From the IMG/VR virus record IMGVR_UViG_2563366806_000002: a stretch of 32,811 nt of DNA. The stretch is one strand, 5' to 3'. Of the stretch, positions 1 to 32,811 are shown in pieces. Positions within the stretch are counted from its first letter, which is position 1, and every line of letters begins with the position of its first letter. This DNA is from a virus (taxonomy: Duplodnaviria > Heunggongvirae > Uroviricota > Caudoviricetes). Made by a program: the position numbers and the translations under genes. The notes under the pieces were generated by a model. That model did no database searches and was not told the origin of the DNA. It saw only the letters and a program-made list of their open reading frames with translations.

Positions 1-981
1 TCACACCGCCAGCCCGCCGCCAAGTGGGTTTAATGTCACCGCGTGTTGCAGGTAATCGGGGGCGAGGTGAGCATAAACCATCGTTTGCTGAATGCTCGCA
101 TGACCCAGAATCTGCTGTAACGCGATAATGTTACCCCCGTTCATCATGAACCAGCTCGCGAACGTGTGCCGGAGCACATGCGTAGCCTGCCCGCGTGGCA
201 AGTCTGGTTTAACCTGCCTGAGCCGTTCGCAGAAGTTTTCATAATCAACTTTGAACAATGGCCCGGTGTCACTGGTCTTGATCTCCTTCTCCAGCTCTGC
301 CGATATTGGAACCGTTCGCTTTTTCCCGTTTTTGGTTTTGAGGAACGTCACACGCCCATGGTTAACCTGCTCACCTCGCAGGGTGCTGCCTTCTCCCCAA
401 CGTGCGCCAGTGCTGAGGCATAACAGCGCCACGCGCCGATCATCGCCGGTCAGGGTATCCAGCAGCTTGCTGATCTCTGATTTGGCGAGATAGGTCATAG
501 CTGGCGGCGCTTCTTTCAGTGGTTCCAATCCCTTGCAAGGATTCTCCTTCCTGAACTCATCCAGCTTAATCAACGTGCTGAACATGCCGGAAAAACGGTA
601 TATATCCCGGTTGATCGTTGCGGCGCTGATCCCGTCATCCAGTCGTTGGCTACGGTGCCGGGCGATGGTGCGCTTATCAAGCCGGTTAACTGCTGGATCT
701 CCCAACGCCCTGATTGTCTTTTTCAGGTGCCGCTTTTCTATCTCACCATTTTCCTGAGTCTGCCCATATAGCAGCCACCAGGTATCTAACAACTCGCTCA
801 ACGTGCGGCGGTCTACGCTCGCGCCAAGCCATTCTTTTTTATCAGCGTTAGCTAATACATAACGCTCAAAAAGAACCGCCTCTTGTTTCTTTTCAAATCG
901 CCTGCGGATGCGTTTTCCATTACGCCCACGGGGCCATACGTCTACTTCATACTGACCACCCTCGAGCTTCTTAATCGACAT
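1..981 (-). CDS. int: P2-like tyrosine integrase (stop codon at 1..3)
   Basis: 326-aa ORF with tyrosine-recombinase C-terminal signature (HVLRHTFASW...GHASIQQTMVYAHL); sits at the prophage end, divergent from cox as in P2. Confidence 0.9.
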   Translation of the reverse strand: MSIKKLEGGQYEVDVWPRGRNGKRIRRRFEKKQEAVLFERYVLANADKKEWLGASVDRRTLSELLDTWWLLYGQTQENGEIEKRHLKKTIRALGDPAVNRLDKRTIARHRSQRLDDGISAATINRDIYRFSGMFSTLIKLDEFRKENPCKGLEPLKEAPPAMTYLAKSEISKLLDTLTGDDRRVALLCLSTGARWGEGSTLRGEQVNHGRVTFLKTKNGKKRTVPISAELEKEIKTSDTGPLFKVDYENFCERLRQVKPDLPRGQATHVLRHTFASWFMMNGGNIIALQQILGHASIQQTMVYAHLAPDYLQHAVTLNPLGGGLAV

Positions 982-1047
982 AGCGAAGCCCTCCGGTATT
1001 GCAGAGTGAAAGTGAATCTATCCAGTCAATGAAATCATGGTGCAGCG

Positions 1048-1356
1048 TTAGCCAGTTTTGCGGACGGAGCGGCGCGACGTTGCCGTAGTCTCTGACCCAT
1101 CAAGAGAGAGAGCCGGTTCAATTTGCCCGGCTTCTGGTGCGGTGTTACCGGTCATCAGCCAAAGCGTATATTTCGCAAAACGTGGGTTTTCGAGTATCAC
1201 CGCGAGGTAATCGCCGGGGATCTGCCTGCCTATAGATTCATAGTTTTTAAGGTTGTTAGCTGAGATACCTGTTATCTCAGACATTTCTCTTCGGGATAGC
1301 CCTTCCGCCTTACGCATGAGGTGAATTTTTTCACCGATACTTGTTTTTTGGATCAT
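1048..1356 (-). CDS. Immunity repressor, short HTH protein (P2 C-like)
   Basis: 102-aa ORF with HTH-like segment (LSRREMSEITGISANNLKNY); located between int and divergent cox; no peptidase domain. Confidence 0.75.
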   Translation of the reverse strand: MIQKTSIGEKIHLMRKAEGLSRREMSEITGISANNLKNYESIGRQIPGDYLAVILENPRFAKYTLWLMTGNTAPEAGQIEPALSLDGSETTATSRRSVRKTG

Positions 1357-1378
1357 ATGTGATCTAAACTCCGTGATA

Positions 1379-1398
1379 TTGGATTACATGTAATCCAA
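1379..1398. promoter_or_regulatory. Perfect 20-bp palindrome TTGGATTACATGTAATCCAA in the C/cox divergent control region; candidate operator
   Basis: Read directly from sequence; lies in the 120-bp gap between the divergent repressor and cox starts. Confidence 0.5.
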
Positions 1399-1476
1399 TT
1401 CGTGACGTAGTACACCCGCCAATATAAGCAGGTGTAAGCCGAAATAAGCGCCTAGCGCCAGTGGGGATTATGACAC

Positions 1477-1758
1477 ATGACAGAGAAAGAGTTAGAGGGG
1501 TTCATTGAAGTGCGTCATGCTGTTGACGCGGTTCCGTACCCGAAATTTGCTGAGCTGATCGGCAAGAAGCCCGCCACGGTTAAGAGCATGATTGAAGACG
1601 GTAAGTTGCCGATCATCCCATGGAAGAACCCGGAAAGCCTGGGCGCTCGTGCTGAAAACTGGATCTACATTCCTGAGTTCAACCGCGCGATGCGTGATGC
1701 GTATTACAACCGCCCGAAAGAGCAGCGTGATGCTTGGCTGCTGTGGATTGGTCTGTAA
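1477..1758 (+). CDS. cox: Cox-like excisionase / early transcriptional regulator
   Basis: 93-aa ORF; segments AVPYPKFAELIGKKPATVKSMIEDGKLPII and NRPKEQRDAWLLWIGL match recalled P2 Cox. Confidence 0.8.
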   Translation: MTEKELEGFIEVRHAVDAVPYPKFAELIGKKPATVKSMIEDGKLPIIPWKNPESLGARAENWIYIPEFNRAMRDAYYNRPKEQRDAWLLWIGL

Positions 1759-1770
1759 GGAGTCGATGAT

Positions 1771-1974
1771 ATGACGGGCCAGTTAATACAATTAAGCCGC
1801 CATAGTTATATTTATCGTGGCTTCACCATTCATAAATGCCCGCGCAATGCCATTACGATGAAAACGGCATATAGCGTTTTAAATAATGGAAATTATTTAG
1901 GGCGTGATTTTGCTTTAGCCGAAGCAATGAAAACCATTGATAAGTTAAAAAGCGGTGAAAGTTATGAAAGCTGA
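1771..1974 (+). CDS. Hypothetical protein, first gene of AT-rich insert
   Basis: 67-aa ORF in a markedly AT-rich stretch immediately after cox. Confidence 0.4.
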   Translation: MTGQLIQLSRHSYIYRGFTIHKCPRNAITMKTAYSVLNNGNYLGRDFALAEAMKTIDKLKSGESYES

Positions 1975-2137
1975 AATGATTATCGGCCTTTCTATTTTTG
2001 CTGTGCTGGTTTTGTATTTAATTCAATTCCTGATCAGGCTGCGGAGCGAAAAAGTAAAGCAGCAGAGAGCTAAAGCGCTTGCTGAATTTAAAACCCGCCG
2101 CGAAGAAGTAGAGCGCAAGGCCCGTAGACAACTGTAG
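1955..2137 (+). CDS. Small single-pass membrane protein with basic helical tail (start uncertain; ATG at 1964 or 1976 possible)
   Basis: Hydrophobic segment IIGLSIFAVLVLYLIQFLI then KR/E-rich tail; AT-rich. Confidence 0.35.
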   Translation: MKVMKAEMIIGLSIFAVLVLYLIQFLIRLRSEKVKQQRAKALAEFKTRREEVERKARRQL

Positions 2138-2149
2138 CAGGTACACGAT

Positions 2150-2377
2150 ATGAACGATAACGCCCCATCACTTGCCAGCCTGTTAAAGCACGGTTGCCAG
2201 GTCACGCACTACCGCAATACACGCGGCTGGATTGAATGCCCGGACGGGCGTTTCTTTAAACCGGAACCGAATAAGGTGCGCTTTATTAAAGGTATGAGTA
2301 AGCCTTTTGTTTATACGAAGAAGATAAACAAAGGCTTATTTAGTGCCTTAGCAAGTTTATTTAGAAAGCTGCTTTAG
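2150..2377 (+). CDS. Hypothetical protein
   Basis: 75-aa ORF, AT-rich, third gene of the insert. Confidence 0.4.
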   Translation: MNDNAPSLASLLKHGCQVTHYRNTRGWIECPDGRFFKPEPNKVRFIKGMSKPFVYTKKINKGLFSALASLFRKLL

Positions 2378-2463
2378 TAATTAAGTAACAGATAAAACTT
2401 TTTCTACCTGTCGTCACTTTATTAAGTGATGGCGCATTCACTCACCAAAAAAAGGGGTTAATT

Positions 2464-2895
2464 ATGTTTGGCATGTTCAAGAAAAAAACTGCTGCTGTAA
2501 AAGTTGAATTAAAGAAAGTTGAAAATCGCGATTTGATGGAGGCCATTGTTGGTGGCTGTCTGCTGGTTGCTGCTGCTGATGGTGAAATTGAGAAAGAGGA
2601 AACCGCAAAGCTCGATCAGCTGCTGCGCTCCAATCCCCGCCTGAGCCATTACGGCAACGAAATCACCGCACTGATCACCCGTTTCACTGAACAGCTTGAG
2701 GCAGGTTTTCGCGTTGGTCGCATGAACATCCTGCGTGAAATCGAAGATATCAAAAACGACCCGAAAGAAGCGGAGGAAGTCTTCGTCAACATGCTGACCA
2801 TTGCCGAATCTGACGGCGAGATCGAGCCGGAAGAACAAAAGGTACTGGAAGAGGTTGGGCGTCGTCTGGGCCTGCGCGTTGAGGATTACATCTGA
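2464..2895 (+). CDS. TerB-like (tellurite-resistance TerB family) protein
   Basis: 143 aa with two DGEIE(K/P)EE repeats typical of TerB-like helical proteins; RBS AAAGGGG upstream. Confidence 0.5.
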   Translation: MFGMFKKKTAAVKVELKKVENRDLMEAIVGGCLLVAAADGEIEKEETAKLDQLLRSNPRLSHYGNEITALITRFTEQLEAGFRVGRMNILREIEDIKNDPKEAEEVFVNMLTIAESDGEIEPEEQKVLEEVGRRLGLRVEDYI

Positions 2896-3077
2896 TGAGC
2901 CAGATGCTGAGCATGTTGCGGCCCGCGCTGGTTCTGCTGCTGGCTTTCATGGTGGTAGCGGTGGACTTCACCAGTTATCTGCTCTCAGCAGTAGGCGATC
3001 TGTTCTTCGTGGGGGCGCTCGTTGTTCTGGTATGGCCTGCAATTAAGCCAGCCAAAGAGCAGCAGGGCGACGAGTAA
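2895..3077 (+). CDS. Small hydrophobic membrane protein, translationally coupled to the TerB-like gene
   Basis: 60-aa ORF, two hydrophobic stretches; start overlaps the upstream stop (TGATG). Confidence 0.45.
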   Translation: MSQMLSMLRPALVLLLAFMVVAVDFTSYLLSAVGDLFFVGALVVLVWPAIKPAKEQQGDE

Positions 3078-3144
3078 GAGAGGCACCGGGAAACTGGTGC
3101 TTATCCGGGGCGTTACTTCCGAGTGGTGCGCCTGATAAGCGGCA

Positions 3145-3555
3145 GTGATGGGGGATAGGGTTATGAGTATCGGGCAAGAAAAACCAGTATCCGGGCGTCA
3201 GATGTTCCTTGAACAGCGCGCCCGTTTGCAGTCGAGCATTTCAGTTTCCCGCACCAATGACACGGCGAGCCGTTTTAATCGCCTGGGCGAGACTCAGAAA
3301 AAGGTGATCATCCTGCTGGCAAACGAAGCCGCGCAGCGGTTTAAGGATCTGCCGTCCCTGACTCATTCCCATCTCACTATGCCTTTCGAACAGTTCAGCT
3401 CTCAGGACAAAGTGAGCCTGATGTTGGGCATTAAGCGCCTTGCCGAGCTGGCTGCGGCGTTGCCGTGGGAGTTTCCCGATTATGCCGCGCCGCGCCTTGA
3501 AATTCAGGCGTTACGCGAATCACAACCACCCGCGCCGGATGGCGCAGTCAATTAG
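3145..3555 (+). CDS. Hypothetical early protein (start may be ATG at 3163)
   Basis: 136-aa ORF in the early operon; RBS GGGGGA precedes the internal ATG. Confidence 0.5.
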   Translation: MMGDRVMSIGQEKPVSGRQMFLEQRARLQSSISVSRTNDTASRFNRLGETQKKVIILLANEAAQRFKDLPSLTHSHLTMPFEQFSSQDKVSLMLGIKRLAELAAALPWEFPDYAAPRLEIQALRESQPPAPDGAVN

Positions 3556-3624
3556 CCACTGAATGATTAACCAGTAGTCAGGCGCATCACCGCGCCGGGC
3601 TTCCTGCACCCAGGAGAAAGCAAG

Positions 3625-4566
3625 ATGATTCGATCACTACTCAAATGGCCCGGTGGCAAAAGCCGCGTGATGCCTGAATTACTCCCGCATTTACCAAAGG
3701 CTGGTTGCCTCGTGGAGCCTTTTGTTGGCGGCGCTTCCGTGTTCCTCAATACCGATTATCGCCGCTATATCCTTGCGGATATCAACCCAGACCTGATCCG
3801 CCTTTATCGTGAGGTGAAGAGCAATCCTGAGCTGGTTATTGACCTTGCCCGCCCGCTCTTTGCGACCGGCAATTCCAAAGAGGAATACTTACAGAACCGC
3901 CGCATTTTCAACGGTACTAAAGGCTTGCTTGATGTGGCCCGCGCGGCTCTGTTTCTTTACCTCAACCGCCACGGCTACAACGGCGTGGTGCGTTACAACC
4001 AGAGCGGCGGTTATAACGTGCCGTTTGGTCAGCATAAAAGCGCGCCTTACTTCCCGGAGGCGGAGATCCGGCAGTTTGCTGAGAAGGCCAACGACACCAA
4101 AGCCATTTTCTTGTGCAGCTCGTTTCAAAATACCCTCAAAGTGATGGTTGGAACGGATGAAGCCATCTACTGCGATCCGCCATACCTGCCTGCCAGCGAA
4201 ACCGCCAATTTCACTCAATACCACACCGAGCCATTCACCGAGCAGCACCACCGCCAGTTAGCGGCGGAGCTGCTGGAAGTGAACCGCAAATATGGCGCGC
4301 CGGTTGTCATTTCCAACAGTGACACCGAAACCACCCGCGAGATTTACCACCGTTTCCGCCTGCATGAAATCGACGTGCAGCGCTCTGTTAGTACTGACGC
4401 CAGCAACCGCCAGAATGCTAAAGAGGTGATCGGCGTTCTCAAGGTATGCGAAGGGTGCGGGCGCGCGGGCGGAGGCAACTGCCCGGACTGCGGGCCGTGC
4501 TGTGGTGATGCCACTTACAACGCGATGGTTGCAGCGGGCGCTTTTGATGAGCAAGGGGGTTTCTGA
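3625..4566 (+). CDS. dam: Dam-family N6-adenine DNA methyltransferase with Cys-rich C-terminal tail
   Basis: Strong similarity to E. coli Dam (LKWPGGK, CLVEPFVGGASVFLNTD, LFLYLNRHGYNG, DPPY motif); extra tail CEGCGRAGGGNCPDCGPCCGD. Confidence 0.9.
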   Translation: MIRSLLKWPGGKSRVMPELLPHLPKAGCLVEPFVGGASVFLNTDYRRYILADINPDLIRLYREVKSNPELVIDLARPLFATGNSKEEYLQNRRIFNGTKGLLDVARAALFLYLNRHGYNGVVRYNQSGGYNVPFGQHKSAPYFPEAEIRQFAEKANDTKAIFLCSSFQNTLKVMVGTDEAIYCDPPYLPASETANFTQYHTEPFTEQHHRQLAAELLEVNRKYGAPVVISNSDTETTREIYHRFRLHEIDVQRSVSTDASNRQNAKEVIGVLKVCEGCGRAGGGNCPDCGPCCGDATYNAMVAAGAFDEQGGF

Positions 4567-4802
4567 TGGCGAGCTTAATTGAATTTTTAGAGGCGGTTGG
4601 TCTGGAAAATGTGACCGTTCAACCACTTCACCAGTGCATTACGGGCGTAGCGATGGAGAGAAAAGGCGGTGCCAAAGTCAGCTTTTTGACCAATGAAATA
4701 ACCCCATCTGATGCATTCGGAGAGATGAAAAGAACGGCGTTCATCGTCTGGATGGACGCTAAGAAGTTTGATGCCGCACTTGAAAAAACGAAGGGCAAAT
4801 GA
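4566..4802 (+). CDS. Hypothetical protein
   Basis: 78-aa ORF, stop/start overlap with dam (TGATG). Confidence 0.5.
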   Translation: MASLIEFLEAVGLENVTVQPLHQCITGVAMERKGGAKVSFLTNEITPSDAFGEMKRTAFIVWMDAKKFDAALEKTKGK

Positions 4803-5014
4803 GCATGAAACAGAATAAGAGCGCGGTTTTATCATCAATCCAAAATGTTGCTGTTTTCTTCAATTACGGCGGTGAAACAGTAGCGTTAAAAATGACAGCC
4901 GAACAAAAGAGAGTGATCGGCCTGTTTGCTATTTCAGCCGTTGAAGGTACTGCGGAACTGGTGCGGGTGCCTCATTTGTCATTACCAGCAGATCCAGAAA
5001 TGGAGGCTCTGTAA
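4799..5014 (+). CDS. Hypothetical protein
   Basis: 71-aa ORF, ATGA overlap with the upstream gene. Confidence 0.5.
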   Translation: MSMKQNKSAVLSSIQNVAVFFNYGGETVALKMTAEQKRVIGLFAISAVEGTAELVRVPHLSLPADPEMEAL

Positions 5015-5322
5015 TGTCAAAAATCTATATCGCTGGCCCAATGAGCGGTTTGCCTGGCTTTAATCGCCCGGCGTTTCACCGTGCAGCCGCGCACATTGTA
5101 CGGCGCGGAAATGTTGCTCTTAATCCGGCGATCCTGCCGGATGGCTTAGAGCAAGCGGAGTATGTGGATATCTGCCTTGCCATGCTTCGCTGCGCTGATG
5201 GCATCTTCATGCTGGACGGTTGGCAGCAGTCTGCTGGGGCAAAAGCAGAATACGCGCTTGCTGAAAAGTTGGGGCTGGATATTCAGCACCAGATGATTGA
5301 TCGGTACGTGGGCGCACGATGA
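5014..5322 (+). CDS. DUF4406-like (nucleoside 2-deoxyribosyltransferase-like) protein
   Basis: 102 aa, IYIAGPMSG motif; translationally coupled on both sides. Confidence 0.55.
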   Translation: MSKIYIAGPMSGLPGFNRPAFHRAAAHIVRRGNVALNPAILPDGLEQAEYVDICLAMLRCADGIFMLDGWQQSAGAKAEYALAEKLGLDIQHQMIDRYVGAR

Positions 5323-7928
5323 CCACCGCAGCAAGTGGGCGTGGCGCTCCAACGCCGCCCCATCCGTATCCGGGTAGCGCACCAGACGCCACCCGGTACG
5401 CTTACGAATGGCAGAAGCCGAAAGCTGCCATTTGTGTTGATAAGACTCCCGTTGTTGATCTAGTCGAGCTGGGTCAAGAACAGGAGTTTTTGGCGTGGGT
5501 GAAAGTTACCCTTGCGCCGCTACCTCGCTTTATTCGCCTGCGTCTGGCTTCCCGCATTGACAGTATTCACACCATGAAGGGCAGACACATCGCCCGTCTG
5601 GCGCTACGCGATATCATTCGCAGGGATCTGCCACCCATCAACATGGTTAATGAGCAATACGCTATTGCGATGACCGATGAGGCTGAATCTCAGGCTGATA
5701 CAGCATTCAAAGGGGTAAACCCGCTTTACCACACGTTTAACACTCTTCACGGATTGGTTGAGCGCTTTAACCGCCTGCCGGACTTCACGCCGGAAGATGT
5801 TGAGCTGCTGGCGCAGGATATTGCTATCTATATGCGGTCTGTGCTGAGCGAAGTTCACGAGACGGTAGAGACGCAGAGTGATCGCAAATATGCCGAATAC
5901 CTTTACACCGAAGCGGCTATCCTCGCGCGGCTTTTCTTCCTGACGCCTCCAAGCTGGGAAAAGTATTGCCGGGGCGCGCTGTTTATTGATGAAGCTACTA
6001 CCGGCATCAGAAAGATGCTGGATGATCGCTATTGGCACCGTAACCTGAAAAAGTACGCTGCGCGCTGGCGCGAGCACCTGCACATTGCCTTTGGTGACGT
6101 GAAGCGGGGCGCTGCACCGTATTGCAGTAAGCACCATGTTGATGAGTGGGATGCCAGGCGTAAACGTAGCCGCGCGATCATGGCCCGTCTTGAACTGGAA
6201 GACCAGGACACCAAAGAGCGCATTTCACTTATTGAGCAGATCGATAAGAGCATTTCTAACCCGGCATTGCGCCGCGTTGAACTCATGACCCGCATTGGTG
6301 GTTTTGAGAAAGTAGCCACCGAAAGCGGCTATGCAGGCCAGTTTTTTACTCTGACAGCACCATCCAAATACCACGCCTATACCGTATTCGGTCATCGTAA
6401 TGCCAAATGGAACGGTGCCAGCCCAAGAGCAACGCAGCGCTACCTTAACCGGGTATGGCAAAAGATTCGTGCTGAGCTTGCCCGCCGTGAAATTCCGGTC
6501 TTTGGCCTGCGGGTGGCTGAGTCACACCACGATGGTACGCCGCACTGGCACGGCCTGTTGTTTTCCCTGCCGGAACATTCCGCCGAGTTGCTGGAAGTTA
6601 TGGAAGACTACGCAACCCGTGAGGATGCGGAAGAATTACAAGGTAAACACGGCAACCAACCGCGCTTTGATATGAAGCCGATCGATCATGAAATCGGCAG
6701 CGCCACCGGCTACGTGGTGAAGTACATCAGTAAGAATATTGACGGCTACGCGCTCGACGGCGAAACGGATGACGAGAGCGGCAGGCCACTGAAAGAAACA
6801 TCAAAACACGCTACCGCCTGGGCATCGTGCTGGGGCATCCGTCAGTTTCAGTTTTTGGGCGGTGCGCCGGTATCTGTCTGGCGTGAGCTGCGCCGGTTCC
6901 GCAATCAGGAGCAGGCCGACAAGATAAACCCGCTGTTTGCTGAGCTGCACCGCGCAGCGGATGCTGGCGACTGGCAGCAATACACCAAATTGCAGGGTGG
7001 GGCGCTGGTTGCCCGCCGTGATCTACCGTTGCGCATCTGGTACCAGCAGAAAGAAGAGCCAAATGATTACGGCGAGTATCTGGATCTTATTAAAGGTCTG
7101 GTGATGCCCGCTGCTCACATCCCACCAATTGAAACCCGCCTGCATACCTACCGCATTGTGCGTAAGAAACCGGAGGTTTTAGACGACTCCGGGCAGGCCG
7201 TTGACTTTGATTTTGACCTTCGGGGCGCGTCCGCGCCCTCTAGGACTCGTGTCAATAACTGTACTGAGGTCAAAAAACATACAAATTCAGGGGGTGACAA
7301 TTCGCCACCAGTTGAGCCTGAACAGTATGAAATTGGTCAAATGACCCACGAGCAGAAAAAACGGCTCAATGAAAGCATCAGAAACTACAAACCGGAACGG
7401 CAAAAATCACCTGCTGATGAGTTTGAGGCGCTGGCTAATGCCATTACGGCATCAGATTGTGATGATATTGAGCAGGCCAGGGCGGAGAGCTATCTAAAAG
7501 TTGCTCAAGAATTGAGGCAGCAGGAAAGGGATATGCCTGCTGTTACCGCGCCAGCTCCTATATCAGCCGATCGCATTGCGGCACTGGATGATTTTGCCAG
7601 ATCAATAGGCATAGAGCTGAGCACAGGCCAGTTATCGTTATTGCTACGCGGTGAGTGTTTGCGAATTGATGGCTTTATTGTCTCCGCAACCAGTAGCGGA
7701 GAGCTGAGACGCAGAAAAGATAACAGCGCTGACCGGAAGACCGCCGATTTGTGGCAGCATATGAAGCTAAGTCATAATGTTGACAGCAGAGATATCAGGC
7801 ATGATCCCGTTGGCAGCTATGCGGAAATGTTGAAAAAAGCTGATCCGGCTGCGTGGGACAGGTTGTTTGGTACCAGGAATCAGGAGCAGCGCGTATGTTT
7901 GACGAAGAACAGCGAGAGCAGGAAGTAA
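5319..7928 (+). CDS. A: Replication initiation endonuclease (P2 gpA-like rolling-circle initiator) with long C-terminal extension
   Basis: 869 aa; HUH-type segment ESHHDGTPHWHGLLF and catalytic Tyr region YVVKYISKNIDGY. Confidence 0.9.
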   Translation: MTTAASGRGAPTPPHPYPGSAPDATRYAYEWQKPKAAICVDKTPVVDLVELGQEQEFLAWVKVTLAPLPRFIRLRLASRIDSIHTMKGRHIARLALRDIIRRDLPPINMVNEQYAIAMTDEAESQADTAFKGVNPLYHTFNTLHGLVERFNRLPDFTPEDVELLAQDIAIYMRSVLSEVHETVETQSDRKYAEYLYTEAAILARLFFLTPPSWEKYCRGALFIDEATTGIRKMLDDRYWHRNLKKYAARWREHLHIAFGDVKRGAAPYCSKHHVDEWDARRKRSRAIMARLELEDQDTKERISLIEQIDKSISNPALRRVELMTRIGGFEKVATESGYAGQFFTLTAPSKYHAYTVFGHRNAKWNGASPRATQRYLNRVWQKIRAELARREIPVFGLRVAESHHDGTPHWHGLLFSLPEHSAELLEVMEDYATREDAEELQGKHGNQPRFDMKPIDHEIGSATGYVVKYISKNIDGYALDGETDDESGRPLKETSKHATAWASCWGIRQFQFLGGAPVSVWRELRRFRNQEQADKINPLFAELHRAADAGDWQQYTKLQGGALVARRDLPLRIWYQQKEEPNDYGEYLDLIKGLVMPAAHIPPIETRLHTYRIVRKKPEVLDDSGQAVDFDFDLRGASAPSRTRVNNCTEVKKHTNSGGDNSPPVEPEQYEIGQMTHEQKKRLNESIRNYKPERQKSPADEFEALANAITASDCDDIEQARAESYLKVAQELRQQERDMPAVTAPAPISADRIAALDDFARSIGIELSTGQLSLLLRGECLRIDGFIVSATSSGELRRRKDNSADRKTADLWQHMKLSHNVDSRDIRHDPVGSYAEMLKKADPAAWDRLFGTRNQEQRVCLTKNSESRK
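7221..7240. other. GC hairpin (GGGCGCG-tc-CGCGCCC) followed by AT-rich DNA inside the 3' part of A; candidate replication origin
   Basis: Palindrome read from sequence; in P2 the ori lies within the 3' part of gene A (recalled). Confidence 0.35.
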
Positions 7929-8404
7929 TTGATTTCATCAGTAACAAAATTAAGCGATGCCGTAAGTGTGGTAACGAGCTGCACTACAAGGAAAAGTATT
8001 ATTTTAATGATCGCATTTGCTGCACCTGCAAGGGGTTAAAACCGTTTGACGCTCCCGAAGATATTGCTTTGTCTGAAAGCTGCGAGCCAGAACCAGCGCG
8101 GCTGGCAGATGAAGGCCATGATGCGCGAACCAGTACCGAGCGTGAGCTATTTAGCCGATATCCCGAATGGCAGTTGATGAATGAGAGGGCGGCAAAGAAA
8201 TGGCGTGAAGAGCATCCGCCTGAAGAAAGCAGTCTCCCATCTTCCCGATCAGCGGTAAATTCCGCAGGCCCATTATCTGTTGAGCGCATCAATGAGCTGA
8301 TGGCTAAATATGATGCCAGCGAAGCCGTGGATATCAGGCAGGAAGAGCTGATATCGCTGCTGTGGGAAGTGCTCTATCACCGCAAGATTAATCCAGTCTT
8401 CTGA
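7895..8404 (+). CDS. Acidic zinc-ribbon protein of unknown function (track ORF starts 7853; ATG 7895 with RBS AGGAGC more likely)
   Basis: CRKCGNELHYKEKYYFNDRICCTCKG Cys cluster followed by D/E-rich sequence; overlaps the 3' end of A. Confidence 0.5.
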   Translation: MFDEEQREQEVIDFISNKIKRCRKCGNELHYKEKYYFNDRICCTCKGLKPFDAPEDIALSESCEPEPARLADEGHDARTSTERELFSRYPEWQLMNERAAKKWREEHPPEESSLPSSRSAVNSAGPLSVERINELMAKYDASEAVDIRQEELISLLWEVLYHRKINPVF

Positions 8405-8610
8405 ATGGCAATCGTTATAACCTTCGCAACTTGTTGCGCAGGTTATGGCGATTCTGCGGGCGCGGGCGGCAAAGAGTCCGCAGCATCGCGAAGCGGTGCT
8501 TATGCTGTGTGCGTTTTTGGAAATGAGAGCTGAAACAATAATTTTAGTCATTACAGGCACTAATCTGACTAAGCCCATTTGGGTGACTAGTCAAATTTAA
8601 AGGAATAGAA

Positions 8611-8916
8611 ATGCCAAAAATGAAAGATGGGGATCTGCTTTATAAAGATTACGTTAACCACGCCCGATCAGCTGGTGACGACCCAACCAAGATTATTTCA
8701 GATGCCAAGCGCTTTAACAGGCATGAAAAGTATGAGGTGCTTGATTTTCTTAATGCACTGCATGGACAGAACGGGGCAGACCTCGCCATCAAAACACGGC
8801 AAATTTGTGAGTGGATGATTCGCACCTATCTGCCTGGCACGATTCAAAGCACAAAAGCTGTTGAATCATGGGTTGCTGCAAACTTCGAAGAGCTTTCTAA
8901 AAAGTATCCATATTGA
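8611..8916 (+). CDS. Hypothetical 101-aa protein, AT-rich stand-alone moron
   Basis: AT-rich ORF with RBS AAAGGAA, 200-bp upstream gap, and a strong terminator directly after. Confidence 0.55.
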   Translation: MPKMKDGDLLYKDYVNHARSAGDDPTKIISDAKRFNRHEKYEVLDFLNALHGQNGADLAIKTRQICEWMIRTYLPGTIQSTKAVESWVAANFEELSKKYPY

Positions 8917-8933
8917 TGATTTTCATCTCTAAA

Positions 8934-8957
8934 GGCCGTCATTGATGGCCTTTTTTT
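8934..8957 (+). terminator. Rho-independent terminator
   Basis: GGCCGTCA..TGATGGCC stem followed by T7 run. Confidence 0.75.
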
Positions 8958-8965
8958 ATTTTCTG

Positions 8966-9080
8966 TAGAAATTGCCGCACAATCCCGCATTAAATTGCAC
9001 AATTTTTTTGACGGTACTTTTGCCAGACAAGCCCAGACGCGGCGCGGCCTGCCGTGATCTGCAAGTTTGCACAAAAAGAC
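8966..9080. repeat. Three direct (A)TTGC(A)CAA(T) repeats upstream of cos; candidate terminase/IHF recognition elements
   Basis: aaATTGCcgCACAAT, aaATTGCACAATtt, gTTTGCACAAAaa read from sequence. Confidence 0.35.
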
Positions 9081-9096
9081 GGGGGTTTTGTGTGCG

Positions 9097-9115
9097 GGCG
9101 AGGCGGGGGAACCAT
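9097..9115. other. cos-like site GGCGAGGCGGGGGAACCAT
   Basis: Close match to the recalled 19-nt P2/186 cohesive end (GGCGAGGCGGGGAAAGCAC); in the expected position beside the portal gene. Confidence 0.55.
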
Positions 9116-9326
9116 CGCGCGCTGAGGGGGTAAGGAGGGTATACCTGTTAATGCCCTTTTCCGCGTCTGTGCGGCTCTGTTTTGATGTGGTTGCGTTGTG
9201 GTCGGGTGAGGGGATGGAAAAGGAAAGCCCATGCCAGCGTGGCGCTGAGGGGCTTGTGTGGCGTTTGGCTTTTGCGCTGGTTGCGCTCACCCTCTGGCAG
9301 GGTGAGGCATCAATCTTTTTGAATGG

Positions 9327-10373
9327 TCAGGCGGCTGTTGGTGGGGATGCGAGGGCGTAAGGGTTAAAGCGGATCACCTCAAAGCCCAGCCAGTCATTCA
9401 GCTCCTTCAGGCTTTCTTGTATCGGCGTCAGCTCGTTGATGGAGAAGACGCGGGCGGCTTTCTCAACGTCACCAAACCCCCCGGCGTTGCCTGGCATCAC
9501 CCCCATCAGTTGAGGCGGAACGCGGTGCGCGGCAAGCATATCATCCCGCGTTGCGTCCTTGATGCCGGTAAACTCATCCTTTGCCGCTATCTGGCTGAAT
9601 GGCAGGATTTGCAAGCCGTCTTTCTTCCCGCCTGCTGCGTATACGAACAGGTTTTTAAAAGCGCCACCGCCGCGCGCATCTTTCAATGATTTTTTCAGGC
9701 TCTCAACGTCTTTGTTGTTGGCGATCGGGTCGGTCAGGTAGACGATTACCCCGGCATGACTGCCGTTGATGTAGTAGTTGCGGCGGAACATGGTCGCTTC
9801 ACTGTTGAGCATGGCGCTTTGTAACGAGGCCATGTATTCAGGTGCGCCGTAGATCTCCTGGTGGATGCTGGGGTTTTTTATCTGGCAGATGCTGCCCGGC
9901 TTGAATGGGTAGTCCGCATCACGGCGGGTGATAAACCAGTATTGATCTTTTTTCAGGTCGCTGCCGCGTCGGGTATATTTGGCCTGGGCGTGTTTTAACG
10001 CAATAGGCTCGCCCAGCATGTTACGGCGCACCTCCATGTAGTTGTTGCCGAATACCAGATAATCCAGCACCCACGCGCTCATTTCCTGCCTGCTCAGCAG
10101 CGGGTGAGGGATGTAGCAGGATGTGATCACATTACGCTTAAAGACCAGCGGCGACTGATGATAGGCCGTTGAATCAAACATCCGGGCGATGCCGTAGGGG
10201 CTGATCGGTGGTTCAAAATATACGCCGTTATCAGCGCACTCCATGCAATCCAGCAACATGCTGCGATCGGTGATAGCTACCGGGTCGCCAAAGCTGAATG
10301 ACTCAATGCCTGCGGTTTGTTCGCTGGCACCCGGCTGCGGTCTGGCCTGAAACTTTTGCTTTTTGCGGCTCAC
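9327..10373 (-). CDS. Q: Portal protein (P2 gpQ-like)
   Basis: 348-aa ORF with P2 Q-type sequence; leftward with P as in P2. Confidence 0.9.
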   Translation of the reverse strand: MSRKKQKFQARPQPGASEQTAGIESFSFGDPVAITDRSMLLDCMECADNGVYFEPPISPYGIARMFDSTAYHQSPLVFKRNVITSCYIPHPLLSRQEMSAWVLDYLVFGNNYMEVRRNMLGEPIALKHAQAKYTRRGSDLKKDQYWFITRRDADYPFKPGSICQIKNPSIHQEIYGAPEYMASLQSAMLNSEATMFRRNYYINGSHAGVIVYLTDPIANNKDVESLKKSLKDARGGGAFKNLFVYAAGGKKDGLQILPFSQIAAKDEFTGIKDATRDDMLAAHRVPPQLMGVMPGNAGGFGDVEKAARVFSINELTPIQESLKELNDWLGFEVIRFNPYALASPPTAA

Positions 10374-10375
10374 GT

Positions 10376-12091
10376 TTAAAACTCCTCTACAAAACTGTCA
10401 CTACCGCCGCCGCTTTCGCTGCCGATCGGCTCGTTATACAAAGCTGTCATTGATGCCCAGGCGAGATCGCCGTGATTGCTGCCGCGTTTGCGGTCGGAAA
10501 CGTAGGTCATTACCCCGCCTTTCTGCACCTTGCGAACCGTCATAAATGACTGGACGAGATCCAGCATTCCCGCATCCACTTCCAGACGACCGGCACGGAT
10601 CAACATAAGCGCTTTCAGCACCATGGCGCGCTTGAGTGGGGCGGAATACTGGTATTTCACCGCCAGCGGGAAGAACTTGATTACCAGTTGCCAGACGGCA
10701 TCACCAATGCCGGTGGCATCAATCGCGATGTGCTGGACGTTGTAACGCTCCGTCAGCCCCTGAATGGCCTTTGCCTGTTCCTCAAACTCCATCCCGCGAA
10801 GCTGGATGCGTTCAATGATGCGGAACTTGCCGCCCGATACCGCTGGCGGAACGATGACGACCAGTCCGGCAGAGTCACCGTTACCGCTTCCCCCGTTGGG
10901 GTCATAGCCTACCCATACACTGCGATCGCCTATCGGTTTGGGTGCGAATGGGTTCCAGTCGGGCCATACATCATCGTTGAAGCCGTCAACGCAGCAGCCG
11001 ATCATGGCGTTGTAGTTAAAGGCGCGCTCTCCCGCAGTCACGAAGCGGCAACGATAGAGGTTGTCGTATTCCTCCGGGGAGTTTTCCATCTTGATGGTTT
11101 CAATTTTCACCAGGTTGAAGCCGAGTTTTACCGCGTCTTCAATGGTGACAATCTGCCGCCAAATCCCATCCCCGCCCAGCTTGCCGTTTTTCAGCGCCTT
11201 GTGGCTGACGTCTATTTCTACCCGTTCACCTCTGGGCCTTGCCTTGTTGAACAGGTCGCCAGTCCAGAAGGCATAAGCCTCATGCTCCTCTGTGGATGGC
11301 GTGGAAAAGTAGGTACGGCGCAGCCCTTCATGGGTTGCCATGCCTGCGGCGACTTTACGCAGCTCAAGGAAATTGTTGATCCAGAATGCTTCATCAAGAT
11401 ACAGATCGCCGGTGTAGCTCTGTGCCGTCGCTGCTGAGGTGCCGAGAAAGTAGAACGTTGCGCCGTTGCTTAGGGTGATGGCGTCGCCGCCTTTCAGCTC
11501 AACGCCAACCTGTGCCGCCAGTAGTTGGATGAACTTCTTGAACTGGAACGCCTGGGCGCGGCTGGCTGACAGAAAGATCTGGTTGTTGCCAGTTTCCAGC
11601 GCCCGTAACAGTGCTTCGCGGGCAAAGTACCAGGTGGCACCAATCTGGCGCGATTTGAGGATAAAGCGGTTGCGGCGTTCGCGCTGCTTGTACCAGCGTT
11701 TTTGATGCTCGTAGAGCGAATCCAGCACCAGAGCGCGCAGATCCCCGATCTGCTCTTCCGTAAAGTGGTTTTTCGGCTTTTTCTCGCGGCCTTTCTCTTC
11801 GCTGCGGCGCTCTTCGCGCTCCATCCTCACCAGTTGACGGGTTAACAGGTCAATGGTTTTGAAGTCATGCGCCGTCAGGTCTGGCTTTTCCGTCAGACGT
11901 AACAGCCGCACCTGCATCCGATCCTGTACGCGCTCCAGCGCTGTGGACTCGTCCCACTTATCGCGGCGACGCCATGAATACAGGGTGTTGGTACTCACGC
12001 CGATCGATTTGGCGATCTGCGTGATGCTGTATGCCTGCCAGTACATGACCTTAGCGGCAATCCGTGGCTCATCGTGGGAAGTCTGTTTCAT
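10376..12091 (-). CDS. P: Terminase large (ATPase) subunit (P2 gpP-like); start may be internal
   Basis: 571 aa, Walker A-like KSRQIGATWYF, nuclease domain; adjacent to portal. Confidence 0.9.
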   Translation of the reverse strand: MKQTSHDEPRIAAKVMYWQAYSITQIAKSIGVSTNTLYSWRRRDKWDESTALERVQDRMQVRLLRLTEKPDLTAHDFKTIDLLTRQLVRMEREERRSEEKGREKKPKNHFTEEQIGDLRALVLDSLYEHQKRWYKQRERRNRFILKSRQIGATWYFAREALLRALETGNNQIFLSASRAQAFQFKKFIQLLAAQVGVELKGGDAITLSNGATFYFLGTSAATAQSYTGDLYLDEAFWINNFLELRKVAAGMATHEGLRRTYFSTPSTEEHEAYAFWTGDLFNKARPRGERVEIDVSHKALKNGKLGGDGIWRQIVTIEDAVKLGFNLVKIETIKMENSPEEYDNLYRCRFVTAGERAFNYNAMIGCCVDGFNDDVWPDWNPFAPKPIGDRSVWVGYDPNGGSGNGDSAGLVVIVPPAVSGGKFRIIERIQLRGMEFEEQAKAIQGLTERYNVQHIAIDATGIGDAVWQLVIKFFPLAVKYQYSAPLKRAMVLKALMLIRAGRLEVDAGMLDLVQSFMTVRKVQKGGVMTYVSDRKRGSNHGDLAWASMTALYNEPIGSESGGGSDSFVEEF

Positions 12092-12137
12092 GGTGGCAGA
12101 GTACCGCGCCCGCGCGCGCGTCGCTTCGGGTTGTCAT

Positions 12138-12155
12138 TGTCGGAAAACGGCAACA
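12138..12155. promoter_or_regulatory. TGT-N12-ACA dyad in the P/O divergent late promoter region (Ogr/Delta-type activator box candidate)
   Basis: TGTcggaaaacggcaACA read from sequence, 83 bp upstream of the O start. Confidence 0.45.
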
Positions 12156-12237
12156 ACGGCAACGCTTTGCGCGATCCGGCTGGGGCGGGAATGATAGAGG
12201 CACTGGTTAATATCATTCACTCATTCGGGATTTCGAC

Positions 12238-13077
12238 ATGCCAAAGTCTAAATTTTTCCGCGTCGCTGTTGAGGGTGCCACCTGCGATGGTCGGACGCTG
12301 GAGCGCCAGCACATCGAACAGATGGCTAAACGCTTCAACCCAGCGTTATACGGTGCTCGCGTCAATCTGGAGCACTGGCGCAGCGCTTCACCAAACAGTG
12401 ATTTCCGTGCTTATGGCGATGTTATTGCCGTCAAGGCTGAGGAAGTCACCGAAGAGCCGTTAAAAGGCAAGTTGGGGCTGTATGTGCAGGTTGATGCCAC
12501 TGATGATCTGGTTGCCCTCAAAAAGAGCCGTCAGAAGATTTATCACAGCATTGAAGTGCATCCCTCATTTGCTGATACCGGCGAAGCCTATTTGATGGGG
12601 CTGGCCTGTACTGATAGCCCTGCCAGTCTGGGCACGGAAATGATGGAGTTTTGTGCCAAAAGCACCGTTAACCCGCTGGCCTCACGCAAGCACGATCAGG
12701 CTTGTTTCTTCACCGCCTCCGTTGAATCCACGATGGAATTTGAAGATGAGCAGCCGCCGCAGGACGAAGGCAAAAACTTCTTTGCCCGTATTAAGGCGCT
12801 GTTGGGCGGTACGCAGCAGCAGTTTAACCAGCAGAACGGTGAAAACCGTGAGGCTATCGAGGCGATTGCCGAGAGCCAGGGCAAGCTGCTGGACAGTACA
12901 ACCCAGCTTTCTGCTGCGGTGAAAGGTAAGGCTGACGCCACCGAGCTGGAAAGCCTGCGTAAGGACTTCAAAGCGCTGGAAGAGAAACTGAAAGGCCAGG
13001 ACGCCGAGCAGTACAACCAGCGCCCGCCTGCCACTGGCGGCGATGGTCAATCAACTCAACATCTGGCTGATTGCTGA
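12238..13077 (+). CDS. O: Capsid scaffolding protein (P2 gpO-like)
   Basis: 279-aa ORF, position and composition match gpO. Confidence 0.85.
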   Translation: MPKSKFFRVAVEGATCDGRTLERQHIEQMAKRFNPALYGARVNLEHWRSASPNSDFRAYGDVIAVKAEEVTEEPLKGKLGLYVQVDATDDLVALKKSRQKIYHSIEVHPSFADTGEAYLMGLACTDSPASLGTEMMEFCAKSTVNPLASRKHDQACFFTASVESTMEFEDEQPPQDEGKNFFARIKALLGGTQQQFNQQNGENREAIEAIAESQGKLLDSTTQLSAAVKGKADATELESLRKDFKALEEKLKGQDAEQYNQRPPATGGDGQSTQHLADC

Positions 13078-13116
13078 TAAGGCTCAGTGCGTCAGGCTCA
13101 GGAAAGGAAAAATAAG

Positions 13117-14163
13117 ATGCGTAATACAACCCGCGATTTGTTTGATAAGTACATTCAGCGACAGGCTGAACTCAACCATATCAGCGCTGCCCACGTCACC
13201 AAGGCGTACAGCATTGATCCGAGCGTTGAGCAGACGCTTGAGGATAAGATCCAGCAGTCGTCTGAGATGCTGAAAAAAATTAACATTTACGGCGTTAACG
13301 ATCAGACCGGTGAAAAAATCGGCCTGGGTGTGAGTGGCCCGGTATCCAGTACCAACAATTCCACCACGGATCGCCGTCAGCCTACCTCTGTGGCGGCGCT
13401 GGATTCGAATAAGTACACCTGTAACAAGGTGAACGCCGATACCTTTACGCCGTACACGCAACTTGATGCCTGGGCAAAATTCCCGGACTTTCAGCAGCGC
13501 CTCAGCAATCAGATCATCAAGCGTATTGCGCTCGATCGCATCATGATCGGCTTCAACGGTACCAGCTACGCGGAGAAATCAGACCGCGCCGCCAACCCGC
13601 TGTTGCAGGATTGTGGTATCGGCTGGCTCCAGCAGTACCGCACTAACGCGGCCCAGCGTGTGATGAAGGATGTCACTGTGACCAGCCGTGACGACACCAA
13701 CCAGGTGATCGCCAAAGGTGATTACGGTAACTATGACTCCATCGTATTTGATGCGGTCAACTCGCTTATGGATGAGTGGTACAAGGATTCGCCTGATCTG
13801 GTGGTGATTACCGGGCGTAATCTGACGGTTAACCGCTCTTTCCCGATCATCAACGCTGTAAGCACCAATAACCCTAACTCCGAAGCACTTGCCGGGCAGT
13901 TGATTGCATCGCGCAAAACGATCGGCAACCTGCCGTCATTTATCGCGCCATTCTTCCCTGATGGCAGCATGTTCATTACCTCCTGGGAAAACCTGTCCAT
14001 CTACTGGCAGGAAGGCGGGCACCGTCGCCGCATCGTTGAAGAGCCGGAGTATAACCGCGTCTCAACGTACAGCTCTTCGAATGATGCCTACGTCATTGAA
14101 GACTACGGCTATGGCTGTCTGATCGAGGGCATCACCGCCGCCGAGCCAGCACCAGCACCATAA
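13117..14163 (+). CDS. N: Major capsid protein (P2 gpN-like); track ORF starts at GTG 13087, ATG 13117 has RBS AGGAAAGGAAA
   Basis: Sequence similarity to P2 N; operon position. Confidence 0.9.
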   Translation: MRNTTRDLFDKYIQRQAELNHISAAHVTKAYSIDPSVEQTLEDKIQQSSEMLKKINIYGVNDQTGEKIGLGVSGPVSSTNNSTTDRRQPTSVAALDSNKYTCNKVNADTFTPYTQLDAWAKFPDFQQRLSNQIIKRIALDRIMIGFNGTSYAEKSDRAANPLLQDCGIGWLQQYRTNAAQRVMKDVTVTSRDDTNQVIAKGDYGNYDSIVFDAVNSLMDEWYKDSPDLVVITGRNLTVNRSFPIINAVSTNNPNSEALAGQLIASRKTIGNLPSFIAPFFPDGSMFITSWENLSIYWQEGGHRRRIVEEPEYNRVSTYSSSNDAYVIEDYGYGCLIEGITAAEPAPAP

Positions 14164-14207
14164 GACGCCGCAGGCCAGCAGTGCGCAGGCCTGCTCAGGG
14201 GGCATAA

Positions 14208-15053
14208 ATGTTAACACCAGCACAAAAACATTTTGATCGGGTGATGGCTGAGCGCCGCAGTAATCGCGGTACAACCACCGCCGAAAGAACTGCATACGAG
14301 CAGATACTTTTTCGCCTGCGCATGGATAAAGCCGACCTCAGCCGCATCCAGTCGAATGCCGGTAAGGCGAAGCTGAAAAGCGAGCGCCTGCCGGATTACC
14401 AGCCATGGATTGATGGCGTACTGGCAGCGGATACGGGCCAGGCGGATGAAGTGATCACCACTGTAATGATCTGGGCAGCGGATGCCGGTGATATTGCGCA
14501 GGCGCTACGGATAGGCCAGTACGTGCTGCGCCATAAAATCCCGATGCCTGACCAGTACAAGCGCACCACCGCCACGGTACTGGTTGAAGAAATTTGTGAT
14601 CCCATCCTTGCCGCCTTCAAAGCGAACCCGGCAAAGGCAAGCGTGAGCATTGACAACCTCAACGCACTGAACGGCATCACCACCCATGAAGATATGCCCG
14701 ATCAGGTAAGGGCTAAGTTGTTTAAGGCCATGGGGTACACCGTGCGCCTTAATCAGGATGTTGAATCCCAGCAGCTTGCCCGCTCGCATTTGCAGGAAGC
14801 TATCAGGCTCAACGCAAAAATTGGCGTGGCGCGTGATATCGAACTGCTGGATCGCAATATCAAAAAGCTGACCGCAGCCAGCGGCGGAGAAGGCGAGGGC
14901 GATGCGCCACCGGTACAGCCGGAAGCGCAGCCAGAGGCCGCGAAAGCTGCGCCGGAGAAAGCGCCGCGCACTACCGCAGCCAGGAACCAGAAAAACAGCC
15001 AGGCAAAAACGGCAGCAAAGAACAAGACGACGCGCAAAACCGCGAAGTCATAA
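14208..15053 (+). CDS. M: Terminase small (endonuclease) subunit (P2 gpM-like)
   Basis: N-terminal MLTPAQKHFDRV and central regions resemble P2 M; Lys/Ala-rich basic tail. Confidence 0.85.
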   Translation: MLTPAQKHFDRVMAERRSNRGTTTAERTAYEQILFRLRMDKADLSRIQSNAGKAKLKSERLPDYQPWIDGVLAADTGQADEVITTVMIWAADAGDIAQALRIGQYVLRHKIPMPDQYKRTTATVLVEEICDPILAAFKANPAKASVSIDNLNALNGITTHEDMPDQVRAKLFKAMGYTVRLNQDVESQQLARSHLQEAIRLNAKIGVARDIELLDRNIKKLTAASGGEGEGDAPPVQPEAQPEAAKAAPEKAPRTTAARNQKNSQAKTAAKNKTTRKTAKS

Positions 15054-15152
15054 CGAATGTGCCCCCGCGCACCAGGCGGCACGGTGTGACGTAGTAAGGC
15101 CCGGCCTCTACTGCGTCACACCGTCCACCGCCTGCCTTATGGAGAGTCCTGT

Positions 15153-15641
15153 ATGAGCCTGGTCGCCACTGAACCGGTAAGACCGCCATCAGATCCCGCG
15201 CCGGATGATGGCGGCGCAAAGGTTGAGAGCCTGCCTTTCTGGCCTGTCATTGTGCTGGCTGATTTGCGCCGGGCGATGCGCCTTGATGGGCAGGTAACGA
15301 CCGATCGCCTTATGTCACGCACCATTGAGGCAGTGGCCCACGTCAACGATCAGCTTCTTCTGTGGCGTCAGGTTCAGGTTGATGCCGGTTATCTGACTCT
15401 GGCGGAGATCCCCGCCGATCCGGTGAATGGTGAATCGGTGAAGGTCTGGCGCTATAAAAATGCCGTCTGGTCACTGACCAAAGCCCTGCTGATTGAGGGG
15501 TATCGCGATATTGATACCACCAGTAAAGGGGATGACCACGCGCAGGCGCTCAGCACCCAGATAGATACGCTTTGGCGTGATGTTCGCTGGTCTATTCGCG
15601 ATATCCAGAATGAAGATCGCGGCCTTGCGGAGCTGTGCTAA
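15153..15641 (+). CDS. L: Head completion/stabilisation protein (P2 gpL-like)
   Basis: 162-aa ORF in P2 order. Confidence 0.8.
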   Translation: MSLVATEPVRPPSDPAPDDGGAKVESLPFWPVIVLADLRRAMRLDGQVTTDRLMSRTIEAVAHVNDQLLLWRQVQVDAGYLTLAEIPADPVNGESVKVWRYKNAVWSLTKALLIEGYRDIDTTSKGDDHAQALSTQIDTLWRDVRWSIRDIQNEDRGLAELC

Positions 15642-15844
15642 TGAACGTGCAGGCGCAGCAGGATGACACCGTTGATGAACTCTGCTGGAGGTATTACGGC
15701 AGGACGGCGGGAGTAACCGAAGCCGTGCATGAAGCCAATCCGGGGCTGTGCGACAGCGGCCCGCTGCTGAGTGCCGGGCAGGTTGTTTATCTTCCAGAAT
15801 TACCACCACCCACCCAGCGGGAAACCGTGCAGCTATGGGATTGA
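15641..15844 (+). CDS. X: Tail protein X (P2 gpX-like, LysM-like)
   Basis: YYGRTAGVTEAVHEANPGL matches the P2 X motif YYGRTEGVVETVLAANPGL; ATGA overlap with L. Confidence 0.8.
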   Translation: MNVQAQQDDTVDELCWRYYGRTAGVTEAVHEANPGLCDSGPLLSAGQVVYLPELPPPTQRETVQLWD

Positions 15845-15853
15845 GAGGTTGCC

Positions 15854-16183
15854 ATGAGCGACGTACCTACGGGGATGCTGGAACAAACAATGAAATGGAT
15901 TGCTACTTATCTGCCGACGCTTTACGCGGCAGGCGCTGCGCTGAGCATTTCGGCGCTTATGAGTCTGTATGACGGTCAGTCAATGCTGAAAACCGCCACC
16001 GGTTCACTGGTCTGCGGGATCGTTACGCTGGCGGTTGCCGGTTCGCTGGAATATCTGGGCTTGCCGTCTAATGCCGTTACCTTCGTGGGTGCATCCATAG
16101 GTTTTATGGGGGCTGACAAGGTACGCAACAAAGTGACCGGCTTTATTGAAACCCGTATCGGGGGAGCGAAAGGAAATGAGTGA
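15854..16183 (+). CDS. Putative holin
   Basis: 109 aa with about three hydrophobic helices and a charged C-terminus, directly upstream of the endolysin. Confidence 0.6.
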   Translation: MSDVPTGMLEQTMKWIATYLPTLYAAGAALSISALMSLYDGQSMLKTATGSLVCGIVTLAVAGSLEYLGLPSNAVTFVGASIGFMGADKVRNKVTGFIETRIGGAKGNE

Positions 16184-16565
16184 ATTTAAATTCAGTCAGA
16201 GAAGTGAAAATAACCTGAAAGGTGTTAACGCTGACCTTGTGAAAGTTGTCCGCCGCGCCCTTCAACTTTCCGCTGTTGATTTTGGTATCACCGAAGGGCT
16301 GCGCTCTGTAGAGCGGCAAAAACAGCTTGTTGCGGAAGGGAAAAGCCAGACGATGAACAGCAGGCACCTTTCAGGCCATGCGGTTGATGTGTTTGCGTAC
16401 CCAACCCCGGCAGGCTCATGGGACTGGAAATTTTACCAGCAGATTTCCGAAGCCTTCAAACAGGCGGGAAAAGAGCTAAATATCCCCATTGAGTGGGGCG
16501 GCGACTGGAAGACGCTGAAAGATGGCCCGCACTTCCAGCTTCCTTATGCGGCGTACCCTGCATGA
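16176..16565 (+). CDS. Endolysin, peptidase M15-type
   Basis: SRHLSGHAVDV and DGPHFQ metal-binding motifs; RBS AGGAAA before ATG 16176 (track ORF starts 16146). Confidence 0.8.
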   Translation: MSEFKFSQRSENNLKGVNADLVKVVRRALQLSAVDFGITEGLRSVERQKQLVAEGKSQTMNSRHLSGHAVDVFAYPTPAGSWDWKFYQQISEAFKQAGKELNIPIEWGGDWKTLKDGPHFQLPYAAYPA

Positions 16566-17098
16566 TTCTGGCATGGCTCAGGCGATACTGGCGCGGCCTT
16601 CTGGCTGCGTTAATTCTGGGTGGTGCCTTCCTTTCTGGTTCATGGTTTGGTGCCCACCAGGCGAATACGGCATGGGCACTGAAATGGAAACAGCGGGATG
16701 CCGACGACGCTACCGCGCTGGCAAAGCGGCAGGCAGAAGCCAGAGCCGAAGAGCAGCGCCGACAAGGTGAAATAGATGCGATTGAGAGAAGGGCTGAGGG
16801 GCAGATTGCTCAGGCCGTTGCTGATGCTGACCATGCCCGCGCTGTTTCTGACGGGCTGCATGACGAAGCCGCAAAACTCGCCGCGAGATTGGCAGCAAGT
16901 GAACGCGCCCGCCGTGCCGCAACTGCCAGCGGAGGCCAGGCAGGCACCACCGGCAGCGAACTGCTTGCCGAGCTGTTCCGCCGCGCTGACCAGCGAGCGG
17001 GAGAGTTGGCGGCAATTGCTGATCAGGCAAGGATTAGAGGGCTGACCTGTGAAGCCGCTTATGATGCGCTGACAGGAGCCAGCGCGGTGGAGAAATAG
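16562..17098 (+). CDS. i-spanin (Rz/LysB-like)
   Basis: N-terminal TM helix then Ala/Arg/Glu-rich coiled coil; overlaps endolysin stop. Confidence 0.7.
   Translation: MILAWLRRYWRGLLAALILGGAFLSGSWFGAHQANTAWALKWKQRDADDATALAKRQAEARAEEQRRQGEIDAIERRAEGQIAQAVADADHARAVSDGLHDEAAKLAARLAASERARRAATASGGQAGTTGSELLAELFRRADQRAGELAAIADQARIRGLTCEAAYDALTGASAVEK
16824..17045 (+). CDS. o-spanin (Rz1/LysC-like lipoprotein) embedded in the +1 frame of the i-spanin
   Basis: Lipobox LFLTGC then Pro-rich periplasmic segment; wholly inside the i-spanin gene. Confidence 0.65.
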   Translation: MLTMPALFLTGCMTKPQNSPRDWQQVNAPAVPQLPAEARQAPPAANCLPSCSAALTSERESWRQLLIRQGLEG

Positions 17099-17100
17099 CG

Positions 17101-17568
17101 ATGTTAAAACCCGATCTACTGCGTAAACACATCAGCCACGCGGTGCCGTGGTTGCGTGACAACCCTGATAATCTGGCGGTGTATGTCCAGAAGGGGCGCA
17201 TGGTGAGCACCGGGCAGCGCTCTGCCTCGTTTGAATACGAGTACACTATTGAGGTGCTGGCGATGGATTACCCTGAGCCACTGGATACCCTCAGCCTGCC
17301 AATTCTGGCATGGGCGCGCCTGTATCAGCCTGAGCTGCTATTCAACCCTGACCGTGCCCGCGATGGCATCACCTTTGAAGCGGATATCCTGAGCAATTCC
17401 ACCATGGATGTGCTTATCAAAATTCAGGCCAGTGAGGCGGTTGTTGTCAAAGTTGAAGAGGGTAAGCCGGTCATACATCACCGCGCTGATCCTATGCCGG
17501 GGCCGGAGCTGGGTGCCTGGTCACTGGTCTTTGAAGATACGGTAAGCGGCGAGACGTGGACGGACTAA
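17101..17568 (+). CDS. R: Tail completion protein (P2 gpR-like)
   Basis: 155-aa ORF in P2 order with similarity to gpR. Confidence 0.8.
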   Translation: MLKPDLLRKHISHAVPWLRDNPDNLAVYVQKGRMVSTGQRSASFEYEYTIEVLAMDYPEPLDTLSLPILAWARLYQPELLFNPDRARDGITFEADILSNSTMDVLIKIQASEAVVVKVEEGKPVIHHRADPMPGPELGAWSLVFEDTVSGETWTD

Positions 17569-18201
17569 ATGAACGCTGATCCGCTGTTCCATGCCCTTGA
17601 TGATTATCTGGCAACCGTGGCGGCGCAGCTCGCACCGGGCCAGCGCCGTAAGCTCACGCGCGAGGTGGCTATTGGCCTGCGCAAGCGCCAGCAGCAGCGC
17701 ATCAACAGCCAGAAAAACCCCAGCGGAGAAAGCTATACGCCGCGCCGCCGTAAGATTTTGCGCACTCAGGGCGGGGTTAAATTCCTGTGGAAAGATGAAG
17801 TGCGCGAGCTGAGCAACTGGCGCACTACCGGGCGCGGCGAACAGCGCGCCATCACCGGCTATGATGTCGAGAAAGGGGCATTGCGCACGTTCTATAAGCG
17901 CGATATTGAGCGCTATATTGAAATCCATCTCAACCAGACCAAGCGCACCACCACCCGTAAAGAAAAGATGTTCCGCCGCCTGCGCACCGCTCGCTTTCTC
18001 AAGGCATACGGTACCGCCAGCGCCGCCGTGGTGGGTTACTCCGGGCATACCGCCGAGATCGCCAGTGTTCACCAGTATGGTGAGGTTGATACCGTGGCAC
18101 CGGGTGCCCGTACCCGTTACCCGGCGCGTGAATTGCTGGGCTTTACGGAAAGCGATCTTGACTGGCTGGCGGATACTATCGTCAGTTTTCTGCAACCCTG
18201 A
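17569..18201 (+). CDS. S: Tail completion / virion morphogenesis protein (P2 gpS-like)
   Basis: 210-aa ORF following R. Confidence 0.8.
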   Translation: MNADPLFHALDDYLATVAAQLAPGQRRKLTREVAIGLRKRQQQRINSQKNPSGESYTPRRRKILRTQGGVKFLWKDEVRELSNWRTTGRGEQRAITGYDVEKGALRTFYKRDIERYIEIHLNQTKRTTTRKEKMFRRLRTARFLKAYGTASAAVVGYSGHTAEIASVHQYGEVDTVAPGARTRYPARELLGFTESDLDWLADTIVSFLQP

Positions 18202-18293
18202 CCCATTTCTGCAGTACTGTTAAAAGTGACAGTGCTCGATGCTTTTTCCCGCCACTGTCATAACTGGCAGTGTCTGCCGGTACCACCCTCCAT

Positions 18294-18311
18294 TGTTACC
18301 AACCCCTGACA
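18294..18311. promoter_or_regulatory. TGT-N12-ACA dyad upstream of gpV (candidate late promoter activator box)
   Basis: TGTtaccaacccctgACA, centre 80 bp upstream of the V ATG. Confidence 0.45.
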
Positions 18312-18381
18312 ACGCCAGCGCGTTGCTTGCGCGCGCGTGGATCATGAAACTGGCTGTAAATTTAATAACGCAAGCCAGCTT

Positions 18382-19017
18382 ATGAACCTGAATGAACTCT
18401 ATCGCCTGATCTGTAACCTTGTCCGTATTGGTACGGTGACGGATGTTGATCTTGCTGCTGAGCCGCCAGTTGCGCGAGTCTCAACGGGAGAGAATACAAC
18501 GGACTGGATTCGCTGGGCGGCTTTGCGCGCCGGAAAGGCTGTTACATGGTGGGCACCTACGCCAGGCGAACAGGTGTTACTTTTTGCCCCATGCGGCGAT
18601 CTGGAAAATGCCGTCATCATGGGCAGCTTGTACAGCGATAGCGTGAAGCCACCGGATAACGGTGAAACGTCAAATGTCACTTTGTACCCTGACGGGGCAA
18701 AGGTTCTGTATGACCCGGAAACCGGCGCACTGGCTGCTACTGGTATTAAGAGCGCAACCGTAGAGGCGTCTGACTCTATCGCCGCGACTGCCCCCAAAAT
18801 GACCTGTACCGCAACAACCTCAATCACCCTTGATACGCCAGAAGTGATCTGCACTAAAAAGCTCTCATGCTCCACGTTTGAGATGAAACAGGGCGGCAAG
18901 ATGACCGGCAATGTTGAGCATAGCGGCGGCAGCTTTACATCAAATGGCGTTGTGGTGCATACCCACAAACATGGCGGCGTAGAACGTGGCGGAAGCCAGA
19001 CGGACGGCCCACAATGA
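18382..19017 (+). CDS. V: Baseplate spike/assembly protein (P2 gpV-like)
   Basis: WWAPTPGEQVLL, TLDTPEVICTKKL and VVHTHKHGG match recalled P2 V; start at ATG 18382. Confidence 0.85.
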   Translation: MNLNELYRLICNLVRIGTVTDVDLAAEPPVARVSTGENTTDWIRWAALRAGKAVTWWAPTPGEQVLLFAPCGDLENAVIMGSLYSDSVKPPDNGETSNVTLYPDGAKVLYDPETGALAATGIKSATVEASDSIAATAPKMTCTATTSITLDTPEVICTKKLSCSTFEMKQGGKMTGNVEHSGGSFTSNGVVVHTHKHGGVERGGSQTDGPQ

Positions 19018-19379
19018 CCAGTGCAAGATATCGCGGGATGAACGCCGAAACCGGCGAAACGCTCACCGATAACGAGCATATTTCTCAGTCCATCAATGAC
19101 ATTTTGTTAACGCCGGTTGGCTCTCGCGTTATGCGCCGTGCCTACGGCTCGCAGCTCAATAACCTGATTGACCAGCCAGGCAATGCCGTAACGCGCCTTC
19201 GCATTATGTCCGCGATATACAGCGCGCTTTTCCTTTGGGAGCCGCGTATCTCACTGACCAATATTGTACTGACGGAAACCGGGGCGGGGCAGATGATTGC
19301 CACCATCAAGGCCAGCCGTACCGATACCCAATCACCCTTTACCACGGACGTAACGATCGGCAGGCAGGTGCAGGCATGA
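19014..19379 (+). CDS. W: Baseplate protein W (gp25/GPW family)
   Basis: 121-aa ORF, ATGA overlap with V. Confidence 0.85.
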   Translation: MTSARYRGMNAETGETLTDNEHISQSINDILLTPVGSRVMRRAYGSQLNNLIDQPGNAVTRLRIMSAIYSALFLWEPRISLTNIVLTETGAGQMIATIKASRTDTQSPFTTDVTIGRQVQA

Positions 19380-20287
19380 GCGGAACAATCGATCTTTCAC
19401 AATTACCGCCTCCGGTGGTGGTGGAGCCGCTGGACTTTGAAACGCTGTTCAATGAGCGTAAAGAGGCGTTTATCGCACTTTACCCGGAAGATGAGCAGGA
19501 CGTTATCAGGCGCACCCTCTCGCTGGAATCTGAGCCGATCACCAAGCAGCTGGAAGAAAACTGTTATCGCGAATTGTTGCTACGCCAGCGCGTGAACGAA
19601 GCAGCGCGCGCGGTAATGGTGGCGTACTCTGTGGGCAGTGATCTGGATCAGCTGGCGGCAAATTTCAACGTGGAGCGCCTGACCATCACGCCGGAAGATG
19701 ACAGCGTTGTACCGCCTGTGCCTGCGGTGATGGAATCGGATGCCGATCTGCGCGTCCGCACTCCGCAGGCGTTTGAAGGGCTGAGCGTTGCCGGGCCAAC
19801 GGCGGCATATGAATTTTTCGGCCTGTCTGCTGATGGGCGCGTTGCTGATGTATCTGCCGTAAGCCCAACGCCTGCCTGCGTCACCATCTCTGTGCTTTCC
19901 CGCGAGGGTGACGGTACCGCCAGCCAGGAGTTGATCGATATCGTTGCCAGCGCGCTGAATGGCGAAGAGGTGCGCCCGGTTGCCGATCGCGTGACCGTGC
20001 AGGCGGCGGAGATCGTGCCTTATGGGATTGATGCCACGCTGTATATCTATCCGGGGCCGGAGTCGGAACCCATCCGCCAGGCATCTGAGCAGAAGTTACA
20101 GGCGTACATAGCCGATCAGCGTCGCCTGGGGCGTGATATCCGGCTGTCTGCCATTTATGCCGCGCTGCACGTTGAAGGAGTCCAGCGGGTGGAGCTGGCC
20201 CAGCCGGTGGCGGATATGGTGCTTGATGATACTCAGGCGTCCCACTGTACCGGCTACACCATAACCGTTGGGGGGTACGATGAGTAA
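19376..20287 (+). CDS. J: Baseplate protein J
   Basis: About 300 aa from ATG 19376 overlapping the W stop. Confidence 0.85.
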   Translation: MSGTIDLSQLPPPVVVEPLDFETLFNERKEAFIALYPEDEQDVIRRTLSLESEPITKQLEENCYRELLLRQRVNEAARAVMVAYSVGSDLDQLAANFNVERLTITPEDDSVVPPVPAVMESDADLRVRTPQAFEGLSVAGPTAAYEFFGLSADGRVADVSAVSPTPACVTISVLSREGDGTASQELIDIVASALNGEEVRPVADRVTVQAAEIVPYGIDATLYIYPGPESEPIRQASEQKLQAYIADQRRLGRDIRLSAIYAALHVEGVQRVELAQPVADMVLDDTQASHCTGYTITVGGYDE

Positions 20288-20897
20288 AACCCTCACGCCG
20301 CCCAGCTCAACGCGCCTTGAGCGTGTCGCCGCCCGTGTTTGCGCCTCTCTGGGGGAAGTGCGGGTACCGCTGCGTCAGCTCTGGGATCCGTATACCTGCC
20401 CGGTTGATCTGCTGCCCTATCTGGCGTGGGCTTTCTCCGTTGACAGATGGGATGAGAACTGGCCCCAGACAACGAAGCGTAAGGCGATAGCTGATGCGTT
20501 TTACCTGCACCGCTACAAAGGCACCACCGGAGCAATGCGCCGCGTTGTGGAGCCGTTCGGCTATTTCATCCGGGTTAACGAGTGGTGGAACATCGACACC
20601 GACCCAGGCACGTTTACGCTGGATATTGGCGTTGAAGAGGAAGGCATCAGCGAAGAAACCTATCAGGAGCTTGAGCGGCTGATCGCTGACGTTAAACCGT
20701 GTAGCCGTCACATGCTGGGCATGAGCCTGCACTTACAGACTACCGGCCCCCTTTATGTTGGTGCGTCTGCCTATCTGGGCGACACGCTGACCGTATATCC
20801 CTATTTCCCCGAAACCATTTCAGTTGGCGGTGCGGAGTATGTGGGGAGCGCAATTCATTTGATCGATACCGTGGAGATCTCACCAAGTGGCAACTAA
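20280..20897 (+). CDS. I: Baseplate/tail protein I
   Basis: ATG 20280 overlaps the J stop. Confidence 0.8.
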   Translation: MSKTLTPPSSTRLERVAARVCASLGEVRVPLRQLWDPYTCPVDLLPYLAWAFSVDRWDENWPQTTKRKAIADAFYLHRYKGTTGAMRRVVEPFGYFIRVNEWWNIDTDPGTFTLDIGVEEEGISEETYQELERLIADVKPCSRHMLGMSLHLQTTGPLYVGASAYLGDTLTVYPYFPETISVGGAEYVGSAIHLIDTVEISPSGN

Positions 20898-22209
20898 ATA
20901 TTATGCCCTGCTAACCAATGTCGGGGCCGCGAAGCTGGCGAACGCTACGGCATTGGGTGAACAGGTTGAAATTACTCAGATGGCGGTAGGGGATGGCAAC
21001 GGCGCACTGCCGACGCCAAACCCTGCGCAGACTGCGCTTGTGCATGAGCTGCGCCGCGCGCCGCTCAATACGCTGACCATTGACCCGGTAAACACCAACC
21101 AGATTATTGCTGAGCAGGTGATCCCGGAAGACGTGGGCGGGTGGTGGATCCGTGAGATTGGCCTGTATGACAGCGACGGCGACATGATAGCCGTGGCGAA
21201 CTGCGCTGAAACCTATAAGCCGTTATTGCAGGAAGGTAGCGGACGTATGCAGGTTATTCGCGTCATTCTGATCGTCAGCAGTACCCAGGCGGTAACGCTC
21301 AAAATTGATCCGTCTGTGGTGCTGGCAACCCGGCAGTATGTTGATGACCAGATAATCCAGGTTAAAGCCTTCGTAGATCAGCAACTGGCGGCGCACATCG
21401 CAGCGGCAGACCCTCATAAACAATATGCACCCAAGGCAAGCCCGGCCCTGACGGGAACGCCTACAGCGCCGACTGCGGCGCAGACAGTGAATAATACGCA
21501 GATTGCCACAACGGGATTTGTGAAATCAGCAATTGCTGCACTGGTAGCATCATCCCCGGCTGCACTGGACACGCTGAATGAATTGGCGGCAGCGCTGGGA
21601 AATGATCCAAACTTTGCCACCACTGTAACGAATGCGCTGGCGGGTAAGCAGCCGCTTGATAGCACTTTAACTAATTTATCGGGAAAGACAGTTAACGGCA
21701 TTCTCCAATACCTTGGTTTGGGAGAAGGTTCGGCATTACCCGTTGGTGTGCCTGTTCCGTGGCCTTCAGCCACTCCGCCAACAGGCTGGCTGAAATGCAA
21801 TGGTGCGCCTTTTTCTGCCGAAGAGTATCCGGAACTGGCAAAAGTTTATCCGACAAATAAATTGCCAGATTTACGTGGTGAGTTTATTCGTGGCTGGGAT
21901 GATGAACGTGGTGTGGATAGTGGGCGAACTCTGCTTTCAGCGCAAGGAGATGCTATTCGAAACATTACTGGCGGTTTTGGTCAGTTGCGCGTAAACAGCG
22001 AAATAAATGCAATTGTTGATGTTCAAAGTGTGAGTGGTGCTTTTTACGGAGGTACCTCAGTCCGGAATAACATCAACGTATCTATGACATACGCTAATGA
22101 CCGAAATATCCGACAAGATGTTCACTTCTCGGCGGCAAATGTTGTTCCAACAGCAAATGAAAATCGTCCACGTAACATCACCTTTAATTATATTGTGAGG
22201 GCCGCATGA
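20887..22209 (+). CDS. H: Tail fibre protein (P2 gpH-like); GTG start; variable C-terminal domain begins near 21727
   Basis: N-terminus (ALLTNVGAAKLANATALGEQVEITQMAVGDGNG) matches P2 H; the C-terminal ~160 aa lie inside the candidate invertible segment. Confidence 0.85.
   Translation: MATKYYALLTNVGAAKLANATALGEQVEITQMAVGDGNGALPTPNPAQTALVHELRRAPLNTLTIDPVNTNQIIAEQVIPEDVGGWWIREIGLYDSDGDMIAVANCAETYKPLLQEGSGRMQVIRVILIVSSTQAVTLKIDPSVVLATRQYVDDQIIQVKAFVDQQLAAHIAAADPHKQYAPKASPALTGTPTAPTAAQTVNNTQIATTGFVKSAIAALVASSPAALDTLNELAAALGNDPNFATTVTNALAGKQPLDSTLTNLSGKTVNGILQYLGLGEGSALPVGVPVPWPSATPPTGWLKCNGAPFSAEEYPELAKVYPTNKLPDLRGEFIRGWDDERGVDSGRTLLSAQGDAIRNITGGFGQLRVNSEINAIVDVQSVSGAFYGGTSVRNNINVSMTYANDRNIRQDVHFSAANVVPTANENRPRNITFNYIVRAA
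21701..21726 (+). repeat. Candidate Gin/Hin/Cin/Pin-type inversion crossover site inside H (TTCTCCAATACC-TT-GGTTTGGGAGAA)
   Basis: 15-bp core TTGGTTTGGGAGAAG (21713..21727) recurs inverted at 23546..23560; right half matches the recalled gix half-site GGTTTTGGATAA at 10/12. Confidence 0.6.
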
Positions 22210-22811
22210 TGAATAAAGCTGTATTAAATAGTGAACTCATTGCCATAAAAGCGGGAGACATTATCATTTATAATTATGATGGTGAAACGCGTGAATATAT
22301 TTCTACATCAACTGAATATCTCGCTGTCGGCGTCGGTATTCCGGCATGTTCTTGTTTGGATGCACCAGGTACACATAAAGCTGGTTATGCAATCTGTCGC
22401 TCTGTAGATTTAAATTCATGGAAATATGTGCCAGATCATCGCGGTGAAATCGTCTATAGCACCGAAACAGGAGAATCGAAAGAAATCACAGCTCCGGGTG
22501 ATTATCCTGAAAATACAACCACTATCGCCCCGTTAACGCCATACGATGAATGGAATGGTGAGAAATGGGTGACAGATACCGAGGCACAGCATCGCGCCGC
22601 AGTAGACGCGGCAGAAGCACAGCGTCAGTCACTGATTGATACTGCAATGGCTTCCATTAGTCTGATTCAACTGAAATTACAGGCCGGGCGGAAACTGACG
22701 CAGGCAGAAACAACCCGGCTTAACGCTGTGCTGGATTACATTGACGCGGTGACGGCAACAGATACCAGCACCGCGCCGGATGTCATCTGGCCTGAACTGC
22801 CGGAGGAGTAG
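22206..22811 (+). CDS. Tail fibre assembly chaperone (gpG/Tfa-like)
   Basis: 201 aa; conserved Tfa C-terminal motif LDYIDAVTATDTSTAPDVIWPELP. Confidence 0.8.
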   Translation: MMNKAVLNSELIAIKAGDIIIYNYDGETREYISTSTEYLAVGVGIPACSCLDAPGTHKAGYAICRSVDLNSWKYVPDHRGEIVYSTETGESKEITAPGDYPENTTTIAPLTPYDEWNGEKWVTDTEAQHRAAVDAAEAQRQSLIDTAMASISLIQLKLQAGRKLTQAETTRLNAVLDYIDAVTATDTSTAPDVIWPELPEE

Positions 22812-23223
22812 GCCATTCAATATCTGGTGCACTGGAAGTATCGACCAGCTCCAGTGCGTCCAGATAATCCAGCCACAAATTATATTGCGCCAGTTCCTCA
22901 CCTTTCAGACGACCAATAGCCGCTTTACCAACCCATTGTCTACTGTTCATATAATCGTTGGCCTGATTAATCAATTGCTGCTTTTTAGTTTCGGCTGATG
23001 CAATTTGTTCTTCACGTGTTGGCGGTGGAACATCTGCCCATGCTGGCATTCCATCGTCTCCGGTAATTCTGTACTTACCGTCAGGCGGCGTATCATGGAA
23101 ATATTCCCTGAAAATAGCTTCGTCTATATCCACGCCTTTACCTTCGGGCCATTGGCCTTTTGCAGCGTAAACAGACTGGAGGGCATAAGGGTACGCCAGA
23201 TTATCAACATACAAATATTTCAT
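22783..23223 (-). CDS. Alternative tail fibre assembly chaperone (Tfa'), convergent with and overlapping the + strand tfa
   Basis: 146 aa with the same C-terminal motif LDYLDALELVDTSSAPDIEWP. Confidence 0.8.
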   Translation of the reverse strand: MKYLYVDNLAYPYALQSVYAAKGQWPEGKGVDIDEAIFREYFHDTPPDGKYRITGDDGMPAWADVPPPTREEQIASAETKKQQLINQANDYMNSRQWVGKAAIGRLKGEELAQYNLWLDYLDALELVDTSSAPDIEWPTPPAVQAR

Positions 23224-23225
23224 AA

Positions 23226-23555
23226 TTAACGCCCTTTCGCGTAGAAGGCTCCACCTTCAAAGCCATAGTTACAATGAGCAACGAAACCTGTTTTCGTCCA
23301 GTTAGTTGCGCCCCACATATTCCCACCACCAAAACCGCCGTCATATACAATCACTACGTCTGGCTCCTGCGTAAAAGGAATGGGGAAAGTCACATTTGTA
23401 GATACCGCCGCGGCGTTAGTCGGGAAATTAATTCTTCCCCACTGTTCAATTGAACCATCAGGCAATTTTTGCCAGCCAGATCCTGATGAATAAGCTGACA
23501 TGTCTGGTATCTGATTCGCCCCAGTCCCCACATTCCTTTTCGCCGCTTCTCCCAA
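23226..23555 (-). CDS. Start-less alternative tail-fibre C-terminal cassette (Hc')
   Basis: Gly-rich fibre-tip-like 109 aa; begins exactly at the shared GLGE junction found in H; no ATG or RBS of its own (track start is TTG). Confidence 0.7.
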   Translation of the reverse strand: MGEAAKRNVGTGANQIPDMSAYSSGSGWQKLPDGSIEQWGRINFPTNAAAVSTNVTFPIPFTQEPDVVIVYDGGFGGGNMWGATNWTKTGFVAHCNYGFEGGAFYAKGR

Positions 23556-23572
23556 ACCAACCTTTGATAGAA
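23546..23572 (-). repeat. Partner inversion crossover site at the 5' edge of the Hc' cassette (minus strand TTCTATCAAAGG-TT-GGTTTGGGAGAA)
   Basis: Perfect inverted copy of the 15-bp core in H. Confidence 0.6.
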
Positions 23573-23683
23573 GCTACAGCACCGCCATAAATGACCGTGC
23601 TGCAGCACGGTTAAAAGTGACGGTGCCCGATGATTTCGGTACCACACTGCCAACAATGAACGTGTTGGCCATAAAAAATAAAG

Positions 23684-24133
23684 TTAGAAATTCACCCCCG
23701 CTTTCACCATAGACAGCACATCATCGTTGGTAATTTCCGCCAGCTTCTCCCTGATATCCTCGCTGACCTTTTTCAGGGTGAGAGTAAAATCAATCTTCCG
23801 CGCTTTCCCGTCCTGAAAGAACTCAGTGCGATTCTGGGTTAACCCGTCGATCACATACATACCGTAAATCTTGCCGGTACCTTCAATCAGGGGCCAGGCT
23901 CTGCCGGTGTATGCCATTGTCTCCAGCGTAGTGAGCGACACATCGCCGCCGCTGATTTCCGGGTACAGCGTACCGGATAGCGTGATCGGCTCTTCATCCG
24001 GGCCTATGTACTGATAGCGCGGGGATTTCCCCACGCGATCGTTTTTGACGTGTCGCCATGTATTCGACTGGTTCGACGTCTGGTAGGGCGTCGTTTGCAG
24101 TGCAAACGGAAACATGCCCAATATCATCATCAT
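23684..24133 (-). CDS. U: Tail protein U
   Basis: 149-aa ORF after the tape measure on the minus strand; gpU-like. Confidence 0.85.
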   Translation of the reverse strand: MMMILGMFPFALQTTPYQTSNQSNTWRHVKNDRVGKSPRYQYIGPDEEPITLSGTLYPEISGGDVSLTTLETMAYTGRAWPLIEGTGKIYGMYVIDGLTQNRTEFFQDGKARKIDFTLTLKKVSEDIREKLAEITNDDVLSMVKAGVNF

Positions 24134-24144
24134 GGCTTTGCCCC

Positions 24145-27075
24145 TTATTCGTGGTCGGTCAGTTGCGAGCGTTTGCGCCGTGCGGCCTGCAGCTGGGCAA
24201 CGGTGAACTCTTCGCGGATGTGCTGGACAAGTTTTTGTTCATCCATCTGGCCCGCATCGTTGATGTTGATTTCAAAGTTAAACACGTCGCCGCCAGGCAT
24301 CAGCGCCGCGACGGAAGCCGCAGACGGAACCGCCGACACTGGAGAACGGGCGGCAGGCTGCTGAACACTGTACGGCAGCACCGAAGAAACGAGCGCGCCA
24401 GCCTGCTGCTGCATCCATGCTGTGAGTGATGGCACCTGCCGCTGAACCTGCTGCACCGGTTCGGCGTACCCGCCACGGATAGGAATGTACGGCTGCTTAT
24501 TCTTGAAGACGATTTCACCGGGGCCGTCTTTCTTCTCTGCCGTGTTGCTGGCGATTTTATCCAGACTACCGCTGATCTTAGGTGCGAGGTTTGCCGGGCC
24601 TTTCAGGTTATTGGCAAGCGCCTGCTGTTGCTGGCTCTGTTCGGTTTTTCGCTTCTGCTCCTTCTTCTCCTCTTCCTTCTTCGATTGCGCGGTGACGGCT
24701 TTCAGATCCCCGGCAAGCGTATCCGCCAGCCCGGTAAGTTTCTTCTGCGTGTTCACCTGCTCAACGGCTTTTTTGGCTCTCTCTGCCTGATCGGGGATCA
24801 AGCCCAGCTTTTCCAGCACCAGATCCAGACCTTTCCAGAGTTGTTCAACGGGCCATAGCACCAGTGAGATGGCCTCACCCACAATCTTGCCGAAGGACTC
24901 CCCGGCGCTGGTACAGGATTTAAGCGCCTCAGTGGAGAACTGGATCGGCTCAAACAGCTTTGTAAACCAGTCCCATACCGTACTGAGCGCGGAGATGATG
25001 GCGTCAAATATCGGTACCAGCGGTGAGAATACTGCGGAAACGATAGAAAAGATCGGCTGTAGCCCCTGCATCAGACCGGTGAAGAACCCGCTGAAAAACG
25101 CCTTGATAGGTTGCCAGAACTGGATGATCGCAATAGCGACGCCAGCAAACAGGGCAATCAGACCCCAGACTGGGGCAGAGATACCCGCCAGCAGCGTGAT
25201 CAGGGGGCCAAAGACCGCACGACCGGCAGTAAGTAGCGCCTGCATAGGCGAACCAGCCAGCCACTGAAACGCGCCGCCCAGCCGGGTGATGCTGGTCAGC
25301 AGCTTAGCGATCCCGCCTTCACCTGCCAGCGTGGTAAAGCTCAGGCGTACAAGGGCCATCGGGCCAAGAATTGCGCCCAGCGCCAGCATAAGCGAACCCA
25401 ACACCGTGAGAATGGCACCAATCGCGGCGACGGTCTTCATGATGGCGGCAACCAATGCCGGGTTGGCTTCAATCCAGCCCCGGATTGATTGCAGAACGCC
25501 GCCGACTGATTTCATAATCGCCATCATTGGCCCGCGCATGGTTTCGCCCAGCGCGCTGAAATTGTTGCCAAACTCAGCTTTGGTTATCTGCCACTGTGAT
25601 GAAAGGGAATCTTTATCAATATCGGATTCCCGCTTCATGGATCCTTTCGACGCGGTGCCGTGGGTTAATTCGAGCTGTCTGCGCAGCTCAGGAAGATTGT
25701 TGGCGACCTTTCTTACTGCCATGGCATATTCATCACCAAAAAGCTGAGTAAGAACGTTTAGTTGCTTGTCGTCGTCAAGCTTTTTGGTGGCTTCCATCAC
25801 CGCCATAATGGTGCCCATGGCGTCTTTTGCCATGTTCTTCTGCACCTTCTCCGCGCTCAGCCCCAGCGCGTCCAGACCTTCCATAAACCGATCCGGTTGC
25901 ACCATGGCGTTGCCCAACTCGCGCACCATCGCTTTAACAGCAGTACCAGCAGTCTCTGCGCCTTCACCAAGGCTCAGGAATGTAGACCCTAACGCCGCCG
26001 AGTTCTTATAGCCGAGCTGATCGGCAGTGCCGCCCACTCGCAACAGAACATCAATTATTTCGGAGCCTTTTGATTTGGCGTTATCGTCAAGATAGTTAAT
26101 GGCGTCGCCTAATTCGCCAATATTCTGTATTGGTACTTTGTACAGGCCTGCAATCTTACCCAGGCTTTCTGACAACTGATCGGCAGGCAGCTCAAATGCT
26201 TTTGAGGCCATGGCGGCAGTGTTGGCAAAATTCAGCAGATCTTTTTTCTGCTTCTGCCATGGATCATCGCTATTAGCCACGCCCATACGAGCGCCGCCCT
26301 CTACCAGCGCGGCATAATCAACCGCCCCGTTGGGCATGGGTAGATTTTCGGAAGCGTCTTTGATGGCCTTTTGCATCTCAGCAAACTGAGCTGTGCGGTT
26401 GCCGCTATCATCGCGCAGACCATTCACCTGTTTGGATACGCCCTTCATGGCGTCTTCCAGACTGCTGTAACTCTTGATAGCGGCGACGACAGGAGCTACT
26501 ACCGCCGCACCAGTCGCAGCGGTCTTCATGCCAGCGCTTTGCAGCTTCTCACCGGTTTCTTTGGCGCGAGCATAGCGGGCTTGCGCCTGAGTGACGGACT
26601 CAAGCCGCCGTTGTTGCTCAGTAAGCTGGCGGTTGTACTGCGCGGTGCGCTGGCTGATTTGTTCCGTTGCCCGGCTGGTGCTGCTGATCGCAATCCCTTC
26701 GCTGTAGAAGCTGGCGCGCAATTGATTAAGCTGGGCCTGTTCCGTTTTCTGCTGGGCTGTCAGGTTGCGGATCGCTGCCCGCTGCTGATTGAGGGCGGTA
26801 ACTTGCTCAGTGCTGCGCTGGCGTAGCGGGCCGAATGCCGCCGCCATTTCACGCGCCTGCGTCTTTGCCTGAGCCAGTTGATCGGTGGTCTTCTTATTGG
26901 CTGCGGTCAGCCGGTCAAAGCTGGAAGCCTGACGCTCAAGCCCTTTGATGCTGCTTTGCGTCTGCTTGATTTGAGAGGCCAGCGCGGCGGCGCTCTGGCG
27001 CGCCGCACTGACAGGGCGGGACATATTATTCAGGGCGCTGAAAGCAACCTGAATATTTAATTTGCGGTCTGCCAT
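24145..27075 (-). CDS. T: Tail tape measure protein (P2 gpT-like)
   Basis: 976 aa, coiled-coil and Gly/Ala-rich hydrophobic repeats typical of tape measures. Confidence 0.9.
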   Translation of the reverse strand: MADRKLNIQVAFSALNNMSRPVSAARQSAAALASQIKQTQSSIKGLERQASSFDRLTAANKKTTDQLAQAKTQAREMAAAFGPLRQRSTEQVTALNQQRAAIRNLTAQQKTEQAQLNQLRASFYSEGIAISSTSRATEQISQRTAQYNRQLTEQQRRLESVTQAQARYARAKETGEKLQSAGMKTAATGAAVVAPVVAAIKSYSSLEDAMKGVSKQVNGLRDDSGNRTAQFAEMQKAIKDASENLPMPNGAVDYAALVEGGARMGVANSDDPWQKQKKDLLNFANTAAMASKAFELPADQLSESLGKIAGLYKVPIQNIGELGDAINYLDDNAKSKGSEIIDVLLRVGGTADQLGYKNSAALGSTFLSLGEGAETAGTAVKAMVRELGNAMVQPDRFMEGLDALGLSAEKVQKNMAKDAMGTIMAVMEATKKLDDDKQLNVLTQLFGDEYAMAVRKVANNLPELRRQLELTHGTASKGSMKRESDIDKDSLSSQWQITKAEFGNNFSALGETMRGPMMAIMKSVGGVLQSIRGWIEANPALVAAIMKTVAAIGAILTVLGSLMLALGAILGPMALVRLSFTTLAGEGGIAKLLTSITRLGGAFQWLAGSPMQALLTAGRAVFGPLITLLAGISAPVWGLIALFAGVAIAIIQFWQPIKAFFSGFFTGLMQGLQPIFSIVSAVFSPLVPIFDAIISALSTVWDWFTKLFEPIQFSTEALKSCTSAGESFGKIVGEAISLVLWPVEQLWKGLDLVLEKLGLIPDQAERAKKAVEQVNTQKKLTGLADTLAGDLKAVTAQSKKEEEKKEQKRKTEQSQQQQALANNLKGPANLAPKISGSLDKIASNTAEKKDGPGEIVFKNKQPYIPIRGGYAEPVQQVQRQVPSLTAWMQQQAGALVSSVLPYSVQQPAARSPVSAVPSAASVAALMPGGDVFNFEININDAGQMDEQKLVQHIREEFTVAQLQAARRKRSQLTDHE

Positions 27076-27539
27076 TTATTGATCTCCGCCACTGCGCGCA
27101 GCGGCTTGATCACGCCATAACAGAAGTTCCTCTACCGTCATGGCGTCCATCTCCGCTGGTCGCCAGTGGAAAATGACGGCGATATCCGCCATTAAGTTTT
27201 CTATGCGTTCGCAGGGGCATCGGATGACGCGCTGCCCGTATCCGTCCCGCTCTGATCCGAAGGTGGTTGCAAAAAATCAACCACCGCATTGGCGAGCTGG
27301 CAGAAGTCCCACGTATCCATGCGGGCGATTTCGTCAGCGGTCAGCGCCGGGGCGGTAACGCGGGGCAGCAGAACAACCAGCGCATCATAATTCGACGTCA
27401 GAACGTCATAGACTTTTAAGCCACGCAGCGATCCGGCCTGCTTTAAGACTGGCGTGATCGTGATTTCGCTGATTGCCGTCTTGCCGCGAACGATAGGTGC
27501 ATTGAGCGTTACAACTTCTTTACCGGTTACTTTGGTCAT
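27076..27539 (-). CDS. Tail assembly chaperone E+E', product of a -1 programmed frameshift (about 155 aa)
   Basis: Slippery heptamer T TTT TTG in the E frame at 27270..27276; the -1 frame is open for 65 codons and stops at TAA 27076..27078, one base before the T start. Confidence 0.7.
27201..27539 (-). CDS. E: Tail assembly chaperone E
   Basis: 112-aa ORF immediately upstream of T. Confidence 0.8.
   Translation of the reverse strand: MTKVTGKEVVTLNAPIVRGKTAISEITITPVLKQAGSLRGLKVYDVLTSNYDALVVLLPRVTAPALTADEIARMDTWDFCQLANAVVDFLQPPSDQSGTDTGSASSDAPANA
27270..27276 (-). other. -1 ribosomal frameshift slippery site T_TTT_TTG
   Basis: Zero-frame codons GAT TTT TTG (D88 F89 L90 of E) verified by hand. 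Confidence 0.7.
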
Positions 27540-27553
27540 GGTGCGTTAATTCC

Positions 27554-28069
27554 TTATAAGCCAATGTTAGCGCGGTGTTTTTCCATCATGTCAACGCCGC
27601 CAACTTTGTAGATCATATTGAGCACATCAACTTCAATGATTTCTTCGCCGTTGATGGTCAGCTTGTAATAGGTATTTTTCAGGGTGTACTTATGGGAAGT
27701 GTCATCCCCGGTTTTGGACGTACCCGGATCCATCTCCGTGAAGCGCCCGCGCGTCTGGATTTCAACGGGTACCGCTTCGCCGGTTGAATCATCTTGGTAA
27801 GACCCGGCATAGCGTGTTTGCATACCATCGGCGGTGGCGATGCCCCATTTTTTAAGCAGCCCCGCATCCATGCCGCCAAGGGTGATATCCATATCCAGCG
27901 CCCCGGCATCAAAGCCGAGATCGACCGCGACAGAACCCGGCATACCACCGGCCTGATAATCCTCTGTTTTGCGGGTTAACTTCGCCGGGGTGATTTCCGG
28001 CACCATGCCGAAATAGTTATCCCCGTCAAAGAACATGTTGAAGTATTTAAGTTTTTTAGGCAGAGCCAT
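27554..28069 (-). CDS. FII: Tail tube protein (P2 gpFII-like)
   Basis: 171-aa ORF with tube-protein similarity, between sheath and E. Confidence 0.9.
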   Translation of the reverse strand: MALPKKLKYFNMFFDGDNYFGMVPEITPAKLTRKTEDYQAGGMPGSVAVDLGFDAGALDMDITLGGMDAGLLKKWGIATADGMQTRYAGSYQDDSTGEAVPVEIQTRGRFTEMDPGTSKTGDDTSHKYTLKNTYYKLTINGEEIIEVDVLNMIYKVGGVDMMEKHRANIGL

Positions 28070-28081
28070 ACGCGCCCCCGG

Positions 28082-29278
28082 TTAGTTATTCACTGCGCTG
28101 GAAAACGTAGCGAAGTATTCATCAGTGAACTCCTGCACCAGGCTGAGATTTTCCAGCGGCGGGACAGGCGTGTAGTTGTATTTGATGGTGAGCTGCCCGT
28201 TGCGCAGCGTTTCGCTGGTATTCGGTTCAGGGTCGTACCAGCAGCGCGCACCCAGCAGCTTGCCCGCCGTCACATAGGACGTCAGCTTGCGGTTGATACC
28301 GTCAACGATATCTTTCACCAGCGACGGGGTGAGCGGCTTATCAACATAGGAGAAGTGAGCCTCTGCCACGGTATCCGCCACAATCTGAGCGGTACGGGTG
28401 TAGCTCTCAAAAATGTAGGTTTCTTCGTCGCAGGTACGTGATCCCCAGATGCGATAACCATCCTGTTTGATCAGGGTGGTGATGCCTGCGGCGTTCAGCT
28501 CGTCCGCATCGGTATCGGTGCCCTGTAGGGTGAAATAGATATCGCGATCCATCCCCAGCACGTTATTCACCGGCACGTTGGAAATGGTTTTGTGCCATCC
28601 CTGCGTTGCGTCGATTTTTGCTCGCATCCCTACCGCATGAGCACCCACCGGCACGGTGGCGTTTGCTCCCGCGTTGGTGTCGTAGCAAATGAAGTTAGGC
28701 CAGATCACCATCATTTCACGTTGGGCAAAATTCTCGCGGTACGTCTTCGCCTCTGCGATGGTGTTGCAGCCATTCGCGGATACGTAAGCAAAGGCGCGCA
28801 GTTTCTCAGCCATCACACCGAGCTGCGCCGCCACTGGCTGAGTATCAAGGCCGGGAACGGCAAGCACACGCGGGCGGACGCCAACACGCATCTCAGCCGA
28901 TAGCAGCGCATACATGCCGGTGAAAAGCCCGGTATCTGGGTCAGTACCGCCAATAACCAGTTGATCCTGCGTTGGGGCCGTGCCGCCTTCCGGGGGTACG
29001 ATTTTGGACGCATCAGCCACGCGGATCACAATGGTCTGTGGGCTGGTCTGGTCTGAAATGGCTTTCAGAGTGGTGAACAGGGTGCCGGTTTTGCCTGCTT
29101 TGCCCAGCATGTTAGCCACGCGGGTAATGAGTACAGGGGTATCCAGCGGGAAAGCTTCTTCGTCTGCATCGTCAGCGATACAAACGACGCCGATAACCGC
29201 CGAATCAATATCGGTGATCATCGTGCTCAGATCGGTGGTTTCCGTGACGGTTACACCGTGATGGTAATTTGTGGCCAT
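28082..29278 (-). CDS. FI: Tail sheath protein (P2 gpFI-like); ATG at 29278 (track ORF begins at TTG 29299)
   Basis: N-terminus MATNYHHGVTV parallels P2 FI MSDYHHGVQV; conserved C-terminus YTPVPPLENLSL. Confidence 0.9.
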   Translation of the reverse strand: MATNYHHGVTVTETTDLSTMITDIDSAVIGVVCIADDADEEAFPLDTPVLITRVANMLGKAGKTGTLFTTLKAISDQTSPQTIVIRVADASKIVPPEGGTAPTQDQLVIGGTDPDTGLFTGMYALLSAEMRVGVRPRVLAVPGLDTQPVAAQLGVMAEKLRAFAYVSANGCNTIAEAKTYRENFAQREMMVIWPNFICYDTNAGANATVPVGAHAVGMRAKIDATQGWHKTISNVPVNNVLGMDRDIYFTLQGTDTDADELNAAGITTLIKQDGYRIWGSRTCDEETYIFESYTRTAQIVADTVAEAHFSYVDKPLTPSLVKDIVDGINRKLTSYVTAGKLLGARCWYDPEPNTSETLRNGQLTIKYNYTPVPPLENLSLVQEFTDEYFATFSSAVNN

Positions 29279-29351
29279 GTAGTTGCCTCGCCAGGTCAAT
29301 GATTGCCACTTATCATTGCGACAATTGCCAGCCGGTGCGAGAGGTGGGCGT

Positions 29352-29369
29352 TGTCAGCAGACCGCAACA
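29352..29369. promoter_or_regulatory. TGT-N12-ACA dyad centred between the divergent FI and D starts (candidate shared late activator box)
   Basis: TGTcagcagaccgcaACA; 82 bp from the FI ATG and 80 bp from the D ATG. Confidence 0.45.
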
Positions 29370-29439
29370 ACAGCCACGCGTTGTCTGTACGCGCGCGCGT
29401 GGCGACGATGGTACCCTCACCAATGAGGGAACCAATAAG

Positions 29440-30567
29440 ATGTTGGATGATGATGCGCGTTATTCGCCCCGCCCGGCGTTCAGTATTCAGATTGAGGGCA
29501 AGCAGCTCACCGCGCTGGATGACCGTTTGATCTCGTTGTCGCTGACGGACAATCGGGGATTTGAAGCGGATACGCTTGATCTCACGCTGGATGATTCAGA
29601 CGGACAGATCGTTATGCCATCGCGTGGCGCGAAGATTTCCGTTTCGCTGGGCTGGGATAATGACCCGCTGATATTTAAAGGACTGTACACCGTTGATGAG
29701 GTTGCGCACCGTGGCCCGCCTGATCAGCTCACAATCAGCGCCCGCAGCGCAGACTTTCGCGACACGTTCAACGTGAAGCGTGAATATTCCTGGCACGATA
29801 TTACCGTGGGCGATGTGGTTGCCAGTATCGCCAGCCGGTACGACCTGCGAGCCGGGGTGAGTGAGGAACTGGCGAAGATTGAGATCGATCACGCAGACCA
29901 GACCAGTGAATCAGATATCAGCTTTCTCACCAGAATGGCGGATATGCTGGGTGCGGTTGCCACCGTTAAAAATGGCATGTTGCTGTTCATCACGCCGGGG
30001 CAGGGCTTAACCCAAAGCGGTAAACCATTACCGGCGATCAGCATTGTGCGGGCCAGCGGCGATAAGCACAGCTTTAGCATTGCCGATCGTGATGCTTATA
30101 CCGGCGTTACTGCCTACTGGCTGGATCTAAATTTCGGGAAGAAGCCTGCCACCACGGTACAGACAAACACCCGCAGACGCCGCAGAACAACCCAGCCGAA
30201 GAAGCCGAAAGAACCCGCCTCAAGCAGCAAAGAAGGGGATTACATGGCAGGCGCGGAAGGCAACGTATTCGTGATCCGCAAGACGTTCAAAACCGAGAAG
30301 GCAGCGAAGCGGGCAGCGGCGGCGAAGTGGAGCCAGTTACAGCGTGGCGCGGCGTCATTCTCCATCACGCTGGCGCGGGGCCGGGCGGATTTGTACCCGG
30401 AACAACCGGCAAGCGTATCGGGCTTTAAGTCCACGATTGATAACGGTTACTGGACGATTACCCGATGTGTGCATGATATCGGCAGCGGCGGCTTTACCAC
30501 CTCGCTGGAGCTGGAAGTTAAGATCGATGAATGGACGGCTGAGGCGGGTGACGAATCAACGGGTTAA
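29440..30567 (+). CDS. D: Tail protein D (P2 gpD-like, late control D family)
   Basis: ATG 29440 with RBS GAGGGA; N-terminus MLDDDARYSPRPAFSIQ is gpD-like (track ORF begins upstream at TTG 29269). Confidence 0.9.
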   Translation: MLDDDARYSPRPAFSIQIEGKQLTALDDRLISLSLTDNRGFEADTLDLTLDDSDGQIVMPSRGAKISVSLGWDNDPLIFKGLYTVDEVAHRGPPDQLTISARSADFRDTFNVKREYSWHDITVGDVVASIASRYDLRAGVSEELAKIEIDHADQTSESDISFLTRMADMLGAVATVKNGMLLFITPGQGLTQSGKPLPAISIVRASGDKHSFSIADRDAYTGVTAYWLDLNFGKKPATTVQTNTRRRRRTTQPKKPKEPASSSKEGDYMAGAEGNVFVIRKTFKTEKAAKRAAAAKWSQLQRGAASFSITLARGRADLYPEQPASVSGFKSTIDNGYWTITRCVHDIGSGGFTTSLELEVKIDEWTAEAGDESTG

Positions 30568-30613
30568 GCGTTATACTTGACGTGATATTAACCAGCCCAG
30601 AGGAGGCCCGCGT

Positions 30614-30856
30614 ATGGCAATGCGCTGTCCTCGCTGCCGTGCAGTTGCGAAAACTCGTACCAGTGTAGAGTTGAGTGATTTAGTGCGACGCAGTTATCAC
30701 CAGTGTCAAAACATGTTGTGCGGCTACTGCTTTACCAGCATGACGCAAATAGACGAATCATTAAACCAGACTCAGCCAGTCCCCGGCGCGGTGGTTCCTC
30801 AAGACGTTTTCCCGCGAAGTCATCACGGCGAAGATCAGCTTAGTCTGGTGTTGTAG
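30614..30856 (+). CDS. ogr: Ogr/Delta-family zinc-finger late transcription activator
   Basis: CPRC...YHQCQNMLCGYCF matches the Ogr zinc-finger pattern CPLC...YHQCQNVNC. Confidence 0.85.
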   Translation: MAMRCPRCRAVAKTRTSVELSDLVRRSYHQCQNMLCGYCFTSMTQIDESLNQTQPVPGAVVPQDVFPRSHHGEDQLSLVL

Positions 30857-30870
30857 TTTCGAAGCAAGGC

Positions 30871-30900
30871 AAAAGCCTGCCGGACAGGCAGGCTTATTGT
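30871..30900. terminator. Bidirectional hairpin terminator between ogr and the convergent downstream gene
   Basis: AGCCTGCC-ggaca-GGCAGGCT stem, A-run on one side and T-rich on the other. Confidence 0.6.
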
Positions 30901-31622
30901 TATTGCAGTTCTTTCAGTTCAACAATCTTACCAGTGGCTATATCTACTTTAGCGGAAACGGTGTTTTTTACCGTTGCCCCAAGAGCATTTGCGCCACGGA
31001 ATGTTGTCACAAATACTGCATATGGTTTTTTGTCTTTCTCAAACATTAATTGATGGGTGGTTTTGATATGTTTGTAGGATGAGTCATCGTTCATCTGTTC
31101 TTTGATCGCGACCTCTAAGGGGTAGTAGACGCCGTTATAGTCGCTCAGCATTTCATCGAAATTATCAAAATTTATACGGTCAGAAAGAGATGTTGCATCG
31201 CGGGTAAAATCTGAGTAACACCAATCAAGCACTTGATCGAGGTGTAGTTCTTCCGATTTTCTATGAGAATATTCGCTTAGGCAGTTGTAGAAGTCATTAC
31301 GTGCAGATTCAGGGATCTTTTTAAATTTAACATACGAGTTAACAATTTCGCGTCTGTCTTCCTTATCGTTCTTAACTCTCCATTCCTTTAGTGATAAATC
31401 GGCGTATTTAAATTTTTCTTCTTTAATCGGTGGGCGTTCTTGAGCGTTGCTTGAGGTAGAAGGGCGTAAACTGGCCCCTATTGCAGCAACGACTAAGCAC
31501 ATTGAGAAGTAGAAAAGAGACGATTTTTTTCTGTTTGGCATGAAAACCCACTTTGGATTTATAAGCCCGATCCAGAAAGCGATACCGGCTATCGCTGCAA
31601 TGATAGTGATGATTTTTTCCAT
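30900..31622 (-). CDS. AT-rich membrane-anchored protein of unknown function (candidate cargo/moron)
   Basis: 240 aa; two N-terminal hydrophobic helices then a charged soluble domain; strong RBS GGAGGG; clearly lower GC than flanking DNA. Confidence 0.6.
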   Translation of the reverse strand: MEKIITIIAAIAGIAFWIGLINPKWVFMPNRKKSSLFYFSMCLVVAAIGASLRPSTSSNAQERPPIKEEKFKYADLSLKEWRVKNDKEDRREIVNSYVKFKKIPESARNDFYNCLSEYSHRKSEELHLDQVLDWCYSDFTRDATSLSDRINFDNFDEMLSDYNGVYYPLEVAIKEQMNDDSSYKHIKTTHQLMFEKDKKPYAVFVTTFRGANALGATVKNTVSAKVDIATGKIVELKELQ

Positions 31623-31800
31623 TGGATACCCTCCGTATTGAGGCGGGTATTATTGTCGATGGTGCTCAAAAACGGAACAGCCAAGCGCGGTGCGCCTGGC
31701 TGCTTCTTTGTCGAAGTGTAGTCAAAATGTAGACGAAGATTAGAATAAATCCTTTTATTCCATTGTGTTACTTGCTGGATTTCTTCACCATCCCTGTCTT

Positions 31801-31827
31801 CCCCCACATGATGTGGGGGTTTTTTTT
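31801..31827 (+). terminator. Strong intrinsic terminator (CCCCCAC..GTGGGGG then T8) upstream of fieF
   Basis: Perfect G/C-rich hairpin plus eight Ts read from sequence. Confidence 0.8.
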
Positions 31828-31908
31828 ATCCTCAATTTGCCTGCTGCTTAATGCATTGCAGATGATTTGCTTCCGTTATACTAGCGTCAGTTGATAGCGG
31901 GAGTATTT

Positions 31909-32811
31909 ATGAATCAATCTTATGGACGGCTGGTCAGTCGGGCGGCGATTGCTGCGACGGCGATGGCTTCGCTGCTATTGCTGATTAAAATTTTTGCATG
32001 GTGGTATACCGGGTCGGTGAGTATTCTCGCCGCGCTGGTGGATTCGCTGGTGGATATCGGCGCGTCGTTGACGAATTTACTGGTGGTGCGATATTCCCTG
32101 CAACCTGCCGACGATAATCACTCGTTTGGTCACGGTAAAGCTGAGTCCCTCGCGGCGCTGGCGCAAAGTATGTTTATCTCCGGTTCAGCACTATTCCTGT
32201 TTTTGACGGGTATTCAACATCTGATATCTCCAACACCGATGACAGATCCAGGCGTCGGGGTTATCGTGACAATTGTGGCGCTAATTTGTACGATTATCCT
32301 TGTCTCGTTTCAGCGTTGGGTGGTGCGCCGGACGCAAAGCCAGGCGGTGCGGGCTGATATGCTACATTACCAGTCTGATGTTATGATGAACGGCGCAATT
32401 CTGCTGGCGCTGGGGTTGTCCTGGTACGGCTGGCATCGCGCCGATGCTCTGTTTGCATTGGGAATCGGCATCTATATTTTATATAGCGCGTTACGCATGG
32501 GATATGAGGCGGTACAGTCATTACTGGATCGCGCATTACCTGATGAGGAACGGCAAGAAATTATTGATATCGTGACTTCCTGGCCGGGTGTTAGCGGCGC
32601 TCACGATCTTCGCACGCGGCAGTCAGGGCCGACCCGCTTTATTCAGATTCATTTGGAAATGGAAGACTCTCTGCCTTTGGTTCAGGCACATATGGTGGCG
32701 GATCAGGTAGAGCAGGCTATTTTACGGCGTTTTCCGGGATCGGATGTGATTATCCATCAGGACCCCTGTTCCGTCGTACCCAGGGAGGGTAAACGGTCTA
32801 TGCTTTCATAA
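31909..32811 (+). CDS. fieF: Cation-diffusion facilitator FieF/YiiP (ferrous iron / zinc efflux), host gene
   Basis: Translation from ATG 31909 ([54 protein letters not shown]...) matches enterobacterial FieF as recalled; stop at window end. Confidence 0.95.

Follow-up and report, generated by a model that had tools for sequence, protein, structure and literature searches.

A perfect 22-bp palindrome, probably one unit of a paired repressor operator in the immunity region of a P2-like prophage

Within the C family of phage repressors, operators have been located experimentally only in P2, P2 Hy dis and Wphi, and in all three phages they are described as direct, non-palindromic repeats (PMC1904268). 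[quoted passage not shown] P2 C is a symmetric dimer; in the published model each repeat is occupied by one dimer, whose identical helices read different sequences (PMC2995052). The P2 C-DNA model of Massad et al. was templated on the P22 c2-DNA complex, the helix spacing being equal at 26 Angstrom (PMC2995052). No description of palindromic operators for C-type repressors was found in the literature searched, the definition of coliphage classes IV to VII lying outside that search. Seven coliphage immunity classes were reportedly defined by Karlsson et al. in 2006.

The window (the whole stretch of DNA analysed, 32,811 bp) has at its left end the regulatory region of a P2-like (Peduoviridae) prophage, the features of which are collected in Table 1. 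The gene order is that of a P2-type switch: int and C lie on the minus strand, and cox comes first on the opposite strand. The C protein, too, is of the P2 type in its single-domain size and its homology to P2 C: phmmer matched residues 5-102 to the P2 C structures 2XCJ and 2L49 (E = 2.5e-22), and tblastn gave 49.5% identity to P2 C. At 2464-3077 the early operon also contains a gene for a TerB-family protein (PF05099, 58.8 bits) and, behind it, a small hydrophobic ORF, which bears the annotation DUF3927 in related E. coli prophages. A D12-class N6-adenine methyltransferase with a Cys-rich C-terminal tail (PF02086, 216 bits) is encoded at 3625-4566, and the TerB and DUF3927-type ORFs, placed between fil and this gene, have the look of accessory cargo.

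Table 1. Features of the switch region, in window coordinates
Feature	Position	Strand	Basis and remarks
int, tyrosine integrase	1-981	minus	left end of window
C, immunity repressor gene, P2 C family, 102 aa	1048-1356	minus	ORF, phmmer and tblastn
Predicted Pe -35, TTGTTT	1341-1346	plus	top plus-strand PWM candidate; inside C codons 4-6
O1, TTGGATCATATGTGATCTAA	1348-1367	strand-neutral	imperfect palindrome, 8/10 symmetric; related 20-mer
Predicted Pe -10, TAAACT	1365-1370	plus	PWM; 18-bp spacer to -35; predicted start ~1377-1378
C Shine-Dalgarno, GGAG	1369-1372	minus	read from sequence; 12 nt from ATG, between O1 and O2
O2, perfect 22-mer palindrome, ATTGGATTACATGTAATCCAAT	1378-1399	strand-neutral	dyad extension of the 20-bp core 1379-1398
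Mosaic junction	1413-1416	strand-neutral	BLAST match starts; alignment A1
Candidate Pc -10, TATATT	1421-1426	minus	PWM score only 5.0; a weak candidate
TAAGC x3, candidate Cox boxes	1425, 1435, 1445 (1425-1449)	plus	exact 10-bp phase
cox, 93 aa	1477-1758	plus	Pfam PF10743 Phage_Cox, 83.4 bits vs cutoff 27.5

Alanine scanning identified helix 3 of P2 C (residues 31-39) as the recognition helix (PMC2995052). Its equivalent here reads ANNLKNYES, compared to YGTLSYYES in P2, and of the five positions of helix 3 that touch DNA according to the P2 structure, four are different. With these changes, and with a C protein only about 49% identical, the immunity specificity very probably differs from that of P2, as the initial annotation had supposed. 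No C protein more than 54% identical was present in a collection of 50,697 phage records. The exact protein is encoded on 513 Enterobacterales contigs, always under a generic HTH name, and three complete E. coli chromosomes, ECONIH4 among them, match the 801 bp around the switch at 100% identity. In a relative with 92% identity, E. coli EcPF16 (L003, 647-883), the RefSeq C gene measures 237 nt (78 aa) and the palindrome is intact; the protein cluster also includes several members of 78 aa. Possible reasons for these shorter forms are a truncation, a different start or an artefact of annotation.

The palindrome sits in the 120-bp gap between the C homologue gene and the Phage_Cox gene, and it is the longest perfect one in the window. 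It had been described as a perfect 20-bp palindrome about 25 bp from the repressor start. The 20-bp core, TTGGATTACATGTAATCCAA at 1379-1398, is exact and consists of two TTGGATTACA half-sites; the perfect symmetry runs on to 22 bp, and the distance from the start of the palindrome to the first base of the C start codon (CAT, 1354-1356) is 23 bp, so that the earlier estimate was a fair one. In 300 first-order Markov randomisations, the expectation per window was 0.007 palindromes of at least 22 bp and 0.05 of at least 20 bp, and the palindrome is therefore not a chance feature. The second-longest perfect palindrome of the window, ACCGTGCTGCAGCACGGT, has 18 bp (23594-23611; about 0.18 expected per random window) and is located inside or beside small minus-strand ORFs (23390-23656).

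A related 20-mer, missed in the initial annotation, lies nearer to the repressor gene. This sequence, O1, is identical to the core of the palindrome, O2, at 16 of 20 positions, with a start-to-start spacing of 31 bp. It is the sole other 20-mer in the window with six or fewer mismatches to the palindrome; the number of 20-mers expected at four or fewer mismatches is 0.00 per window. All four half-sites of the two units (TTGGATTACA twice, TTGGATCATA and TTAGATCACA) match TTRGATYAYA. The pattern was derived from these same four sites, and its informative part is the absence of further copies: none was found elsewhere in the 32.8 kb, where 0.32 were expected. The window thus contains no distal operators, and specifically no distal copies like FL and FR of phage 186.

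O1 includes the C start codon, fills the spacer of the predicted Pe promoter and extends over the first half of its -10. Two symmetric GATC sites are found in O1, one per half-site (1351-1354 and 1361-1364), where O2 has GATT. They are not strictly kept in relatives, as L013, L014, L018 and L020 each have only one of the two. Given this difference between the units, and the methyltransferase encoded by the prophage itself, Dam methylation could act differently on repressor binding at O1 and at O2. The reverse complement of 1362-1369 is GTTTAGAT, an exact copy of the 8-bp half-site of P2 O1 and O2; its distance to the C start is almost that of P2 O1, and its orientation is opposite. The core of the half-sites, TTrGAT, also resembles the P2 core TTAGAT. 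Both resemblances may reflect a common ancestry of the operators.

Promoters were predicted with a PWM, for which P2 and Wphi served as a check. The annotated Pe of P2 was the top candidate and the annotated P2 Pc -10 ranked second on its strand; in the Wphi record, where no Pe is annotated, the PWM picked TTGACA/TATATT, the pair read as Pe by eye. At the locus studied here, the Pe candidate had the highest plus-strand PWM score at an equal position in the window and in six of six relatives (TTG(T/C/A)TT, 18-bp spacer, TAAACT), and it aligns with TTGACG-18-TAACAT of Enterobacter phage phiT5282H. Predicted Pe is weak, its -35 being TTGTTT, and a simple sigma-70 consensus scan of positions 1000-1800 yielded no promoter. 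The -10 hexamer TAAACT is invariant in alignment A2. This conservation has two possible causes, because the hexamer overlaps the Shine-Dalgarno of C on the opposite strand. PWM candidates for Pc vary among lineages, and the position retained in Table 1, which by its location is the best counterpart of the P2 Pc, is not clearly conserved; the gap between the -10 of Pe and that of the candidate Pc is 50 bp, compared to 49 bp in annotated P2.

The region had been called a divergent control region for C and cox. This is true of the genes, which diverge across the gap, but Pe and Pc, by analogy with P2, are probably placed face to face, which would put the palindrome in the overlap of their transcripts. 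Since any Pc must be situated to the right of the C Shine-Dalgarno, the palindrome is very likely contained both in the leader of the C mRNA and in the overlap of convergent transcripts. Relative to the predicted Pe transcript, O2 extends from about +1 to +22. The two 20-bp units flank the predicted -10 of Pe, 31 bp apart (31 to 32 bp in relatives), which would correspond to the layout of a P2-type operator.

Judging from the sequence comparisons, it is quite probable that the 22-bp palindrome is the O2 unit of an O1/O2 operator pair belonging to an uncharacterised immunity class of the P2 C type. One symmetric C dimer would bind to each unit, both recognition helices reading the half-site TTrGATyAyA. 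A distance of 31 bp between unit centres amounts to three helical turns, which would bring two dimers to the same face of the DNA and allow cooperative, DNA-bending binding as described for P2 C and Wphi C. With O1 lying over the spacer and partly over the -10, and O2 just downstream, occupancy would block Pe; cox and the early operon would then be off, lysogeny would be maintained, and superinfection immunity would be operator-specific. Transcription of the C message would run leftward and begin at a Pc beyond 1399. High levels of C should also damp C synthesis, since both units would be part of the leader or the start of this message. Cox would act elsewhere, probably on the phased TAAGC boxes over Pc.

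Two proposals of the initial annotation bear on this model. The palindrome was thought to be a dimeric operator, and this is very probably correct, given the exceptional dyad, the phased second copy and the co-segregation with C that is described below. It was also taken as a departure from the direct-repeat type of P2 C, and this reading finds no support: the palindrome is itself directly repeated, as two 20-bp units, and is not a lone site standing in for the direct-repeat layout of the family. The symmetric binding mode would be an extrapolation from the crystal-structure model, the characterised family members being described as binding non-palindromic repeats.

Conservation was assessed in relatives whose C proteins are 94, 85, 84, 82, 68, 62 and 54% identical to that of the window. 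Their sources are Klebsiella and other Enterobacteriaceae, a Logan assembly, Yersinia enterocolitica, Lelliottia, Serratia liquefaciens, a further assembly and the Citrobacter phage Shae_phiSM. In alignment A2 (eight lineages, C identity 54 to 100%), O1 and O2 were the best-conserved non-coding blocks, with a mean column identity of 0.94 for O1 (1348-1367) and 0.92 for O2 (1379-1398), compared to 0.75 between the units, 0.55 at 1399-1420 and 0.68 to 0.73 further right. The signal at O1 is confounded, since the unit overlaps the first three codons of C and the conserved block runs on into the adjacent Shine-Dalgarno. TACATGT at the dyad centre is invariant, and the spacing between the centres of O1 and O2 is 31 or 32 bp in all lineages. 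In L013 and phiSM the symmetry of O2 is degraded (16 to 17 matches out of 20 to the O2 of the window), so perfect symmetry is not required.

The recognition helix is conserved along with the units. All C proteins of the group have (A/S/Y)N(L/I)(K/R)NYE in helix 3, whereas P2 has YGTLSYYE, Wphi LGTVKNYE, phiT5282H AGTQKYYE and the ECONIH5 type AGTQKHYE, and with these other helices go other repeats at the O1 and O2 positions. A search of IMG/VR with the 16-bp core retrieved 10 contigs, 6 of which are int-C-cox loci where the core precedes a C homologue by 25 to 26 bp; in the other four the match looks fortuitous. With the 18-mer core, genome contigs (596 Gb) gave five matches, none in enterobacterial species representatives and all in unrelated phyla (Granulicella, Balneolaceae, Pseudanabaena, SAR86 and Flavobacteriaceae); about nine were expected by chance, and this search is uninformative.

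The same alignments bear on an alternative in which the palindrome acts mainly as RNA. It would then form a stem-loop of 9 bp, either where the Pe transcript begins or in the C mRNA leader immediately before the Shine-Dalgarno, or in both, and would control stability or translation. Folding of the element in isolation gives -7.6 kcal/mol (z = -2.4), the predicted Pe start would put the hairpin at the 5' terminus, and the element is within the predicted overlap of the convergent transcripts. However, not one compensatory double change was found across 13 distinct sequences, departures from the palindrome being one-sided or pair-breaking, and shuffled controls equalled the observed alignment in the covariation test. 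L013 and phiSM each break three pairs, and no Rfam match was obtained in 900-2000 at E <= 1. An RNA function would also leave unexplained the phased second copy at 31 bp (16/20) and the co-variation with the recognition helix of C. We consider this explanation unlikely; a hairpin could arise as a secondary effect of an operator palindrome.

The comparison with other immunity classes separates one half of the switch from the other. On the right side of the mosaic junction, which is a sharp one, the window shares 90 to 95% identity with phages and prophages that belong to other immunity classes; on its left side, the region that includes C, O1 and O2 is unrelated to theirs. The match starts at 1413 in phiT5282H and at 1416 in each of the 10 E. 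coli genomes listed as sharing the cox half only, and 37 further records hold a partial match only. In phiT5282H, ECONIH5 and MS57-2, Cox is 98 to 99% identical and C only 51 to 53%, and the palindrome is absent. At the positions of O1 and O2, phiT5282H has paired repeats of its own (GGTAGGGATCTCTACC / GGTGGTAATCTCTACC) and ECONIH5 has CTGGGTCTCATTTGATACCAT twice, with one base different. The converse situation is encountered at the Yersinia locus L014, where C is 84% identical, an unrelated 76-aa gene occupies the place of cox (17% identity), and the perfect 20-mer is kept. It is likewise kept at the IMG/VR locus L037, where C is 60% and Cox 43% identical and the spacer on the right is entirely different.

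Of the available arguments that C, and not Cox, would be the protein that reads the palindrome, this natural exchange of modules is the strongest. Each repressor gene stays linked to its own sites, and thus the two halves of the switch, C with its operators on one side and the candidate Pc, the Cox boxes and cox on the other, appear from these comparisons to be exchanged independently among phages. The 76-aa ORF of Yersinia enterocolitica (L014 and L015, at 350-580 in each) had no Pfam match and is preceded by AAGC repeats with a 10-bp phase. The lytic regulator or excisionase may have been replaced here by a non-homologous gene.

The putative Cox targets are on the other side of the junction. 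In P2, the cox-boxes TTAAA(G/C)NC(A/C) are spaced by 10 to 11 bp and overlap Pc (PMC3936717). The TAAGC repeats of the window lie on the cox side of the junction and travel with cox across immunity classes, and the AAGC periodicity is retained in relatives (alignment A2); three boxes are evident, compared to at least six in the P2 sites. These repeats, rather than the palindrome, are probably the targets of Cox.

Binding of Cox to the palindrome, which had been suggested earlier, does not agree with the distribution of the two elements, since the palindrome is absent beside a nearly identical cox, is present where the cox gene is unrelated, and tracks the C gene. P2 Cox at high concentration does extend its footprint from Pc toward Pe (PMC3936717), but proteins of the Cox type recognise direct repeats in phase, which are found separately here. 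A role as a core promoter element may be considered with this alternative, along with binding of a host factor: TGTAAT, present on both strands of the palindrome, matches the -10 consensus at five of six positions, and in L020 it scores as part of a minus-strand promoter candidate. However, TGTAAT does not have the critical A at position 2, and the window offers no acceptable -35. As a group, these explanations appear improbable, even more so than the RNA hairpin. Inspection by eye found no fit to Ogr-type TGT-N12-ACA, CRP (TGTGA in O1) or IHF sites. As for a functionless palindrome arising by chance or surviving as a neutral relic, palindromes are somewhat more frequent in intergenic DNA of low GC content than in average sequence, but this reading is effectively refuted by the randomisation expectation, by conservation across genera while the flanks diverge, and by the duplication of the element as O1.

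The preferred reading, a pair of symmetric C operators, can now be placed among the described systems. Wphi, a P2-like coliphage of immunity class III, comes close in layout: it has a C homologue of about 100 aa, the same order of int-C and cox, and two direct repeats about three turns apart (34 bp, compared to 31 bp here), the first lying in the spacer of Pe immediately before the -10, and the second past the start. Its units differ, being 10-bp sequences described as non-palindromic (TATTGGTGAC), whereas those of the window are 20-bp dyads, O2 a perfect one. The C protein of Wphi is only about 48% identical, the recognition helices differ, and the Wphi -35 is outside the C coding region, whereas it is predicted to be inside here. 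P2 shares the protein family and fold, the switch logic with Cox and an operator flanking the -10 of Pe. However, its O1 and O2 are two copies of the 8-bp, non-palindromic GTTTAGAT, 22 bp or two turns apart, and the helices of its dimer must read different sequences, whereas identical half-sites are available to be read here.

Repressors of the P22 c2 and 434 type resemble the prediction for this locus in placing one symmetric HTH dimer on each dyad of about 20 bp. They belong by sequence to another protein family, have a RecA-cleavable C-terminal domain and use three operator units; a second repressor competes for these operators, whereas Cox is predicted to have separate sites of its own here. 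Phage 186 is P2-like, with inverted repeats at the early promoter and face-to-face promoters. Its CI repressor, unlike the C protein of the window, has about 192 to 196 aa and two domains, is unrelated to C in sequence, forms a 14-mer wheel, uses the distal sites FL and FR, and needs CII. A switch of the 186 CI type does not agree with the 102-aa P2 C homologue, the absence of distal sites in the window and a lytic regulator of the Phage_Cox type.

What sets the locus apart from P2, P2 Hy dis and Wphi in its layout is the symmetry of the repeat units, O2 being a perfect 22-bp palindrome and O1 symmetric at 8 of 10 pairs. We made a quick survey of C-cox spacers in other classes (L002, L005, L025, L026 and L029, that is, phiT5282H, the ECONIH5 prophage, PhiR44_2, SEN5 and L-413C), with units of about 16 to 21 bp. 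Paired units with internal dyad symmetry, 31 to 34 bp apart, were found in all of them: in the class of phiT5282H and SEN5 (14/16), in the ECONIH5 class (14/16), in PhiR44_2 (ATGCC-N6-GGCAT twice) and in L-413C (CCTATATAGG, one copy of which is inside an 18/20 dyad); the units of P2 and Wphi are not symmetric. Since several uncharacterised classes have dyad-symmetric units, non-palindromy may be a property of the three phages studied and not a defining character of the family, and on this sampling of spacers symmetric operator units may be common in the C family and not special to the window.

A broader generalisation would be that repressors of the P2 C family recognise dyads of about 16 to 20 bp, one symmetric dimer per site, and that the repeats of P2 and Wphi are degenerate, derived forms in which only one half of each site is still recognisable. 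We advance it tentatively, as an idea with somewhat less than even chances. If it were true, the symmetric form would be seen in its clean state in the class of the window, where the dyad is perfect over 22 bp.

P2 C is cited as unusual because it is a symmetric HTH dimer that acts on non-palindromic direct repeats, and the structural mode of reading was left open in 2010. The switch analysed here is otherwise a conventional one of the P2 type; its layout was already known, and the novelty is the dyad symmetry of each repeat unit. The palindromic units of this class, together with similar partial symmetry in at least four other unstudied classes, suggest that the 'direct repeat' description is incomplete. 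A naturally symmetric operator would be a substrate suited to co-crystallisation and to half-site genetics. The proposed assignment would also delimit the operator and its module (boundary ~1413-1416) for an immunity class not represented by any isolated phage in the reference collection, and would thereby help to predict superinfection immunity among the P2-like prophages of E. coli, Klebsiella and Enterobacter.

Follow-up and report, generated by a model that had tools for sequence, protein, structure and literature searches.

A conserved Fil-type gene cassette directly behind cox in the early operon of a P2/186-like prophage

Three small genes located immediately 3' of cox are best read as an early-operon, translationally coupled host-takeover cassette of the Fil type, in which Fil would block host division during lytic growth, an interpretation to which we assign a probability of roughly 0.7. 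The window (the whole stretch of DNA analysed, 32,811 nt) is a complete P2/186-like (Peduoviridae) prophage, and its bases 1400–2900 show 100% identity to the chromosome of E. coli ECONIH4, where the element is integrated between cpxP and fieF. On this identical locus RefSeq already carries the annotations 'DUF4761 family protein', 'hypothetical protein', and 'phage filamentation protein Fil family protein'. What had seemed to be an orphan AT-rich insert is, in fact, a conserved Fil-type early cassette, and as such it does not call for dedicated study as a module of unknown kind. The ORF list agrees with the preliminary description of this DNA in placing three ORFs of 67, 60, and 75 aa directly after cox, and the left end of the prophage is organized as follows.

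1..981, minus strand: integrase, left end
1048..1356, minus strand: C-type repressor, left end
1477..1758, plus strand: cox (PF10743 Phage_Cox, E 9.9e-24; 'Cox family DNA-binding protein' in RefSeq)
1759..1762, plus strand: GGAG Shine-Dalgarno of ORF1, 8 nt 5' of its ATG, read from the sequence
1771..1974, plus strand: ORF1, 67 aa, ATG start, DUF4761 family
1964..2137, plus strand: ORF2 (p57), 57 aa, ATG start; the alternative GTG at 1955 would give 60 aa
2150..2377, plus strand: ORF3, 75 aa, ATG start, Fil family
2378..2463, plus strand: non-coding spacer of 86 nt with a hairpin at 2409–2434, adjoining the cassette and not part of it
2464..2895: TerB/TciA-like gene, the next gene 3' of ORF3 and the spacer
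2895..3077: DUF3927/TciB-like gene (PF13064 and phrog_1470 profile matches only)
3' of the TciB-like gene, in order: phrog_7428 protein, Dam methylase, three small genes
5319..7928: A-type replication endonuclease

The cassette begins 12 nt past the end of cox, which is the first gene of the early operon and has its stop codon at 1756–1758. The GC content of positions 1771–2377 is 0.425, whereas the window averages 0.535 (z = -2.47); no more than 3.1% of windows of this length have a GC that low, so the stretch is indeed more AT-rich than its flanks as first described. ORF1 has a GC of 0.377 and a GC3 of 0.353, against a GC3 of 0.628 in cox. The AT-richness is patchy, since GC reaches 0.515 in 2101–2300, and low GC continues into the 2378–2463 spacer (0.326). 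In all relatives the cassette has a GC of 0.41–0.46 compared to 0.52–0.535 for cox, and therefore this low GC is not a mark of recent acquisition by the prophage studied here.

The first two ORFs overlap, either by 20 nt, if translation of ORF2 starts at GTG 1955, or more probably by 11 nt, if it starts at ATG 1964. The latter is preferred because it is the PGAP start, because the family is nearly always 57 aa long (hence the name p57 used here), and because of a conserved upstream GGTG(A), which is kept at Shine-Dalgarno distance from the ATG among relatives while the in-frame upstream start moves from one to another. ORF1 ends in codons that already contain the p57 start (ATGAAAGCTGA), an arrangement suggestive of coupling by termination and reinitiation, and the p57 stop is followed by a 12-nt gap and then by fil. 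Translation would enter at the strong Shine-Dalgarno of ORF1 and pass to p57, and probably on to fil, by coupling. By analogy with P2 and 186, the cassette would be the accessory block next to cox in the early (Pe) operon, transcribed only together with cox from the repressor-controlled promoter, so that its proteins would be made together once the C repressor is lifted. Pe was not located by a consensus scan, the region of the 1377–1396 palindrome included, which is why expression from this promoter rests on the analogy with both phages. The same kind of scan found promoter-like sites inside the block at chance level (2 found, 2.4 expected) and terminator-like sites no more commonly than by chance, and Rfam gave zero matches in 1300–3200. 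The palindrome itself is a perfect 20-bp one (TTGGATTACATGTAATCCAA), located between the repressor gene and cox, and is likely the operator of the immunity switch.

All three ORFs are almost certainly coding and under purifying selection. Pairwise Nei-Gojobori comparisons among seven loci from five genera, in which synonymous sites were often saturated, gave dN/dS values of 0.10–0.33 for the ORF1-like genes (0.10 against Serratia L009), 0.06–0.39 for p57 (leaving out one closely related pair with too few changes), and 0.03–0.12 for fil. All of them are well below 1, and thus the segment does not behave as untranslated, conserved non-coding DNA. It could be argued that at least one of the ORFs is spurious and that the AT-rich DNA is regulatory or non-coding, given that the ORFs are short, that AT-rich DNA readily yields ORFs, and that the spacer after fil is itself conserved non-coding DNA. 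Nevertheless, the dN/dS range of 0.03–0.39 in divergent comparisons (with synonymous change saturated), the lengths of 57 and 75 aa kept across genera, the matches to curated HMMs, and an invariant p57 tail encoded by varying synonymous codons make this extremely improbable.

ORF3 can be assigned with very high confidence to the Fil family. It matches PF10893 (Phage_186_Fil) with 83.9 bits (cutoff 25, E 6.1e-24), nearly the same score as 186 Fil itself (84.1 bits), and also phrog_816, 'cell division inhibitor'. Direct comparison with 186 Fil by blastp, in a small database, gave an identity of 34.7% across 49 aa (E 7e-6), while hhalign of the alignment of 34 ORF3 relatives against 186 Fil gave a probability of 90.6% (E 1.3e-6). 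Both proteins are 75 aa long, share the N-terminal core PS(L/F)ASLL...H(Y/F)..GWI..DG..P...KG, and end in a hydrophobic, basic C-terminal tail, although their identity of ~35% is confined to residues 1–49. Together with the matches of ORF1 to PF15958 and of p57 to phrog_19198 (see below), and with the annotated identical locus, these results contradict the initial statement that the ORFs had no recognisable homologs.

The place of the gene is also similar in both phages. In the window fil starts 392 nt past the cox stop, on the same strand and with only ORF1 and p57 in between, and in both 186 and the window fil is found in the early operon, a few genes past the Apl/Cox regulator and followed by a hairpin-containing spacer. 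The early lytic operon of 186 is recorded in the order apl-cII-fil-dhr, so the neighbors differ: the 5' ones are DUF4761 and p57 in the window and cII in 186, and at the 3' side 186 has dhr, whereas the window has the TerB/TciA-like and TciB-like genes and no dhr. P2 (cox-orf78-B-terminator-orf80...A) resembles the window in the overall layout of the operon, where small accessory ORFs separate cox from the replication genes and a hairpin spacer follows the first early block, but it has no Fil, DUF4761, or p57. We also considered P2 Orf78 as a Fil homologue due to a likeness by eye (MNEP..IAQLLRN and a basic amphipathic end), which was ruled out by an hhalign probability of 1.9% and no match to PF10893.

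The GenBank record of phage 186 states 'fil: overexpression blocks cell division', and it is from homology with this protein that we infer that ORF3 would stop septation, the infected or induced cell then filamenting during lytic growth. The conserved core of the family comprises residues ~6–60 (PSLASLLK.GCQVTH...GW.E.PDGRFFKPEP.KV.FIKG..KPF.Y..KINKG). Residues 61–75 (nt 2330–2374) are predicted to form an amphipathic basic C-terminal helix with a hydrophobic moment of 0.56, and the last ~14 residues vary in sequence among members while being always amphipathic and basic (mean maximal moment 0.57 in 33 members). The membrane-targeting helix of E. coli FtsA, computed in the same way, has a moment of 0.57. 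AF2 models Fil poorly (pLDDT 60, pTM 0.25), with helix 61–74 as its part of best local confidence, and the Fil profile found nothing meaningful among PDB sequences. As judged from these sequence features, the C-terminal helix probably holds the protein at the inner face of the cytoplasmic membrane, the site of the division machinery.

Our literature searches found no paper on the mechanism of Fil. Phage cell-division inhibitors such as lambda Kil are small, non-essential early proteins that make the host filament, and this is the functional class proposed for Fil; no sequence relationship of the cassette proteins to other such inhibitors, e.g., lambda Kil, was detected. Kil acts by ZipA-dependent inhibition of FtsZ assembly (PMC3961180).

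The middle gene encodes, as had been noticed, a single-pass membrane peptide with a basic tail. The p57 protein matches phrog_19198 over its full length (1–57/57, E 4.5e-33) and has a transmembrane helix at about residues 6–24 (nt 1979–2035; Kyte-Doolittle maximum 2.70), followed by a 32-residue tail with 12 K/R versus 5 D/E. This basic helical tail ends in a near-invariant RREEVERKARRQL. According to these features p57 is predicted to be a small N-out/C-in inner-membrane protein. The family alignment shows E4, G8, F12, I24, R25, and most of the tail as invariant, and the 13 C-terminal residues are almost invariant, yet there is synonymous variation at 7 of their 13 codons, indicating that the constraint is on the protein. 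The near-invariant cytoplasmic tail is probably a contact site for some partner of the host or phage, and p57 is most likely a second host-directed early factor alongside Fil; DUF4761 would be a further early factor.

The distribution of p57 is narrow. It comprises 140 clusters at 90% identity, nearly all of 57 aa, and at 50% identity no more than 12 clusters were found among 1.84 billion representatives; it is limited to prophages of Enterobacterales. A tblastn search against 50,697 deposited phage genomes gave zero matches, and hence its carriers are so far known as prophages only. The most distant members found by profile search keep the same architecture, a transmembrane helix and then LSEF.RR(E/D)EV.R..R..L, and the p57 profile found nothing meaningful among PDB sequences. 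Some relatives carry the source names 'geopilin' and 'PulJ', and for this reason a type IV pilin or pseudopilin was considered and rejected: the likeness is limited to a hydrophobic helix, the scores are far from the cutoffs (NCBIfam ComGE 18.1 bits versus 49; PRK10557 15 versus 120), and MKAEMIIGLSIF is without the prepilin motif G(-1)-F/M(+1)...E(+5).

ORF1 likewise belongs, very probably, to the DUF4761 family, PF15958 being matched with 38.7 bits (gathering cutoff 27) over profile positions 39–99 of 105, i.e., missing the N-terminal third of the profile, and phrog_2492 with an E of 5.5e-28. The conserved motifs in the family alignment are YRGFTIxKCP and YxGRDFALAEA, and the alleles of this upstream gene (66/67, 71, and 86 aa) have YRGFTI and Y.GRDFALAEA in common. 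The AF2 model, of moderate confidence (pLDDT 75.7), has four beta-strands and then one helix, so DUF4761 is modelled as a small soluble beta-meander-plus-helix protein. Its fold matches were generic and uninformative, the DUF4761 profile found no relatives among PDB sequences, and no paper mentioning DUF4761 was found in literature searches.

Positions 1903–2468 of the window are 89% identical to E. coli CFSAN051542 and the 5' two-thirds of ORF1 are not; the similarity ends inside ORF1, which thus contains a mosaic joint. The alleles of ORF1 are mosaic, and their variation goes along with that of the immunity region. This co-variation, and the fact that the slot right after apl in phage 186 is cII, could indicate that ORF1 and/or p57 are regulators of the lysis-lysogeny decision, stand-ins for 186 CII rather than host-directed factors. 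We find this quite unlikely: domain searches detected nothing DNA-binding in either protein, ORF1 is modelled as a beta-meander plus helix that yields only generic fold matches, p57 sits in the membrane, and switches of the P2 type work without CII.

The same gene order is widely kept. Presence among related prophages was checked, and in all ten independent p57 contexts examined the geometry is identical: a DUF4761-like gene, an 11-nt overlap, p57, a 12-nt gap, and Fil. These contexts include E. coli (CFSAN051542 and PCP06171), Serratia (L009, L021, and L023), Pantoea (L010/L011), Salmonella (L012/L013), Hafnia (L014/L015), and the assembly L022. The trio is directly 3' of cox in nine of them and, in Pantoea, 3' of another early gene. 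The junction ...TATGAAnnnTGA... and the spacer caggta(c/t)acgatATG are also conserved among relatives. The idea of an acquired module stands in so far as these are accessory, low-GC, mosaic genes of the early operon, but not as an insert private to this phage, because P2-like prophages from several genera of enterobacteria carry the trio with identical spacing, and the corresponding place in phage 186 is taken by fil.

In a second arrangement, which lacks p57, cox is followed by a 67-aa gene, then by DUF4761 with an 11-nt overlap into Fil, and lastly by a Dhr-like gene of 70 aa; phages phiT5282H and SEN4/5 have it, as do E. coli EcPF16 and MS 57-2. In the Senquatrovirus/Novemvirus representatives (SEN4/SEN5, phiT5282H) Cox is 97–99% identical to that of the window (hand count from the sequences), DUF4761 68%, and Fil 68–72%, and DUF4761 also overlaps the next gene by 11 nt. 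They differ from the window by the extra 67-aa gene 5' of DUF4761 and the Dhr-like gene after Fil, and since p57 is missing, DUF4761 is coupled directly to Fil. Other combinations exist: Fil without p57 appears in phiT5282H, SEN4/5, SI7 (where it comes directly after cox), and phage 186, and DUF4761 without an annotated Fil in P88-like phages and Klebsiella phage 3LV2017. DUF4761, p57, and Fil are accessory units that share one conserved slot and assort independently of each other. As for the Dhr-like genes, the 70-aa gene following fil in the p57-lacking relatives L002 (3583–3795), L003 (3520–3732), and L004 (4594–4806) resembles 186 Dhr, which inhibits host DNA replication (~30% identity over 65 aa), making a 186-like fil-dhr pair; in the blastp search against Dhr only these post-fil proteins matched, and ORF1, p57, and ORF3 did not.

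This assortment bears on the proposal, made in the preliminary description, of a small toxin or regulator set. The part that survives is that overexpression of the founder of the Fil family blocks division; what probably does not is the idea of a set, because no PADLOC match was found and the parts assort independently. In its most developed form, the trio would be a toxin-antitoxin, abortive-infection, or superinfection-exclusion module expressed in the lysogen, with the membrane peptide or Fil as toxin and a neighboring gene as its regulator. In its favor are the small size, overlap, and low GC of the genes, one of which encodes a membrane peptide, the growth-inhibitory nature of proteins of the Fil type, and the exclusion morons (old, tin, fun) that P2-like phages do carry elsewhere. 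We consider it unlikely all the same: ORF1, p57, and Fil gave zero matches to any defence-system model of PADLOC-DB at E <= 0.1, the block lies 12 nt past cox in an early operon under repressor control and has no more promoter-like sites than chance would give, the equivalent position in phage 186 has lytic-phase genes, and Fil, p57, and DUF4761 are found apart from each other, unlike an obligate toxin-antidote pair. The reading as a Fil-type host-takeover cassette of the lytic phase is preferred.

The Fil-type reading could be extended to a three-part module for division arrest and host takeover, in which p57 would be an unrecognised bitopic effector whose RREEVERKARRQL docks a divisome or envelope target, or Fil itself. 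Its mechanism would be distinct from those of FtsZ-directed lambda Kil, T7 Gp0.4, SulA, and MinC-dependent DicB, and the hairpin 3' of fil would be a regulated exit point. We regard this extension as tentative and on balance doubtful; the three genes, occurring apart as they do, need not act as one machine, and p57 may or may not cooperate with Fil. The residual interest of the cassette resides in p57 and DUF4761, tightly conserved in prophages of clinically common Enterobacterales, and in the target of Fil, small division-arresting phage proteins being useful divisome probes and possible antibacterial leads.

The spacer that follows fil (2378–2463) hardly varies among prophages of five genera, those of E. 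coli, Serratia, Pantoea, and Hafnia included, even though the downstream genes differ, and across these four it is more conserved than the synonymous sites of fil. Its hairpin (2409–2434) has ~10 bp and 8 consensus pairs, with an RNA fold z = -2.0, and one compensatory pair (T-A to C-G) is found in the phages of the second arrangement. It occupies the position of the phage 186 tR1 and of the P2 post-B terminator. Both of these have a hairpin and then GGGC(A/T)TTCTTTT, whereas the window has CACTCACCAAAAAAA and no T-run.

Beyond the spacer, the TerB/TciA-like gene has ~80% nucleotide identity to tciA/terB of the P1-type phages P1, P7, and D6. Together with the TciB-like gene it makes up a moron (2464–3077) present in P2-like prophages and P1-like plasmid-prophages, and found in only some relatives of this prophage. 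Three more low-GC regions were observed along the window. The lowest-GC island (0.394) is at 30900–31622 on the minus strand, between ogr and the attachment site on the fieF side, and encodes a 240-aa hypothetical protein without Pfam or PADLOC match, a candidate cargo gene. The stretch at 7895–8916, between the A gene (replication) and the portal gene, is likewise low in GC; it encodes hypothetical proteins of 169 and 101 aa, both without Pfam or PADLOC matches, and is the slot where P2 has morons of the old/tin type. Finally, there is a low-GC island (0.412) at 21950–22556, where the tail-fibre and tail-fibre-assembly genes meet, which is typical of exchanged host-range modules.

Follow-up and report, generated by a model that had tools for sequence, protein, structure and literature searches.

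The two overlapping genes at positions 2464-3077 of the window, the whole stretch of 32,811 nucleotides that we analysed, are, as judged by comparison of their sequences, a prophage copy of the tciA-tciB accessory module of the phage P1 type. The window is a P2/186-like prophage of E. coli, in which the pair lies between fil and replication gene A. The pair is an ordinary member of a known family, a dispensable and widely exchanged phage module, and in identical E. coli prophages RefSeq annotates its products as "TerB family protein" and "DUF3927 family protein". Profile matches, the conserved overlap and the dN/dS values place the pair far beyond chance. The tciA and tciB names reportedly date to 2004 in phage P1. 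We propose, at even chances of being right, that the products form a membrane-tethered TerB complex used during lytic growth, which would act at the inner membrane, either to exclude superinfecting phages or to protect the envelope, and would have no role in tellurite resistance.

The tciA-tciB gene pair

The genes, their junction and three conserved motifs within them are located as follows.

2464..2895, + strand: tciA, ATG start, 143 aa; soluble, acidic, all-helical protein of the TerB family
2895..3077, + strand: tciB, ATG start, 60 aa; predicted small inner-membrane protein of the DUF3927 family
2881..2897, + strand: translational-coupling junction, GAGGA at 2881-2885 followed by TGATG at 2893-2897
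2578..2601, + strand: first TerB acidic motif, D39-G-E-I-E-K-E-E46; D39, G40, I42 and E46 invariant (n=39 homologues)
2812..2835, + strand: second TerB acidic motif, D117-G-E-I-E-P-E-E124; G118 and E124 invariant, D117 and I120 at least 90% conserved (n=39 homologues)
2964..2999, + strand: polar stripe of TciB, D24-x2-S27-x3-S31-x3-D35; four residues invariant in 12 divergent TciB proteins, Pseudomonas included

The first-pass annotation had described a 143-residue protein with two DGEIE-type TerB-like repeats, followed with a one-base stop/start overlap by a hydrophobic protein of 60 residues, and both descriptions hold. The two repeats share the conserved form D-G-x-I-x3-E. The TerB assignment, left to a profile search, is confirmed by a match to Pfam PF05099 at 58.8 bits against a cut-off of 24.4 (E=8.3e-16), in which TciA residues 26-142 align with profile positions 2-113 of 118, and by a match to phrog_632 over positions 1-143 of 143 (E=1.8e-63). 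A profile built from 39 homologues also aligns over nearly its full length with the solved structure of TerB (2JXU, E=3.9e-14, residues 12-143 against 18-150 of 153). The AlphaFold2 model of TciA has six helices and a pLDDT of 93. A Foldseek search of the PDB with this model returned, apart from globin-like noise, only 2H5N (PG1108; E=0.03), and the fold-level search therefore adds little beyond "helical bundle". TciA has 89.6-90% amino acid identity to the TciA/TerB proteins of P1 and P7, and its dN/dS is 0.02-0.07. By these matches and the model, TciA is a complete, soluble, six-helix protein of the TerB family.

At the junction, which reads ATC TGA TGA GCC, the A of the tciA stop codon TGA (2893-2895) doubles as the A of the tciB start codon ATG (2895-2897), and the Shine-Dalgarno-like GAGGA lies upstream of this start. 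RefSeq/PGAP places the start of tciB at the second ATG, window position 2904. The start at 2895 is favoured, since relatives keep the overlapping ATG but not the internal Met: the overlapping start is present, as TGATG or TAATG, in 83 of 83 close loci.

TciB matches Pfam DUF3927 (PF13064) at 31.5 bits against a cut-off of 25 (E=1.8e-7) and phrog_1470, "TciB-like", with E=3.7e-20. Its hydrophobic stretch runs from L8 to I50, and both ends of the protein carry basic residues. The AlphaFold2 monomer is a single helix of 49 residues (residues 2-50, pLDDT 86), a result that does not settle the membrane topology. On a helical wheel D24, S27, S31 and D35 fall within an arc of 80 degrees. TciB evolves much faster than TciA: it is only 41% identical to its P1 counterpart, compared with 90% for TciA, with VDFTS...S...D...LVWP kept, and its dN/dS is 0.1-0.4 with saturated synonymous sites. 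The tciB alleles also appear shuffled relative to tciA, and together with the fast change of TciB this runs contrary to tight co-evolution of the two proteins. TciB was also considered as a piece of TerC or of another known transporter, and no such match was found in Pfam or NCBIfam.

With only 60 codons, a start picked differently by PGAP and quick divergence, the small ORF might be no gene at all, or its pairing might be a coincidence beside a TerB gene that functions alone. Against this, the family score lies above the Pfam cut-off, the start overlap is kept in every close locus, dN/dS stays below 0.5 despite saturated synonymous sites, and the four residues of the stripe are invariant from Enterobacterales to Pseudomonas. 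The linkage of TciB to TerB is also near-exclusive. The comparative data effectively refute this reading, which we regard as hardly credible. The second gene, noted at first as a small hydrophobic ORF, thus belongs to a conserved family of small membrane proteins that purifying selection maintains and that is always coupled to TerB.

Linkage, carriers and the cargo slot

The linkage was followed in both directions. Among 136 non-redundant phage TerB loci, retrieved by TerB queries only, a small membrane-protein gene overlaps the TerB stop codon in 129, starting 1 or 4 nt inside it. This partner is TciB-like in 86 of the 136 loci and a single-pass membrane protein of the phrog_27356 type in 43, and the remaining 7 have neither. 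The phrog_27356 family, found as the partner in Pseudomonas phages, is unrelated to TciB. We argue that the membrane partner is what matters, because it has been swapped for an unrelated membrane protein with the coupling kept. In the reverse direction, which rests mainly on viral contigs, 117 of 123 loci retrieved with TciB have an adjacent TerB by HMM and 3 more on inspection, and the last 3 are truncated remnants; in species-representative genomes, a six-sequence TciB alignment as query returned four loci only. TciB is thus essentially never seen without TerB. Other arrangements of phage TerB are a stand-alone gene in Pseudomonas phage Cygsa01 and a Vibrio phage homologue in a TerD-TerD-x-TerC-TerB cluster. 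The comparative rule is that nearly every phage TerB gene is overlapped by a gene for a small membrane protein from one of two unrelated families, and this sharpens the hypothesis that connects TerB with the membrane.

Two candidate fusions of TerB and TciB were rejected. P0029 (171 aa) contains both domains, but it is truncated at the N-terminus, and its junction and C-terminus read as frameshifted; in P0174 (176 aa), garbage sequence connects part of a histidine phosphatase to TciB. Since the former is a frameshift and the latter a chimera artefact, neither is fusion evidence for an interaction between TciA and TciB.

The tciA-tciB(-tciC) operon of P1 has the same two families in the same order with a stop/start overlap, which is TGATG here, TAATG in P1 and 4 nt in JLK-type loci. 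The P1-type operon is also found in P7, D6, the lambdoid phage JLK-2012 and phage-plasmids of the pSLy3 type. P1 has tciC and flanking tRNA genes, whereas this prophage has neither: ARAGORN found no tRNA genes in the window, and no ORF that could be tciC or any other third gene lies between tciB and the phrog_7428 gene. JLK-2012 also lacks tciC, so this gene is not universal in P1-type modules. The carrier differs as well; unlike P1, it is an integrated P2/186-like prophage with the pair placed after fil in the early operon. Identity to P1 at the DNA level is about 79% and synonymous sites are saturated, which makes the P1-related transfer old, not recent. A megablast search of positions 2300-3200 against sequenced phages found no near-identical DNA, and the relationship to P1 appears visible only at the protein level.

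In JLK-2012 the pair lies between Q and the holin gene, and in other phages it occurs without fil, for example beside tRNA genes or lysis genes. It also occurs in lytic jumbo phages of Salmonella and Erwinia. Carriers of tciA thus span the unrelated P1-like, P2-like, lambdoid and jumbo phages.

In the window, the slot that holds the pair is flanked and delimited as follows.

2150..2377, + strand: fil, upstream neighbour, cell-division inhibitor of the phage 186 Fil type (Phage_186_Fil, E=6e-24; phrog_816)
3163..3555, + strand: downstream neighbour, 130-aa phrog_7428 protein (E=3e-68), start as in RefSeq
2469..3099, + strand: exchangeable cargo, tciA-tciB plus 22 nt, with limits from comparison with the sibling prophage

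The proposal that the pair is an accessory module finds its clearest support in a sibling prophage of E. coli CFSAN051542. Similarity to this prophage stops at window position 2468 and restarts at 3100, and the slot there is occupied by an unrelated gene of 120 aa (phrog_8618). Both fil and the phrog_7428 gene lie outside the module; the latter also occurs in the sibling prophage, where tciAB is missing, and belongs to the backbone. The early-operon placement claimed at the outset is likewise upheld, because the pair is on the + strand between cox/fil and A and the terminator signal does not exceed chance. Consensus scans for an internal promoter or terminator were empty near 2378-2463 and 3078-3162, and overall counts equal chance.

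Proposed function and its alternatives

The TerB of ter clusters (IncHI2 R478, E. coli KL53, Klebsiella; 2JXU) has its full-length domain in common with TciA, and both are all-helical with two acidic motifs of the DG-x-I-x3-E form. The surroundings differ. Ter clusters have TerZ, TerA, TerC, TerD and TerE neighbours, none of which is adjacent here; the membrane partner is the 60-residue TciB, unrelated to TerC, instead of TerC; and TciA is carried by a phage, whereas ter-cluster TerB is carried by a plasmid or a chromosomal stress island. The literature calls TerB amphitropic and places it at the inner membrane, in a complex with the membrane protein TerC.

A membrane-anchored TerB-like domain is also a feature of DjlA (a transmembrane segment followed by TerB-like and J domains), of YebE/DUF533 and of Bunzi BnzA (TerB with transmembrane helices), proteins in which the transmembrane segment holds the domain at the cytoplasmic face of the inner membrane. 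In the DjlA type, anchor and TerB are in one chain, whereas in tciAB they are separate, translationally coupled polypeptides. TciA scores 26.9 bits against DjlA (NCBIfam PRK09430), for which the cut-off is 162 and only the TerB-like part aligns, and 25.8 bits against DUF533, below the cut-off of 29.6. The C-terminal J domain of DjlA is absent from TciA, which ends at residue 143.

We propose that the early transcript made after induction or infection yields TciA and TciB in a fixed ratio. A hairpin or an oligomer with both ends cytoplasmic is the probable form in which TciB would insert into the inner membrane, where it would tether or partner TciA at the cytoplasmic face. This would give, in two polypeptides, the combination of membrane anchor and TerB domain known from DjlA and Bunzi BnzA, and also the TerB-TerC pairing of ter operons. 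The complex may then alter or monitor the inner membrane of the infected cell. The likeliest benefit would be to shield the phage's cell from superinfecting phages or membrane-damaging agents, much as ter clusters give phenotypes of phage inhibition and of response to pore-forming colicins. For the stand-alone TerB of Erwinia jumbo phages, a role in competition with superinfecting phages has been proposed. The complex would be dispensable for phage growth itself and would not detoxify tellurite.

From the operon position we infer that expression is restricted to the lytic cycle, and in agreement with the first-pass annotation we infer a stress or membrane-associated role of the pair. Use in the lytic cycle is suggested by the early-operon position, the Q-holin site in JLK-2012, the jumbo-phage carriers and transcription in P1vir, where tciA, tciB and tciC are all transcribed during infection. 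That the pair is dispensable cargo follows from a P1 CRISPRi screen, in which tciA, tciB and tciC were non-essential, from the absence of the operon from about half of one P1 subgroup and from the other cargo in the sibling slot. The literature searched contains no experiments on the function of tciA or tciB, and the tci genes of P1 were named by homology only.

The literal database name would make the pair a lysogenic-conversion gene that gives the lysogen tellurite or oxidant resistance. "Tellurite resistance" is the name of the family, its PHROG category is "moron", and the authors of a study on D6-like plasmid-prophages raised this possibility. No TerC, TerD, TerE, TerZ or TerA was identified among the early-operon genes by Pfam, PHROG or RefSeq annotation; the genes around the pair include fil, dam and that of the phrog_7428 protein. 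Tellurite resistance of Y. pestis depended on terCDE, and deletion of terZAB left it unaffected. In E. coli, terBCDEF is the smallest construct cited as resistant. With these requirements, tellurite tolerance from TerB alone is unlikely. The repressed early-operon position and the jumbo-phage carriers further disfavour a function in the lysogen, and we consider this explanation very improbable.

The position of the pair directly after fil, in the same operon, raises a second alternative, namely that TciA and TciB act with Fil in a host-takeover division block that stops septation of the infected cell. "Inhibition of cell division" is the meaning within the P1 gene name tci, and tciABC are classed together with icd and kilA, as genes of division control, both by the P1 annotators and in a recent transcriptome of P1vir. 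In Y. pestis, terZAB were needed for filamentous growth and able to restore it, and the filamentation determinant of R478 in E. coli was mapped to terZABC. These filamentation data concern terZAB jointly and never TerB alone, however, and the division-related name rests on homology. Moreover, fil is kept in the sibling prophage that lacks tciAB, and the pair is present in other phages that lack fil. We therefore think a division block unlikely.

TerB domains are also components of the validated defence systems Shango, Bunzi and Dionysus, for which "membrane surveillance" has been proposed. The pairing in tciAB is similar to that in Dionysus (DinA/DinB/DinC), where a TerB-like protein is combined with a membrane-acting partner, the pore-forming DinC. 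Neither the helicase nor the ATPase of Shango (SngABC) adjoins tciAB, nor does the MAEBL-domain protein or the four-TM pore-former of Dionysus, and tciAB is encoded by phages whereas Shango and Dionysus are encoded by defence islands. A search with TciA of a PADLOC copy that predates Dionysus gave no match to the Shango or Bunzi models; the sole hit, to PDC-S48, is marginal (E=0.001, 16 bits) and has no matched stretch.

This kinship suggests a counter-defence decoy, in which the phage TerB mimics or titrates the TerB sensors of the host (Ter, Shango, Bunzi, Dionysus) and blinds membrane-surveillance immunity. DinB is predicted to homodimerise, purifying selection on TciA is very strong, the gene has moved among unrelated phages, and lytic-cycle use fits an anti-defence role. 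A decoy has no obvious need for a dedicated membrane partner, however, and the PADLOC result stands against it. Knock-down caused no growth defect on laboratory E. coli, a host that may lack the relevant systems. On balance a decoy seems quite unlikely.

Returning to the membrane-tethered complex, a more speculative form of it, to which we give only a small chance, is that phage TerB and an interchangeable, coupled membrane protein are a minimal two-component device. TerB would sense a perturbation of the membrane or of ions, for example that caused by a rival phage's DNA injection, and the partner would change ion permeability through the invariant Asp/Ser face of the small protein. In phages of Enterobacterales this partner is TciB/DUF3927, and in many Pseudomonas phages it is phrog_27356. 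Such a device might be a stripped-down relative of Dionysus or Bunzi or a dominant-negative inhibitor of host systems of this kind.

TerB is common to Shango, Bunzi, Dionysus, the classical ter clusters and DjlA, and here it stands alone with a single membrane partner of 60 residues. The tciAB pair is thus a small and tractable entry point to the question of what the TerB domain does. In this form the domain has spread over at least four unrelated phage types and is under very strong purifying selection, and it is dispensable in laboratory growth. A system of two genes suits direct tests of TerB-membrane coupling, of ion or metal binding and of effects on superinfection.

The leader of tciA

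Two elements were located in the leader.

2410..2433, + strand: conserved leader hairpin, GTCGTCACTT-TATT-AAGTGATGGC, upstream of the cargo slot
2452..2457, + strand: Shine-Dalgarno-like AAGGGG, located 6 nt upstream of the tciA ATG, after the C/A-rich tract CACTCACCAAAAAAA

The hairpin, whose core is the palindrome TCACTTTATTAAGTGA at 2414-2429, folds as an RNA stem of 10 bp. It is conserved over 24 unique upstream variants despite divergence of its flanks and of synonymous sites in tciA, and the same hairpin precedes the different cargo gene of the sibling prophage. Among the 8 variants of the hairpin itself, 100% of cells pair; three pairs vary one-sidedly with pairing kept, and no pair changes on both sides, so that covariation cannot prove the structure. 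The fold z-score of the whole leader is -0.98. We considered the palindrome as a repeated operator, such as one of the immunity region, and rejected this because only one copy occurs in the window. A search of the tciA leader against Rfam gave only noise at permissive E-values, and no sigma-70 consensus promoter was found in it. The conserved element could mask independent control of tciAB. C/A-rich tracts ahead of the Shine-Dalgarno sequence recur in otherwise unrelated tciA leaders.

The tciA–tciB pair and its products

The first-pass annotation described a TerB-like gene with two DGEIE repeats, joined by a one-base overlap to a gene for a 60-aa hydrophobic protein. The ORF list and the junction sequence agree with every detail, and the finding as a whole is real and was correctly read. 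The two ORFs, which take their names from P1, are:

2464..2895, + strand: tciA, ATG start, 143 aa
2895..3077, + strand: tciB, ATG start, 60 aa

At the junction (...GAT TAC ATC TGA TGA GCC...) the TGA stop ends on the base with which the tciB ATG begins. AAGGGG stands 6 nt 5' of the tciA ATG and GAGGA 9 nt 5' of the tciB ATG. RefSeq/PGAP starts the DUF3927 gene (tciB) at the second ATG, position 2904, giving 57 aa. The 60-aa form is the likelier product, because the ATG overlapping the tciA stop (2895), with GAGGA 9 nt upstream, is kept in all relatives and the internal Met is not conserved.

TciA matches the Pfam TerB profile (PF05099) above its cut-off (58.8 vs 24.4 bits, E=8e-16), in line with the earlier assignment, and over its full length phrog_632, ‘tellurite resistance’, in PHROGs (E=1.8e-63). 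A profile of 39 homologues aligns positions 12-143 with 18-150 of the solved Klebsiella TerB 2JXU (E=3.9e-14), so TciA is a complete TerB and no fragment. The AlphaFold2 model is confident, with six helices (pLDDT 93); Foldseek returned a weak match to 2H5N and nothing more. The most conserved positions of the TciA/TerB family are two D-G-x-I-x3-E motifs; in the 143-aa protein they read DGEIEKEE (residues 39-46) and DGEIEPEE (residues 117-124). By tblastn against sequenced phages, TciA is 89.6% identical to TciA of P1 (TerB by P7 annotation) and 88.9% to its D6 counterpart, and when aligned directly with their P1 counterparts TciA is 90% and TciB 41% identical. These identities, and the P1 order of tciA, then tciB with a similar overlap, then tciC, show that the pair is homologous to P1 tciA–tciB. 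The family, the gene pair and the names are already known, and identical genes are annotated in RefSeq; beyond these, the pair adds its host element, a P2/186-like prophage, and a comparative rule on the coupled membrane partner, and nothing more.

TciB matches DUF3927 in Pfam (31.5 bits vs cut-off 25) and phrog_1470, ‘TciB-like’, in PHROGs (E=3.7e-20). The family is small, with 56 cluster representatives at E<=0.001 among 1.84 billion, nearly all of 50-65 aa. In the 60-aa protein a hydrophobic stretch runs from L8 to I50, flanked by R9 and, at the opposite side, by K51/K54. V21, V23, D24, S27, S31 and D35 are invariant in 12 divergent sequences, Pseudomonas included, and on a helical wheel D24, S27, S31 and D35 fall inside an 80-degree arc. 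AlphaFold2 predicts a single continuous helix over residues 2-50 (pLDDT 86), and this modelled 49-residue hydrophobic helix exceeds one membrane crossing. From the basic residues at both ends we favour a hairpin or an oligomer with both ends cytoplasmic, which would place the acidic/serine face in the outer leaflet or close to it.

Genomic setting and selection

The prophage integration site adjoins cpxP. In E. coli ECONIH4 and CAVP776, chromosomal prophages carry the pair region at 100% identity, and a match to it is present in 11 of 5,426 complete E. coli genomes. The gene order is integrase, HTH repressor, Cox, DUF4761, a small membrane ORF, Fil, the TerB-family and DUF3927 genes, a hypothetical gene, Dam methylase, three small genes and replication endonuclease A. 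Every gene from cox through A is on the + strand, and a consensus scan gave promoter and terminator signals not above chance; this puts the pair in the early lytic operon of a P2/186-like phage, in agreement with the first-pass annotation.

At this cpxP site E. coli CFSAN051542 has a sibling prophage (locus L370) that is 89-94% identical on both sides of the slot between fil and the phrog_7428 gene. There, 2469-3099 of the window is replaced by an unrelated 120-aa gene (phrog_8618) plus ~330 nt (L370:5171-5798), and the exchange boundary falls 5 nt inside the ORF. The pair is thus exchangeable cargo, in keeping with the earlier suggestion of an accessory module.

Both genes are under purifying selection. 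dN/dS is 0.02-0.07 for tciA, whose synonymous sites are saturated relative to P1 (79% nucleotide, 90% amino-acid identity), and 0.1-0.4 for tciB. These low values mark both as real genes, and it is scarcely credible that tciB is not one. TciA is unusually constrained and TciB freer. The IMG/VR relative IMGVR_UViG_3300035562_000049 has tciA DNA 91% identical to that of the window (dS 0.47) but tciB only 67% (dS 1.1), which suggests a recombination breakpoint at the junction and shuffled tciB alleles.

Other genes of the operon were also noted. A 60-aa hydrophobic ORF (1955-2137, phrog_19198; a 57-aa hypothetical protein in RefSeq) overlaps the end of the DUF4761 gene 5' of fil, so that with tciB the early operon encodes two small membrane proteins. 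The Dam-type adenine methylase (3625-4566, 313 aa) has a cysteine-rich C-terminal tail (CEGCGRAGGGNCPDCGPCCGD...); the sibling prophage has a shorter version of 855 nt, with a 3'-5' exonuclease gene ahead of it. A 102-aa DUF4406/nucleoside 2-deoxyribosyltransferase-like protein (5014-5322, phrog_355, E=4e-41) is encoded directly 5' of gene A, overlapping it.

Coupled membrane partners and proposed function

Phage and prophage loci were fetched with three different TerB queries and the downstream ORF was inspected. In close relatives a TciB-like ORF follows in 83/83 loci, its ATG overlapping the stop as TGATG or TAATG. Among the 136 TerB-retrieved loci left after collapsing duplicates, 86 have a TciB-like gene, 43 a gene for a single-pass membrane protein of 67-68 aa (phrog_27356) and 7 neither; nearly all partner genes overlap the TerB stop by 1 or 4 nt. 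Exceptions are Pseudomonas phage Cygsa01, with TerB alone followed by a hairpin, and a Vibrio phage with TerB in a TerD-TerD-x-TerC-TerB cluster. In the reverse test with TciB queries, an HMM finds an adjacent TerB in 117/123 loci; three more have one on inspection (one divergent TerB, two ORF-calling or contig effects), and the remaining three are truncated TciB remnants. The co-inherited pair occurs in P1-like phage-plasmids, P2-like prophages, lambdoid phages (in JLK-2012 between Q plus tRNA genes and a holin) and Salmonella and Erwinia jumbo phages, which are lytic.

The phrog_27356 protein has no Pfam match and is unrelated to TciB. An unrelated small membrane protein can thus substitute while the overlap is kept, which argues that the requirement is for a membrane partner in itself; this is the point we weigh most. 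TciB would then sit in the inner membrane as a partner of TciA and, on the cytoplasmic side, hold it or work together with it, and the complex would alter or monitor the infected-cell membrane, with rival-phage exclusion or tolerance to membrane-damaging agents as the likeliest benefit. We give this reading about even credence. TerB has been called amphitropic and is described as pairing with the membrane protein TerC, and DjlA has a TerB-like domain behind a membrane helix. For the stand-alone TerB of Erwinia jumbo phages, a role in competing against superinfecting phages has been suggested (PMC7824862). In P1, CRISPRi screening of the whole genome scored tciA, tciB and tciC as non-essential (PMC10695390), and all three are transcribed during P1vir infection. 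P1-like elements have eight variable regions, of which these genes are one; about half of one subgroup is without them (PMC9603915). A study of a D6-like plasmid notes that the ‘operon is incomplete’ (PMC6799933).

In Y. pestis, terZAB is tied to filamentation and terCDE to tellurite resistance (PMC4633105). A division block in which the pair acts with Fil, encoded next to the slot, we hold to be improbable. Bunzi, Shango and Dionysus, defence systems for which ‘membrane surveillance’ was proposed, also contain TerB domains; TciA matches none of the PADLOC defence-system models, and its use as an anti-defence decoy seems slightly less probable still. Literal tellurite resistance, the PHROGs label, is very unlikely, since the genes on which resistance was shown to depend are absent and the pair sits in lysogen-silent operons and in jumbo phages. 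Compared with these, membrane action by a partnered TciA is the reading we prefer. The pair offers a near-minimal system for work on TerB-domain activity.

In most Pseudomonas-type loci (L167-L224, e.g. L176:3433-3639) the phrog_27356 gene overlaps TerB by 4 nt. Its product has the motif C-x-(W/Y)YGYQT(D/E)R-x-T(K/R)...VGC with two conserved cysteines, and in many loci a CsrA-like gene (MLILTRR.GE.I...) lies ~240 nt downstream. The window has no tRNA genes; they adjoin tciAB in P1 (L001:2915-3068, 4710-4785), JLK-2012 (L083:2599-2832) and the Salmonella jumbo phage (L085:1256-1720), with tRNAs Asn and Thr common to the first two. Rfam STnc100 lies directly 3' of tciB in JLK-2012 (107 bits) and directly 5' of tciA in P1 (34 bits, sub-threshold).

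Leader elements

A palindrome precedes the cargo slot:

2410-2433 (also L370:5117-5140 region): 10-bp hairpin, GTCGTCACTT-TATT-AAGTGATGGC, just 5' of the slot

It is conserved in P2-like prophages despite diverged flanks and tciA synonymous sites, and also precedes the different cargo gene of the sibling prophage. Its substitutions all preserve pairing (CG/UG, GU/AU/GC, UA/UG) and none changes both sides of a pair; the element is not explained by any Rfam family, promoter or terminator. JLK-2012-type lambdoid and jumbo phages share another tciA leader of ~100 nt (L083:2900-3000, L085:1760-1860, also loci L343 and L345), which has a long-range stem (GGGGTGAGC...GCTCACCC) and no Rfam match. Nearly all tciA leaders, Pseudomonas included, end in a C/A-rich tract just 5' of the SD, which in the window is CACTCACCAAAAAAA (2439-2453).

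What the first reader, a model, noticed from the sequence alone, without database searches (positions are those of the whole stretch)
3625..4566. Phage Dam methylase with an unusual cysteine-rich C-terminal tail
The first ~270 aa are clearly Dam-like (GATC N6-adenine methyltransferase, DPPY motif), but the protein ends with about 45 extra residues containing CxxC...CxxCxxCC, absent from E. coli Dam as recalled. This may be a metal-binding extension; a phage-borne orphan methylase could protect against restriction or alter host gene regulation.
Basis: partly seen in the sequence, partly recalled or inferred. Interest (0 to 1): 0.45.

Follow-up and report, generated by a model that had tools for sequence, protein, structure and literature searches.

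The report
Prophage Dam methylase with portable four-cysteine tail
This is an ordinary GATC-type DNA adenine methylase of a P2-like prophage, but its tail holds a small, probably zinc-binding, four-cysteine module that is also found in RecE and other phage DNA enzymes and that I found described nowhere.

Summary
ORF 3625-4566 (+) encodes a 313-aa Dam-family methyltransferase. Residues 1-273 align with E. coli Dam, and residues 274-313 are an extra tail reading CxxC-x7-CxxC-x2-CC.

The tail is not peculiar to this phage. 88 of the 119 closest full-length cluster representatives carry the same CxxC...CxxC core. Host Dam and seven close relatives lack it. Only four cysteines (C275, C278, C286, C289) are conserved. 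The final 'CC' sits where relatives have V/A/C then M/C.

The new point is that the core, C-x2-CG-x2-GG-x(1-2)-CPDCG-x3-G-D-A-T-Y, is a portable module. It recurs in:
- DnaQ-like exonuclease fusions
- a small protein of a Mu-like early region
- small phage proteins with no Pfam domain

Pfam and NCBIfam have no model for it, and my literature searches found no description. It is under purifying selection (pN 0.15-0.23 with synonymous sites saturated). The DNA mosaic breakpoint falls exactly at the start of the tail.

Best reading: a GATC methylase carrying a zinc-stabilised, acidic docking module. Metal binding and the partner are inferred, not shown. Interest is moderate.

The parts
3612..3616 (+). 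Shine-Dalgarno AGGAG, 8 nt upstream of the start codon
   Evidence: Read directly from the sequence.
3625..4566 (+). dam gene, 313 codons plus the TGA stop
   Evidence: ORF list and translation. Matches Pfam PF02086 and TIGR00571.
3625..4443 (+). Catalytic Dam core, aa 1-273 (the D12-class Pfam domain covers aa 8-254). SAM-binding motif EPFVGGASVF is at aa 31-40.
   Evidence: Aligns with E. coli Dam residues 5-269, E 5.6e-76. The AlphaFold model has mean pLDDT 83.6 and TM 0.93 to PDB 4rtk/2g1p.
4174..4185 (+). Catalytic DPPY motif, aa 184-187
   Evidence: Invariant in 64 relatives. Aligned with the DPPY of E. coli Dam.
4425..4443 (+). Mosaic recombination junction at the conserved EVIGVLK strand, just before the tail
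   Evidence: Nucleotide identity to four related prophages (L008, L009, L010, L013) is 90-98% over 3625-4424. From about 4425 it falls to 16-74%.
4447..4518 (+). Four-cysteine module, aa 275-298: CEGCGRAGGGNCPDCGPCCGDATY. The conserved candidate ligands are C275, C278, C286 and C289.
   Evidence: These cysteines are invariant or >=90% conserved. The module has homologues in RecE, DnaQ-like exonucleases and small phage proteins. pN is 0.15-0.23 against pS 0.7-1.0.
4498..4503 (+). The extra cysteine pair C292-C293
   Evidence: Relatives have V/A/C/S then M/C at these two positions. The pair is therefore not a conserved ligand pair.
4507..4533 (+). Predicted short helix, aa 295-303 (DATYNAMVA)
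   Evidence: DSSP on the AlphaFold full-length model; pLDDT here is only 63-70.
4543..4563 (+). Acidic C-terminal tip FDEQGGF, ending in Phe
   Evidence: Among long tails of relatives, 95 of 105 are net negative and 78 of 105 end in a hydrophobic residue. The pattern aromatic-x(4-6)-hydrophobic-COOH is present in 23 of 57 type-A tails.
4566..4802 (+). Downstream 78-aa ORF, probably translationally coupled through the TGATG overlap. It is part of the variable cassette 4425-5322.
   Evidence: It has no Pfam match. It is not conserved next to type-A tails in other prophages.

Best explanation
The gene encodes an orphan GATC-type N6-adenine DNA methyltransferase. It sits between cox and replication gene A on the same strand, in what is the early operon of P2-like phages; expression was not tested.

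**Core.** Residues 1-273 do the chemistry as E. coli Dam does: S-adenosyl-methionine binding, base flipping, DPPY catalysis.

**Tail.** Residues 274-313 are a separately inherited accessory unit with three parts:
- a 15-residue pair of knuckles, CxxCG...CPDCG, whose four conserved cysteines most likely hold one structural zinc ion
- a short conserved GDATYxxM segment, weakly predicted as a helix
- an acidic end finishing in phenylalanine

The same cysteine module sits in unrelated phage DNA-handling proteins, and it is acidic rather than basic. It therefore most likely acts as a small docking tag that ties its carrier enzyme to a common partner protein, not as part of catalysis or DNA recognition.

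**Status of each step.**
- Shown: Dam-family membership, the domain boundary, conservation, selection, and portability of the module.
- Inferred: GATC specificity, metal binding, the docking function, and the identity of the partner.
For: **Dam identity**
- Pfam and TIGR00571 hits are above their cut-offs.
- 44-46% identity and TM 0.93 to solved E. coli Dam.
- DPPY, the FxGxG motif, K7, R123 and P133 are invariant in 64 relatives. K7, R123 and P133 align with E. coli K9, R124 and P134.

**The tail is a separate unit**
- Alignment with E. coli Dam stops at residue 273.
- Catalytic cores that are 93-96% identical carry a type-A tail, a truncated other tail, or none.
- Nucleotide identity collapses at about 4425, the first codons of the junction.

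**Metal site**
- C275, C278, C286 and C289 are invariant or >=90% conserved, along with G282-G284, P287 and D288.
- The CPDCG knuckle matches rubredoxin knuckles.
- The whole motif matches the 15-residue N-terminal zinc ribbon of MtrI (9qtr_i) at a borderline E of 0.025. Zinc binding by MtrI was shown by ICP-MS (PMC12774963).

**Portability**
- The same module is in K-12 RecE residues 517-540.
- It is in PDDEXK/DUF3799 exonucleases and Rv2179c-like 3'-5' exonuclease fusions.
- It is in a small protein of a Mu-like early region.
- It is in an Aeromonas phage protein.
- It is in small proteins matching phrog_6680 or phrog_27803.
- It occurs at the N-terminus, in the middle, or at the C-terminus of its carriers.

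**Selection**
- Synonymous sites are saturated (pS 0.7-1.0) while pN is 0.15-0.23. This holds even between the Dam and RecE copies.

**Acidity**
- The window tail has net charge -4. Tails of relatives average -4, with 95 of 105 negative. The RecE segment scores -12.
Against: - No metal, methylation or binding assay was possible.
- AlphaFold gives only moderate confidence for the tail in the full-length model (pLDDT 63-70) and low confidence for the tail alone (58). Foldseek then finds nothing.
- The MtrI and rubredoxin matches are at motif level and are not statistically secure.
- No candidate partner was identified. No downstream gene co-varies with the tail.
- Tail-less relatives exist, so the tail is dispensable for having a working gene in at least some prophages.
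- The C-terminal tip is much less conserved than the cysteine core.
Confidence: 0.5

Rival explanations
1. The tail mimics the C-terminus of the host single-strand-binding protein SSB (...DFDDDIPF). Through the acidic Phe-ended tip FDEQGGF it would plug the methylase into the SSB partner network at replication forks, or compete with SSB for those partners. This is a specific version of the docking idea.
For: - The window ends F-D-E-Q-G-G-F-COOH. As recalled, E. coli SSB ends F-D-D-D-I-P-F-COOH, with the same spacing.
- 23 of 57 type-A tails keep aromatic-x(4-6)-hydrophobic-COOH, and 37 of 57 have an acidic residue within 4 of a hydrophobic C-terminus.
- An unrelated tail subtype ends ...ESEENPIPL.
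- Small ORFs just downstream of dam in related prophages end ...ADDDLPF and ...FDDGVPF.
Against: - The tip is poorly conserved. Many tails stop earlier or end in E, K or G.
- The window lacks the Pro at position -2.
- The module in RecE and the other carriers is internal and has no free C-terminus. This cannot therefore be what the conserved cysteine core is for.
- The resemblance rests on memory of the SSB sequence, not on a test.
Confidence: 0.15
2. The tail is a zinc finger that binds DNA. It would raise the processivity of the methylase or alter its site preference.
For: - Small C4 zinc modules often bind nucleic acids.
- The carriers (Dam, RecE, DnaQ-like exonucleases) all act on DNA.
- As recalled, CcrM needs a C-terminal domain for DNA binding.
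Against: - The module and its surroundings are acidic. The window tail has net charge -4, 95 of 105 tails are negative, and the RecE segment scores -12.
- The core has one Arg against E, D and D.
- Tail-less versions of nearly identical catalytic cores persist.
Confidence: 0.12
3. The acidic tail folds back onto the enzyme's own DNA-binding cleft and holds it in check until a partner or DNA displaces it. As recalled, the acidic tails of T7 gp2.5, T4 gp32 and SSB behave this way.
For: - The tails are consistently acidic and sit on a DNA-binding enzyme.
- Tail pLDDT is higher in the full-length model than for the tail alone (63-82 against 58). This is compatible with some packing against the core.
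Against: - Model coordinates and error maps were not available, so no contact could be checked.
- It does not explain why the same module sits in small proteins that have no DNA-binding domain.
Confidence: 0.1
4. The cysteines hold an iron-sulfur cluster or form a redox-sensitive disulfide switch, rather than binding a structural zinc.
For: - This copy has six cysteines within 19 residues.
- Other tail subtypes are even richer in cysteine. The SEN4/5 type has 11.
- As recalled, several DNA enzymes carry 4Fe-4S clusters.
Against: - Only four cysteines are conserved.
- Their CxxCG...CPxCG spacing is that of the zinc-ribbon or rubredoxin knuckle, not the CxxCxxC...C pattern of 4Fe-4S sites.
- The closest motif match, MtrI, binds zinc.
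Confidence: 0.08
5. The tail has no function of its own. It is carried along by mosaic recombination at the gene's 3' end.
For: - The breakpoint lies exactly at the tail junction.
- Tails are swapped, truncated or lost among near-identical cores.
- Some tails look like read-through into the next ORF.
Against: - There is strong purifying selection on the module with saturated synonymous sites, even between the Dam and RecE copies.
- It is conserved in 88 of 119 relatives.
- It recurs in several unrelated protein contexts.
Confidence: 0.05

Closest known systems
E. coli Dam (GATC N6-adenine methyltransferase; PDB 2g1p, 4rtk)
   Same: - Same fold and family: 44-46% identity, TM 0.93.
- DPPY and the SAM-binding motif are shared.
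- The residues aligned with the DNA-contact residues K9, Y119, N120, R124 and P134 are kept. Which residues contact DNA is from my own recall.
   Different: - It scores 288 bits against the housekeeping-Dam equivalog NF008152, below the 441 cut-off. It is therefore a phage paralogue, not the host orthologue.
- L122 is V, and R137/Y138 are Q/H.
- It has a 40-residue acidic cysteine tail where E. coli Dam has 9 residues with net charge +2.
Dam methylases of P2-like phages (Peduoviridae): phiT5282H, SW3/SI7, SEN4/SEN5, Klebsiella ST16-OXA48phi5.4
   Same: - Same position in the early operon, upstream of gene A.
- 54-67% identity.
- Same CxxCGxxGG-CPDCG core after the EVIGVL strand.
   Different: - In the records read, these genes are annotated only as Dam or DNA methyltransferase, with no feature for the tail.
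- This copy has CC where most have VM.
- SEN4/5 diverge after the second knuckle into a longer tail with 11 cysteines.
RecE (exonuclease VIII) of the Rac prophage, residues 517-540
   Same: It carries the same module, [24 protein letters not shown], followed by an acidic stretch. The match is seen with the NCBIfam RecE model and two PHROG exonuclease families.
   Different: - The rest of the protein is unrelated. [quoted passage not shown]
- The window protein has no nuclease domain.
MtrI of Methanosarcina mazei (PDB 9qtr chain i), N-terminal 15-residue zinc ribbon
   Same: - Similar motif, CEACGRESDTKYCNDCGKVM (CxxC-x8-CxxC), against CEGCGRAGGGNCPDCGPCC here.
- Zinc binding was shown experimentally, and the protein is a small protein-binding adaptor (PMC12774963).
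   Different: - The similarity is borderline (E 0.025) and probably only at motif level.
- It is archaeal and has no link to DNA.
- The function of its zinc ribbon is also unknown.
Rubredoxin-type / zinc-ribbon knuckles (CxxCG, CPxCG)
   Same: Both knuckle signatures are present. Rubredoxin CPDCGAAKSDF aligns with CPDCGPvmGDA.
   Different: - The spacer between the knuckles is only 7 residues, against roughly 30 in rubredoxin (as recalled).
- The matches are not significant (E 0.6-1.3).
- No confident fold was obtained.

Membership tests
Dam family, D12-class N6-adenine DNA methyltransferase (PF02086 / TIGR00571) | Profile match above the curated cut-off | tested here: met
   PF02086 scores 216 bits against a cut-off of 22. 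TIGR00571 scores 267 bits against a cut-off of 115.
Dam family, D12-class N6-adenine DNA methyltransferase (PF02086 / TIGR00571) | Catalytic DPPY motif and FxGxG S-adenosyl-methionine motif | tested here: met
   DPPY is at residues 184-187 and is invariant. EPFVGGASVF is at residues 31-40.
Dam family, D12-class N6-adenine DNA methyltransferase (PF02086 / TIGR00571) | Dam fold | tested here: met
   The model has pLDDT 83.6. Foldseek against E. coli Dam gives E 1e-28 to 2e-29 and TM 0.93.
Dam family, D12-class N6-adenine DNA methyltransferase (PF02086 / TIGR00571) | Methylates the adenine of GATC | not testable with these tools
   The only evidence is conservation of residues aligned with the E. 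coli contacts K9, R124, P134, Y119 and N120. Which residues make those contacts is recalled from the published E. coli Dam-DNA structure.
Housekeeping Dam orthologue (NCBIfam NF008152 equivalog) | Score above the equivalog cut-off | tested here: not met
   288 bits against a cut-off of 441. The gene lies in a prophage early operon.
C4 zinc ribbon / rubredoxin-type knuckle pair | Two CxxC knuckles with the CxxCG and CPxCG signatures, conserved across homologues | tested here: met
   C275, C278, C286, C289, P287 and G290 are invariant or >=90% conserved.
C4 zinc ribbon / rubredoxin-type knuckle pair | A confidently predicted or matched zinc-ribbon fold | tested here: inconclusive
   The tail-only model has pLDDT 58 and gives no Foldseek hits. 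Profile matches in the PDB are borderline.
C4 zinc ribbon / rubredoxin-type knuckle pair | Binds one metal ion | not testable with these tools
   This needs ICP-MS or a chromophoric chelator assay on purified protein.
RecE / exonuclease VIII family | PD-(D/E)XK nuclease domain | tested here: not met
   Only residues 273-300 match the RecE model, at 23 bits against a cut-off of 1269. There is no nuclease domain. The two proteins share a module; the window protein is not a member of the family.
SSB C-terminal-tip-like peptide | Acidic run ending in Pro-Phe with a free carboxylate, conserved across homologues | tested here: inconclusive
   The window ends FDEQGGF. It is acidic and ends in Phe but has no Pro. 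The pattern is kept in 23 of 57 type-A tails. The comparison with SSB is from memory.

The most novel reading that the evidence does not exclude
The four-cysteine module is a shared address label. Unrelated phage enzymes and small early proteins would use it to dock onto one and the same host hub, for example the SSB partner network or another replisome or repair component. The carriers include P2-like Dam, Rac-type RecE, DnaQ-like exonucleases and a Mu-like early-region protein. If so, it would give the first function for part of the N-terminal region of RecE, which is so far unexplained. It would also define a new class of phage targeting tag.
Probability: 0.2. Interest if true: 0.7.

Novelty: new variant of a known kind. 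Interest (0 to 1): 0.45.

Why it matters
Phage-encoded Dam enzymes are common, but their role is still called poorly understood (PMC7556043). Here the methylase itself is ordinary. Its tail, however, leads to a roughly 25-residue cysteine module with three notable properties:
- It is conserved under selection.
- It moves between unrelated phage DNA enzymes.
- It is present in E. coli K-12 RecE, inside what a 2023 review calls a domain of unknown function (PMC11611040).

If the module is a docking tag, it gives a direct experimental handle on how temperate phages position methylation and recombination enzymes in the host cell. It might also explain why full-length RecE behaves differently from its nuclease domain in recombineering.

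Tried and rejected
1. **Word-index homology search with the tail profile.** It returned only 15 short fragments. They were useful as seeds but gave no picture of distribution. I replaced it with the exhaustive profile search.
2. **Giant repeat proteins in the exhaustive search.** About 20 hits (for example P0136, 2337 aa, 17 stretches) match only profile positions 24-39, 'GDATYxAxF'. They have no cysteines. I rejected them as unrelated repeats.
3. **NCBIfam heterocycloanthracin/sonorensin bacteriocin hit.** E 0.005, 17 bits against a cut-off of 35. I judged it a Cys/Gly composition effect.
4. **Tail-only AlphaFold model.** pLDDT 58, and Foldseek against the PDB found nothing. No fold assignment was possible.
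5. **Pfam scan of isolated tails.** Nothing significant at E <= 10.
6. **Literature searches.** Searches for RecE plus zinc, the CPDCG motif, and cysteine-rich C-terminal extensions of phage Dam gave nothing relevant.
7. **A partner gene that travels with the tail.** The ORFs downstream of dam differ among prophages with the same tail type.
8. **GATC avoidance in the prophage.** There is none: 189 sites, against 127 expected from base composition and 202 from a Markov estimate.
9. **A recent DNA transfer between RecE and dam.** Rejected: module nucleotide identity is only 64% and synonymous sites are saturated.

Full report

Yes. The ORF at 3625-4566 on the + strand encodes 313 residues. An AGGAG site lies 8 nt upstream of the ATG. 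The TGA stop overlaps the ATG of the next ORF as TGATG.

Evidence that the protein is a Dam:
- Residues 8-254 match the Pfam D12-class N6-adenine methyltransferase domain, E 7.5e-64.
- The protein passes the TIGR00571 'dam' cut-off, 267 against 115 bits.
- E. coli Dam (278 aa) aligns from query residue 3 to residue 273, E 5.6e-76.
- An AlphaFold model (mean pLDDT 83.6) superposes on solved E. coli Dam with TM 0.93.
- DPPY is at residues 184-187.

After residue 273 come 40 residues: VCEGCGRAGGGNCPDCGPCCGDATYNAMVAAGAFDEQGGF. The pattern C..C-x(5-10)-C..C occurs only here in all six frames of the window.

**2. Setting**

The window is a complete P2-like prophage. In order it carries:
- integrase (1-981, minus strand)
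- a C-type repressor, Cox, Fil and a TerB-domain ORF
- an unknown 136-aa ORF
- dam
- two unknown small ORFs and DUF4406
- replication protein A (5319-7928)
- the morphogenesis genes, then gpD and Ogr (30614-30856)
- a host cation-efflux gene at 31891-32811

The closest sequenced phages are Salmonella SEN4/SEN5, at about 78% nucleotide identity over 41% of the query. The closest genomic copies of dam are in Mixta, Pantoea and Izhakiella (95-96% protein identity), so the host is probably in the Erwiniaceae. No restriction enzyme lies nearby, so the methylase is an orphan. GATC is not avoided in the prophage (189 sites).

**3. How common is the tail?**

Among the 119 closest full-length cluster representatives (one further hit is a 209-aa fragment with no C-terminus), all from Enterobacterales where a source names the organism, 88 have CxxC-x(6-9)-CxxC after the conserved EVIGVL strand.

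Downstream of the second knuckle the tails fall into several kinds:
- the window's kind, ...P-[VAC]-[MC]-G-D-A-T-Y-N-x-M...F (55 representatives)
- a kind ending ...ESEENPIPL (18)
- the cysteine-rich SEN4/5 kind (7)
- a fourth kind starting GIVEGCPAGGCGHC (6)
- seven representatives with no tail, 277-280 aa

Named P2-like phages carry the core too: phiT5282H, SW3/SI7 and Klebsiella ST16-OXA48phi5.4.

The tail is therefore typical of this prophage clade but absent from host Dam. Only C275, C278, C286 and C289 are conserved, together with G282-G284, P287, D288, G290, G294, T297 and Y298. The 'CC' at 292-293 replaces VM, AM, CM, AC or VC in relatives.

**4. The tail is inherited separately from the enzyme**

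Four related prophages share 90-98% nucleotide identity with the window over 3625-4424. Identity collapses at about 4425. In two of them it returns only at about 5325, the start of gene A.

Cores that are 93-96% identical carry different ends:
- a type-A tail in Mixta
- a truncated GIVEGC tail, 284 aa, in Pantoea stewartii and Izhakiella
- no tail, 275 aa, in Dryocola

The tail therefore belongs to a variable cassette together with the small ORFs at 4566-5322. It is not needed for an intact methylase gene to persist.

**5. The module occurs elsewhere**

NCBIfam and PHROGs matched residues 271-301 to RecE-type exonuclease models. Reading K-12 RecE shows [31 protein letters not shown] at residues 517-547, with the core module at 517-540.

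A profile of the module was searched against 1.84 billion representative proteins. It gave 66 hits at E <= 0.001 and 22 at E <= 1e-10. After removing cysteine-free repeat proteins, the carriers are:
- prophage Dam proteins
- RecE-like PDDEXK/DUF3799 exonucleases
- proteins with an Rv2179c-like (DnaQ-type) 3'-5' exonuclease domain
- a 79-aa protein next to Kil, GemA and DUF3164 in a Mu-like early region
- an Aeromonas phage protein
- several small proteins matching phrog_6680 or phrog_27803, or matching nothing

The module sits at the N-terminus, in the middle or at the C-terminus of its carriers. In the phage collection it is found in many lambdoid RecE genes and in P2-like dam genes.

Pfam and NCBIfam have no model for it. 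[quoted passage not shown] My other literature searches found nothing.

**6. Is it functional?**

Between the Dam copies, and between Dam and RecE, the 72-nt module is only 60-72% identical at the DNA level. Synonymous sites are saturated (pS 0.68-1.04) while pN is 0.15-0.23. This indicates long-standing purifying selection on the peptide and rules out a recent DNA transfer.

**7. What does it do?**

*Metal binding.* The four conserved cysteines lie in CxxCG and CPxCG, the classic knuckle signatures. The PDB profile search gave two kinds of match:
- rubredoxin knuckles, not significant
- at a borderline E of 0.025, the N-terminal 15-residue zinc ribbon of the small adaptor protein MtrI. Its zinc content was measured by ICP-MS (PMC12774963).

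I therefore think one structural zinc is the most likely ligand. This is inference. AlphaFold was not confident about the tail (pLDDT 63-70 in context, 58 alone), and Foldseek found no match.

*Charge.* The module and its surroundings are acidic. The window tail has net charge -4. 95 of 105 long tails are negative. The RecE segment scores -12. This argues against DNA binding. It favours a protein contact or an intramolecular contact with a basic surface.

*Portability.* The module recurs in proteins that share nothing else. Those with a recognisable domain are DNA enzymes, and the rest are phage proteins of unknown function. A portable docking tag is the most economical reading.

*The C-terminal tip.* Many tails end in an acidic stretch plus Phe, Leu or Trp (77 of 119; 78 of 105 long tails end in a hydrophobic residue). 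The window's FDEQGGF has the same spacing as the SSB tip FDDDIPF as I recall it. Some small ORFs downstream of dam in relatives end ...DDDLPF. This is a lead to the SSB partner network, but the tip is weakly conserved (23 of 57). It also cannot explain the internal copies of the module.

**8. Function of the methylase itself**

The residues aligned with the E. coli contacts K9, Y119, N120, R124 and P134 are kept, and K7, R123 and P133 are invariant in the clade. GATC specificity is therefore the expectation.

Possible roles follow from general knowledge of phage Dam enzymes and were not tested here:
- keeping rapidly replicating phage DNA fully methylated
- escaping nucleases that cut unmethylated GATC
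- escaping MutH

**9. Verdict**

But the tail is the norm in its clade, and its final cysteine pair is incidental.

What is worth keeping is the module itself. It is an apparently undescribed, selected, portable four-cysteine unit shared by P2-like Dam, RecE, DnaQ-like exonucleases and small early proteins.

I rate the finding as a new variant of a known kind, with moderate interest (0.45).

Noticed in passing
window 4425-5322: A variable cassette lies between the dam catalytic core and gene A. It holds the dam tail plus three small ORFs: 78 aa, 71 aa and a 102-aa DUF4406 protein. Nucleotide identity to related prophages drops from over 90% to 16-74% across it. In two of them identity returns at the start of gene A.
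   Followed up: partly
L017 4975-5238; L019 4840-5040: In related prophages (Kluyvera, Enterobacter hormaechei), the small ORFs just downstream of dam end in ...GYADDDLPF and ...FGFDDGVPF. These closely resemble the C-terminal tip of bacterial SSB. Some Dam tails in other relatives look like read-through fusions to the N-terminus of this ORF family.
   Followed up: no
L005 2787-5387 (E. coli K-12 recE), protein residues 517-540: K-12 RecE carries the same four-cysteine module, [24 protein letters not shown], just upstream of its nuclease domain. This region is described in the literature as being of unknown function.
   Followed up: partly
L007 59-298: A 79-aa protein consists of a short N-terminal part plus the module. 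It sits directly upstream of Kil, GemA and DUF3164 genes, a Mu-like early region.
   Followed up: no
window 2464-2895: A 143-aa ORF with a TerB (tellurite-resistance) domain lies in the prophage early region, between fil and dam. I do not recall this as standard P2 cargo.
   Followed up: no
window 2150-2377 and 5014-5322: There is a homologue of the phage 186 Fil protein (75 aa), and a DUF4406 protein (102 aa) immediately upstream of gene A.
   Followed up: no
window 30900-31622 (minus strand) and 31891-32811: A 240-aa ORF with no Pfam match lies between ogr and a host cation-efflux (CDF family) gene. It is probably prophage cargo or lies at the attachment-site boundary. The prophage seems to span from position 1 to about 30.9 kb.
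   Followed up: no
L003 3001-3984 (Salmonella phage SEN5 dam): The SEN4/5 type of tail keeps the first knuckles, then continues with a much more cysteine-rich segment, CCPGIAACEEGWSFDCCGNCDICEPSDNPETW. The tail has 11 cysteines in all, which suggests more than one metal site.
   Followed up: no

Follow-up and report, generated by a model that had tools for sequence, protein, structure and literature searches.

The stretch of DNA analysed here (32,811 nucleotides, hereafter the window) belongs to an E. coli P2-like prophage, and our analysis concerned the interval between its gpA and portal genes. The interval is anchored on the left by gpA (5319..7928, plus strand, 869 aa; Pfam Phage_GPA, E=1.4e-100; phrog_91), labelled 'replication endonuclease' in RefSeq, and on the right by the portal gene gpQ (9327..10373, minus strand; RefSeq 'phage portal protein'), which served as the anchor in every related locus compared. 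Two open reading frames lie between these genes on the plus strand, ORF1 (7895..8404, 169 aa; phrog_21788, E=1.2e-86) and ORF2 (8611..8916, 101 aa), with a cos-like cohesive-end sequence nearby (9097..9115), where GGCGAGGCGGGGGAACCAT resembles GGCGAGGCGGGGAAAGCAC of P2 cosR. Both ORFs are present in RefSeq with identical coordinates as 'hypothetical protein' (WP_001514719 for ORF1 and WP_001514720 for ORF2). In ECONIH5-type prophages, the homology to the window stops at ~9129.

The earlier note, made from the sequence of the window alone, had pointed to orf91, tin and old as the P2 genes of the A-to-cos interval, and to the A-to-portal interval as a variable accessory locus. Both statements were borne out: P2 has these genes there, and Rousset et al. 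2022 described the gpA-gpQ interval as a P2 defence hotspot (PMC9122126). The supplement of that paper catalogues exactly this ORF1/ORF2 pair as one arrangement, 'hypothetical + hypothetical', and we found no record of an anti-phage test of it. The position in the window is the same as that of old/tin in P2, from the replication endonuclease to the portal gene and beside cos, with variable content; the slot is filled by Phd/Doc in CAVP773 and by an nSTAND3 protein in another related locus (L010). However, only ORF2 behaves as cargo here whereas ORF1 is constant, neither protein matches known defence families, and the cargo of 441 bp is much smaller than the systems typically found at this hotspot.

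ORF1 begins with ATG, with a GGAG-type ribosome-binding site 8 nt upstream, and overlaps the end of gpA by 34 nt; P2 orf91 likewise lies directly after A with a start/stop overlap. ORF1 directly follows gpA in all 26 related loci for which upstream DNA was included, and the junction is an overlap or a gap of no more than ~10 nt even where gpA is only 29-34% identical. Immediately after the ORF1 stop codon the DNA is wholly different between loci. Between 0.9 and 4.9 kb separate ORF1 from the portal gene, depending on the locus, and the cargo located 3' of ORF1 is an nSTAND3 protein, a 928-aa protein, a pair of 227 and 557 aa, or a RelA_SpoT protein with a ParA-like ATPase. Since ORF1 is kept after A in 26 of 26 loci while the downstream cargo changes, we rejected the idea that it is swappable hotspot cargo. 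The two ORFs had been described as 'two cargo genes'; this stands for ORF2, which is replaceable, and does not stand for ORF1. Judged by its synteny, ORF1 appears to be a backbone gene, shared by a broad sub-lineage of P2-like Enterobacterales prophages. It would close the early (replication) operon as its last cistron, translationally coupled to gpA and presumably expressed with the timing of that operon. In some loci ORF1 is shortened, to 54 aa in L031 and to 21 aa in L036, which indicates that it is dispensable in at least some phages. One further locus (L047) has the long C-terminal domain of gpA without ORF1, thus the co-variation of gpA and ORF1 is not strict.

The description of ORF1 as an acidic protein with a cysteine cluster that overlaps the end of A was accurate. 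Its pI is 5.1 and its net charge is -9, with most of the acidity located in a disordered linker (residues 51-78). The cysteines C22, C25, C42 and C45 (CxxC-x16-CxxC) are invariant across 18 homologs, so that the N-terminus, with two CxxC knuckles kept family-wide, fits a predicted zinc ribbon; no match to DksA/TraR or another zinc-finger Pfam family was obtained at E<=1. The AF2 model (pLDDT 69) starts with an N-terminal helix and the four-cysteine ribbon, continues through the acidic linker into a long helix, and ends in an EF-hand-like helix-loop-helix at the C-terminus. Residues ~129-165 can be aligned with single EF-hands from calmodulin, centrin and troponin C; D140, I147 and E151 then occupy loop positions 1, 8 and 12, but this match is marginal (best whole-sequence E=0.0013, per-domain E>1). 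A canonical EF-hand was rejected, as the pattern D-x-[DNS]-x-[DNS]-G-x-[ILV]-x-x-x-E is not satisfied: positions 3, 5 and 6 vary and there is no glycine at position 6. EF-hands are also usually paired whereas ORF1 has a single motif, and calcium binding is therefore not implied. Searches of PADLOC, Pfam and the PDB gave no fold or family match for ORF1. Comparison with a 75%-identical homolog gave a dN/dS of 0.15, indicating purifying selection. The predicted structure, in which the zinc ribbon and acidic linker are accompanied by a conserved amphipathic helix and only one EF-hand-like helix-loop-helix, suggests that ORF1 may be an adaptor, dependent on zinc and possibly dimeric, and not an enzyme.

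On the basis of the strict synteny with gpA, we infer that ORF1 could be an accessory protein of the lytic cycle that acts together with the replication initiator or in parallel to it. A role in replication, or one linked to gpA, is plausible, though we would put its chance somewhat below even. ORF1 could also be an early-expressed anti-defence or host-takeover protein, as its place in the early operon, its acidity and its small, non-enzymatic, modular build would allow; its restriction to a sub-lineage and occasional loss are expected of accessory counter-defence genes. We consider this unlikely, however, and leave the rest of the probability to other roles. The acidity resides in the disordered linker and not on a folded DNA-mimic surface, and the database searches that left the fold unassigned did not reveal an anti-defence family either. 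In a 2026 survey of 1511 P2-like phages, the only such genes detected were of the Anti_RM and Anti_CRISPR types, and these occurred in 28 elements; a strict linkage to gpA maintained over deep divergence is more like a functional partnership.

Downstream of ORF1 there is a conserved double stem-loop (8410..8481, plus strand), composed of 21-nt arms at 8410-8453 and a second hairpin at ~8462-8481, with a predicted RNA folding energy of -49 kcal/mol (z=-4.05). Compensatory double changes were found in 5 of its 25 pairs (3 sequences). The element was matched in 28 E. coli genomes in all; in 2011C-4251, which has no ORF1, it comes directly after the A stop codon, and in CAVP773 it follows a different small ORF, of 61 aa. 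The stem-loop probably marks where the early operon stops and the cargo slot begins.

The rest of the interval is occupied by a unit of 441 bp (8515..8955, plus strand), in which an upstream region of ~96 nt is followed by ORF2 and by an intrinsic terminator (8931..8963, plus strand). The terminator consists of a 10-bp stem (8931-8953, 5 GC pairs) with a 3-nt loop and a TTTTTATTTT tail. ORF2 is preceded by a gap of 206 nt and by an AAGGA ribosome-binding site 6 nt upstream, and encodes a soluble protein with a predicted extended N-terminal segment on a three-helix bundle. The GC content of ORF2 is 43.8% and that of the 110 nt upstream of it is 35.5%, compared with 53.5% for the window. This agrees with the earlier description of an AT-rich gene with its own upstream gap and terminator. 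No site passed in a sigma-70 consensus scan for an ORF2 promoter; AATAAT at 8537-8542 is a possible candidate for the -10 element, and the 96 nt upstream of ORF2 are conserved in Citrobacter freundii and partly in a related prophage locus (L017).

The boundaries of the unit are apparent from other genomes. Two C. freundii loci (L129 and L130) align to the window only at 8515-8717 and 8714-8955, with an IS element between the two segments, and there the unit adjoins a tailspike (Head_binding) gene and an acyltransferase gene, and in L130 also an integrase gene. In L017, the backbone homology to the window restarts at 8954. ORF2 is the sole cargo, without ORF1, in L017 (portal 95% identical) and in L018, and L003, L008, L010, L011 and L022-L036 either lack it or carry something else in its place. 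A hairpin with a T-run also follows the ORF2 relatives in L017 and on the plasmid pEC886. A moron, in the concept of Hendrix and Juhala, is a gene that sits between phage backbone genes as an autonomous insertion and brings its own promoter and terminator. ORF2 shares with morons its own terminator, a deviant GC content, presence or absence among close relatives and transfer as a block, as in the C. freundii prophage; it differs from them in that its family is uncharacterised and is common outside phages too, and in the outcome of the promoter scan. On these features of its sequence and distribution, ORF2 can be described as a true moron and as the only cargo in the interval, and its earlier designation as an autonomous moron unit is upheld.

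Comparison of the interval across P2-like prophages indicated that ORF1 and ORF2 are independently distributed. The interval is probably made up of a backbone gene and an unrelated 441-bp moron rather than a cargo pair. It is very improbable that ORF1 and ORF2 form a joint two-gene accessory (defence) system, even though they occur together in all of the 8 complete E. coli genomes that carry either and share an entry in the supplement of PMC9122126. Outside one phage lineage, ORF1 occurs without ORF2 and with at least four other cargo sets, while relatives of ORF2 are found without ORF1 in L017, in L018, on plasmids and in more than 80 genomes. The two genes also differ in GC content and are separated by the conserved stem-loop at the end of the operon.

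The genes of the tum/orf97 SOS operon of phage 186 fill the same A-to-cos interval, but comparison with Orf91, Tum, Orf97 and gpB revealed no resemblance in sequence (hhalign probability <1%; 0.1-0.2% for Tum), and a search for a LexA box (CTGT-N8-ACAG, up to 1 mismatch) in 7800-9000 found none. In sister prophages, relatives of P2 Orf91 are encoded at other positions of the early region. Profile and structure searches returned no fold or function match for ORF1 or ORF2, and no homolog of known function was found for either. The two ORFs are accordingly not genes of known function conserved in all P2-like phages, and ORF1 is confined to a sub-lineage.

ORF2 is a member of a large family, without annotation, of stand-alone cytoplasmic proteins of ~95 aa, which comprises 297 clusters at 50% identity and 80 genome loci in Proteobacteria, Bacteroidota, Campylobacterota, Patescibacteria and Clostridia. 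The family has no Pfam model and matched no solved structure or viral model. Its members are carried by prophages, small ColE1-type mobilizable plasmids, one megaplasmid and conjugative elements. Eight residues are nearly invariant across phyla (D23, P25, R37, Y41, E42, E67, P75 and W87). Some members are fused to helix-hairpin-helix (DUF4332) domains or to lysine/alanine-rich repeats, which we judged to be histone-H1-like; these fusions hint at a nucleic-acid-proximal role of the family. Helix-turn-helix or other DNA-binding families were not detected in 76 members.

Family members are often located between defence systems. In one 33-kb contig, two copies separate SIR2/pAgo with AbiH, a PD-T4-3-like gene, a ThsB-like TIR gene and CBASS, and Cupriavidus pHG1 has a copy with GajA/GajB on one side and Avs1a/b on the other, upstream of avs1a. 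In three taxa, ORF2 relatives neighbour a ThsB-like TIR gene: in L128 the relative of ORF2 is upstream of and co-directional with the ThsB gene (PDLC00424, E=1.5e-117), with a gap of 28 nt, in L114 the adjacency is repeated, and in L124 there is one ORF between. Defence families were matched by ~11-13% of the 129 nearest neighbours, a rough count of HMM hits with no matched background. Elsewhere many of the neighbours are housekeeping genes, and one copy stands isolated between ygiN-like and parE-like genes. The housekeeping neighbours, together with the presence of the family in tiny-genome Patescibacteria, indicate that a more general cellular role is possible. A search of ORF1 and ORF2 against PADLOC gave no match at E<=1, and as ORF2 matched no PADLOC model, we rejected its assignment as a component of Thoeris (ThsA/ThsB). 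No ThsA match was found in the next gene of L128 (176 aa) or in the flanks of the TIR genes of L114 and L124.

From these contexts we infer that ORF2 may take part in phage-host or mobile-element conflict, by defence, by regulation of a neighbouring effector or by counter-defence; taken together, these roles have about an even chance of including the true one. The protein would act alone, by binding to a target rather than by catalysis. The position of its relatives upstream of the ThsB-like genes, of avs1a and of ecoVIIIR could mean that the proteins of this family are regulators or partner subunits of an adjacent defence effector, the prophage copy being an orphan without its effector, and the helix-hairpin-helix and lysine/alanine-rich fusions are compatible with DNA binding. 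We nevertheless regard this as quite unlikely. No partner is conserved in the 86 loci, where no neighbour family occurs in more than 5, no DNA-binding family was recognised among the members, and in the window and in L017 the terminator of the unit abuts backbone DNA, and no trace of an effector is left there.

The plasmid case bears on the same possibility. In pEC156-type plasmids a ~97-aa relative of ORF2 lies directly upstream of, and co-directional with, the endonuclease gene ecoVIIIR of the EcoVIII R-M system, an arrangement similar to that of the controller (C) proteins of type II restriction-modification (R-M) systems. However, the GC content of the plasmid gene is ~49%, versus ~35% for the R-M genes, and on pEC886 a terminator-like hairpin lies between them; with the lack of a helix-turn-helix family in the 76 members, this led us to reject an R-M C protein as the identity of ORF2. 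There is no R-M system within the window. The paper on pEC156 does not mention the ORF related to ORF2, and a 2019 paper that used EcoVIII as a model names C proteins among the ways in which R-M systems are controlled and, in the passages covered, attributes none to EcoVIII.

The mobile carriers, the small and non-enzymatic build reminiscent of known sponge or inhibitor proteins, and the repeated adjacency to ThsB-like genes would also suit a counter-defence protein borne by mobile elements, e.g. an inhibitor or sponge directed against TIR/Thoeris-type or other NAD- or nucleotide-signalling immunity. Sites amid host defence systems and the isolated ygiN-like/parE-like site are atypical of anti-defence genes, though, the pEC156-type copy would lie on the side of an F-type nick site that is transferred last, and the family resembles no solved structure or viral model. 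We consider such a function improbable.

An equally improbable explanation is that ORF2 is a nearly neutral hitch-hiker that does nothing for this lysogen. ORF2 alleles that are truncated, frameshifted or disrupted by an IS element are frequent, which fits weak selection, the promoter scan was negative, and only 8 of 5426 complete E. coli genomes carry ORF2. On the other hand, the dN of 0.26 is far below the saturated dS, pointing to purifying selection, the nearly invariant residues attest to strong amino-acid conservation across phyla, and the ribosome-binding site, the upstream 96 nt and the terminator have been kept in three independent contexts.

A role of the ORF2 family in conflict would explain both the scatter of its copies through defence islands and their carriage by prophages, plasmids and conjugative elements. 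The full proposal is that the family forms a new class of conflict proteins, as single-gene defence, effector modulators or counter-defence, and that ORF1 is an unrecognised zinc-ribbon partner of the gpA rolling-circle initiator; as a whole we regard it as tentative and doubtful. If it is true, the ORF2 family would represent a new, phylum-spanning class of stand-alone small proteins of phage-host and mobile-element conflict, and ORF1 would be a zinc-ribbon partner of gpA in one branch of the P2-like phages.

The window region was 100% identical to a P2-like prophage integrated beside cpxP in E. coli ECONIH4. The RefSeq gene order runs from integrase, repressor, Cox, Fil, TerB-family protein, Dam and DUF4406 protein to the replication endonuclease (gpA), followed by two hypothetical proteins, WP_001514719 and WP_001514720, and then by the portal, the terminase and the late genes. 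These two proteins are ORF1 (7895-8404, 169 aa) and ORF2 (8611-8916, 101 aa) of the earlier note. In P2 the corresponding interval contains orf91, tin and old, and the interval between gpA and the portal gene gpQ is a published P2 anti-phage hotspot (PMC9122126), a status confirmed by a 2026 preprint. The supplement of PMC9122126 names the arrangement 'hypothetical + hypothetical, WP_001514719 + WP_001514720' among those found in the hotspot. In the literature searched, neither protein was mentioned in a main text, and no record of functional testing of the pair was found. The pair is rare (8 of 5426 complete E. coli genomes), and the isolated-phage genomes of INPHARED gave zero DNA or protein matches to ORF1 or ORF2. 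The earlier note had placed both ORFs in the A-to-cos locus, and we could confirm all the sequence features it described: the overlap of ORF1 with A, its cysteine cluster, and the low GC, upstream gap and terminator of ORF2. Our analysis indicates that the interval starts with one early-operon backbone gene, followed by a conserved stem-loop as boundary, a minimal moron of a single gene, and cos (cos-like 19-mer at 9097-9115).

The start of ORF1 overlaps the end of gpA (5319-7928), stop codon included, by 34 nt and is preceded by a good ribosome-binding site. We inspected ORF1 neighbourhoods in genomes and in 18 viral contigs, and counted synteny over the 26 loci that included upstream DNA. 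In all 26, gpA was directly 5ʹ of ORF1, either overlapping it or with about 10 nt between stop and start, and this adjacency was kept even where gpA was only 29-34% identical to that of the window. The genes on the 3ʹ side changed from locus to locus (an nSTAND3 protein, a 928-aa protein, a 227+557-aa pair, RelA_SpoT with a ParA-like ATPase, or ORF2), the spacing from ORF1 to the portal ranged from 0.9 to 4.9 kb, and sequence similarity between loci ended at the ORF1 stop codon. The earlier note's view of ORF1 as a cargo gene thus had to be abandoned, since it stays fixed behind gpA while the downstream genes change. ORF1 copies were shortened in some loci, so the gene is not essential to every phage.

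In sister prophages the cargo slot was occupied by Phd/Doc (locus L003, 6201-6802), by an Avs-like nSTAND3 protein (locus L010, 5656-7926) and by a RelA_SpoT-domain protein with a ParA-like ATPase (loci L005-L007, 6674-8442). The last three loci are from Klebsiella variicola, where gpA is in fragments and ORF1 and the cargo are nevertheless retained. The early operon (window 1-5300; 6478-10323 in locus L001) encodes Fil, TerB-family, DUF3927, Dam and DUF4406 proteins and several small hypothetical proteins; no homolog of P2 gpB was found in window 1-5300. A mosaic junction lies at or next to cos in five E. coli prophages of the ECONIH5 type, in which the A-ORF1-ORF2 block is 99% identical only to ~9129, and to the right of this point the portal and terminase are merely 76-78% identical at the protein level. 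The window gpA is longer than that of P2 (869 vs 761 aa) and carries a long extension at its C terminus (residues ~650-869). The gpA of prophage CAVP773 was 87% identical to it over residues 1-796, yet 44% over ~650-796, and similarity was gone past residue ~796-798; this fall and loss of similarity in the tail suggests a recombination break inside the gpA tail.

Right behind the ORF1 stop codon begins a strongly folding double stem-loop (8410-8481; folding z=-4.05), composed of a first hairpin whose arms are 21 nt long (8410-8453) and of another that extends to ~8481, with counterparts in loci L003 (6019-6092) and L047 (3991-4066). The element was present in 28 E. coli genomes. Compensatory base changes were seen in the first hairpin, and among the three sequences compared 5 of the 25 pairs carried compensatory double substitutions. 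In 2011C-4251, which lacks ORF1, the stem-loop abuts the A stop codon, and in CAVP773, also without ORF1, it lies 3ʹ of another ORF of 61 aa. Since it is kept behind A or another ORF when ORF1 is absent, ORF1 is placed inside the early operon and the cargo slot starts after the stem-loop. In several P2-like prophages the element would end the early operon irrespective of which ORF lies 5ʹ of it, and it could serve as a terminator, as an element for RNA stability or as the boundary at which recombination swaps cargo. The possibility that ORF1 and ORF2 form one system was rejected because of their independent distribution, their unlike composition and the operon-end hairpin between them.

The ORF1 protein is acidic (pI 5.1), with the negative charge mostly in residues 51-78. 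A search of 5.8 billion proteins returned only 18 relatives, at 40-98% identity; the four cysteines (CxxC-x16-CxxC) are invariant among these homologs, which carry no Pfam domain and no informative name (a few are called 'hypothetical protein'). Both ORF1 and ORF2 are under purifying selection, and both lack a hydrophobic stretch of membrane-spanning length. The AlphaFold model of ORF1 was modular (pLDDT 69, pTM 0.25): it opens at the N terminus with a helix and the zinc ribbon, continues through a disordered acidic linker into a long helix bearing the invariant Y89, W92 and W103, and closes with a C-terminal helix-loop-helix. Searches of Pfam, NCBIfam and PADLOC gave nothing significant, the lone match being a sub-threshold Tas3-like_N; the PDB sequence search gave only marginal EF-hand matches, and PHROGs yielded solely families without assigned function.

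Comparison ruled out kinship of ORF1 to P2 Orf91, P2 gpB, 186 Tum and 186 Orf97. Whereas orf91 is the post-A gene of P2, a relative at 42% identity is encoded 5ʹ of gpA in the early region of a sister prophage with ORF1 and ORF2, which means that the P2 post-A gene has another place in this lineage; these early-region copies are at 1298-1525 in locus L016 and 2014-2241 in locus L020. A -1 frameshift joining A to ORF1 was discarded, as the overlap contains no slippery heptamer and elsewhere ORF1 begins past the A stop. SOS control of the region was excluded by the absence of a LexA box nearby, and strict co-variation of ORF1 with the gpA C-terminal tail by locus L047, in which gpA has a related long tail and ORF1 is missing. 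On the strength of synteny and translational coupling, we tentatively propose that ORF1 may be an accessory protein of the lytic cycle that works together with gpA, the replication initiator; an early anti-defence role seems to us less likely.

ORF2 is a genuine moron. The earlier note had described it as an autonomous unit, and this is borne out by its own terminator, its deviant GC, its relative in another phage and the recurrence of the whole block in Citrobacter freundii. The gene is preceded by a gap of 206 nt and followed by a clean intrinsic terminator (8931-8963), and its GC content is 43.8% (35.5% in the preceding 110 nt, 53.5% in the window). In another P2-like phage without ORF1 (locus L017), whose portal is 95% identical to that of the window, an ORF2 relative with 69% protein identity is the sole gene from gpA to cos, and the backbone homology restarts at 8954. 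L018, a third phage, has a frameshifted ORF2 copy in its hotspot. In C. freundii (loci L129/L130, ~4905-6545), the ORF2 unit is split by an IS element (DDE_Tnp_1). Its neighbours there are a tailspike (Head_binding) and an O-antigen acyltransferase, joined in L130 by an integrase, and we take this context to be a P22-like prophage. At the nucleotide level the match to the window spans 8515-8717 and 8714-8955 exactly, and these limits define a 441-bp mobile block of ~96 nt upstream, the gene and the terminator.

A consensus scan for promoters 5ʹ of ORF2 gave no passing site, and the Ogr-type late-promoter motif TGT-N12-ACA was absent there when the sequence was read by eye; AATAAT at 8537-8542, conserved in C. 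freundii, is a possible -10 element. In Rfam, the terminator alone drew matches, and these stayed below threshold. Many further alleles of the ORF2 family are truncated or frameshifted (proteins P0024-P0026, P0043, P0059 and P0063).

Among 1.84 billion representative proteins, profile searching (E<=1e-3) returned 297 clusters of the ORF2 family, mostly of 90-105 aa, carried by Beta-, Gamma- and Deltaproteobacteria, Campylobacterota, Bacteroidota, Patescibacteria and Clostridia. Across 76 diverse members there was no match to any Pfam model, ORF2 itself gave nothing significant in Pfam, NCBIfam or PADLOC and no match in the PDB sequence search, and the few names given in the sources were 'hypothetical protein'. 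With a deeper alignment, ORF2 was confidently modelled (pLDDT 85, pTM 0.75) as a three-helix bundle carrying an extended N-terminal segment. Y14, D23, P25, R37, Y41, E42, E67, P75 and W87 are near-invariant in the family. In rare cases the domain is fused to a helix-hairpin-helix (DUF4332), to DUF6200, to lysine/alanine-rich repeats (histone-H1-like in our judgement) or to another copy of the same domain.

Among 86 ORF2-family loci, no neighbouring gene family was common to more than five, and the spacing and orientation of neighbours varied. We therefore rejected a conserved operon partner, and the protein has no obligate one. Defence-family matches made up ~11-13% of the 129 nearest neighbours, a rough count without a matched control, and included AAA_15/21 ATPases, TIR, Drt4, CD-NTase and DpnII; others were mobile-element genes (UmuC, RteC, resolvase), and many were housekeeping genes. 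In a metagenomic locus (L128, on the same 33-kb contig as L038), two diverged ORF2-family copies (6307-6612 and 10001-10303) lie in one defence island, separating a SIR2 and short-pAgo system with AbiH, a PD-T4-3-like nuclease, a ThsB-like TIR and type II CBASS. The ThsB-like TIR gene begins 28 nt downstream of the second copy (10001-11044), and an ORF2-family gene is likewise upstream of such a gene in Cupriavidus pauculus (L114, 5001-6135) and, with one ORF between, beside RteC in a Bacteroidetes element (L124, 4956-7410). The TIR domains of the three proteins are 60-80% identical, and the scanned flanking genes of these loci included no ThsA match. On the Cupriavidus megaplasmid pHG1, an ORF2 relative lies between Gabija (GajA/GajB) and Avs1a/b. 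This defence company is suggestive, and we take the neighbour count as a lead only.

In pEC156-type 4.3-kb plasmids, an ORF2 relative adjoins the EcoVIII restriction gene; the pEC156 paper does not mention it. An intact 97-aa gene is located between an F-type oriT and ecoVIIIR in pEC886 (L046, 371-664) and in pKOr019_4 (L044), and its shorter RefSeq starts are probably wrong. Its identity as an EcoVIII controller (C) protein was rejected, since its GC content is ~49% and that of the R-M genes 35%, a hairpin resembling a terminator separates it from them, and no HTH was detected; the available part of the EcoVIII paper attributes no C protein to this system. A leading-region role was likewise dismissed, as these relatives lie to that side of the F-type nick site where traM is found, and we infer that this side is transferred last.

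Our committed guesses, drawn from genomic context, are that ORF1 would be a gpA-associated accessory and ORF2 a stand-alone binding protein in phage-host or mobile-element conflict, in either direction. The result is of value as a correction of the annotation of ORF1 and as a testable lead on the ORF2 family. The true left edge of the hotspot here is the conserved stem-loop past ORF1, and automated surveys counting all gpA-gpQ content as cargo would list genes of the ORF1 type among accessory or defence candidates. ORF2 points to a large family that has no Pfam model and whose confidently predicted fold has no structural relative; its members turn up repeatedly between systems of anti-phage defence and on mobile elements of several kinds.

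Follow-up and report, generated by a model that had tools for sequence, protein, structure and literature searches.

A GC hairpin in gene A of a P2-like E. coli prophage is very probably part of a P2-type replication origin that precedes a separately inherited modular tail

The GC hairpin in the 3' part of gene A of a P2-like E. coli prophage is very probably part of a P2-type replication origin (ori), and the rest of the gene 3' of it very probably encodes a modular tail that is inherited separately. The window, by which we mean the whole 32,811-nt stretch of DNA that was analyzed, is an E. coli prophage of the P2-like type (features in Table 1). This is a known kind of ori, described here with some new detail, and current understanding is not overturned.

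Table 1 Coordinates of the features described in the text
Feature	Position	Strand	Remarks
Gene A, rolling-circle initiator ("replication endonuclease")	5319..7928	+	869 aa
GTTGAY-type repeats	7200..7217	+	GTTGAC at 7200-7205 and tTTGAC at 7212-7217, 12 nt apart
Ori core block	7221..7265	+	hairpin, CTCTAGGACTCGT, GTCAATAACTGT and ACT
GC hairpin GGGCGCG-tc-CGCGCCC	7223..7238	+	encodes G-A-S-A-P; just 5' of the predicted nick
Predicted nick, G7243^G7244	7243..7244	+	by homology to P2/186; bond +/-1 nt
Predicted disordered linker coding region, aa 620-675	7176..7343	+	includes the ori-encoded peptide LRGASAPSRTRVNNC
Mosaic junction J1	7265..7290		identity collapse against otherwise 94-100% identical prophages
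Tail module M1, aa 649-740	7263..7538	+	linker, basic helix, helical hairpin aa 698-737
Tail module M2, aa ~748-855	7539..7883	+	predicted helix / three-strand / helix domain
orf169	7895..8404	+	PGAP CDS in ECONIH4; phrog_21788, E=1e-86

Results

Gene A encodes a predicted P2/186-type initiator

The A protein carries an HUH motif (H409-W-H411, encoded at 6543-6551) and two tyrosines in YxxxY spacing, Y465 and Y469 (encoded at 6711-6713 and 6723-6725). The Pfam family Phage_GPA (PF05840) matches residues 160-477 over profile positions 2-321 of 321 (E=1.4e-100), and phrog_91, annotated as "nicking at origin of replication", matches the protein with E=3e-252. The protein is 42% identical to the A protein of phage 186 and 34% to that of P2. 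HWH and YxxxY are invariant in the alignment of the three proteins, and H409-W410-H411 is also invariant in 60 homologs. The residues GYVVKYISKNIDGY, which contain Y465 and Y469, align with GYIAKYISKNIDGY of P2, in which both tyrosines are catalytic according to Odegrip & Haggard-Ljungquist 2001, as cited in PMC3986222. By family profile, HUH motif and YxxxY motif, we assign A as a predicted gpA initiator of the P2/186 type. A weak match to PF23343 (REP_ORF2-G2P, E=8e-6) lies below the family cut-off, and a sequence search of the PDB gave no match. E. coli ECONIH4 has an identical locus, which PGAP annotates as WP_001514718.1.

The earlier note on this DNA had stated that A is longer than its P2 counterpart, and the annotated CDS coordinates bear this out (761 aa in P2; the 186 protein has 694 aa). 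Gene A gave no DNA-level match in a megablast search of 50,697 phage records, and tblastn was needed instead.

A conserved block in gene A aligns with the origins of P2 and 186

The ori core block of ~45 nt corresponds to codons 635-649 of 869, in the 3' part of the gene, and lines up position by position with the sites annotated as ori or nick in P2 (nick site, NC_001895:29892) and 186 (rep_origin, U32222:28576). The "nick site at ori" is annotated at the first G of CGGAG in P2, and the rep_origin at the second G in 186; positions 7243 and 7244 align with these bases. This placement of the nick rests on annotations of which that of P2 is mapped and that of 186 was itself assigned by similarity. 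The exact bond cut and the choice of the + strand are thus predictions from homology. The hairpin region had been put forward earlier as a candidate nick site; it does adjoin the block aligned with P2 and 186, but the predicted nick falls 5 nt 3' of the hairpin and not inside it.

Over 7221-7265, 36 of 45 nt (0.80) are identical to phage 186 (GCGCCCTCT-GGA----TGTCAATAACTGTAC). The two phages share a GC hairpin directly 5' of the block, GTTGAY repeats before the hairpin and an ori located ~610-650 codons into A, whereas the 186 stem is AGGGCGC/GCGCCCT with a loop of 4 nt (2 nt in the window), and the ori spacer is CGGAGTTCT in 186 and AGGACTCGT in the window. P2 also has its ori inside gene A, with an experimentally mapped nick in CG^GAG followed by TCCTGTCAATAACTGT and a hairpin (GCGGC-atc-GCCGC) 5' of the nick, although this hairpin is shorter and shifted by one codon.

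Among 80 distinct relatives, the codon at the predicted nick is always NGG (CGG in 56, TGG in 12, AGG in 10 and GGG in 2), so that the GG never varies whereas the first base is free. Synonymous sites are frozen in the same set (GTC in 78 of 80; AAT, AAC and TGT in 80 of 80 each). The conserved core pattern, aligned with the mapped P2 nick, is (N)GG-N7-GTCAATAACTGT. The block has 18 invariant columns among 50 distinct sequences, ranks first in conservation among the 45-nt windows of gene A in 7 of 15 pairwise comparisons, and its core pattern is matched once in the whole window. These comparisons show a constraint on the DNA that exceeds the needs of the protein. The AlphaFold2 model of the full-length protein gives aa 620-675 a pLDDT <50 and no secondary structure; encoded in such a predicted disordered linker, the ori DNA could be fixed at little protein cost.

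The repeats that precede the hairpin contain TTGAC, which reads GTCAA on the complementary strand, a sequence that occurs in the ori core. Of the 80 distinct relatives, 63 have a TTGAY motif at the proximal position and 56 have one at the distal position, and the Val codon within the repeats is GTT in 56/57 distal and 37/37 proximal cases. The GTTGAY repeats are possible initiator-binding sites, and both they and the hairpin may act in recognition by A. We also identified a 9-bp outer inverted repeat, TTTTGACCT / AGGTCAAAA (7211-7219 / 7267-7275; single-stranded DNA fold of -13.9 kcal/mol), the 3' arm of which is found in few relatives; it was treated as lineage-specific and not as a general part of the ori.

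Stem pairing in the hairpin appears to be maintained

The hairpin is present as the earlier note had described it, with perfect 7-bp arms (7223-7229 / 7232-7238). On its own it is unremarkable, as the window contains four GC-rich hairpins of 7 bp where shuffling predicts 1.7, and the 45-nt segment folds as single-stranded DNA with -8.8 kcal/mol (z = -2.3). In eight of nine lineages folded, a hairpin is predicted at the same place, though its stem sequence differs. One lineage (L078/L081) keeps the ori core without a hairpin, and the hairpin may therefore be auxiliary.

Across the alignment, 87.8% of the stem cells are paired, compared with 83.5% in shuffles, and none of 500 shuffles reaches the observed value. 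Five of eight stem pairs show change on both sides, one of them being GC in 34 and AU in 11 sequences. In 16-17 of 80 sequences a paired change of GGC to GAC and CCC to TCC replaces Gly by Asp and Pro by Ser. Compensatory changes thus appear to keep the stem paired even where the amino acids change, a pattern of covariation that fits a DNA hairpin and an mRNA hairpin alike.

In another reading, the need to encode Gly-Ala-x-Ala-Pro produces the hairpin incidentally, or the hairpin is an mRNA element, and in either case it is not part of the DNA origin. The series GGN GCN ... GCN CCN is inherently palindromic and the stem consists exactly of the codons of G-A-S-A-P, hairpins of this kind are only about twofold enriched in the window, and one lineage has lost the hairpin while retaining the core. 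We nevertheless consider this reading unlikely. A coding by-product would not be expected to change in pairs at the cost of Gly to Asp and Pro to Ser replacements, nor to be shifted by one codon in the P2-type hairpin with a nick distance that is still similar, and the codon choice in the stem is frozen (GGC 60/61, GCG 73/77, CCC 56/57). As for a role in mRNA, no run of T follows the hairpin, so it is not a terminator. A hairpin that belongs to the P2-type ori remains the preferred reading.

The composition changes next to the ori

The sequence after the hairpin had been noted as AT-richer. The GC content is 54.9% in the core (5319-7265; GC3 0.59) and 48.9% in the tail (7266-7925; GC3 0.49), and the best change point within gene A is at 7250. 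Within the gene this contrast is modest and not significant (log-likelihood ratio, LLR, of 4.65, below the 95th percentile of 5.26 from codon shuffles), and 17% of 660-nt windows of the phage are as AT-rich as the A tail. Over 5319-9050, which comprises A and everything up to the cos region, a single change point is again placed at 7250 and is significant (LLR 11.8; the highest value among 1000 block shuffles was 9.5; p<0.001). The break is the left shoulder of a ~1.8-kb region of lower GC (47.3%), within which a segmentation with two change points chose the strongest low-GC island, at 8500-9010, further downstream than the ori. The compositional break is thus real but small, and it coincides with a mosaic junction.

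The tail is decoupled from the nuclease core

At this junction (J1), identity to the related prophage L003 is 100% through 7238-7259, 0.83 in 7260-7289, and then 0.53 and lower. The step is abrupt, from 100% to ~50% within 30 nt, and the pattern is repeated in L009 and L010. Two megablast hits (H67 and H68) end at query position 1971, which is window position 7289. A second junction at ~7410-7500 in L008 places some junctions away from the ori. Prophages with A cores 97% identical to that of the window carry unrelated tails; over 6670 pairs the identities of core and tail correlate with r = 0.30, and the last 100 aa are unrelated in 40% of the pairs with cores at least 95% identical. These comparisons show the post-ori tail as a separate, recombining module whose inheritance is decoupled from that of the nuclease core.

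The tail starts with a linker (tail residues 1-19 have pLDDT <50 in a model of the tail alone), followed by a basic helix, MTHEQKKRLNESIRNYK, encoded at 7341-7391. Of 198 distinct gpA tails, 155 contain the basic-helix motif, compared with seven when the tails are shuffled. M1 as a whole is common to the clade of the window only (45-80% identity). The M1 helices of the tail model (H29-40, H50-63 and H68-90) have pLDDT of 81-94, and M2 has pLDDT of 85-93 over most of its length. M2 is 56-71% identical on A cores that are 40-59% identical to that of the window (L015, L020, L022 and L095), is 35% identical on a further one (L021), and is absent from three cores that are 97% identical (L003, L008 and L009). 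Profile searches matched M2 to phrog_6857 (E=5e-16), which covers aa 225-858 of the A protein, and to phrog_91 (E=1e-5). The A C-termini of P88-like phages (Xuanwuvirus) match M2 at tail residues 113-215 with 39-40% identity (E ~1e-14), while the remaining phage and the remaining tail are not closely related to the window.

Searches with M2 and the tail for a family or fold gave no match in Pfam, PDB (by sequence or by structure), BFVD or PADLOC, and the best Foldseek hits of the tail had E=0.63 against PDB and E=0.075 against BFVD. The tail of P2 (135 aa) has no detectable similarity to M2, and homology between the two was rejected (hhalign E=0.13, probability 0.5%). The 186 tail has 77 aa and aligns with the 221-aa tail of the window through the basic helix only, without the M1 hairpin or M2. 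The post-ori tail is variable in every gpA homolog, and its basic helix is near-universal.

A weakly constrained, fast-diverging protein end, shaped by relaxed selection with no exchange of modules, would agree with the predicted disorder of the post-ori linker, with tail lengths that range from 44 to 268 aa among gpA homologs and with the graded identity of M1 within the clade. We regard it as highly unlikely, given that M2 is more conserved between distant lineages than the nuclease core and is confidently folded, with pLDDT ~90. Relaxed selection also would not be expected to leave non-homologous tails on cores that are 97% identical, a step in identity inside 30 nt, or cores and tails that are incongruent.

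The earlier note had also suggested an acquired C-terminal domain. In the sense of a module that is inherited separately and recombines, this holds; in the sense of a foreign domain of ~220 aa that A took from an unrelated protein, it is very unlikely. The GC and GC3 of the tail below those of the core, the sharp junction 3' of the ori, the lack of a Pfam family and the dissimilar P2 tail would suit a foreign source. However, an exhaustive HMMER search of 1.84 billion representatives with the tail gave only 40 matches, and those inspected (11 fetched, together with full-length gpA of 792-856 aa) were all gpA proteins or gpA 3' fragments. Among the 120 closest homologs a tail length of 173-234 aa is typical, the general gpA family phrog_91 extends over M2, and the basic helix, the first helix of the tail, is common to most gpA proteins. 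A scan of the genome contigs for M2 gave one locus only. The tail is, as judged from these sequence relationships, best described as an exchangeable gpA module and not as a domain of outside origin.

Tails as short as 44-77 aa occur in some gpA homologs, so the tail is likely dispensable for the nicking chemistry. Its most likely role is that of an adaptor to a partner protein or to DNA. The hexamer QLSLLL (aa 771-776) was considered as a beta-clamp-binding motif, but it lies in a confident helix of a folded domain and was judged a coincidence; its position 4 is not conserved among M2 homologs. A Cro/CI-like helix-turn-helix reading of ARSIGIELSTGQLSLLLRG is speculative, as its spacing deviates by two residues and no fold supports it.

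The gene after A often travels with M2

The start of orf169 overlaps the final 34 nt of A, with AGGAG at 7883-7887, and its product has an N-terminal Cys4 motif. A homolog of orf169 follows M2 in five of eight independent lineages, including some whose cores are 40-44% identical, and this co-travelling gene is the best candidate partner for the tail. P0014 was considered as a Rosetta-stone fusion of the tail with an orf169-like zinc ribbon and rejected (BLASTP E=1.4).

The gene order is A, orf169, orf101, a terminator, a cos-like site (9097-9115) and the portal gene on the minus strand (9327-10373). The content between A and cos differs in L003, L008 and L009, and L003 carries an AAA ATPase and S8 peptidase pair in the gpA-gpQ interval. 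In P2, a variable accessory region (orf91, tin, old) likewise follows A and precedes cos. PADLOC matched no anti-phage system in orf169, orf101 or the A tail. The gpA-gpQ interval of P2-like prophages is a hotspot of diversity and defense (Rousset et al. 2022, PMC9122126), and by position and variability the A-to-portal interval of the window corresponds to this hotspot. The hotspot as published is delimited by the boundaries of the A and Q genes, whereas the left break in the window lies inside A, directly after the ori, which makes the A tail a part of the variable unit.

Discussion

The initiators of other rolling-circle systems, such as phiX174 gpA, the pT181 and pMV158 Rep proteins and relaxases, are HUH or Tyr nucleases that nick in a single-stranded stretch by a stem-loop and become covalently attached to the 5' end. 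Only this general logic is shared. In the P2 family the ori is embedded in the coding sequence of the initiator itself. In the mechanism that we propose, A, an HUH endonuclease with two catalytic tyrosines, would recognize the block through its stem-loop, single-stranded spacer and GTCAATAACTGT. It would cut the + strand between G7243 and G7244 and become linked to the 5' end, and the free 3'-OH would prime leading-strand synthesis. The region 3' of the block would encode the near-universal basic helix, the clade-specific helical hairpin of M1 and the folded M2, and this tail would be inherited with the variable accessory region (A to cos), apart from the nuclease core. Recombination is the presumed mechanism of tail exchange, and the invariant ori block would be the left-hand recombination boundary of the variable region, which would explain both the lower GC and the unusual length of the protein.

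A further idea, which we think improbable, is that the ori is an active exchange point at which A catalyzes the swapping of a nick-to-cos cassette between P2-like genomes. The initiator would nick G^G and rejoin the end to the ori of another P2-like genome in the same cell or, alternatively, the displaced strand starting at 7244 would invade that genome; the cassette would comprise the A tail, orf169 and the cargo of the defense hotspot. There is no polymorphism between 7243 and 7262, and A-catalyzed exchange and ordinary homologous recombination therefore both fit. If A-catalyzed exchange were true, the edges of the hotspot, ori and cos, would both be cut by phage enzymes, and M2 and orf169 would be a portable pair of partners riding along.

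Apart from this idea, the analysis provides a base-level prediction of the ori and nick for an E. coli P2-like prophage lineage without a close deposited phage relative. The origin appears to be written into a disordered-linker segment of its own initiator, where upkeep of the hairpin overrides the protein sequence. The variable region of P2-like elements would begin within gene A, just 3' of the ori, and not at the stop codon, and M2 moves among initiators that differ widely, frequently together with the same gene downstream. The findings on the ori, the region boundary and M2 may help to annotate and engineer P2-like elements.

Gene A and its prophage

The window is a P2-like (Peduoviridae-type) prophage. 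The 3,086 nt that span gene A and the downstream gene orf169 (window 5319-8404) are 100% identical to part of the Escherichia coli ECONIH4 chromosome, where the prophage adjoins cpxP and the counterpart of gene A is annotated as a 'replication endonuclease'. Among 5,426 complete genomes of E. coli, only 8 carry the whole A gene, and no DNA-level match to it was detected among 50,697 records of deposited phages. Two family profiles match the A product: Phage_GPA of Pfam (PF05840, E=1.4e-100) and phrog_91, described as 'nicking at origin of replication' (E=3e-252). The product shares 42% identity with the A protein of phage 186 and 34% with that of P2. In the alignment with both proteins, H409-W-H411 (the HUH motif) and the tyrosine pair Y465/Y469 are invariant; the equivalent tyrosines of P2 are catalytic residues (Odegrip & Haggard-Ljungquist 2001, as cited in PMC3986222). 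At 869 aa the protein is, as an earlier note stated, longer than P2 A (761 aa; 694 aa in 186). A DUF4406 gene overlaps the A start codon, and homology to the closest relatives (L003, a prophage of E. coli CFSAN051542, and others) begins exactly at that codon, so this neighbour of A is a mosaic replacement as well.

Features of gene A and of the downstream interval (window positions unless stated otherwise)
Feature	Position	Sequence or description
DUF4406 gene	5014-5322	E=1.7e-31; overlap ATGA
Gene A	5319-7928 (+)	
GTTGAY repeats	7200-7217	two, 12 nt apart
9-bp inverted repeat	7211-7219 / 7267-7275	TTTTGACCT / AGGTCAAAA
Ori block	7221-7265	
Hairpin arms	7223-7229 / 7232-7238	GGGCGCG-tc-CGCGCCC
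Window ori sequence	from 7233	GCGCCCTCTAGGACTCGTGTCAATAACTGTAC
P2, around annotated nick site	NC_001895:29892	GCGCCTCGGAGTCCTGTCAATAACTGT
186, around annotated rep_origin	U32222:28576	GCGCCCTCTCGGAGTTCTGTCAATAACTGTAC
A, folded core (AlphaFold2)	residues up to ~615	
A, disordered stretch (AlphaFold2)	residues 620-675	pLDDT below 50, without secondary structure
Ori-encoded peptide	residues 635-649	LRGASAPSRTRVNNC
A, tail module M1	residues 649-740	clade-specific helical hairpin
A, helices (AlphaFold2)	residues 677-737	
A, tail module M2	residues ~748-855	terminal domain of the tail
A, terminal fold (AlphaFold2)	residues 750-850	helix / three-strand / helix domain
orf169	7895-8404	phrog_21788 (family of unknown function); overlaps last 34 nt of A; AGGAG 7 nt upstream of start
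Low-GC island	8500-9010	GC 0.40
orf101	8611-8916	phrog_33929 (family of unknown function)
Intrinsic terminator	8931-8953	end of early operon
cos-like site	9097-9115	GGCGAGGCGGGGGAACCAT; 3 mismatches to P2 cohesive end / cosR GGCGAGGCGGGGAAAGCAC
Portal gene	after the cos-like site	minus strand

A probable P2-type origin inside gene A

A GC hairpin in the 3' part of A had been proposed as a candidate P2-type ori and nick site. The hairpin is present; alone it is not significant, as the window has four GC-rich 7-bp hairpins where shuffles predict 1.7. The block that it borders aligns with the annotated sites of P2 and 186 at the GG marked in both, which supports an ori at this place. The annotated base is the first G in P2 and the second G in 186, so the nick is predicted between G7243 and G7244, to within 1 nt and on an inferred strand. 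The ori assignment is supported, with the predicted nick lying 5 nt beyond the 3' end of the hairpin. The ori core occurs once in the window, and the element is best read as a standard P2-type ori, a kind already known.

The related locus L019 carries at ~4807-4864 the window-type ori haplotype (AGGACTCGT...ACT), not the 186-type (CGGAGTTCT...ACG), despite an A core only ~45% identical; its DNA similarity to the window stops exactly at 7265, and its 268-aa tail is of a different kind. A perfect 9-bp inverted repeat flanks the hairpin and nick site in the window (ssDNA fold -13.9 kcal/mol, z = -3.5). Its 3' arm is found in few relatives, with a shifted 8-bp version in the related locus L013.

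Selection on the ori DNA

The ori block was extracted from related IMG/VR loci and is present in essentially all 80. Among 80 distinct sequences, the codons of the V-N-N-C motif are nearly fixed (GTC 78, AAT 80, AAC 80, TGT 80), and those of the stem are also frozen (GGC 60/61, GCG 73/77, CCC 56/57). The nick codon is NGG, in which GG is invariant and the first base is free, so that the amino acid varies between R, W and G. In 15 pairwise comparisons, the 45-nt block ranks as the single most conserved 45-nt stretch of A seven times and falls within the top few percent another five times. Stem pairing is retained in 87.8% of cells compared with 83.5% in shuffles (0 of 500 reach the observed value), and five of the eight stem pairs have changed on both sides, one being GC in 34 sequences and AU in 11. 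This double change alters Gly to Asp and Pro to Ser, so pairing in the stem is preserved even where the protein pays for it. Of nine lineages folded as ssDNA, eight have a predicted hairpin at the same position; their stems have six different sequences, and the hairpin always ends 4-6 nt before the GG. It is absent in one lineage (L078/L081). Frozen synonymous sites, the conservation peak and the co-varying stem show that selection acts on the ori DNA itself.

The two GTTGAY repeats upstream are conserved in 56-63 of the 80 sequences, and their TTGAC is the complement of GTCAA in the ori core; they are putative binding sites. In a full-length AlphaFold2 model of A (mean pLDDT 65), the ori-encoded peptide lies mid-way in the predicted disordered stretch, so its DNA sequence could have been fixed cheaply for the protein.

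The tail consists of exchangeable modules

The tail after VNNC measures 221 aa in the window, compared with 135 in P2 and 77 in 186. Tails of the 120 closest homologs span 95-234 aa, mostly 173-234, and the window's length is thus normal for its clade. Close relatives reveal an abrupt junction. L003 is 94-100% identical to the window up to ~7260, then ~50-70%, and finally shows no similarity; similarity to the related loci L009 and L010 is lost at this point too, and to L008 later, at ~7410-7500. Where cores are 97% identical, the tails align over part of their length only, at 42-52% identity; where cores are 59-69% identical, the tails match along their full length at 67-68%. Over 6,670 pairs the correlation of core and tail identity is r = 0.30, and among pairs whose cores share 95% identity or more, 40% are unrelated in the last 100 residues. 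In these comparisons, core and tail identity are decoupled.

Three layers make up the tail: a basic helix, M1 and M2. The basic helix (MTHEQKKRLNESIRNYK) at the start of the tail occurs in 155 of 198 distinct gpA tails, compared with 7 shuffled tails, and is on this ground taken as ancestral. M2 is 56-71% identical on A cores only 40-59% identical to that of the window (related loci L015, L020, L022 and L095) and 35% identical on L021 (core 44% identical), and it is missing from 97%-identical cores. A homolog of orf169, which has a CxxC...CxC motif at its N-terminus, follows M2 in five of eight independent lineages, even where identity between the A cores is no more than 40-44%. Conservation of the final ~15 aa of A may be due solely to the overlap with orf169.

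The earlier note suggested that the C-terminal region may be an acquired domain. When 1.84 billion representatives were searched exhaustively with the tail by HMMER, only 40 hits emerged, those inspected being gpA proteins or 3' A-gene fragments, and phrog_91, the general gpA family, aligns to M2; a foreign origin was therefore rejected. The M2 profile gave no match to the P2 tail, so the tail is not a domain common to all gpA proteins either. It is better described as a set of exchangeable, gpA-specific modules. Tails of 44-77 aa exist among gpA homologs, which implies that the tail is in principle dispensable for the nicking chemistry, and we thus take it as a putative adaptor module. Its most plausible partner, at low confidence, would be orf169.

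P0004, an Enterobacter cloacae fragment, lacks aa 701-751 (window ~7419-7571), a deletion between the short repeats ...SPAD and ...SAD that removes the M1 hairpin and keeps M2; the hairpin may not be needed, or the P0004 copy may be undergoing decay. Three Citrobacter koseri loci (L005-L007, ~5001-6323) retain only a 3' remnant of A, comprising the ori block, the M1+M2 tail (254-aa ORF) and an orf169 homolog. Its neighbours are AlpA and DUF927 primase-like genes, which are typical of satellites of the P4-like kind; a 925-aa ORF with no Pfam match follows.

The variable interval from A to cos

The AT-richer sequence noted after the hairpin exists but is a modest shift, from 54.9% GC in the A core (GC3 0.59) to 48.9% in the tail (GC3 0.49). 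Within A alone the best change point, 7250, is not significant (LLR 4.65; codon shuffles reach 5.26 at their 95th percentile). Over 5319-9050, up to the cos neighbourhood, the same position exceeds all 1000 block shuffles (LLR 11.8); the tail is thus the left flank of a region of 1.8 kb with lower GC (47.3%). The strongest low-GC island of the region contains orf101 followed by the terminator (two-change-point LLR 22.9, null maximum 11.4).

The invariant ori sequence would double as the recombination boundary of a variable unit that runs from the A tail through the accessory genes as far as cos. Exchange could proceed within the invariant block by ordinary homologous recombination, or at the nick by A-catalysed strand transfer; there is no polymorphism between 7243 and 7262, so the two routes are inseparable here. 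The L008 junction falls inside M1, which shows ordinary recombination to be at work as well.

The A-to-portal region is the same interval as the gpA-gpQ hotspot of diversity and anti-phage systems (Rousset et al. 2022, PMC9122126). In L003 (6593-9945; A core 97% identical), an AAA family ATPase and an S8 family peptidase replace orf169 and orf101 after A, and are a candidate defence pair in this hotspot. To the known hotspot, our analysis adds that variability begins, on the left side, within A and directly 3' of the ori block.

Follow-up and report, generated by a model that had tools for sequence, protein, structure and literature searches.

Between the cargo genes and the portal gene of the phage sequence studied here (the window, that is, the whole 32,811-nt stretch of DNA, IMG/VR record IMGVR_UViG_2563366806_000002) lies an intergenic segment, 8954..9326, and the question it raises is whether it holds a packaging site at which the terminase could still cut, and what the remaining sequence around such a site might do. 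Segment 8976..9122 was found to be, very probably, a working cos site of the P2 type belonging to a complete P2-like prophage, its predicted nicks being at 9096/9097 in the top strand and 9115/9116 in the bottom one. The assignment to the P2/186 type was derived from the sequence of the site, its position, the register of the flanking elements and the adjoining intact terminase and portal genes. The features involved were listed in Table 1.

The window is filled by a P2-like prophage. When the P2 proteins were compared with it by tblastn, 25 had homologues (Q, P, O, N, M, L, X, R, S, V, W, J, I, H, FI, FII, E, T, U, D, Ogr, Int, C, Cox and A), with 25-69% identity and in nearly the P2 order; the alignments covered mostly near whole length, those of A and H being partial. 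Of the annotated phages, SEN4 and SEN5 of Salmonella were the most closely related (~78% nucleotide identity in the late genes), and a contig of Enterobacter soli (L147) matched window positions 9030..16011 with 95.5% identity. The window ends in a host gene (31891..32811) which we take to be fieF from reading its translated sequence. Based on the E. soli match, the SEN4/SEN5 relatives and this terminal gene, the host is most likely Enterobacter or a close relative. The element is a complete P2-like prophage of the Peduoviridae, related to SEN4.

Genes are arranged around the site as in P2: A and the cargo genes come before cos, which is followed by the minus-strand genes Q and P and then by the plus-strand genes O, N, M and L. 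The site is located between the replication/cargo region and the portal gene, and the Q-P operon is transcribed towards it. Two ORFs spanning cos, 8844..9290 (minus strand) and 9067..9360 (plus strand), were taken as chance ORFs, the intergenic region being cut in the virion. Between 8500 and 9500, no known RNA family matched near its gathering score, and a scan of the same range found no sigma-70-like promoter.

Several other properties of the prophage were noted. The cargo ORFs between A and cos sit where P2 has old/tin, a position described as a hotspot for anti-phage cargo (Rousset et al. 2022; PMC9122126). The gpA-like replication protein (5319..7928) has 869 aa, compared with 761 aa in P2, and only P2 residues 1-637 align with it, the C-terminal third being different or extended. 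The tail genes FI-FII-E-T-U run on the minus strand from 29272 to 23696, whereas the plus strand carries D (29440..30555) and ogr (30614..30856); the tail block is therefore inverted with respect to the P2 gene order. Between ogr and fieF there is a gene for a predicted membrane protein of 240 aa (30900..31622, minus strand; PHROG 3403), probably a moron adjoining attR.

Table 1 Features of the cos region and neighbouring genes (window positions; GCA starts are given relative to the top-strand nick)
Feature	Position	Strand	Remarks
Cargo ORF	7853..8404		PHROG 21788; function not assigned by PADLOC or Pfam
Cargo ORF	8611..8916		PHROG 33929; function not assigned by PADLOC or Pfam
Intrinsic terminator of the upstream cargo ORF (8611..8916)	8931..8953	+	10-pair stem, then T-run; left boundary of the intergenic cos region
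Distal GCA cluster (CGCACAA, CGCATTA, TGCACAA)	8976..9002	+	exact 10-bp spacing; putative cosB-like terminase recognition element
GC-rich block between the repeat clusters	9031..9054	.	family G+C 71% at -70..-51
Proximal GCA pair and A-tract, TGCAAGTTTGCACAAAAAGA	9060..9079	+	start of the 55-bp core common to P2 and P4
Left flank of the top-strand nick, GTGTGCG/	9090..9096	+	family consensus GCG[CG]GC[AG]
Predicted 19-nt 5' cohesive end (cosN overhang), GGCGAGGCGGGGGAACCAT	9097..9115	+	by homology with P2 cosL
Right flank, CGCGCGC	9116..9122	+	reverse complement GCGCGCG/ precedes the bottom-strand nick
G-rich, C-poor stretch (41% G, 14% C on the top strand)	9123..9223	.	101 nt, downstream of the Q terminator
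tQ-like intrinsic terminator of the P-Q operon	9216..9255	-	hairpin 9225..9255, then UUUCCUUUUCC; predicted fold, conserved in relatives
Hairpin directly after the Q stop, without U-tract	9282..9309	-	predicted fold; conserved
Portal protein, gpQ homologue	9327..10373	-	PF04860 (Phage_portal); 47.7% identity to P2 Q, residues 1-339
Large terminase, gpP homologue	10376..12091	-	PF06056, PF03237, PF17289; 48% identity to P2 P
Small terminase, gpM homologue	14208..15053	+	PF05944, PHROG 74; 39.5% identity to P2 M; candidate reader of the GCA repeats
GCA starts, window	-120, -110, -100, -36, -28		
GCA starts, P2	-122, -110, -100, -28		
GCA starts, P4	-123, -110, -100, -34, -28		
GCA starts, 186	-123, -110, -100, -34, -28		
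GCA starts, SEN4	-120, -110, -100, -36, -28		

An earlier note on this DNA had claimed that 9097..9115 resembles the cohesive end of P2 and 186, and had proposed a comparison with the P2 cos region as a check. This comparison bore the claim out, as the position and the repeat register agreed with P2 and GGCGAGGCGGGGGAACCAT matched the annotated P2 cosL GGCGAGGCGGGGAAAGCAC (NC_001895 misc_feature 1..19) at 16 of 19 positions, the first 12 nt being identical. The agreement was also 16/19 with the cos of 186 and rose to 17/19 with that of SEN4. With up to three mismatches allowed, GGCGAGGCGGGGGAACCAT was the sole match to P2 cosL on either strand of the window, where 0.01 matches would be expected from dinucleotide shuffles. 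It has the form of a G-rich 19-mer composed of GGCG(A/T)GGCGGGG and seven more bases.

The sequences at both nicks are arranged as mirror images. The family consensus of the left flank, GCG[CG]GC[AG], mirrors the GCGCGC[AG] that precedes the bottom-strand nick; these 7 nt were outside the search pattern, so the consensus was not imposed by it. The core of the window contains a proximal GCA element with an A-tract and mirror-image GCGSGCR flanks at both nicks, and it has the same base as P2 at about 37 of the 57 core positions from -31 to +26 (~65%, our own count). On this comparison, the cos core is conserved in architecture more than in sequence. The two-fold symmetry of the flanks would fit a symmetric pair of nuclease active sites; symmetry of the P2 and 186 ter sites was already noted in the 1970s.

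The DNA ends of P2 were determined experimentally, and the exact nick positions and the 19-nt overhang of the window are predictions by homology with P2. A metagenome contig of 5.5 kb (L012, IMGVR_UViG_3300030524_000143) ends at its position 5540, exactly at the G equivalent to 9097, which is consistent with a genuine terminus at the predicted top-strand nick. The SEN4 record also starts at the base equivalent to 9097, although this start may follow the P2 convention and not a measurement. For P2-family phages, 19-nt ends and a cos core of 55 bp that is conserved have been described (Ziermann and Calendar 1990, as cited in PMC3931495 and PMC5694545).

The claim that the packaging site is intact was also supported. 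The 19-mer GGCGAGGCGGGGGAACCAT is present in nine independent viral contigs, and a 65-nt cos core recurs exactly in the Enterobacter soli genome, so the site looks intact. The terminase that would be cognate to it is encoded in cis, with a P2-type gpP (Terminase_5 N-terminus), a gpM (Phage_term_smal) and the portal protein; the gpP homologue is composed of an N-terminal HTH-like Terminase_5 domain, an ATPase and an RNaseH-like nuclease. Portal, large and small terminase, scaffold, capsid and head-completion proteins, six in all, match their Pfam models over the full length. Because the packaging genes are full length, the 65-nt core is exact and the 19-mer recurs, a functional packaging module is likely, and it is plausible, with an intact-looking cos and these genes, that the prophage is packageable, as had been proposed. 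That the prophage is defective or cryptic and no longer packaged, its cos being a mere relic, is highly improbable. Such a relic would agree with the location of attL outside the window, with the failure of tblastn to detect homologues of P2 B, Y, K and lysA/B, and with a mismatch in the stem of the tQ-like terminator. However, at such divergence the lysis and B genes are expected to escape detection since these modules are replaceable, and ORFs fill their positions. Moreover, the homologues of the 25 P2 genes, mostly near whole length, include int, C, cox, A and ogr, and the E. soli prophage that shares the 65-nt core is an independent one, 95.5% identical over the next 7 kb, and neither this nor the six end-to-end Pfam matches nor the recurrence of the 19-mer would suit a decayed element.

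The earlier note had further suggested that the prophage may be inducible, which does not follow from the cos site. The immunity repressor is a protein of the same type as P2 C (49% identity), and P2 is classically not SOS-inducible. A CTGT-N8-ACAG site with at most one mismatch was not found in 4937..9635, a range which includes the cargo region at 7.8-9.1 kb. An SOS/Tum-like induction module near cos was considered and rejected, as there is no LexA-type box and neither Pfam nor PADLOC gave an assignment for the cargo ORFs. With this repressor, and with no LexA box near cos, the element does not have the features of an SOS-inducible prophage of the 186 type. In another part of the window, between the S and V homologues, there is a perfect CTGT-N8-ACAG palindrome, CTGTTAAAAGTGACAG, at 18217..18232, with a near copy at 18255..18270; it could be a late-promoter activator site or a LexA-like box.

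To the left of the cohesive end, three direct repeats had been pointed out, and this description was only partly right. Two of them are exact copies of TTGCACAA, at 8995 and 9067, and these are the only exact copies in the 32.8 kb, both in the cos region. The third, at 8971..8981 (TTGCCGCACAA), is degenerate, its CCGCACAA matching TTGCACAA at 6 of 8 positions. The repeats listed were real, but the list was incomplete, because CGCATTA at 8986 and TGCAAG at 9060 were missing from it. The pattern YGCAYWA occurs four times on the plus strand, at 8976, 8986, 8996 and 9068.

The arrangement of these elements was compared across 129 P2-family cos regions, taken from IMG/VR contigs together with P2, P4, 186 and SEN4 and comprising 34 different 19-mers. 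After weighting over the 34 cos types, TGCA was enriched 10-15 fold at -130..-101 and at -40..-21, with a frequency of 0.4-0.7 per 10 bp in these two zones, and of 0.4-0.5 at the distal cluster, vs ~0.04 elsewhere, and GCA was found at -28 in 74% of the cos types. The distal cluster of the window falls in the same place, with GCA on the right-end side at about 100-125 bp from the nick. The distance from its innermost GCA (-100) to the proximal one at -28 is 72 bp, or about seven helical turns. Between the two clusters, at the position of window 9031..9054, clear dyads were seen in P4 and 186. Since the GCA register is nearly exact in P2, P4, 186 and SEN4 (Table 1), the window repeats can be regarded as the local version of a helically phased GCA array present throughout the family. 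The register is kept even though the window phage and P2 have only 36-49% identity in their head and packaging proteins.

A function of the repeats as promoter or operator was rejected, since they are present with either orientation of the neighbouring gene, which points towards cos in the window and in P4 (psu) and away from it in P2 (old). That the array serves as a docking element for the terminase is, in our estimate, somewhat more probable than not, although well short of assured. We infer that the terminase would bind the GCA repeats through gpM as the reading subunit.

The bases that follow GCA fall into three half-site types. GCAT[GT]A was found in the P2, 186 and P4 types and GCACAA in the clade of the window and SEN4, while GCAGGG was found in a set of cos types with G+C-rich flanks. 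Within one phage the distal and proximal copies share the half-site, and lineages differ from each other: the fourth base agrees between distal and proximal copies in 76% of cases vs 51% in permutations, and none of 2000 permutations reached the observed value. The motif type follows the clade of gpM, but it follows that of gpP equally, and both are confounded by phylogeny, with essentially one split per motif type. The co-variation was therefore dropped as a proof that gpM is the reader.

The repeats might be read by something other than gpM, either the HTH-like N-terminal domain of gpP or a host DNA-bending protein for which they would be architectural, and this appears rather doubtful. Residues 8-64 of gpP (window 11900..12091) match PF06056 and, weakly, several HTH families including the small-terminase DNA-binding model PF10668 (E = 0.004), which makes this domain a second candidate reader of cos. 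Likewise, the 10-bp phasing and the T7 (9003..9009) and A5 (9074..9078) tracts would suit a bent or wrapped architecture. On the other hand, it is the small subunit that recognises the packaging site in the cos and pac phages studied (PMC7617512; PMC10359639), while the agreement of the motif type with the gpM clade, being shared by gpP, does not discriminate. A sequence search for solved structures related to gpM or gpP gave no meaningful match. We hold it less firmly that the reader is gpM, and not the HTH-like N-terminal domain of gpP, than that the array is a docking element.

Homology with related phages breaks inside the right arm of the site, at 9030 in the comparison with the E. soli contig and at ~8994 in that with contigs of the L010/L013 type (L010-L025). 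Across these breaks each variant keeps GCA at -120/-110/-100 or degenerate GC[AG] versions of it. As the breakpoints are inside the right arm and the repeats are kept in each variant, it seems that cargo cassettes, when exchanged, take the distal part of cos with them. A wider proposal would be that the phased GCA elements are the cosB of the whole P2/P4 family, a two-part docking array whose 3' half-site co-evolves with the small terminase and sets helper-satellite and cargo packaging, and that cassettes are swapped along with a compatible distal half of cos, the last part being suggested by the cargo-hotspot breakpoints (9030 and ~8994) inside the array. We are nearly evenly divided on this proposal and lean slightly against it.

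On the other side of the cohesive end, the earlier note had described a G-rich region of ~200 bp before the Q stop. This region is indeed there: the 211 nt of 9116..9326 contain 38% G, 20% C and 14% A and are among the top 0.5% of all 211-nt segments, with the G maximum of the whole window at 9075, so that this is its most G-rich part. Two hairpins were predicted in it. The P2 record annotates tQ at the place equivalent to window 9216..9255, and the hairpin at 9282..9309 shows one compensatory pair change (T..A to G..C) in two related contigs (L014 and L021). At 9229..9232 one mismatch interrupts the stem of the tQ-like terminator, which reads GCCCATGCC where most relatives have GCCCCTGCC; its U-tract is also a little weaker.

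The composition of the spacer raises the possibility that it is part of the packaging signal, as a cosB- or cosQ-like element or a second, degenerate copy of cos, which we regard as quite improbable. Apart from its G content, which is the highest in the window, the idea is favoured by G exceeding C on the spacer side in P2, 186 and SEN4 as well, and by a 76% identical copy of the nick-site context found by a repeat search at 9195..9211. However, the best match of the nick-site 18-mer in the spacer did not surpass those in shuffles of matched composition (p = 0.25 for the window and ~0.65 for P2 and 186), and the same was true of 31 other cos types; the second copy was therefore rejected, and the cos-like repeat in the spacer is a composition effect. 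Nor is G-richness general, since the spacer of one contig with the same cos type (L019) is not G-rich; this contig was considered as a possible P4-like satellite, which was rejected because Q- and P-sized ORFs lie beside its cos, so it is a phage. P4 is a satellite packaged by the P2 terminase (PMC9122126), and its similarity to P2 is limited to the repeats, the core and +1..+26, the sequence from +27 being unrelated and A/T-rich. In phiCTX and phiRSY1, whole genes are located between cos and Q (PMC5694545). Because P4 is packaged by the P2 terminase without such a spacer and other P2-like phages have genes at this place, the G-rich spacer is probably not part of the packaging signal.

Another possibility is that 9123..9223 is a Rho-utilisation region which backs up the intrinsic terminator and keeps late transcription off cos and the cargo/early region. 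On the strand of the Q operon this stretch has 41% C and 14% G; it is immediately 3' of the tQ-like hairpin, its strand bias is opposite to that of the adjacent minus-strand genes, and a modest bias of G over C is found on the spacer side family-wide. Such a region seems unlikely all the same, as the argument is one of composition throughout, the P2 annotation gives a rho-independent terminator only, and the bias could be mutational or tied to the G-rich cos core. Any role related to Rho would thus be a hypothesis suggested by base composition.

These observations can be combined into a putative sequence of events for the preferred reading, a working P2-type cos. P2 packages monomeric circles, not concatemers. 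After excision and replication of the prophage, the terminase, consisting of gpP and gpM, would assemble on the right-arm elements, that is, the GCA repeats in 10-bp phase at -120/-110/-100 and the proximal pair at -36/-28. The nuclease of gpP would then nick both strands at mirror-image sites, the top strand between 9096 and 9097 (after GTGTGCG, before G) and the bottom strand between 9115 and 9116 (after the 5'-to-3' flank GCGCGCG), and the expected products would be 19-nt 5' cohesive ends, GGCGAGGCGGGGGAACCAT. The 211-nt spacer would not act as a recognition element but would provide the P-Q operon with its 3' UTR hairpin and its intrinsic terminator, and the stretch beyond the terminator, C-rich on the transcribed strand, may help to stop read-through across cos.

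For the window itself, the result is a complete and apparently functional packaging module with predicted virion ends at 9097 (left) and 9115 (right), which would be useful for annotation, orientation of the phage genome, cosmid design and checks of the termini. Sites of this kind have been known since the 1970s. The P2 cos with its 19-nt ends and 55-bp core is textbook knowledge (PMC3931495, PMC5694545 and PMC9122126). The register seen throughout the family, and the way in which the GCA elements co-vary, came as a useful by-product of this analysis. The register across 129 P2-family sites offers a testable candidate for the recognition element of the P2/P4 terminase, and such an element would bear on helper-satellite specificity and on the anti-phage cargo hotspots that lie directly against cos (PMC9122126).

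The site was finally compared with known systems. With lambda cos (cosQ-cosN-cosB) it shares a partly two-fold symmetric nick site beside a one-sided repeat array and a two-subunit terminase. The lambda site differs in its 12-nt overhang, its unrelated sequences, its R sites and IHF site, and its Nu1/A terminase, which is unrelated by sequence; the window has a 19-nt overhang by homology and a terminase of the PF05944/PF06056 families. The resemblance therefore appears to be functional only, and the window cos is not in the lambda family. The likeness to 186 (Eganvirus) is closer, with an overhang identical at 16 of 19 positions, the same repeat register and a terminator after the portal gene W. 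In contrast to the window, 186 has TGCAT-type repeats and an SOS-inducible Tum module near cos, of which the window gives no sign.

The window site is most similar to that of SEN4/SEN5 (Senquatrovirus), with 17/19 of the overhang, the proximal element TTTGCACAAAAA and the repeats at -120/-110/-100/-36/-28 in common; it differs in the last three to four nucleotides of the overhang (CGAG vs CCAT), in its other cargo genes and in a diverged left arm. From P2 it differs at three overhang positions, in the repeat unit (GCACAA vs TGCAT), in the segment between the proximal repeat and the nick, which is the G-run CGGGGGTTTTGTGTGCG in the window and CCGCCCCGTGAAGCGGGCG in P2, and in the spacer to Q, which has 211 nt and an extra hairpin in the window vs 167 nt in P2; the third distal GCA is at -120 vs -122 in P2 and -123 in P4. 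It shares with the P2/P4 site 16 of 19 overhang positions (the first 12 identical), the same place between A/cargo and Q, a GCGCGC flank after the overhang, GCA at -110, -100 and -28, and a P2-type gpP/gpM terminase encoded next to the site. The window site is thus an ordinary P2-like cos, whose features are conserved across the family.

Follow-up and report, generated by a model that had tools for sequence, protein, structure and literature searches.

An orphan tail-fibre inversion cassette in a P2-like Escherichia coli prophage, probably switched in trans

Does a tail-fibre switch that has lost its own invertase still turn, or is it fixed in one state? Invertible fibre cassettes are textbook elements, presented as complete in themselves, with sites, enhancer and invertase together. 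The stretch of DNA analysed here, 32,811 nt in length (the window), carries such a cassette without the enzyme, and an earlier note on it had left the choice between an invertase supplied in trans and a frozen cassette.

The source element is apparently a complete P2-like (Peduoviridae) prophage of E. coli. Pfam assignments, which for the cassette and its surroundings come from L031 (window positions 10887-32209), recovered the P2 gene set (int, cox, A, Q-P-O-N-M-L, X, lysis, R, S, V, W, J, I, H, G, FI, FII, E, T, U, D and ogr), which places it among the P2-like phages. The canonical P2 order H-G-FI-FII-E-T-U-D on a single strand is not kept. FI-FII-E-T-U lies on the minus strand, convergent with H-G, and the plus strand carries D and ogr, i.e., the tail operon is inverted in this lineage relative to P2.

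The cassette and its crossover sites

The features referred to below are the following.

1-981: tyrosine integrase (Pfam)
20887-22209, plus strand: H, tail fibre in the present orientation, 440 aa (ORF; Pfam Phage_tail_fib and Collar; exact protein WP_001514738.1)
up to the core at 21713/14, plus strand: Hc, constant part of H
from 21715, plus strand: Hv, variable tip of H, Collar domain
21701-21726: left crossover site, within H, TTCTCCAATACC TT GGTTTGGGAGAA (outer half, 2-bp core, inner half)
21715-23558: invertible segment between the cores, with Hv, tfa, tfa' and Hv'; reverse-complemented and 100% identical in L028, L029 and L030
22206-22811, plus strand: tfa, fibre assembly chaperone for Hv (Pfam Caudo_TAP_N and Caudo_TAP)
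22783-23223, minus strand: tfa', alternative chaperone for Hv' (Pfam Caudo_TAP)
23226-23558, minus strand: Hv', alternative fibre tip without a start, Gp53-like C-terminal domain (ORF, Pfam)
23547-23572: right crossover site, TTCTCCCAAACC AA CCTTTGATAGAA (inner half, core, outer half)
23573-23683, minus strand: backbone intergenic block from the right site to gpU, 111 bp, without an invertase or a homologue of an invertase-borne enhancer
23684-24133, minus strand: gpU tail protein, last gene of FI-FII-E-T-U (Pfam Phage_P2_GpU)

Open reading frames and Pfam domains agree on the layout proposed earlier, in which H and tfa are followed by a convergent tfa' and a start-less alternative fibre C-terminus. 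The latter had been labelled Hc'. It is indeed the alternative C-terminus, but the part is variable, not constant, and is called Hv' here. Inversion at the TT/AA cores preserves the reading frame, and a simulated inversion yields a 386-aa fibre in which Hv' forms the C-terminus behind Hc. The predicted flips are likewise in frame in all eight other cassettes tested (L002, L003, L005, L006, L020, L023, L026 and L011). With the constant N-terminus outside, two convergent C-termini each with its chaperone and the frame kept, the locus is organised as in the Hin/Gin/Cin/Pin systems.

The perfect 15-bp inverted repeat (TTGGTTTGGGAGAAG / CTTCTCCCAAACCAA) lies at 21713-21727 and 23546-23560, its arms separated by 1818 nt. 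About 0.5 such 15-mer repeats are expected by chance per 32.8 kb, so that the 15-mer is weak evidence by itself; a chance 14-bp inverted repeat (I10) is also present in the window. Allowing up to three mismatches, the 26-bp hix-type pattern TTCTCNNAAACCNNGGTTTNNGAGAA has only two matches in the window, exactly the two crossover sites, and was matched by none of 100 shuffled sequences. The resemblance of these contexts to Gin/Hin/Cin/Pin sites, pointed out in the earlier note, is thereby upheld. The left site has a single mismatch to the pattern, and the outer half of the right site is similar to that of the invertase-linked site (TTATAAAAAAGG) of L007, an unrelated myovirus prophage. As in the known systems, each site consists of two 12-bp half-sites around a 2-bp core, and the two sites are inverted with identical cores. 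Both also encode the shared GLGE junction (...LGLGE).

The segments of Mu (G, 3 kb) and P1 (C, 4.2 kb) are larger than that of the window. Nonetheless, Mu G/Gin and P1 C/Cin share with it the split fibre gene, the constant N-terminus outside, the alternative C-termini with chaperones inside and the 26-bp sites with a 2-bp core, and there the host range is switched. In contrast to the window, each has its invertase gene (gin or cin) immediately beyond one site, and the 5' end of that gene contains the sis enhancer. The P segment of e14 (~1.8 kb) is of the same cassette sequence family, with tfaE annotated under the matches; its stf/tfa and tfa'/stf' arms are laid out as in the window and the crossover repeats (15/16-bp) are in common, the 15-mer core being that of the e14 repeats TTGGTTTGGGAGAAGG / CCTTCTCCCAAACCAA (PMC12529663). 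However, e14 is a defective lambdoid element in which pinE, and by inference its enhancer, adjoin the segment, whereas in the apparently complete prophage of the window neither was recognised.

The absent invertase and the junction with U

The comparison with Mu and P1 drawn in the earlier note also holds for relatives in which the enzyme is present. A serine recombinase gene stands directly outside the right-hand site both in L001, a close relative of the same prophage lineage (e.g., E. coli 2020N21-246), and in L007, whose cassette is 96.6% identical. L001-type siblings and canonical P2-like prophages (L032 in E. coli ECONIH4; Fels-2 with Fin) have the H-tfa / tfa'-Hv' cassette and sites of the window. 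They differ from it in that the gene of a serine recombinase (188-193 aa) separates Hv' from the gene that follows, which in related prophages is U. L001 also has the inverted tail operon with U beside the cassette.

No serine invertase was detected in the window by tblastn with the enzyme of a relative (best E 0.39), and the tyrosine integrase was the only recombinase among the Pfam assignments and in the gene table. Neither crossover site is thus adjoined by an invertase gene, as the earlier note had stated. A homologue of the invertase 5' region, the location of the enhancer, was not found in the window either. Hin-family invertases require a Fis-bound 65-bp enhancer in cis, usually ~100 bp from a site (PMC3798978). 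Since this enhancer is normally situated in the 5' end of the invertase gene, it would have been lost together with the gene, a consequence that the earlier note had not considered. The apparent absence of the enhancer is the real mechanistic puzzle.

U does come directly after the cassette, behind the 111-bp spacer. The spacer contains a 48-bp imperfect palindrome (23579-23626), RNA downstream of U is strongly structured across it (z = -5.6), and its conservation is 96-100% across backbones with ~80% identity elsewhere. It could be taken for a remnant of invertase-flanking DNA. This was rejected as a simple explanation, as cassette-less relatives show the tfa stop, then the palindrome, then U, which makes the block a backbone intergenic element. 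A scan of species-representative genomes with the palindrome pattern gave one match, in a cassette-less relative in Dryocola. L001 has the palindrome block the other way round, together with a hix-like sequence overlapping the end of U. A 32-codon ORF 3' of U on the minus strand (ATG 23658-23656, TAG stop ending 23560) reads in frame into Hv' through the single TAG. It was ruled out as a gene, given its internal stop in L008 and the presence of the block in cassette-less relatives. A scan of 22700-23800 for intrinsic terminators or promoters gave nothing above chance.

Both orientations in otherwise identical prophages

The earlier proposal that inversion would join the constant N-terminus of H to the alternative tip has a direct counterpart in public data, where the exact predicted 386-aa fusion exists (HBC5561833.1) and is encoded on 7 contigs. 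L028, L029 and L030 are the same prophage as that of the window; they lack a recombinase, and U follows immediately on the cassette. Compared with the window, L029 has flanks of 10,841 and 8,295 bp with 0 mismatches and a 1,848-bp interior that is 100% identical and inverted; L028 shows the same with 3 SNPs. The breakpoint between flank and interior of the flipped copies coincides with the left crossover site, at a resolution no finer than the 15-bp repeat. The junction sequence of these prophages is AACCTTTGATAGAAGCTACAGCACCGCC; the junction 24-mer had no match among species-representative genomes.

A second allele in the same backbone repeats the observation. E. coli ECONIH4 carries one orientation, and the predicted flipped fibre of 444 aa exists (EHS4883361.1). 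L033 is 100% identical to ECONIH4 over 4,170 and 6,155 bp, with zero SNPs, around an inverted 1,860-bp interior, and has no invertase. Both orientations therefore occur in otherwise identical DNA, in the window versus L028/L029/L030 and in ECONIH4 versus L033/L034, as a difference between isolates or assemblies. For five other alleles, the protein collection, where sampling is thin, yielded no flipped form.

The existence of isogenic prophage copies in both orientations shows that the switch operates in nature. We consider it probable, at roughly 75%, that the cassette is a genuine Gin/Pin-type serine-invertase tail-fibre switch, now orphan, which depends on invertases that co-resident prophages supply in trans.

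General or illegitimate recombination between the 15-bp repeats, RecA-dependent or through microhomology, would need no site-specific enzyme. The repeat is perfect, and rare events could explain a polymorphism among isolates. This explanation is nevertheless unlikely: 15 bp is below the usual minimal length for efficient RecA recombination, and the same event would have taken place in two alleles. Moreover, the breakpoints fall at canonical invertase sites, which have been proven to serve as substrates in e14 (PMC12529663).

The cassette might instead be self-sufficient or efficiently invertible through an unrecognised function in cis, such as the tyrosine integrase, an unannotated protein or a cryptic enhancer. 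Three ORFs (3145-3555, 8611-8916 and 30900-31622) are without a family match, and the segment contains a pair of Fis-like motifs (21812 and 21859) with a spacing of 47 bp, ~100 bp away from the left core. However, hix-type sites are recombined by serine invertases and not by tyrosine integrases, and no protein of the window resembles a resolvase or invertase (tblastn, Pfam). The motif pair is not significant (~0.4 expected by chance) and falls in conserved coding sequence of the Collar domain. The Fis-motif scan was itself non-discriminating, as putative pairs at the enhancer position in L001 and L032 score no better than background. We regard a function in cis as quite unlikely.

A frozen relic, in which each orientation became fixed prior to the loss of the invertase and the cassette no longer inverts, is very unlikely. 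It would account for the missing invertase and the missing recognisable enhancer, and the e14 segment is locked in the laboratory when pinE is deleted. Yet the invertase-less junction is identical in both orientations, with 0-3 SNPs over ~19 kb, and this in two alleles, so that identical deletions would have had to occur independently in each orientation of each allele. Judged from these comparisons, the cassette is not frozen, and this half of the choice left by the earlier note falls away. Mis-assembly of the flipped contigs is scarcely credible: short-read assemblies are among those involved, and L030 and L034 end inside the cassette, but a repeat of 15-26 bp is shorter than assembler k-mers, which makes the orientation read-supported, the flipped forms come from independent sources (an NCBI genome, ENA metagenome assemblies and Logan runs; 7 + 3 contigs), and one state is carried by complete long-read genomes such as ECONIH4.

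Switching by invertases of other prophages

The prophage keeps its two sites and both fibre-tip/chaperone arms intact, with no invertase and no recognisable enhancer. Under switching in trans, recombination at the 2-bp cores would flip 21715-23558, taking the Collar-type Hv and tfa out and placing the Gp53-like Hv' with tfa' onto the constant shaft, by which receptor specificity would presumably change. The enzyme would be a Pin/Gin-family invertase expressed from a different resident prophage, which may be cryptic. As the usual cis enhancer sits inside the missing invertase gene, flipping is probably slow, perhaps ~1e-5 to 1e-6 per generation or less, a rate that would still suffice for the observed polymorphism.

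Action in trans is plausible because enzymes are at hand and there is a precedent. ECONIH4 has 5 invertase-like loci, and invertase-like DNA is found in 4,783 of 5,426 complete E. coli genomes (88%). The e14 P segment has been shown experimentally to be inverted by PinE, PinQ and PinR, of which PinQ and PinR come from the Qin and Rac prophages (PMC12529663). [quoted passage not shown] The need of Hin-family invertases for an enhancer in cis counts against trans flipping here. So does the Keio delta-pinE strain of E. coli K-12, reported as 'locked' though pinQ and pinR remain (PMC12529663), which is how an enhancer-less cassette would be expected to behave in the laboratory. Xenorhabdicin loci of Xenorhabdus, which encode a P2-like tailocin, also have fibre fragments set for inversion without an invertase gene, and it has been proposed that the recombinase is encoded elsewhere (bioRxiv 10.1101/2025.04.19.648921). 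There, in a tailocin of another genus, inversion in trans is speculative, whereas the window is a prophage with documented isogenic copies in both orientations.

What appears to be new here, on the genomic comparisons, is that an orphan cassette without an invertase still inverts. A complete temperate phage would thus retain a working switch and outsource the enzyme, with its host-range bet-hedging hinging on the other prophages of the lysogen. The cassette offers a natural substrate for asking to what extent enhancer-less sites are used by Pin-family invertases in vivo, and if the prophages of one genome share an 'invertase commons'. For annotation and phage engineering, cassettes without an adjoining recombinase should not be scored as fixed, and the 'silent' fibre tip belongs to the receptor repertoire of the phage.

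Tentatively, the cassette could be a free-riding switch that inverts without any cis enhancer, its host-range variation being set by co-resident prophages. Borrowed invertases acting at crossover and secondary hix-like sites might in addition move whole cassettes between prophages. The same activity may have reshaped the Hv'-U junction, including the loss of the invertase. Four cassette alleles occur in backbones at least 99.9% identical, with divergence beginning within ~6 bp of the inner half-sites. Allele exchange strictly at the crossover sites is, however, unsustainable as proof of site-specific exchange, given that the diverged backbones L002 and L004 have 96-100% identity in two blocks, 21479-21727 and 23546-23720, through which homologous recombination could swap cassettes and leave no trace. 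Gene conversion from the invertase-bearing P2-like prophage of ECONIH4 was rejected, the cassettes being only 93% identical. As a minor observation, the two cassettes of this strain share one tfa' protein accession despite that overall identity.

Prophage layout and crossover sites

The window is essentially a complete, or nearly complete, P2-like E. coli prophage, and a scaffold of GCA_000350685.1 (KB732238.1) is 100% identical to its nucleotides 10887-32209. Owing to the reversed tail operon, U adjoins and converges on the fibre cassette. The gene table and the Pfam matches agree with the earlier note, which had placed H and tfa on the plus strand, followed by a convergent tfa' and a start-less alternative tip on the minus strand and then by gene U.

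Main features of the prophage (position, strand, description)
V-W-J-I-H-tfa, plus strand, baseplate and fibre genes
20887-22209, plus strand, H (Pfam Phage_tail_fib and Collar)
21701-21726, left crossover site, TTCTCCAATACC TT GGTTTGGGAGAA
22206-22811, plus strand, tfa (Pfam Caudo_TAP)
22783-23223, minus strand, convergent, tfa' (Pfam Caudo_TAP)
23226-23558, minus strand, convergent, Hv', fibre tip without a start (Pfam Gp53-like_C)
23547-23572, right crossover site, TTCTCCCAAACC AA CCTTTGATAGAA
23684-24133, minus strand, gpU, then T (tape-measure gene), E, FII and FI
23684-29278, minus strand, tail operon FI-FII-E-T-U, reversed relative to the canonical P2 order
29440-30856, plus strand, D and ogr, split from the tail operon

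The reversed arrangement is common to the whole lineage (L001-L006 and L008-L034 among the compared loci). TGT-N12-ACA dyads, typical of late promoters activated by Ogr, occur in the FI-D intergenic region (29279-29439). At the end of the prophage, a 240-aa ORF without a Pfam match (30900-31622, minus strand) separates ogr from a host cation-efflux gene; in P2-like phages this position is a known hotspot for cargo and defence genes. The products of the early region ahead of replication gene A (2464-2895, 3625-4566 and 5014-5322) are a protein with a TerB domain, an adenine methyltransferase of the D12 class (Dam-like) and a DUF4406 protein.

The perfect 15-bp inverted repeat (21713-21727 and 23546-23560) is by itself unremarkable in 32.8 kb. 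The 26-bp hix-type pattern matches the window only at the two canonical crossover sites and matched none of 100 shuffles, which bears out the proposed gix/hix-like sites with a perfect inverted core. Relatives' sites beside real invertase genes have the same inner half-sites and cores. The right outer half-site, read outward as TTCTATCAAAGG, is inside the natural range; its counterpart in L007, an unrelated myovirus prophage with an invertase, is TTATAAAAAAGG. The same 15-mer is reported for the repeats of the e14 P segment, an element inverted by PinE, PinQ and PinR (PMC12529663).

Both orientations of a cassette without an invertase

Strand exchange was simulated at the cores, and the predicted fibre was looked up by exact sequence among ~15 billion proteins. 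The flip is in frame and turns H into a 386-aa protein that joins the constant fibre part to the alternative tip (Hc+Hv'), followed by tfa'. Precisely this protein exists in E. coli (HBC5561833.1, 7 contigs; the window's own H protein, 1 contig), as expected from the proposal that inversion would join the constant H N-terminus to the alternative tip. It is encoded in copies of the same prophage in which U comes straight after the cassette. In an ENA metagenome scaffold (L029), the flanks match the window over 10,841 and 8,295 bp with 0 mismatches, and the 1,848-bp interior (21713-23560) is 100% identical but reverse-complemented. The same interior is found in GCA_018157235.1 (L028), with the same flanks but 3 SNPs, and a Logan run (L030) spans the flipped left junction with a partial interior.

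When the test was repeated on other alleles, the 444-aa flipped fibre predicted for the allele of strain ECONIH4 was found as well (EHS4883361.1). In L033 (SRR15049161), flanks of 4,170 and 6,155 bp are 100% identical to ECONIH4, the 1,860-bp interior is inverted, and no invertase is present. Two alleles of the invertase-less prophage are thus each found in both orientations with hardly any other difference, and the cassette is therefore not frozen. Of the earlier alternatives, an invertase in trans or a frozen cassette, the second falls, and the enzyme in trans would be the source of switching. The only economical explanation is that the invertase was lost once and that inversion then recurred.

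A tblastn search of the window with the 193-aa recombinase of L001, an invertase-bearing sibling, gave no match (best E 0.39), and the sole Pfam recombinase in the window is a tyrosine integrase (1-981), so that the claimed lack of a serine recombinase holds. From the right site to the stop of U, 111 bp remain (23573-23683), with an imperfect 48-bp palindrome at 23579-23626. RNA downstream of U folds far more strongly than shuffles (z = -5.6), and this non-coding block keeps 96-100% identity among backbones whose identity elsewhere is ~80%. It may be the tail-operon terminator; a simple terminator scan found no T-tract there. The block belongs to the backbone, because the cassette-less relatives L008 (Dryocola), L009 and L016 also carry the palindrome and U, immediately after the tfa stop; the block is thus not a remnant of an invertase gene. 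A 32-codon ORF (MANTFIVGSVVPKSSGTVTFNRAAARSFMAVL, 23560-23658, minus strand) begins just past the U stop, in frame with Hv' across one TAG. It is probably fortuitous, given an internal stop in L008 and the presence of the block without any cassette.

Probable invertase in trans and the enhancer

The catalyst would be a Pin/Gin-family serine invertase from another prophage. [quoted passage not shown] Such genes are also very frequent. Of 5,426 complete genomes of E. coli, 4,783 contain invertase-like DNA, and ECONIH4 has five such loci.

In hin, gin and cin, the enhancer lies within the 5' coding portion of the gene itself; with no invertase gene, the window therefore lacks the usual enhancer. 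Activation of Hin-family enzymes comes from a 65-bp cis enhancer bound by Fis, usually ~100 bp from a site and effective even many kb off (PMC3798978). The Keio delta-pinE strain is reported as locked though pinQ and pinR are present (PMC12529663), which would fit the enhancer requirement, a link not discussed in that paper. Since these enzymes require an enhancer and the usual one is missing, inversion would be expected to be slow, either enhancer-independent or remotely assisted. On a rough estimate, ~2e-10 mutations per bp per generation would leave 20 kb SNP-free for ~1e5 generations; 1e-5 to 1e-6 inversions per generation would therefore already give both orientations with 0-3 SNPs.

A cryptic cis enhancer may or may not be present. 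In a Fis-motif scan of L001 and L032 (the canonical P2-like prophage of ECONIH4), the motif pairs at the putative enhancer position score like background, so the scan is not discriminating. Two Fis-consensus-like 15-mers lie in 21805-21866 (centres 21812 and 21859, 47 bp apart), ~100-145 bp inside the left site, in native-enhancer geometry. This pair, located within conserved Collar-domain coding sequence, is not significant, as ~0.4 such pairs are expected per 4 kb.

The system has the same workings as e14 P, Mu G and P1 C. Bar the adjacent invertase, which is absent, and the cis enhancer, for which the scan was non-discriminating, it has every tested feature of the Hin/Gin/Cin/Pin-type family, and the suggested Mu G/P1 C-type architecture is borne out to that extent. 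A fibre-inversion locus in Xenorhabdus tailocins is likewise invertase-less, and recombinases in trans are only speculated there. Fibre hotspots of P2-like phages have been described as frequently invertase-bearing. Phase-variable P2-like cassettes of E. coli were described together with their invertases (PMC4272514). The literature search found no complete phage whose orphan cassette had been described in both orientations.

Junction history and cassette exchange

Within the lineage, L001 (E. coli 2020N21-246) shares this layout, except that a recombinase gene separates Hv' from U. The unrelated myovirus prophage L007, of strain TOK-001, carries a cassette 96.6% identical to the window's, exactly from site to site, with the recombinase adjacent, and in L032 cassette and recombinase are followed by FI-FII in P2 order. 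The invertase-less junction is a trait of the lineage. This junction, AACCTTTGATAGAAGCTACA plus palindrome, occurs in 5 complete genomes of E. coli and in 11 contigs of viral or metagenomic origin, and the interiors behind it differ. Two-armed cassettes of various alleles are found in L002/L020, L003, L005, L006, L011, L023 and L026. A single H-tfa arm stands behind the same right-hand junction in L018/L024 and L021/L027; these end in the tfa stop plus GGAACCTTTGATAGAAGC, so the "outer half-site" occurs without a partner arm. In ECONIH5 (L004), the right inner half is a variant, CAATTGGGAGAA, and no inverted partner for it could be detected in H.

L001-type prophages carry the palindrome block in reversed orientation, downstream of the invertase. 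In invertase-bearing relatives, a hix-like sequence (L001 6504-6531), CTTATATCGAAAGG TT GGTTTTCACC, overlaps the final codons of gpU, and its left half resembles the window's right outer half-site. The U C-termini of these relatives and the window diverge exactly from this sequence (the two ends being VKTNLSI* and VKAGVNF*). When an inversion of L001 was simulated from its right core to this secondary core, the product was colinear with window 23535-23660, and the reversed invertase stood where the window has only AAAAAATAAAG. The hix-like sequence may have acted as a secondary crossover site in remodelling the junction, and the two junction types may be linked by invertase-mediated inversion there, combined with invertase gain or loss.

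The backbones of ECONIH4, NA3664 and CAVP776 are at least 99.9% identical to the window over ~10 kb, with 0 mismatches within 1.7 kb left and ~5.7 kb right of the cassette, bar one base at 23548, which in CAVP776 falls in the inner half of the right crossover site. These four backbones bear four different mosaic cassettes (window 21728-23545 against L003, L005 and L006), diverging from ~6 bp inside the inner half-sites. This pattern looks like exchange at the crossover sites. Homologous recombination in shared flanking blocks could also swap cassettes invisibly: in the diverged backbones L002 and L004 (~80% identical), blocks 21479-21727 and 23546-23720 are nearly identical. One tfa' accession (WP_016243527.1) is common to the orphan cassette of ECONIH4 and its co-resident invertase-bearing P2-like prophage; the two cassettes are overall only 93% identical.
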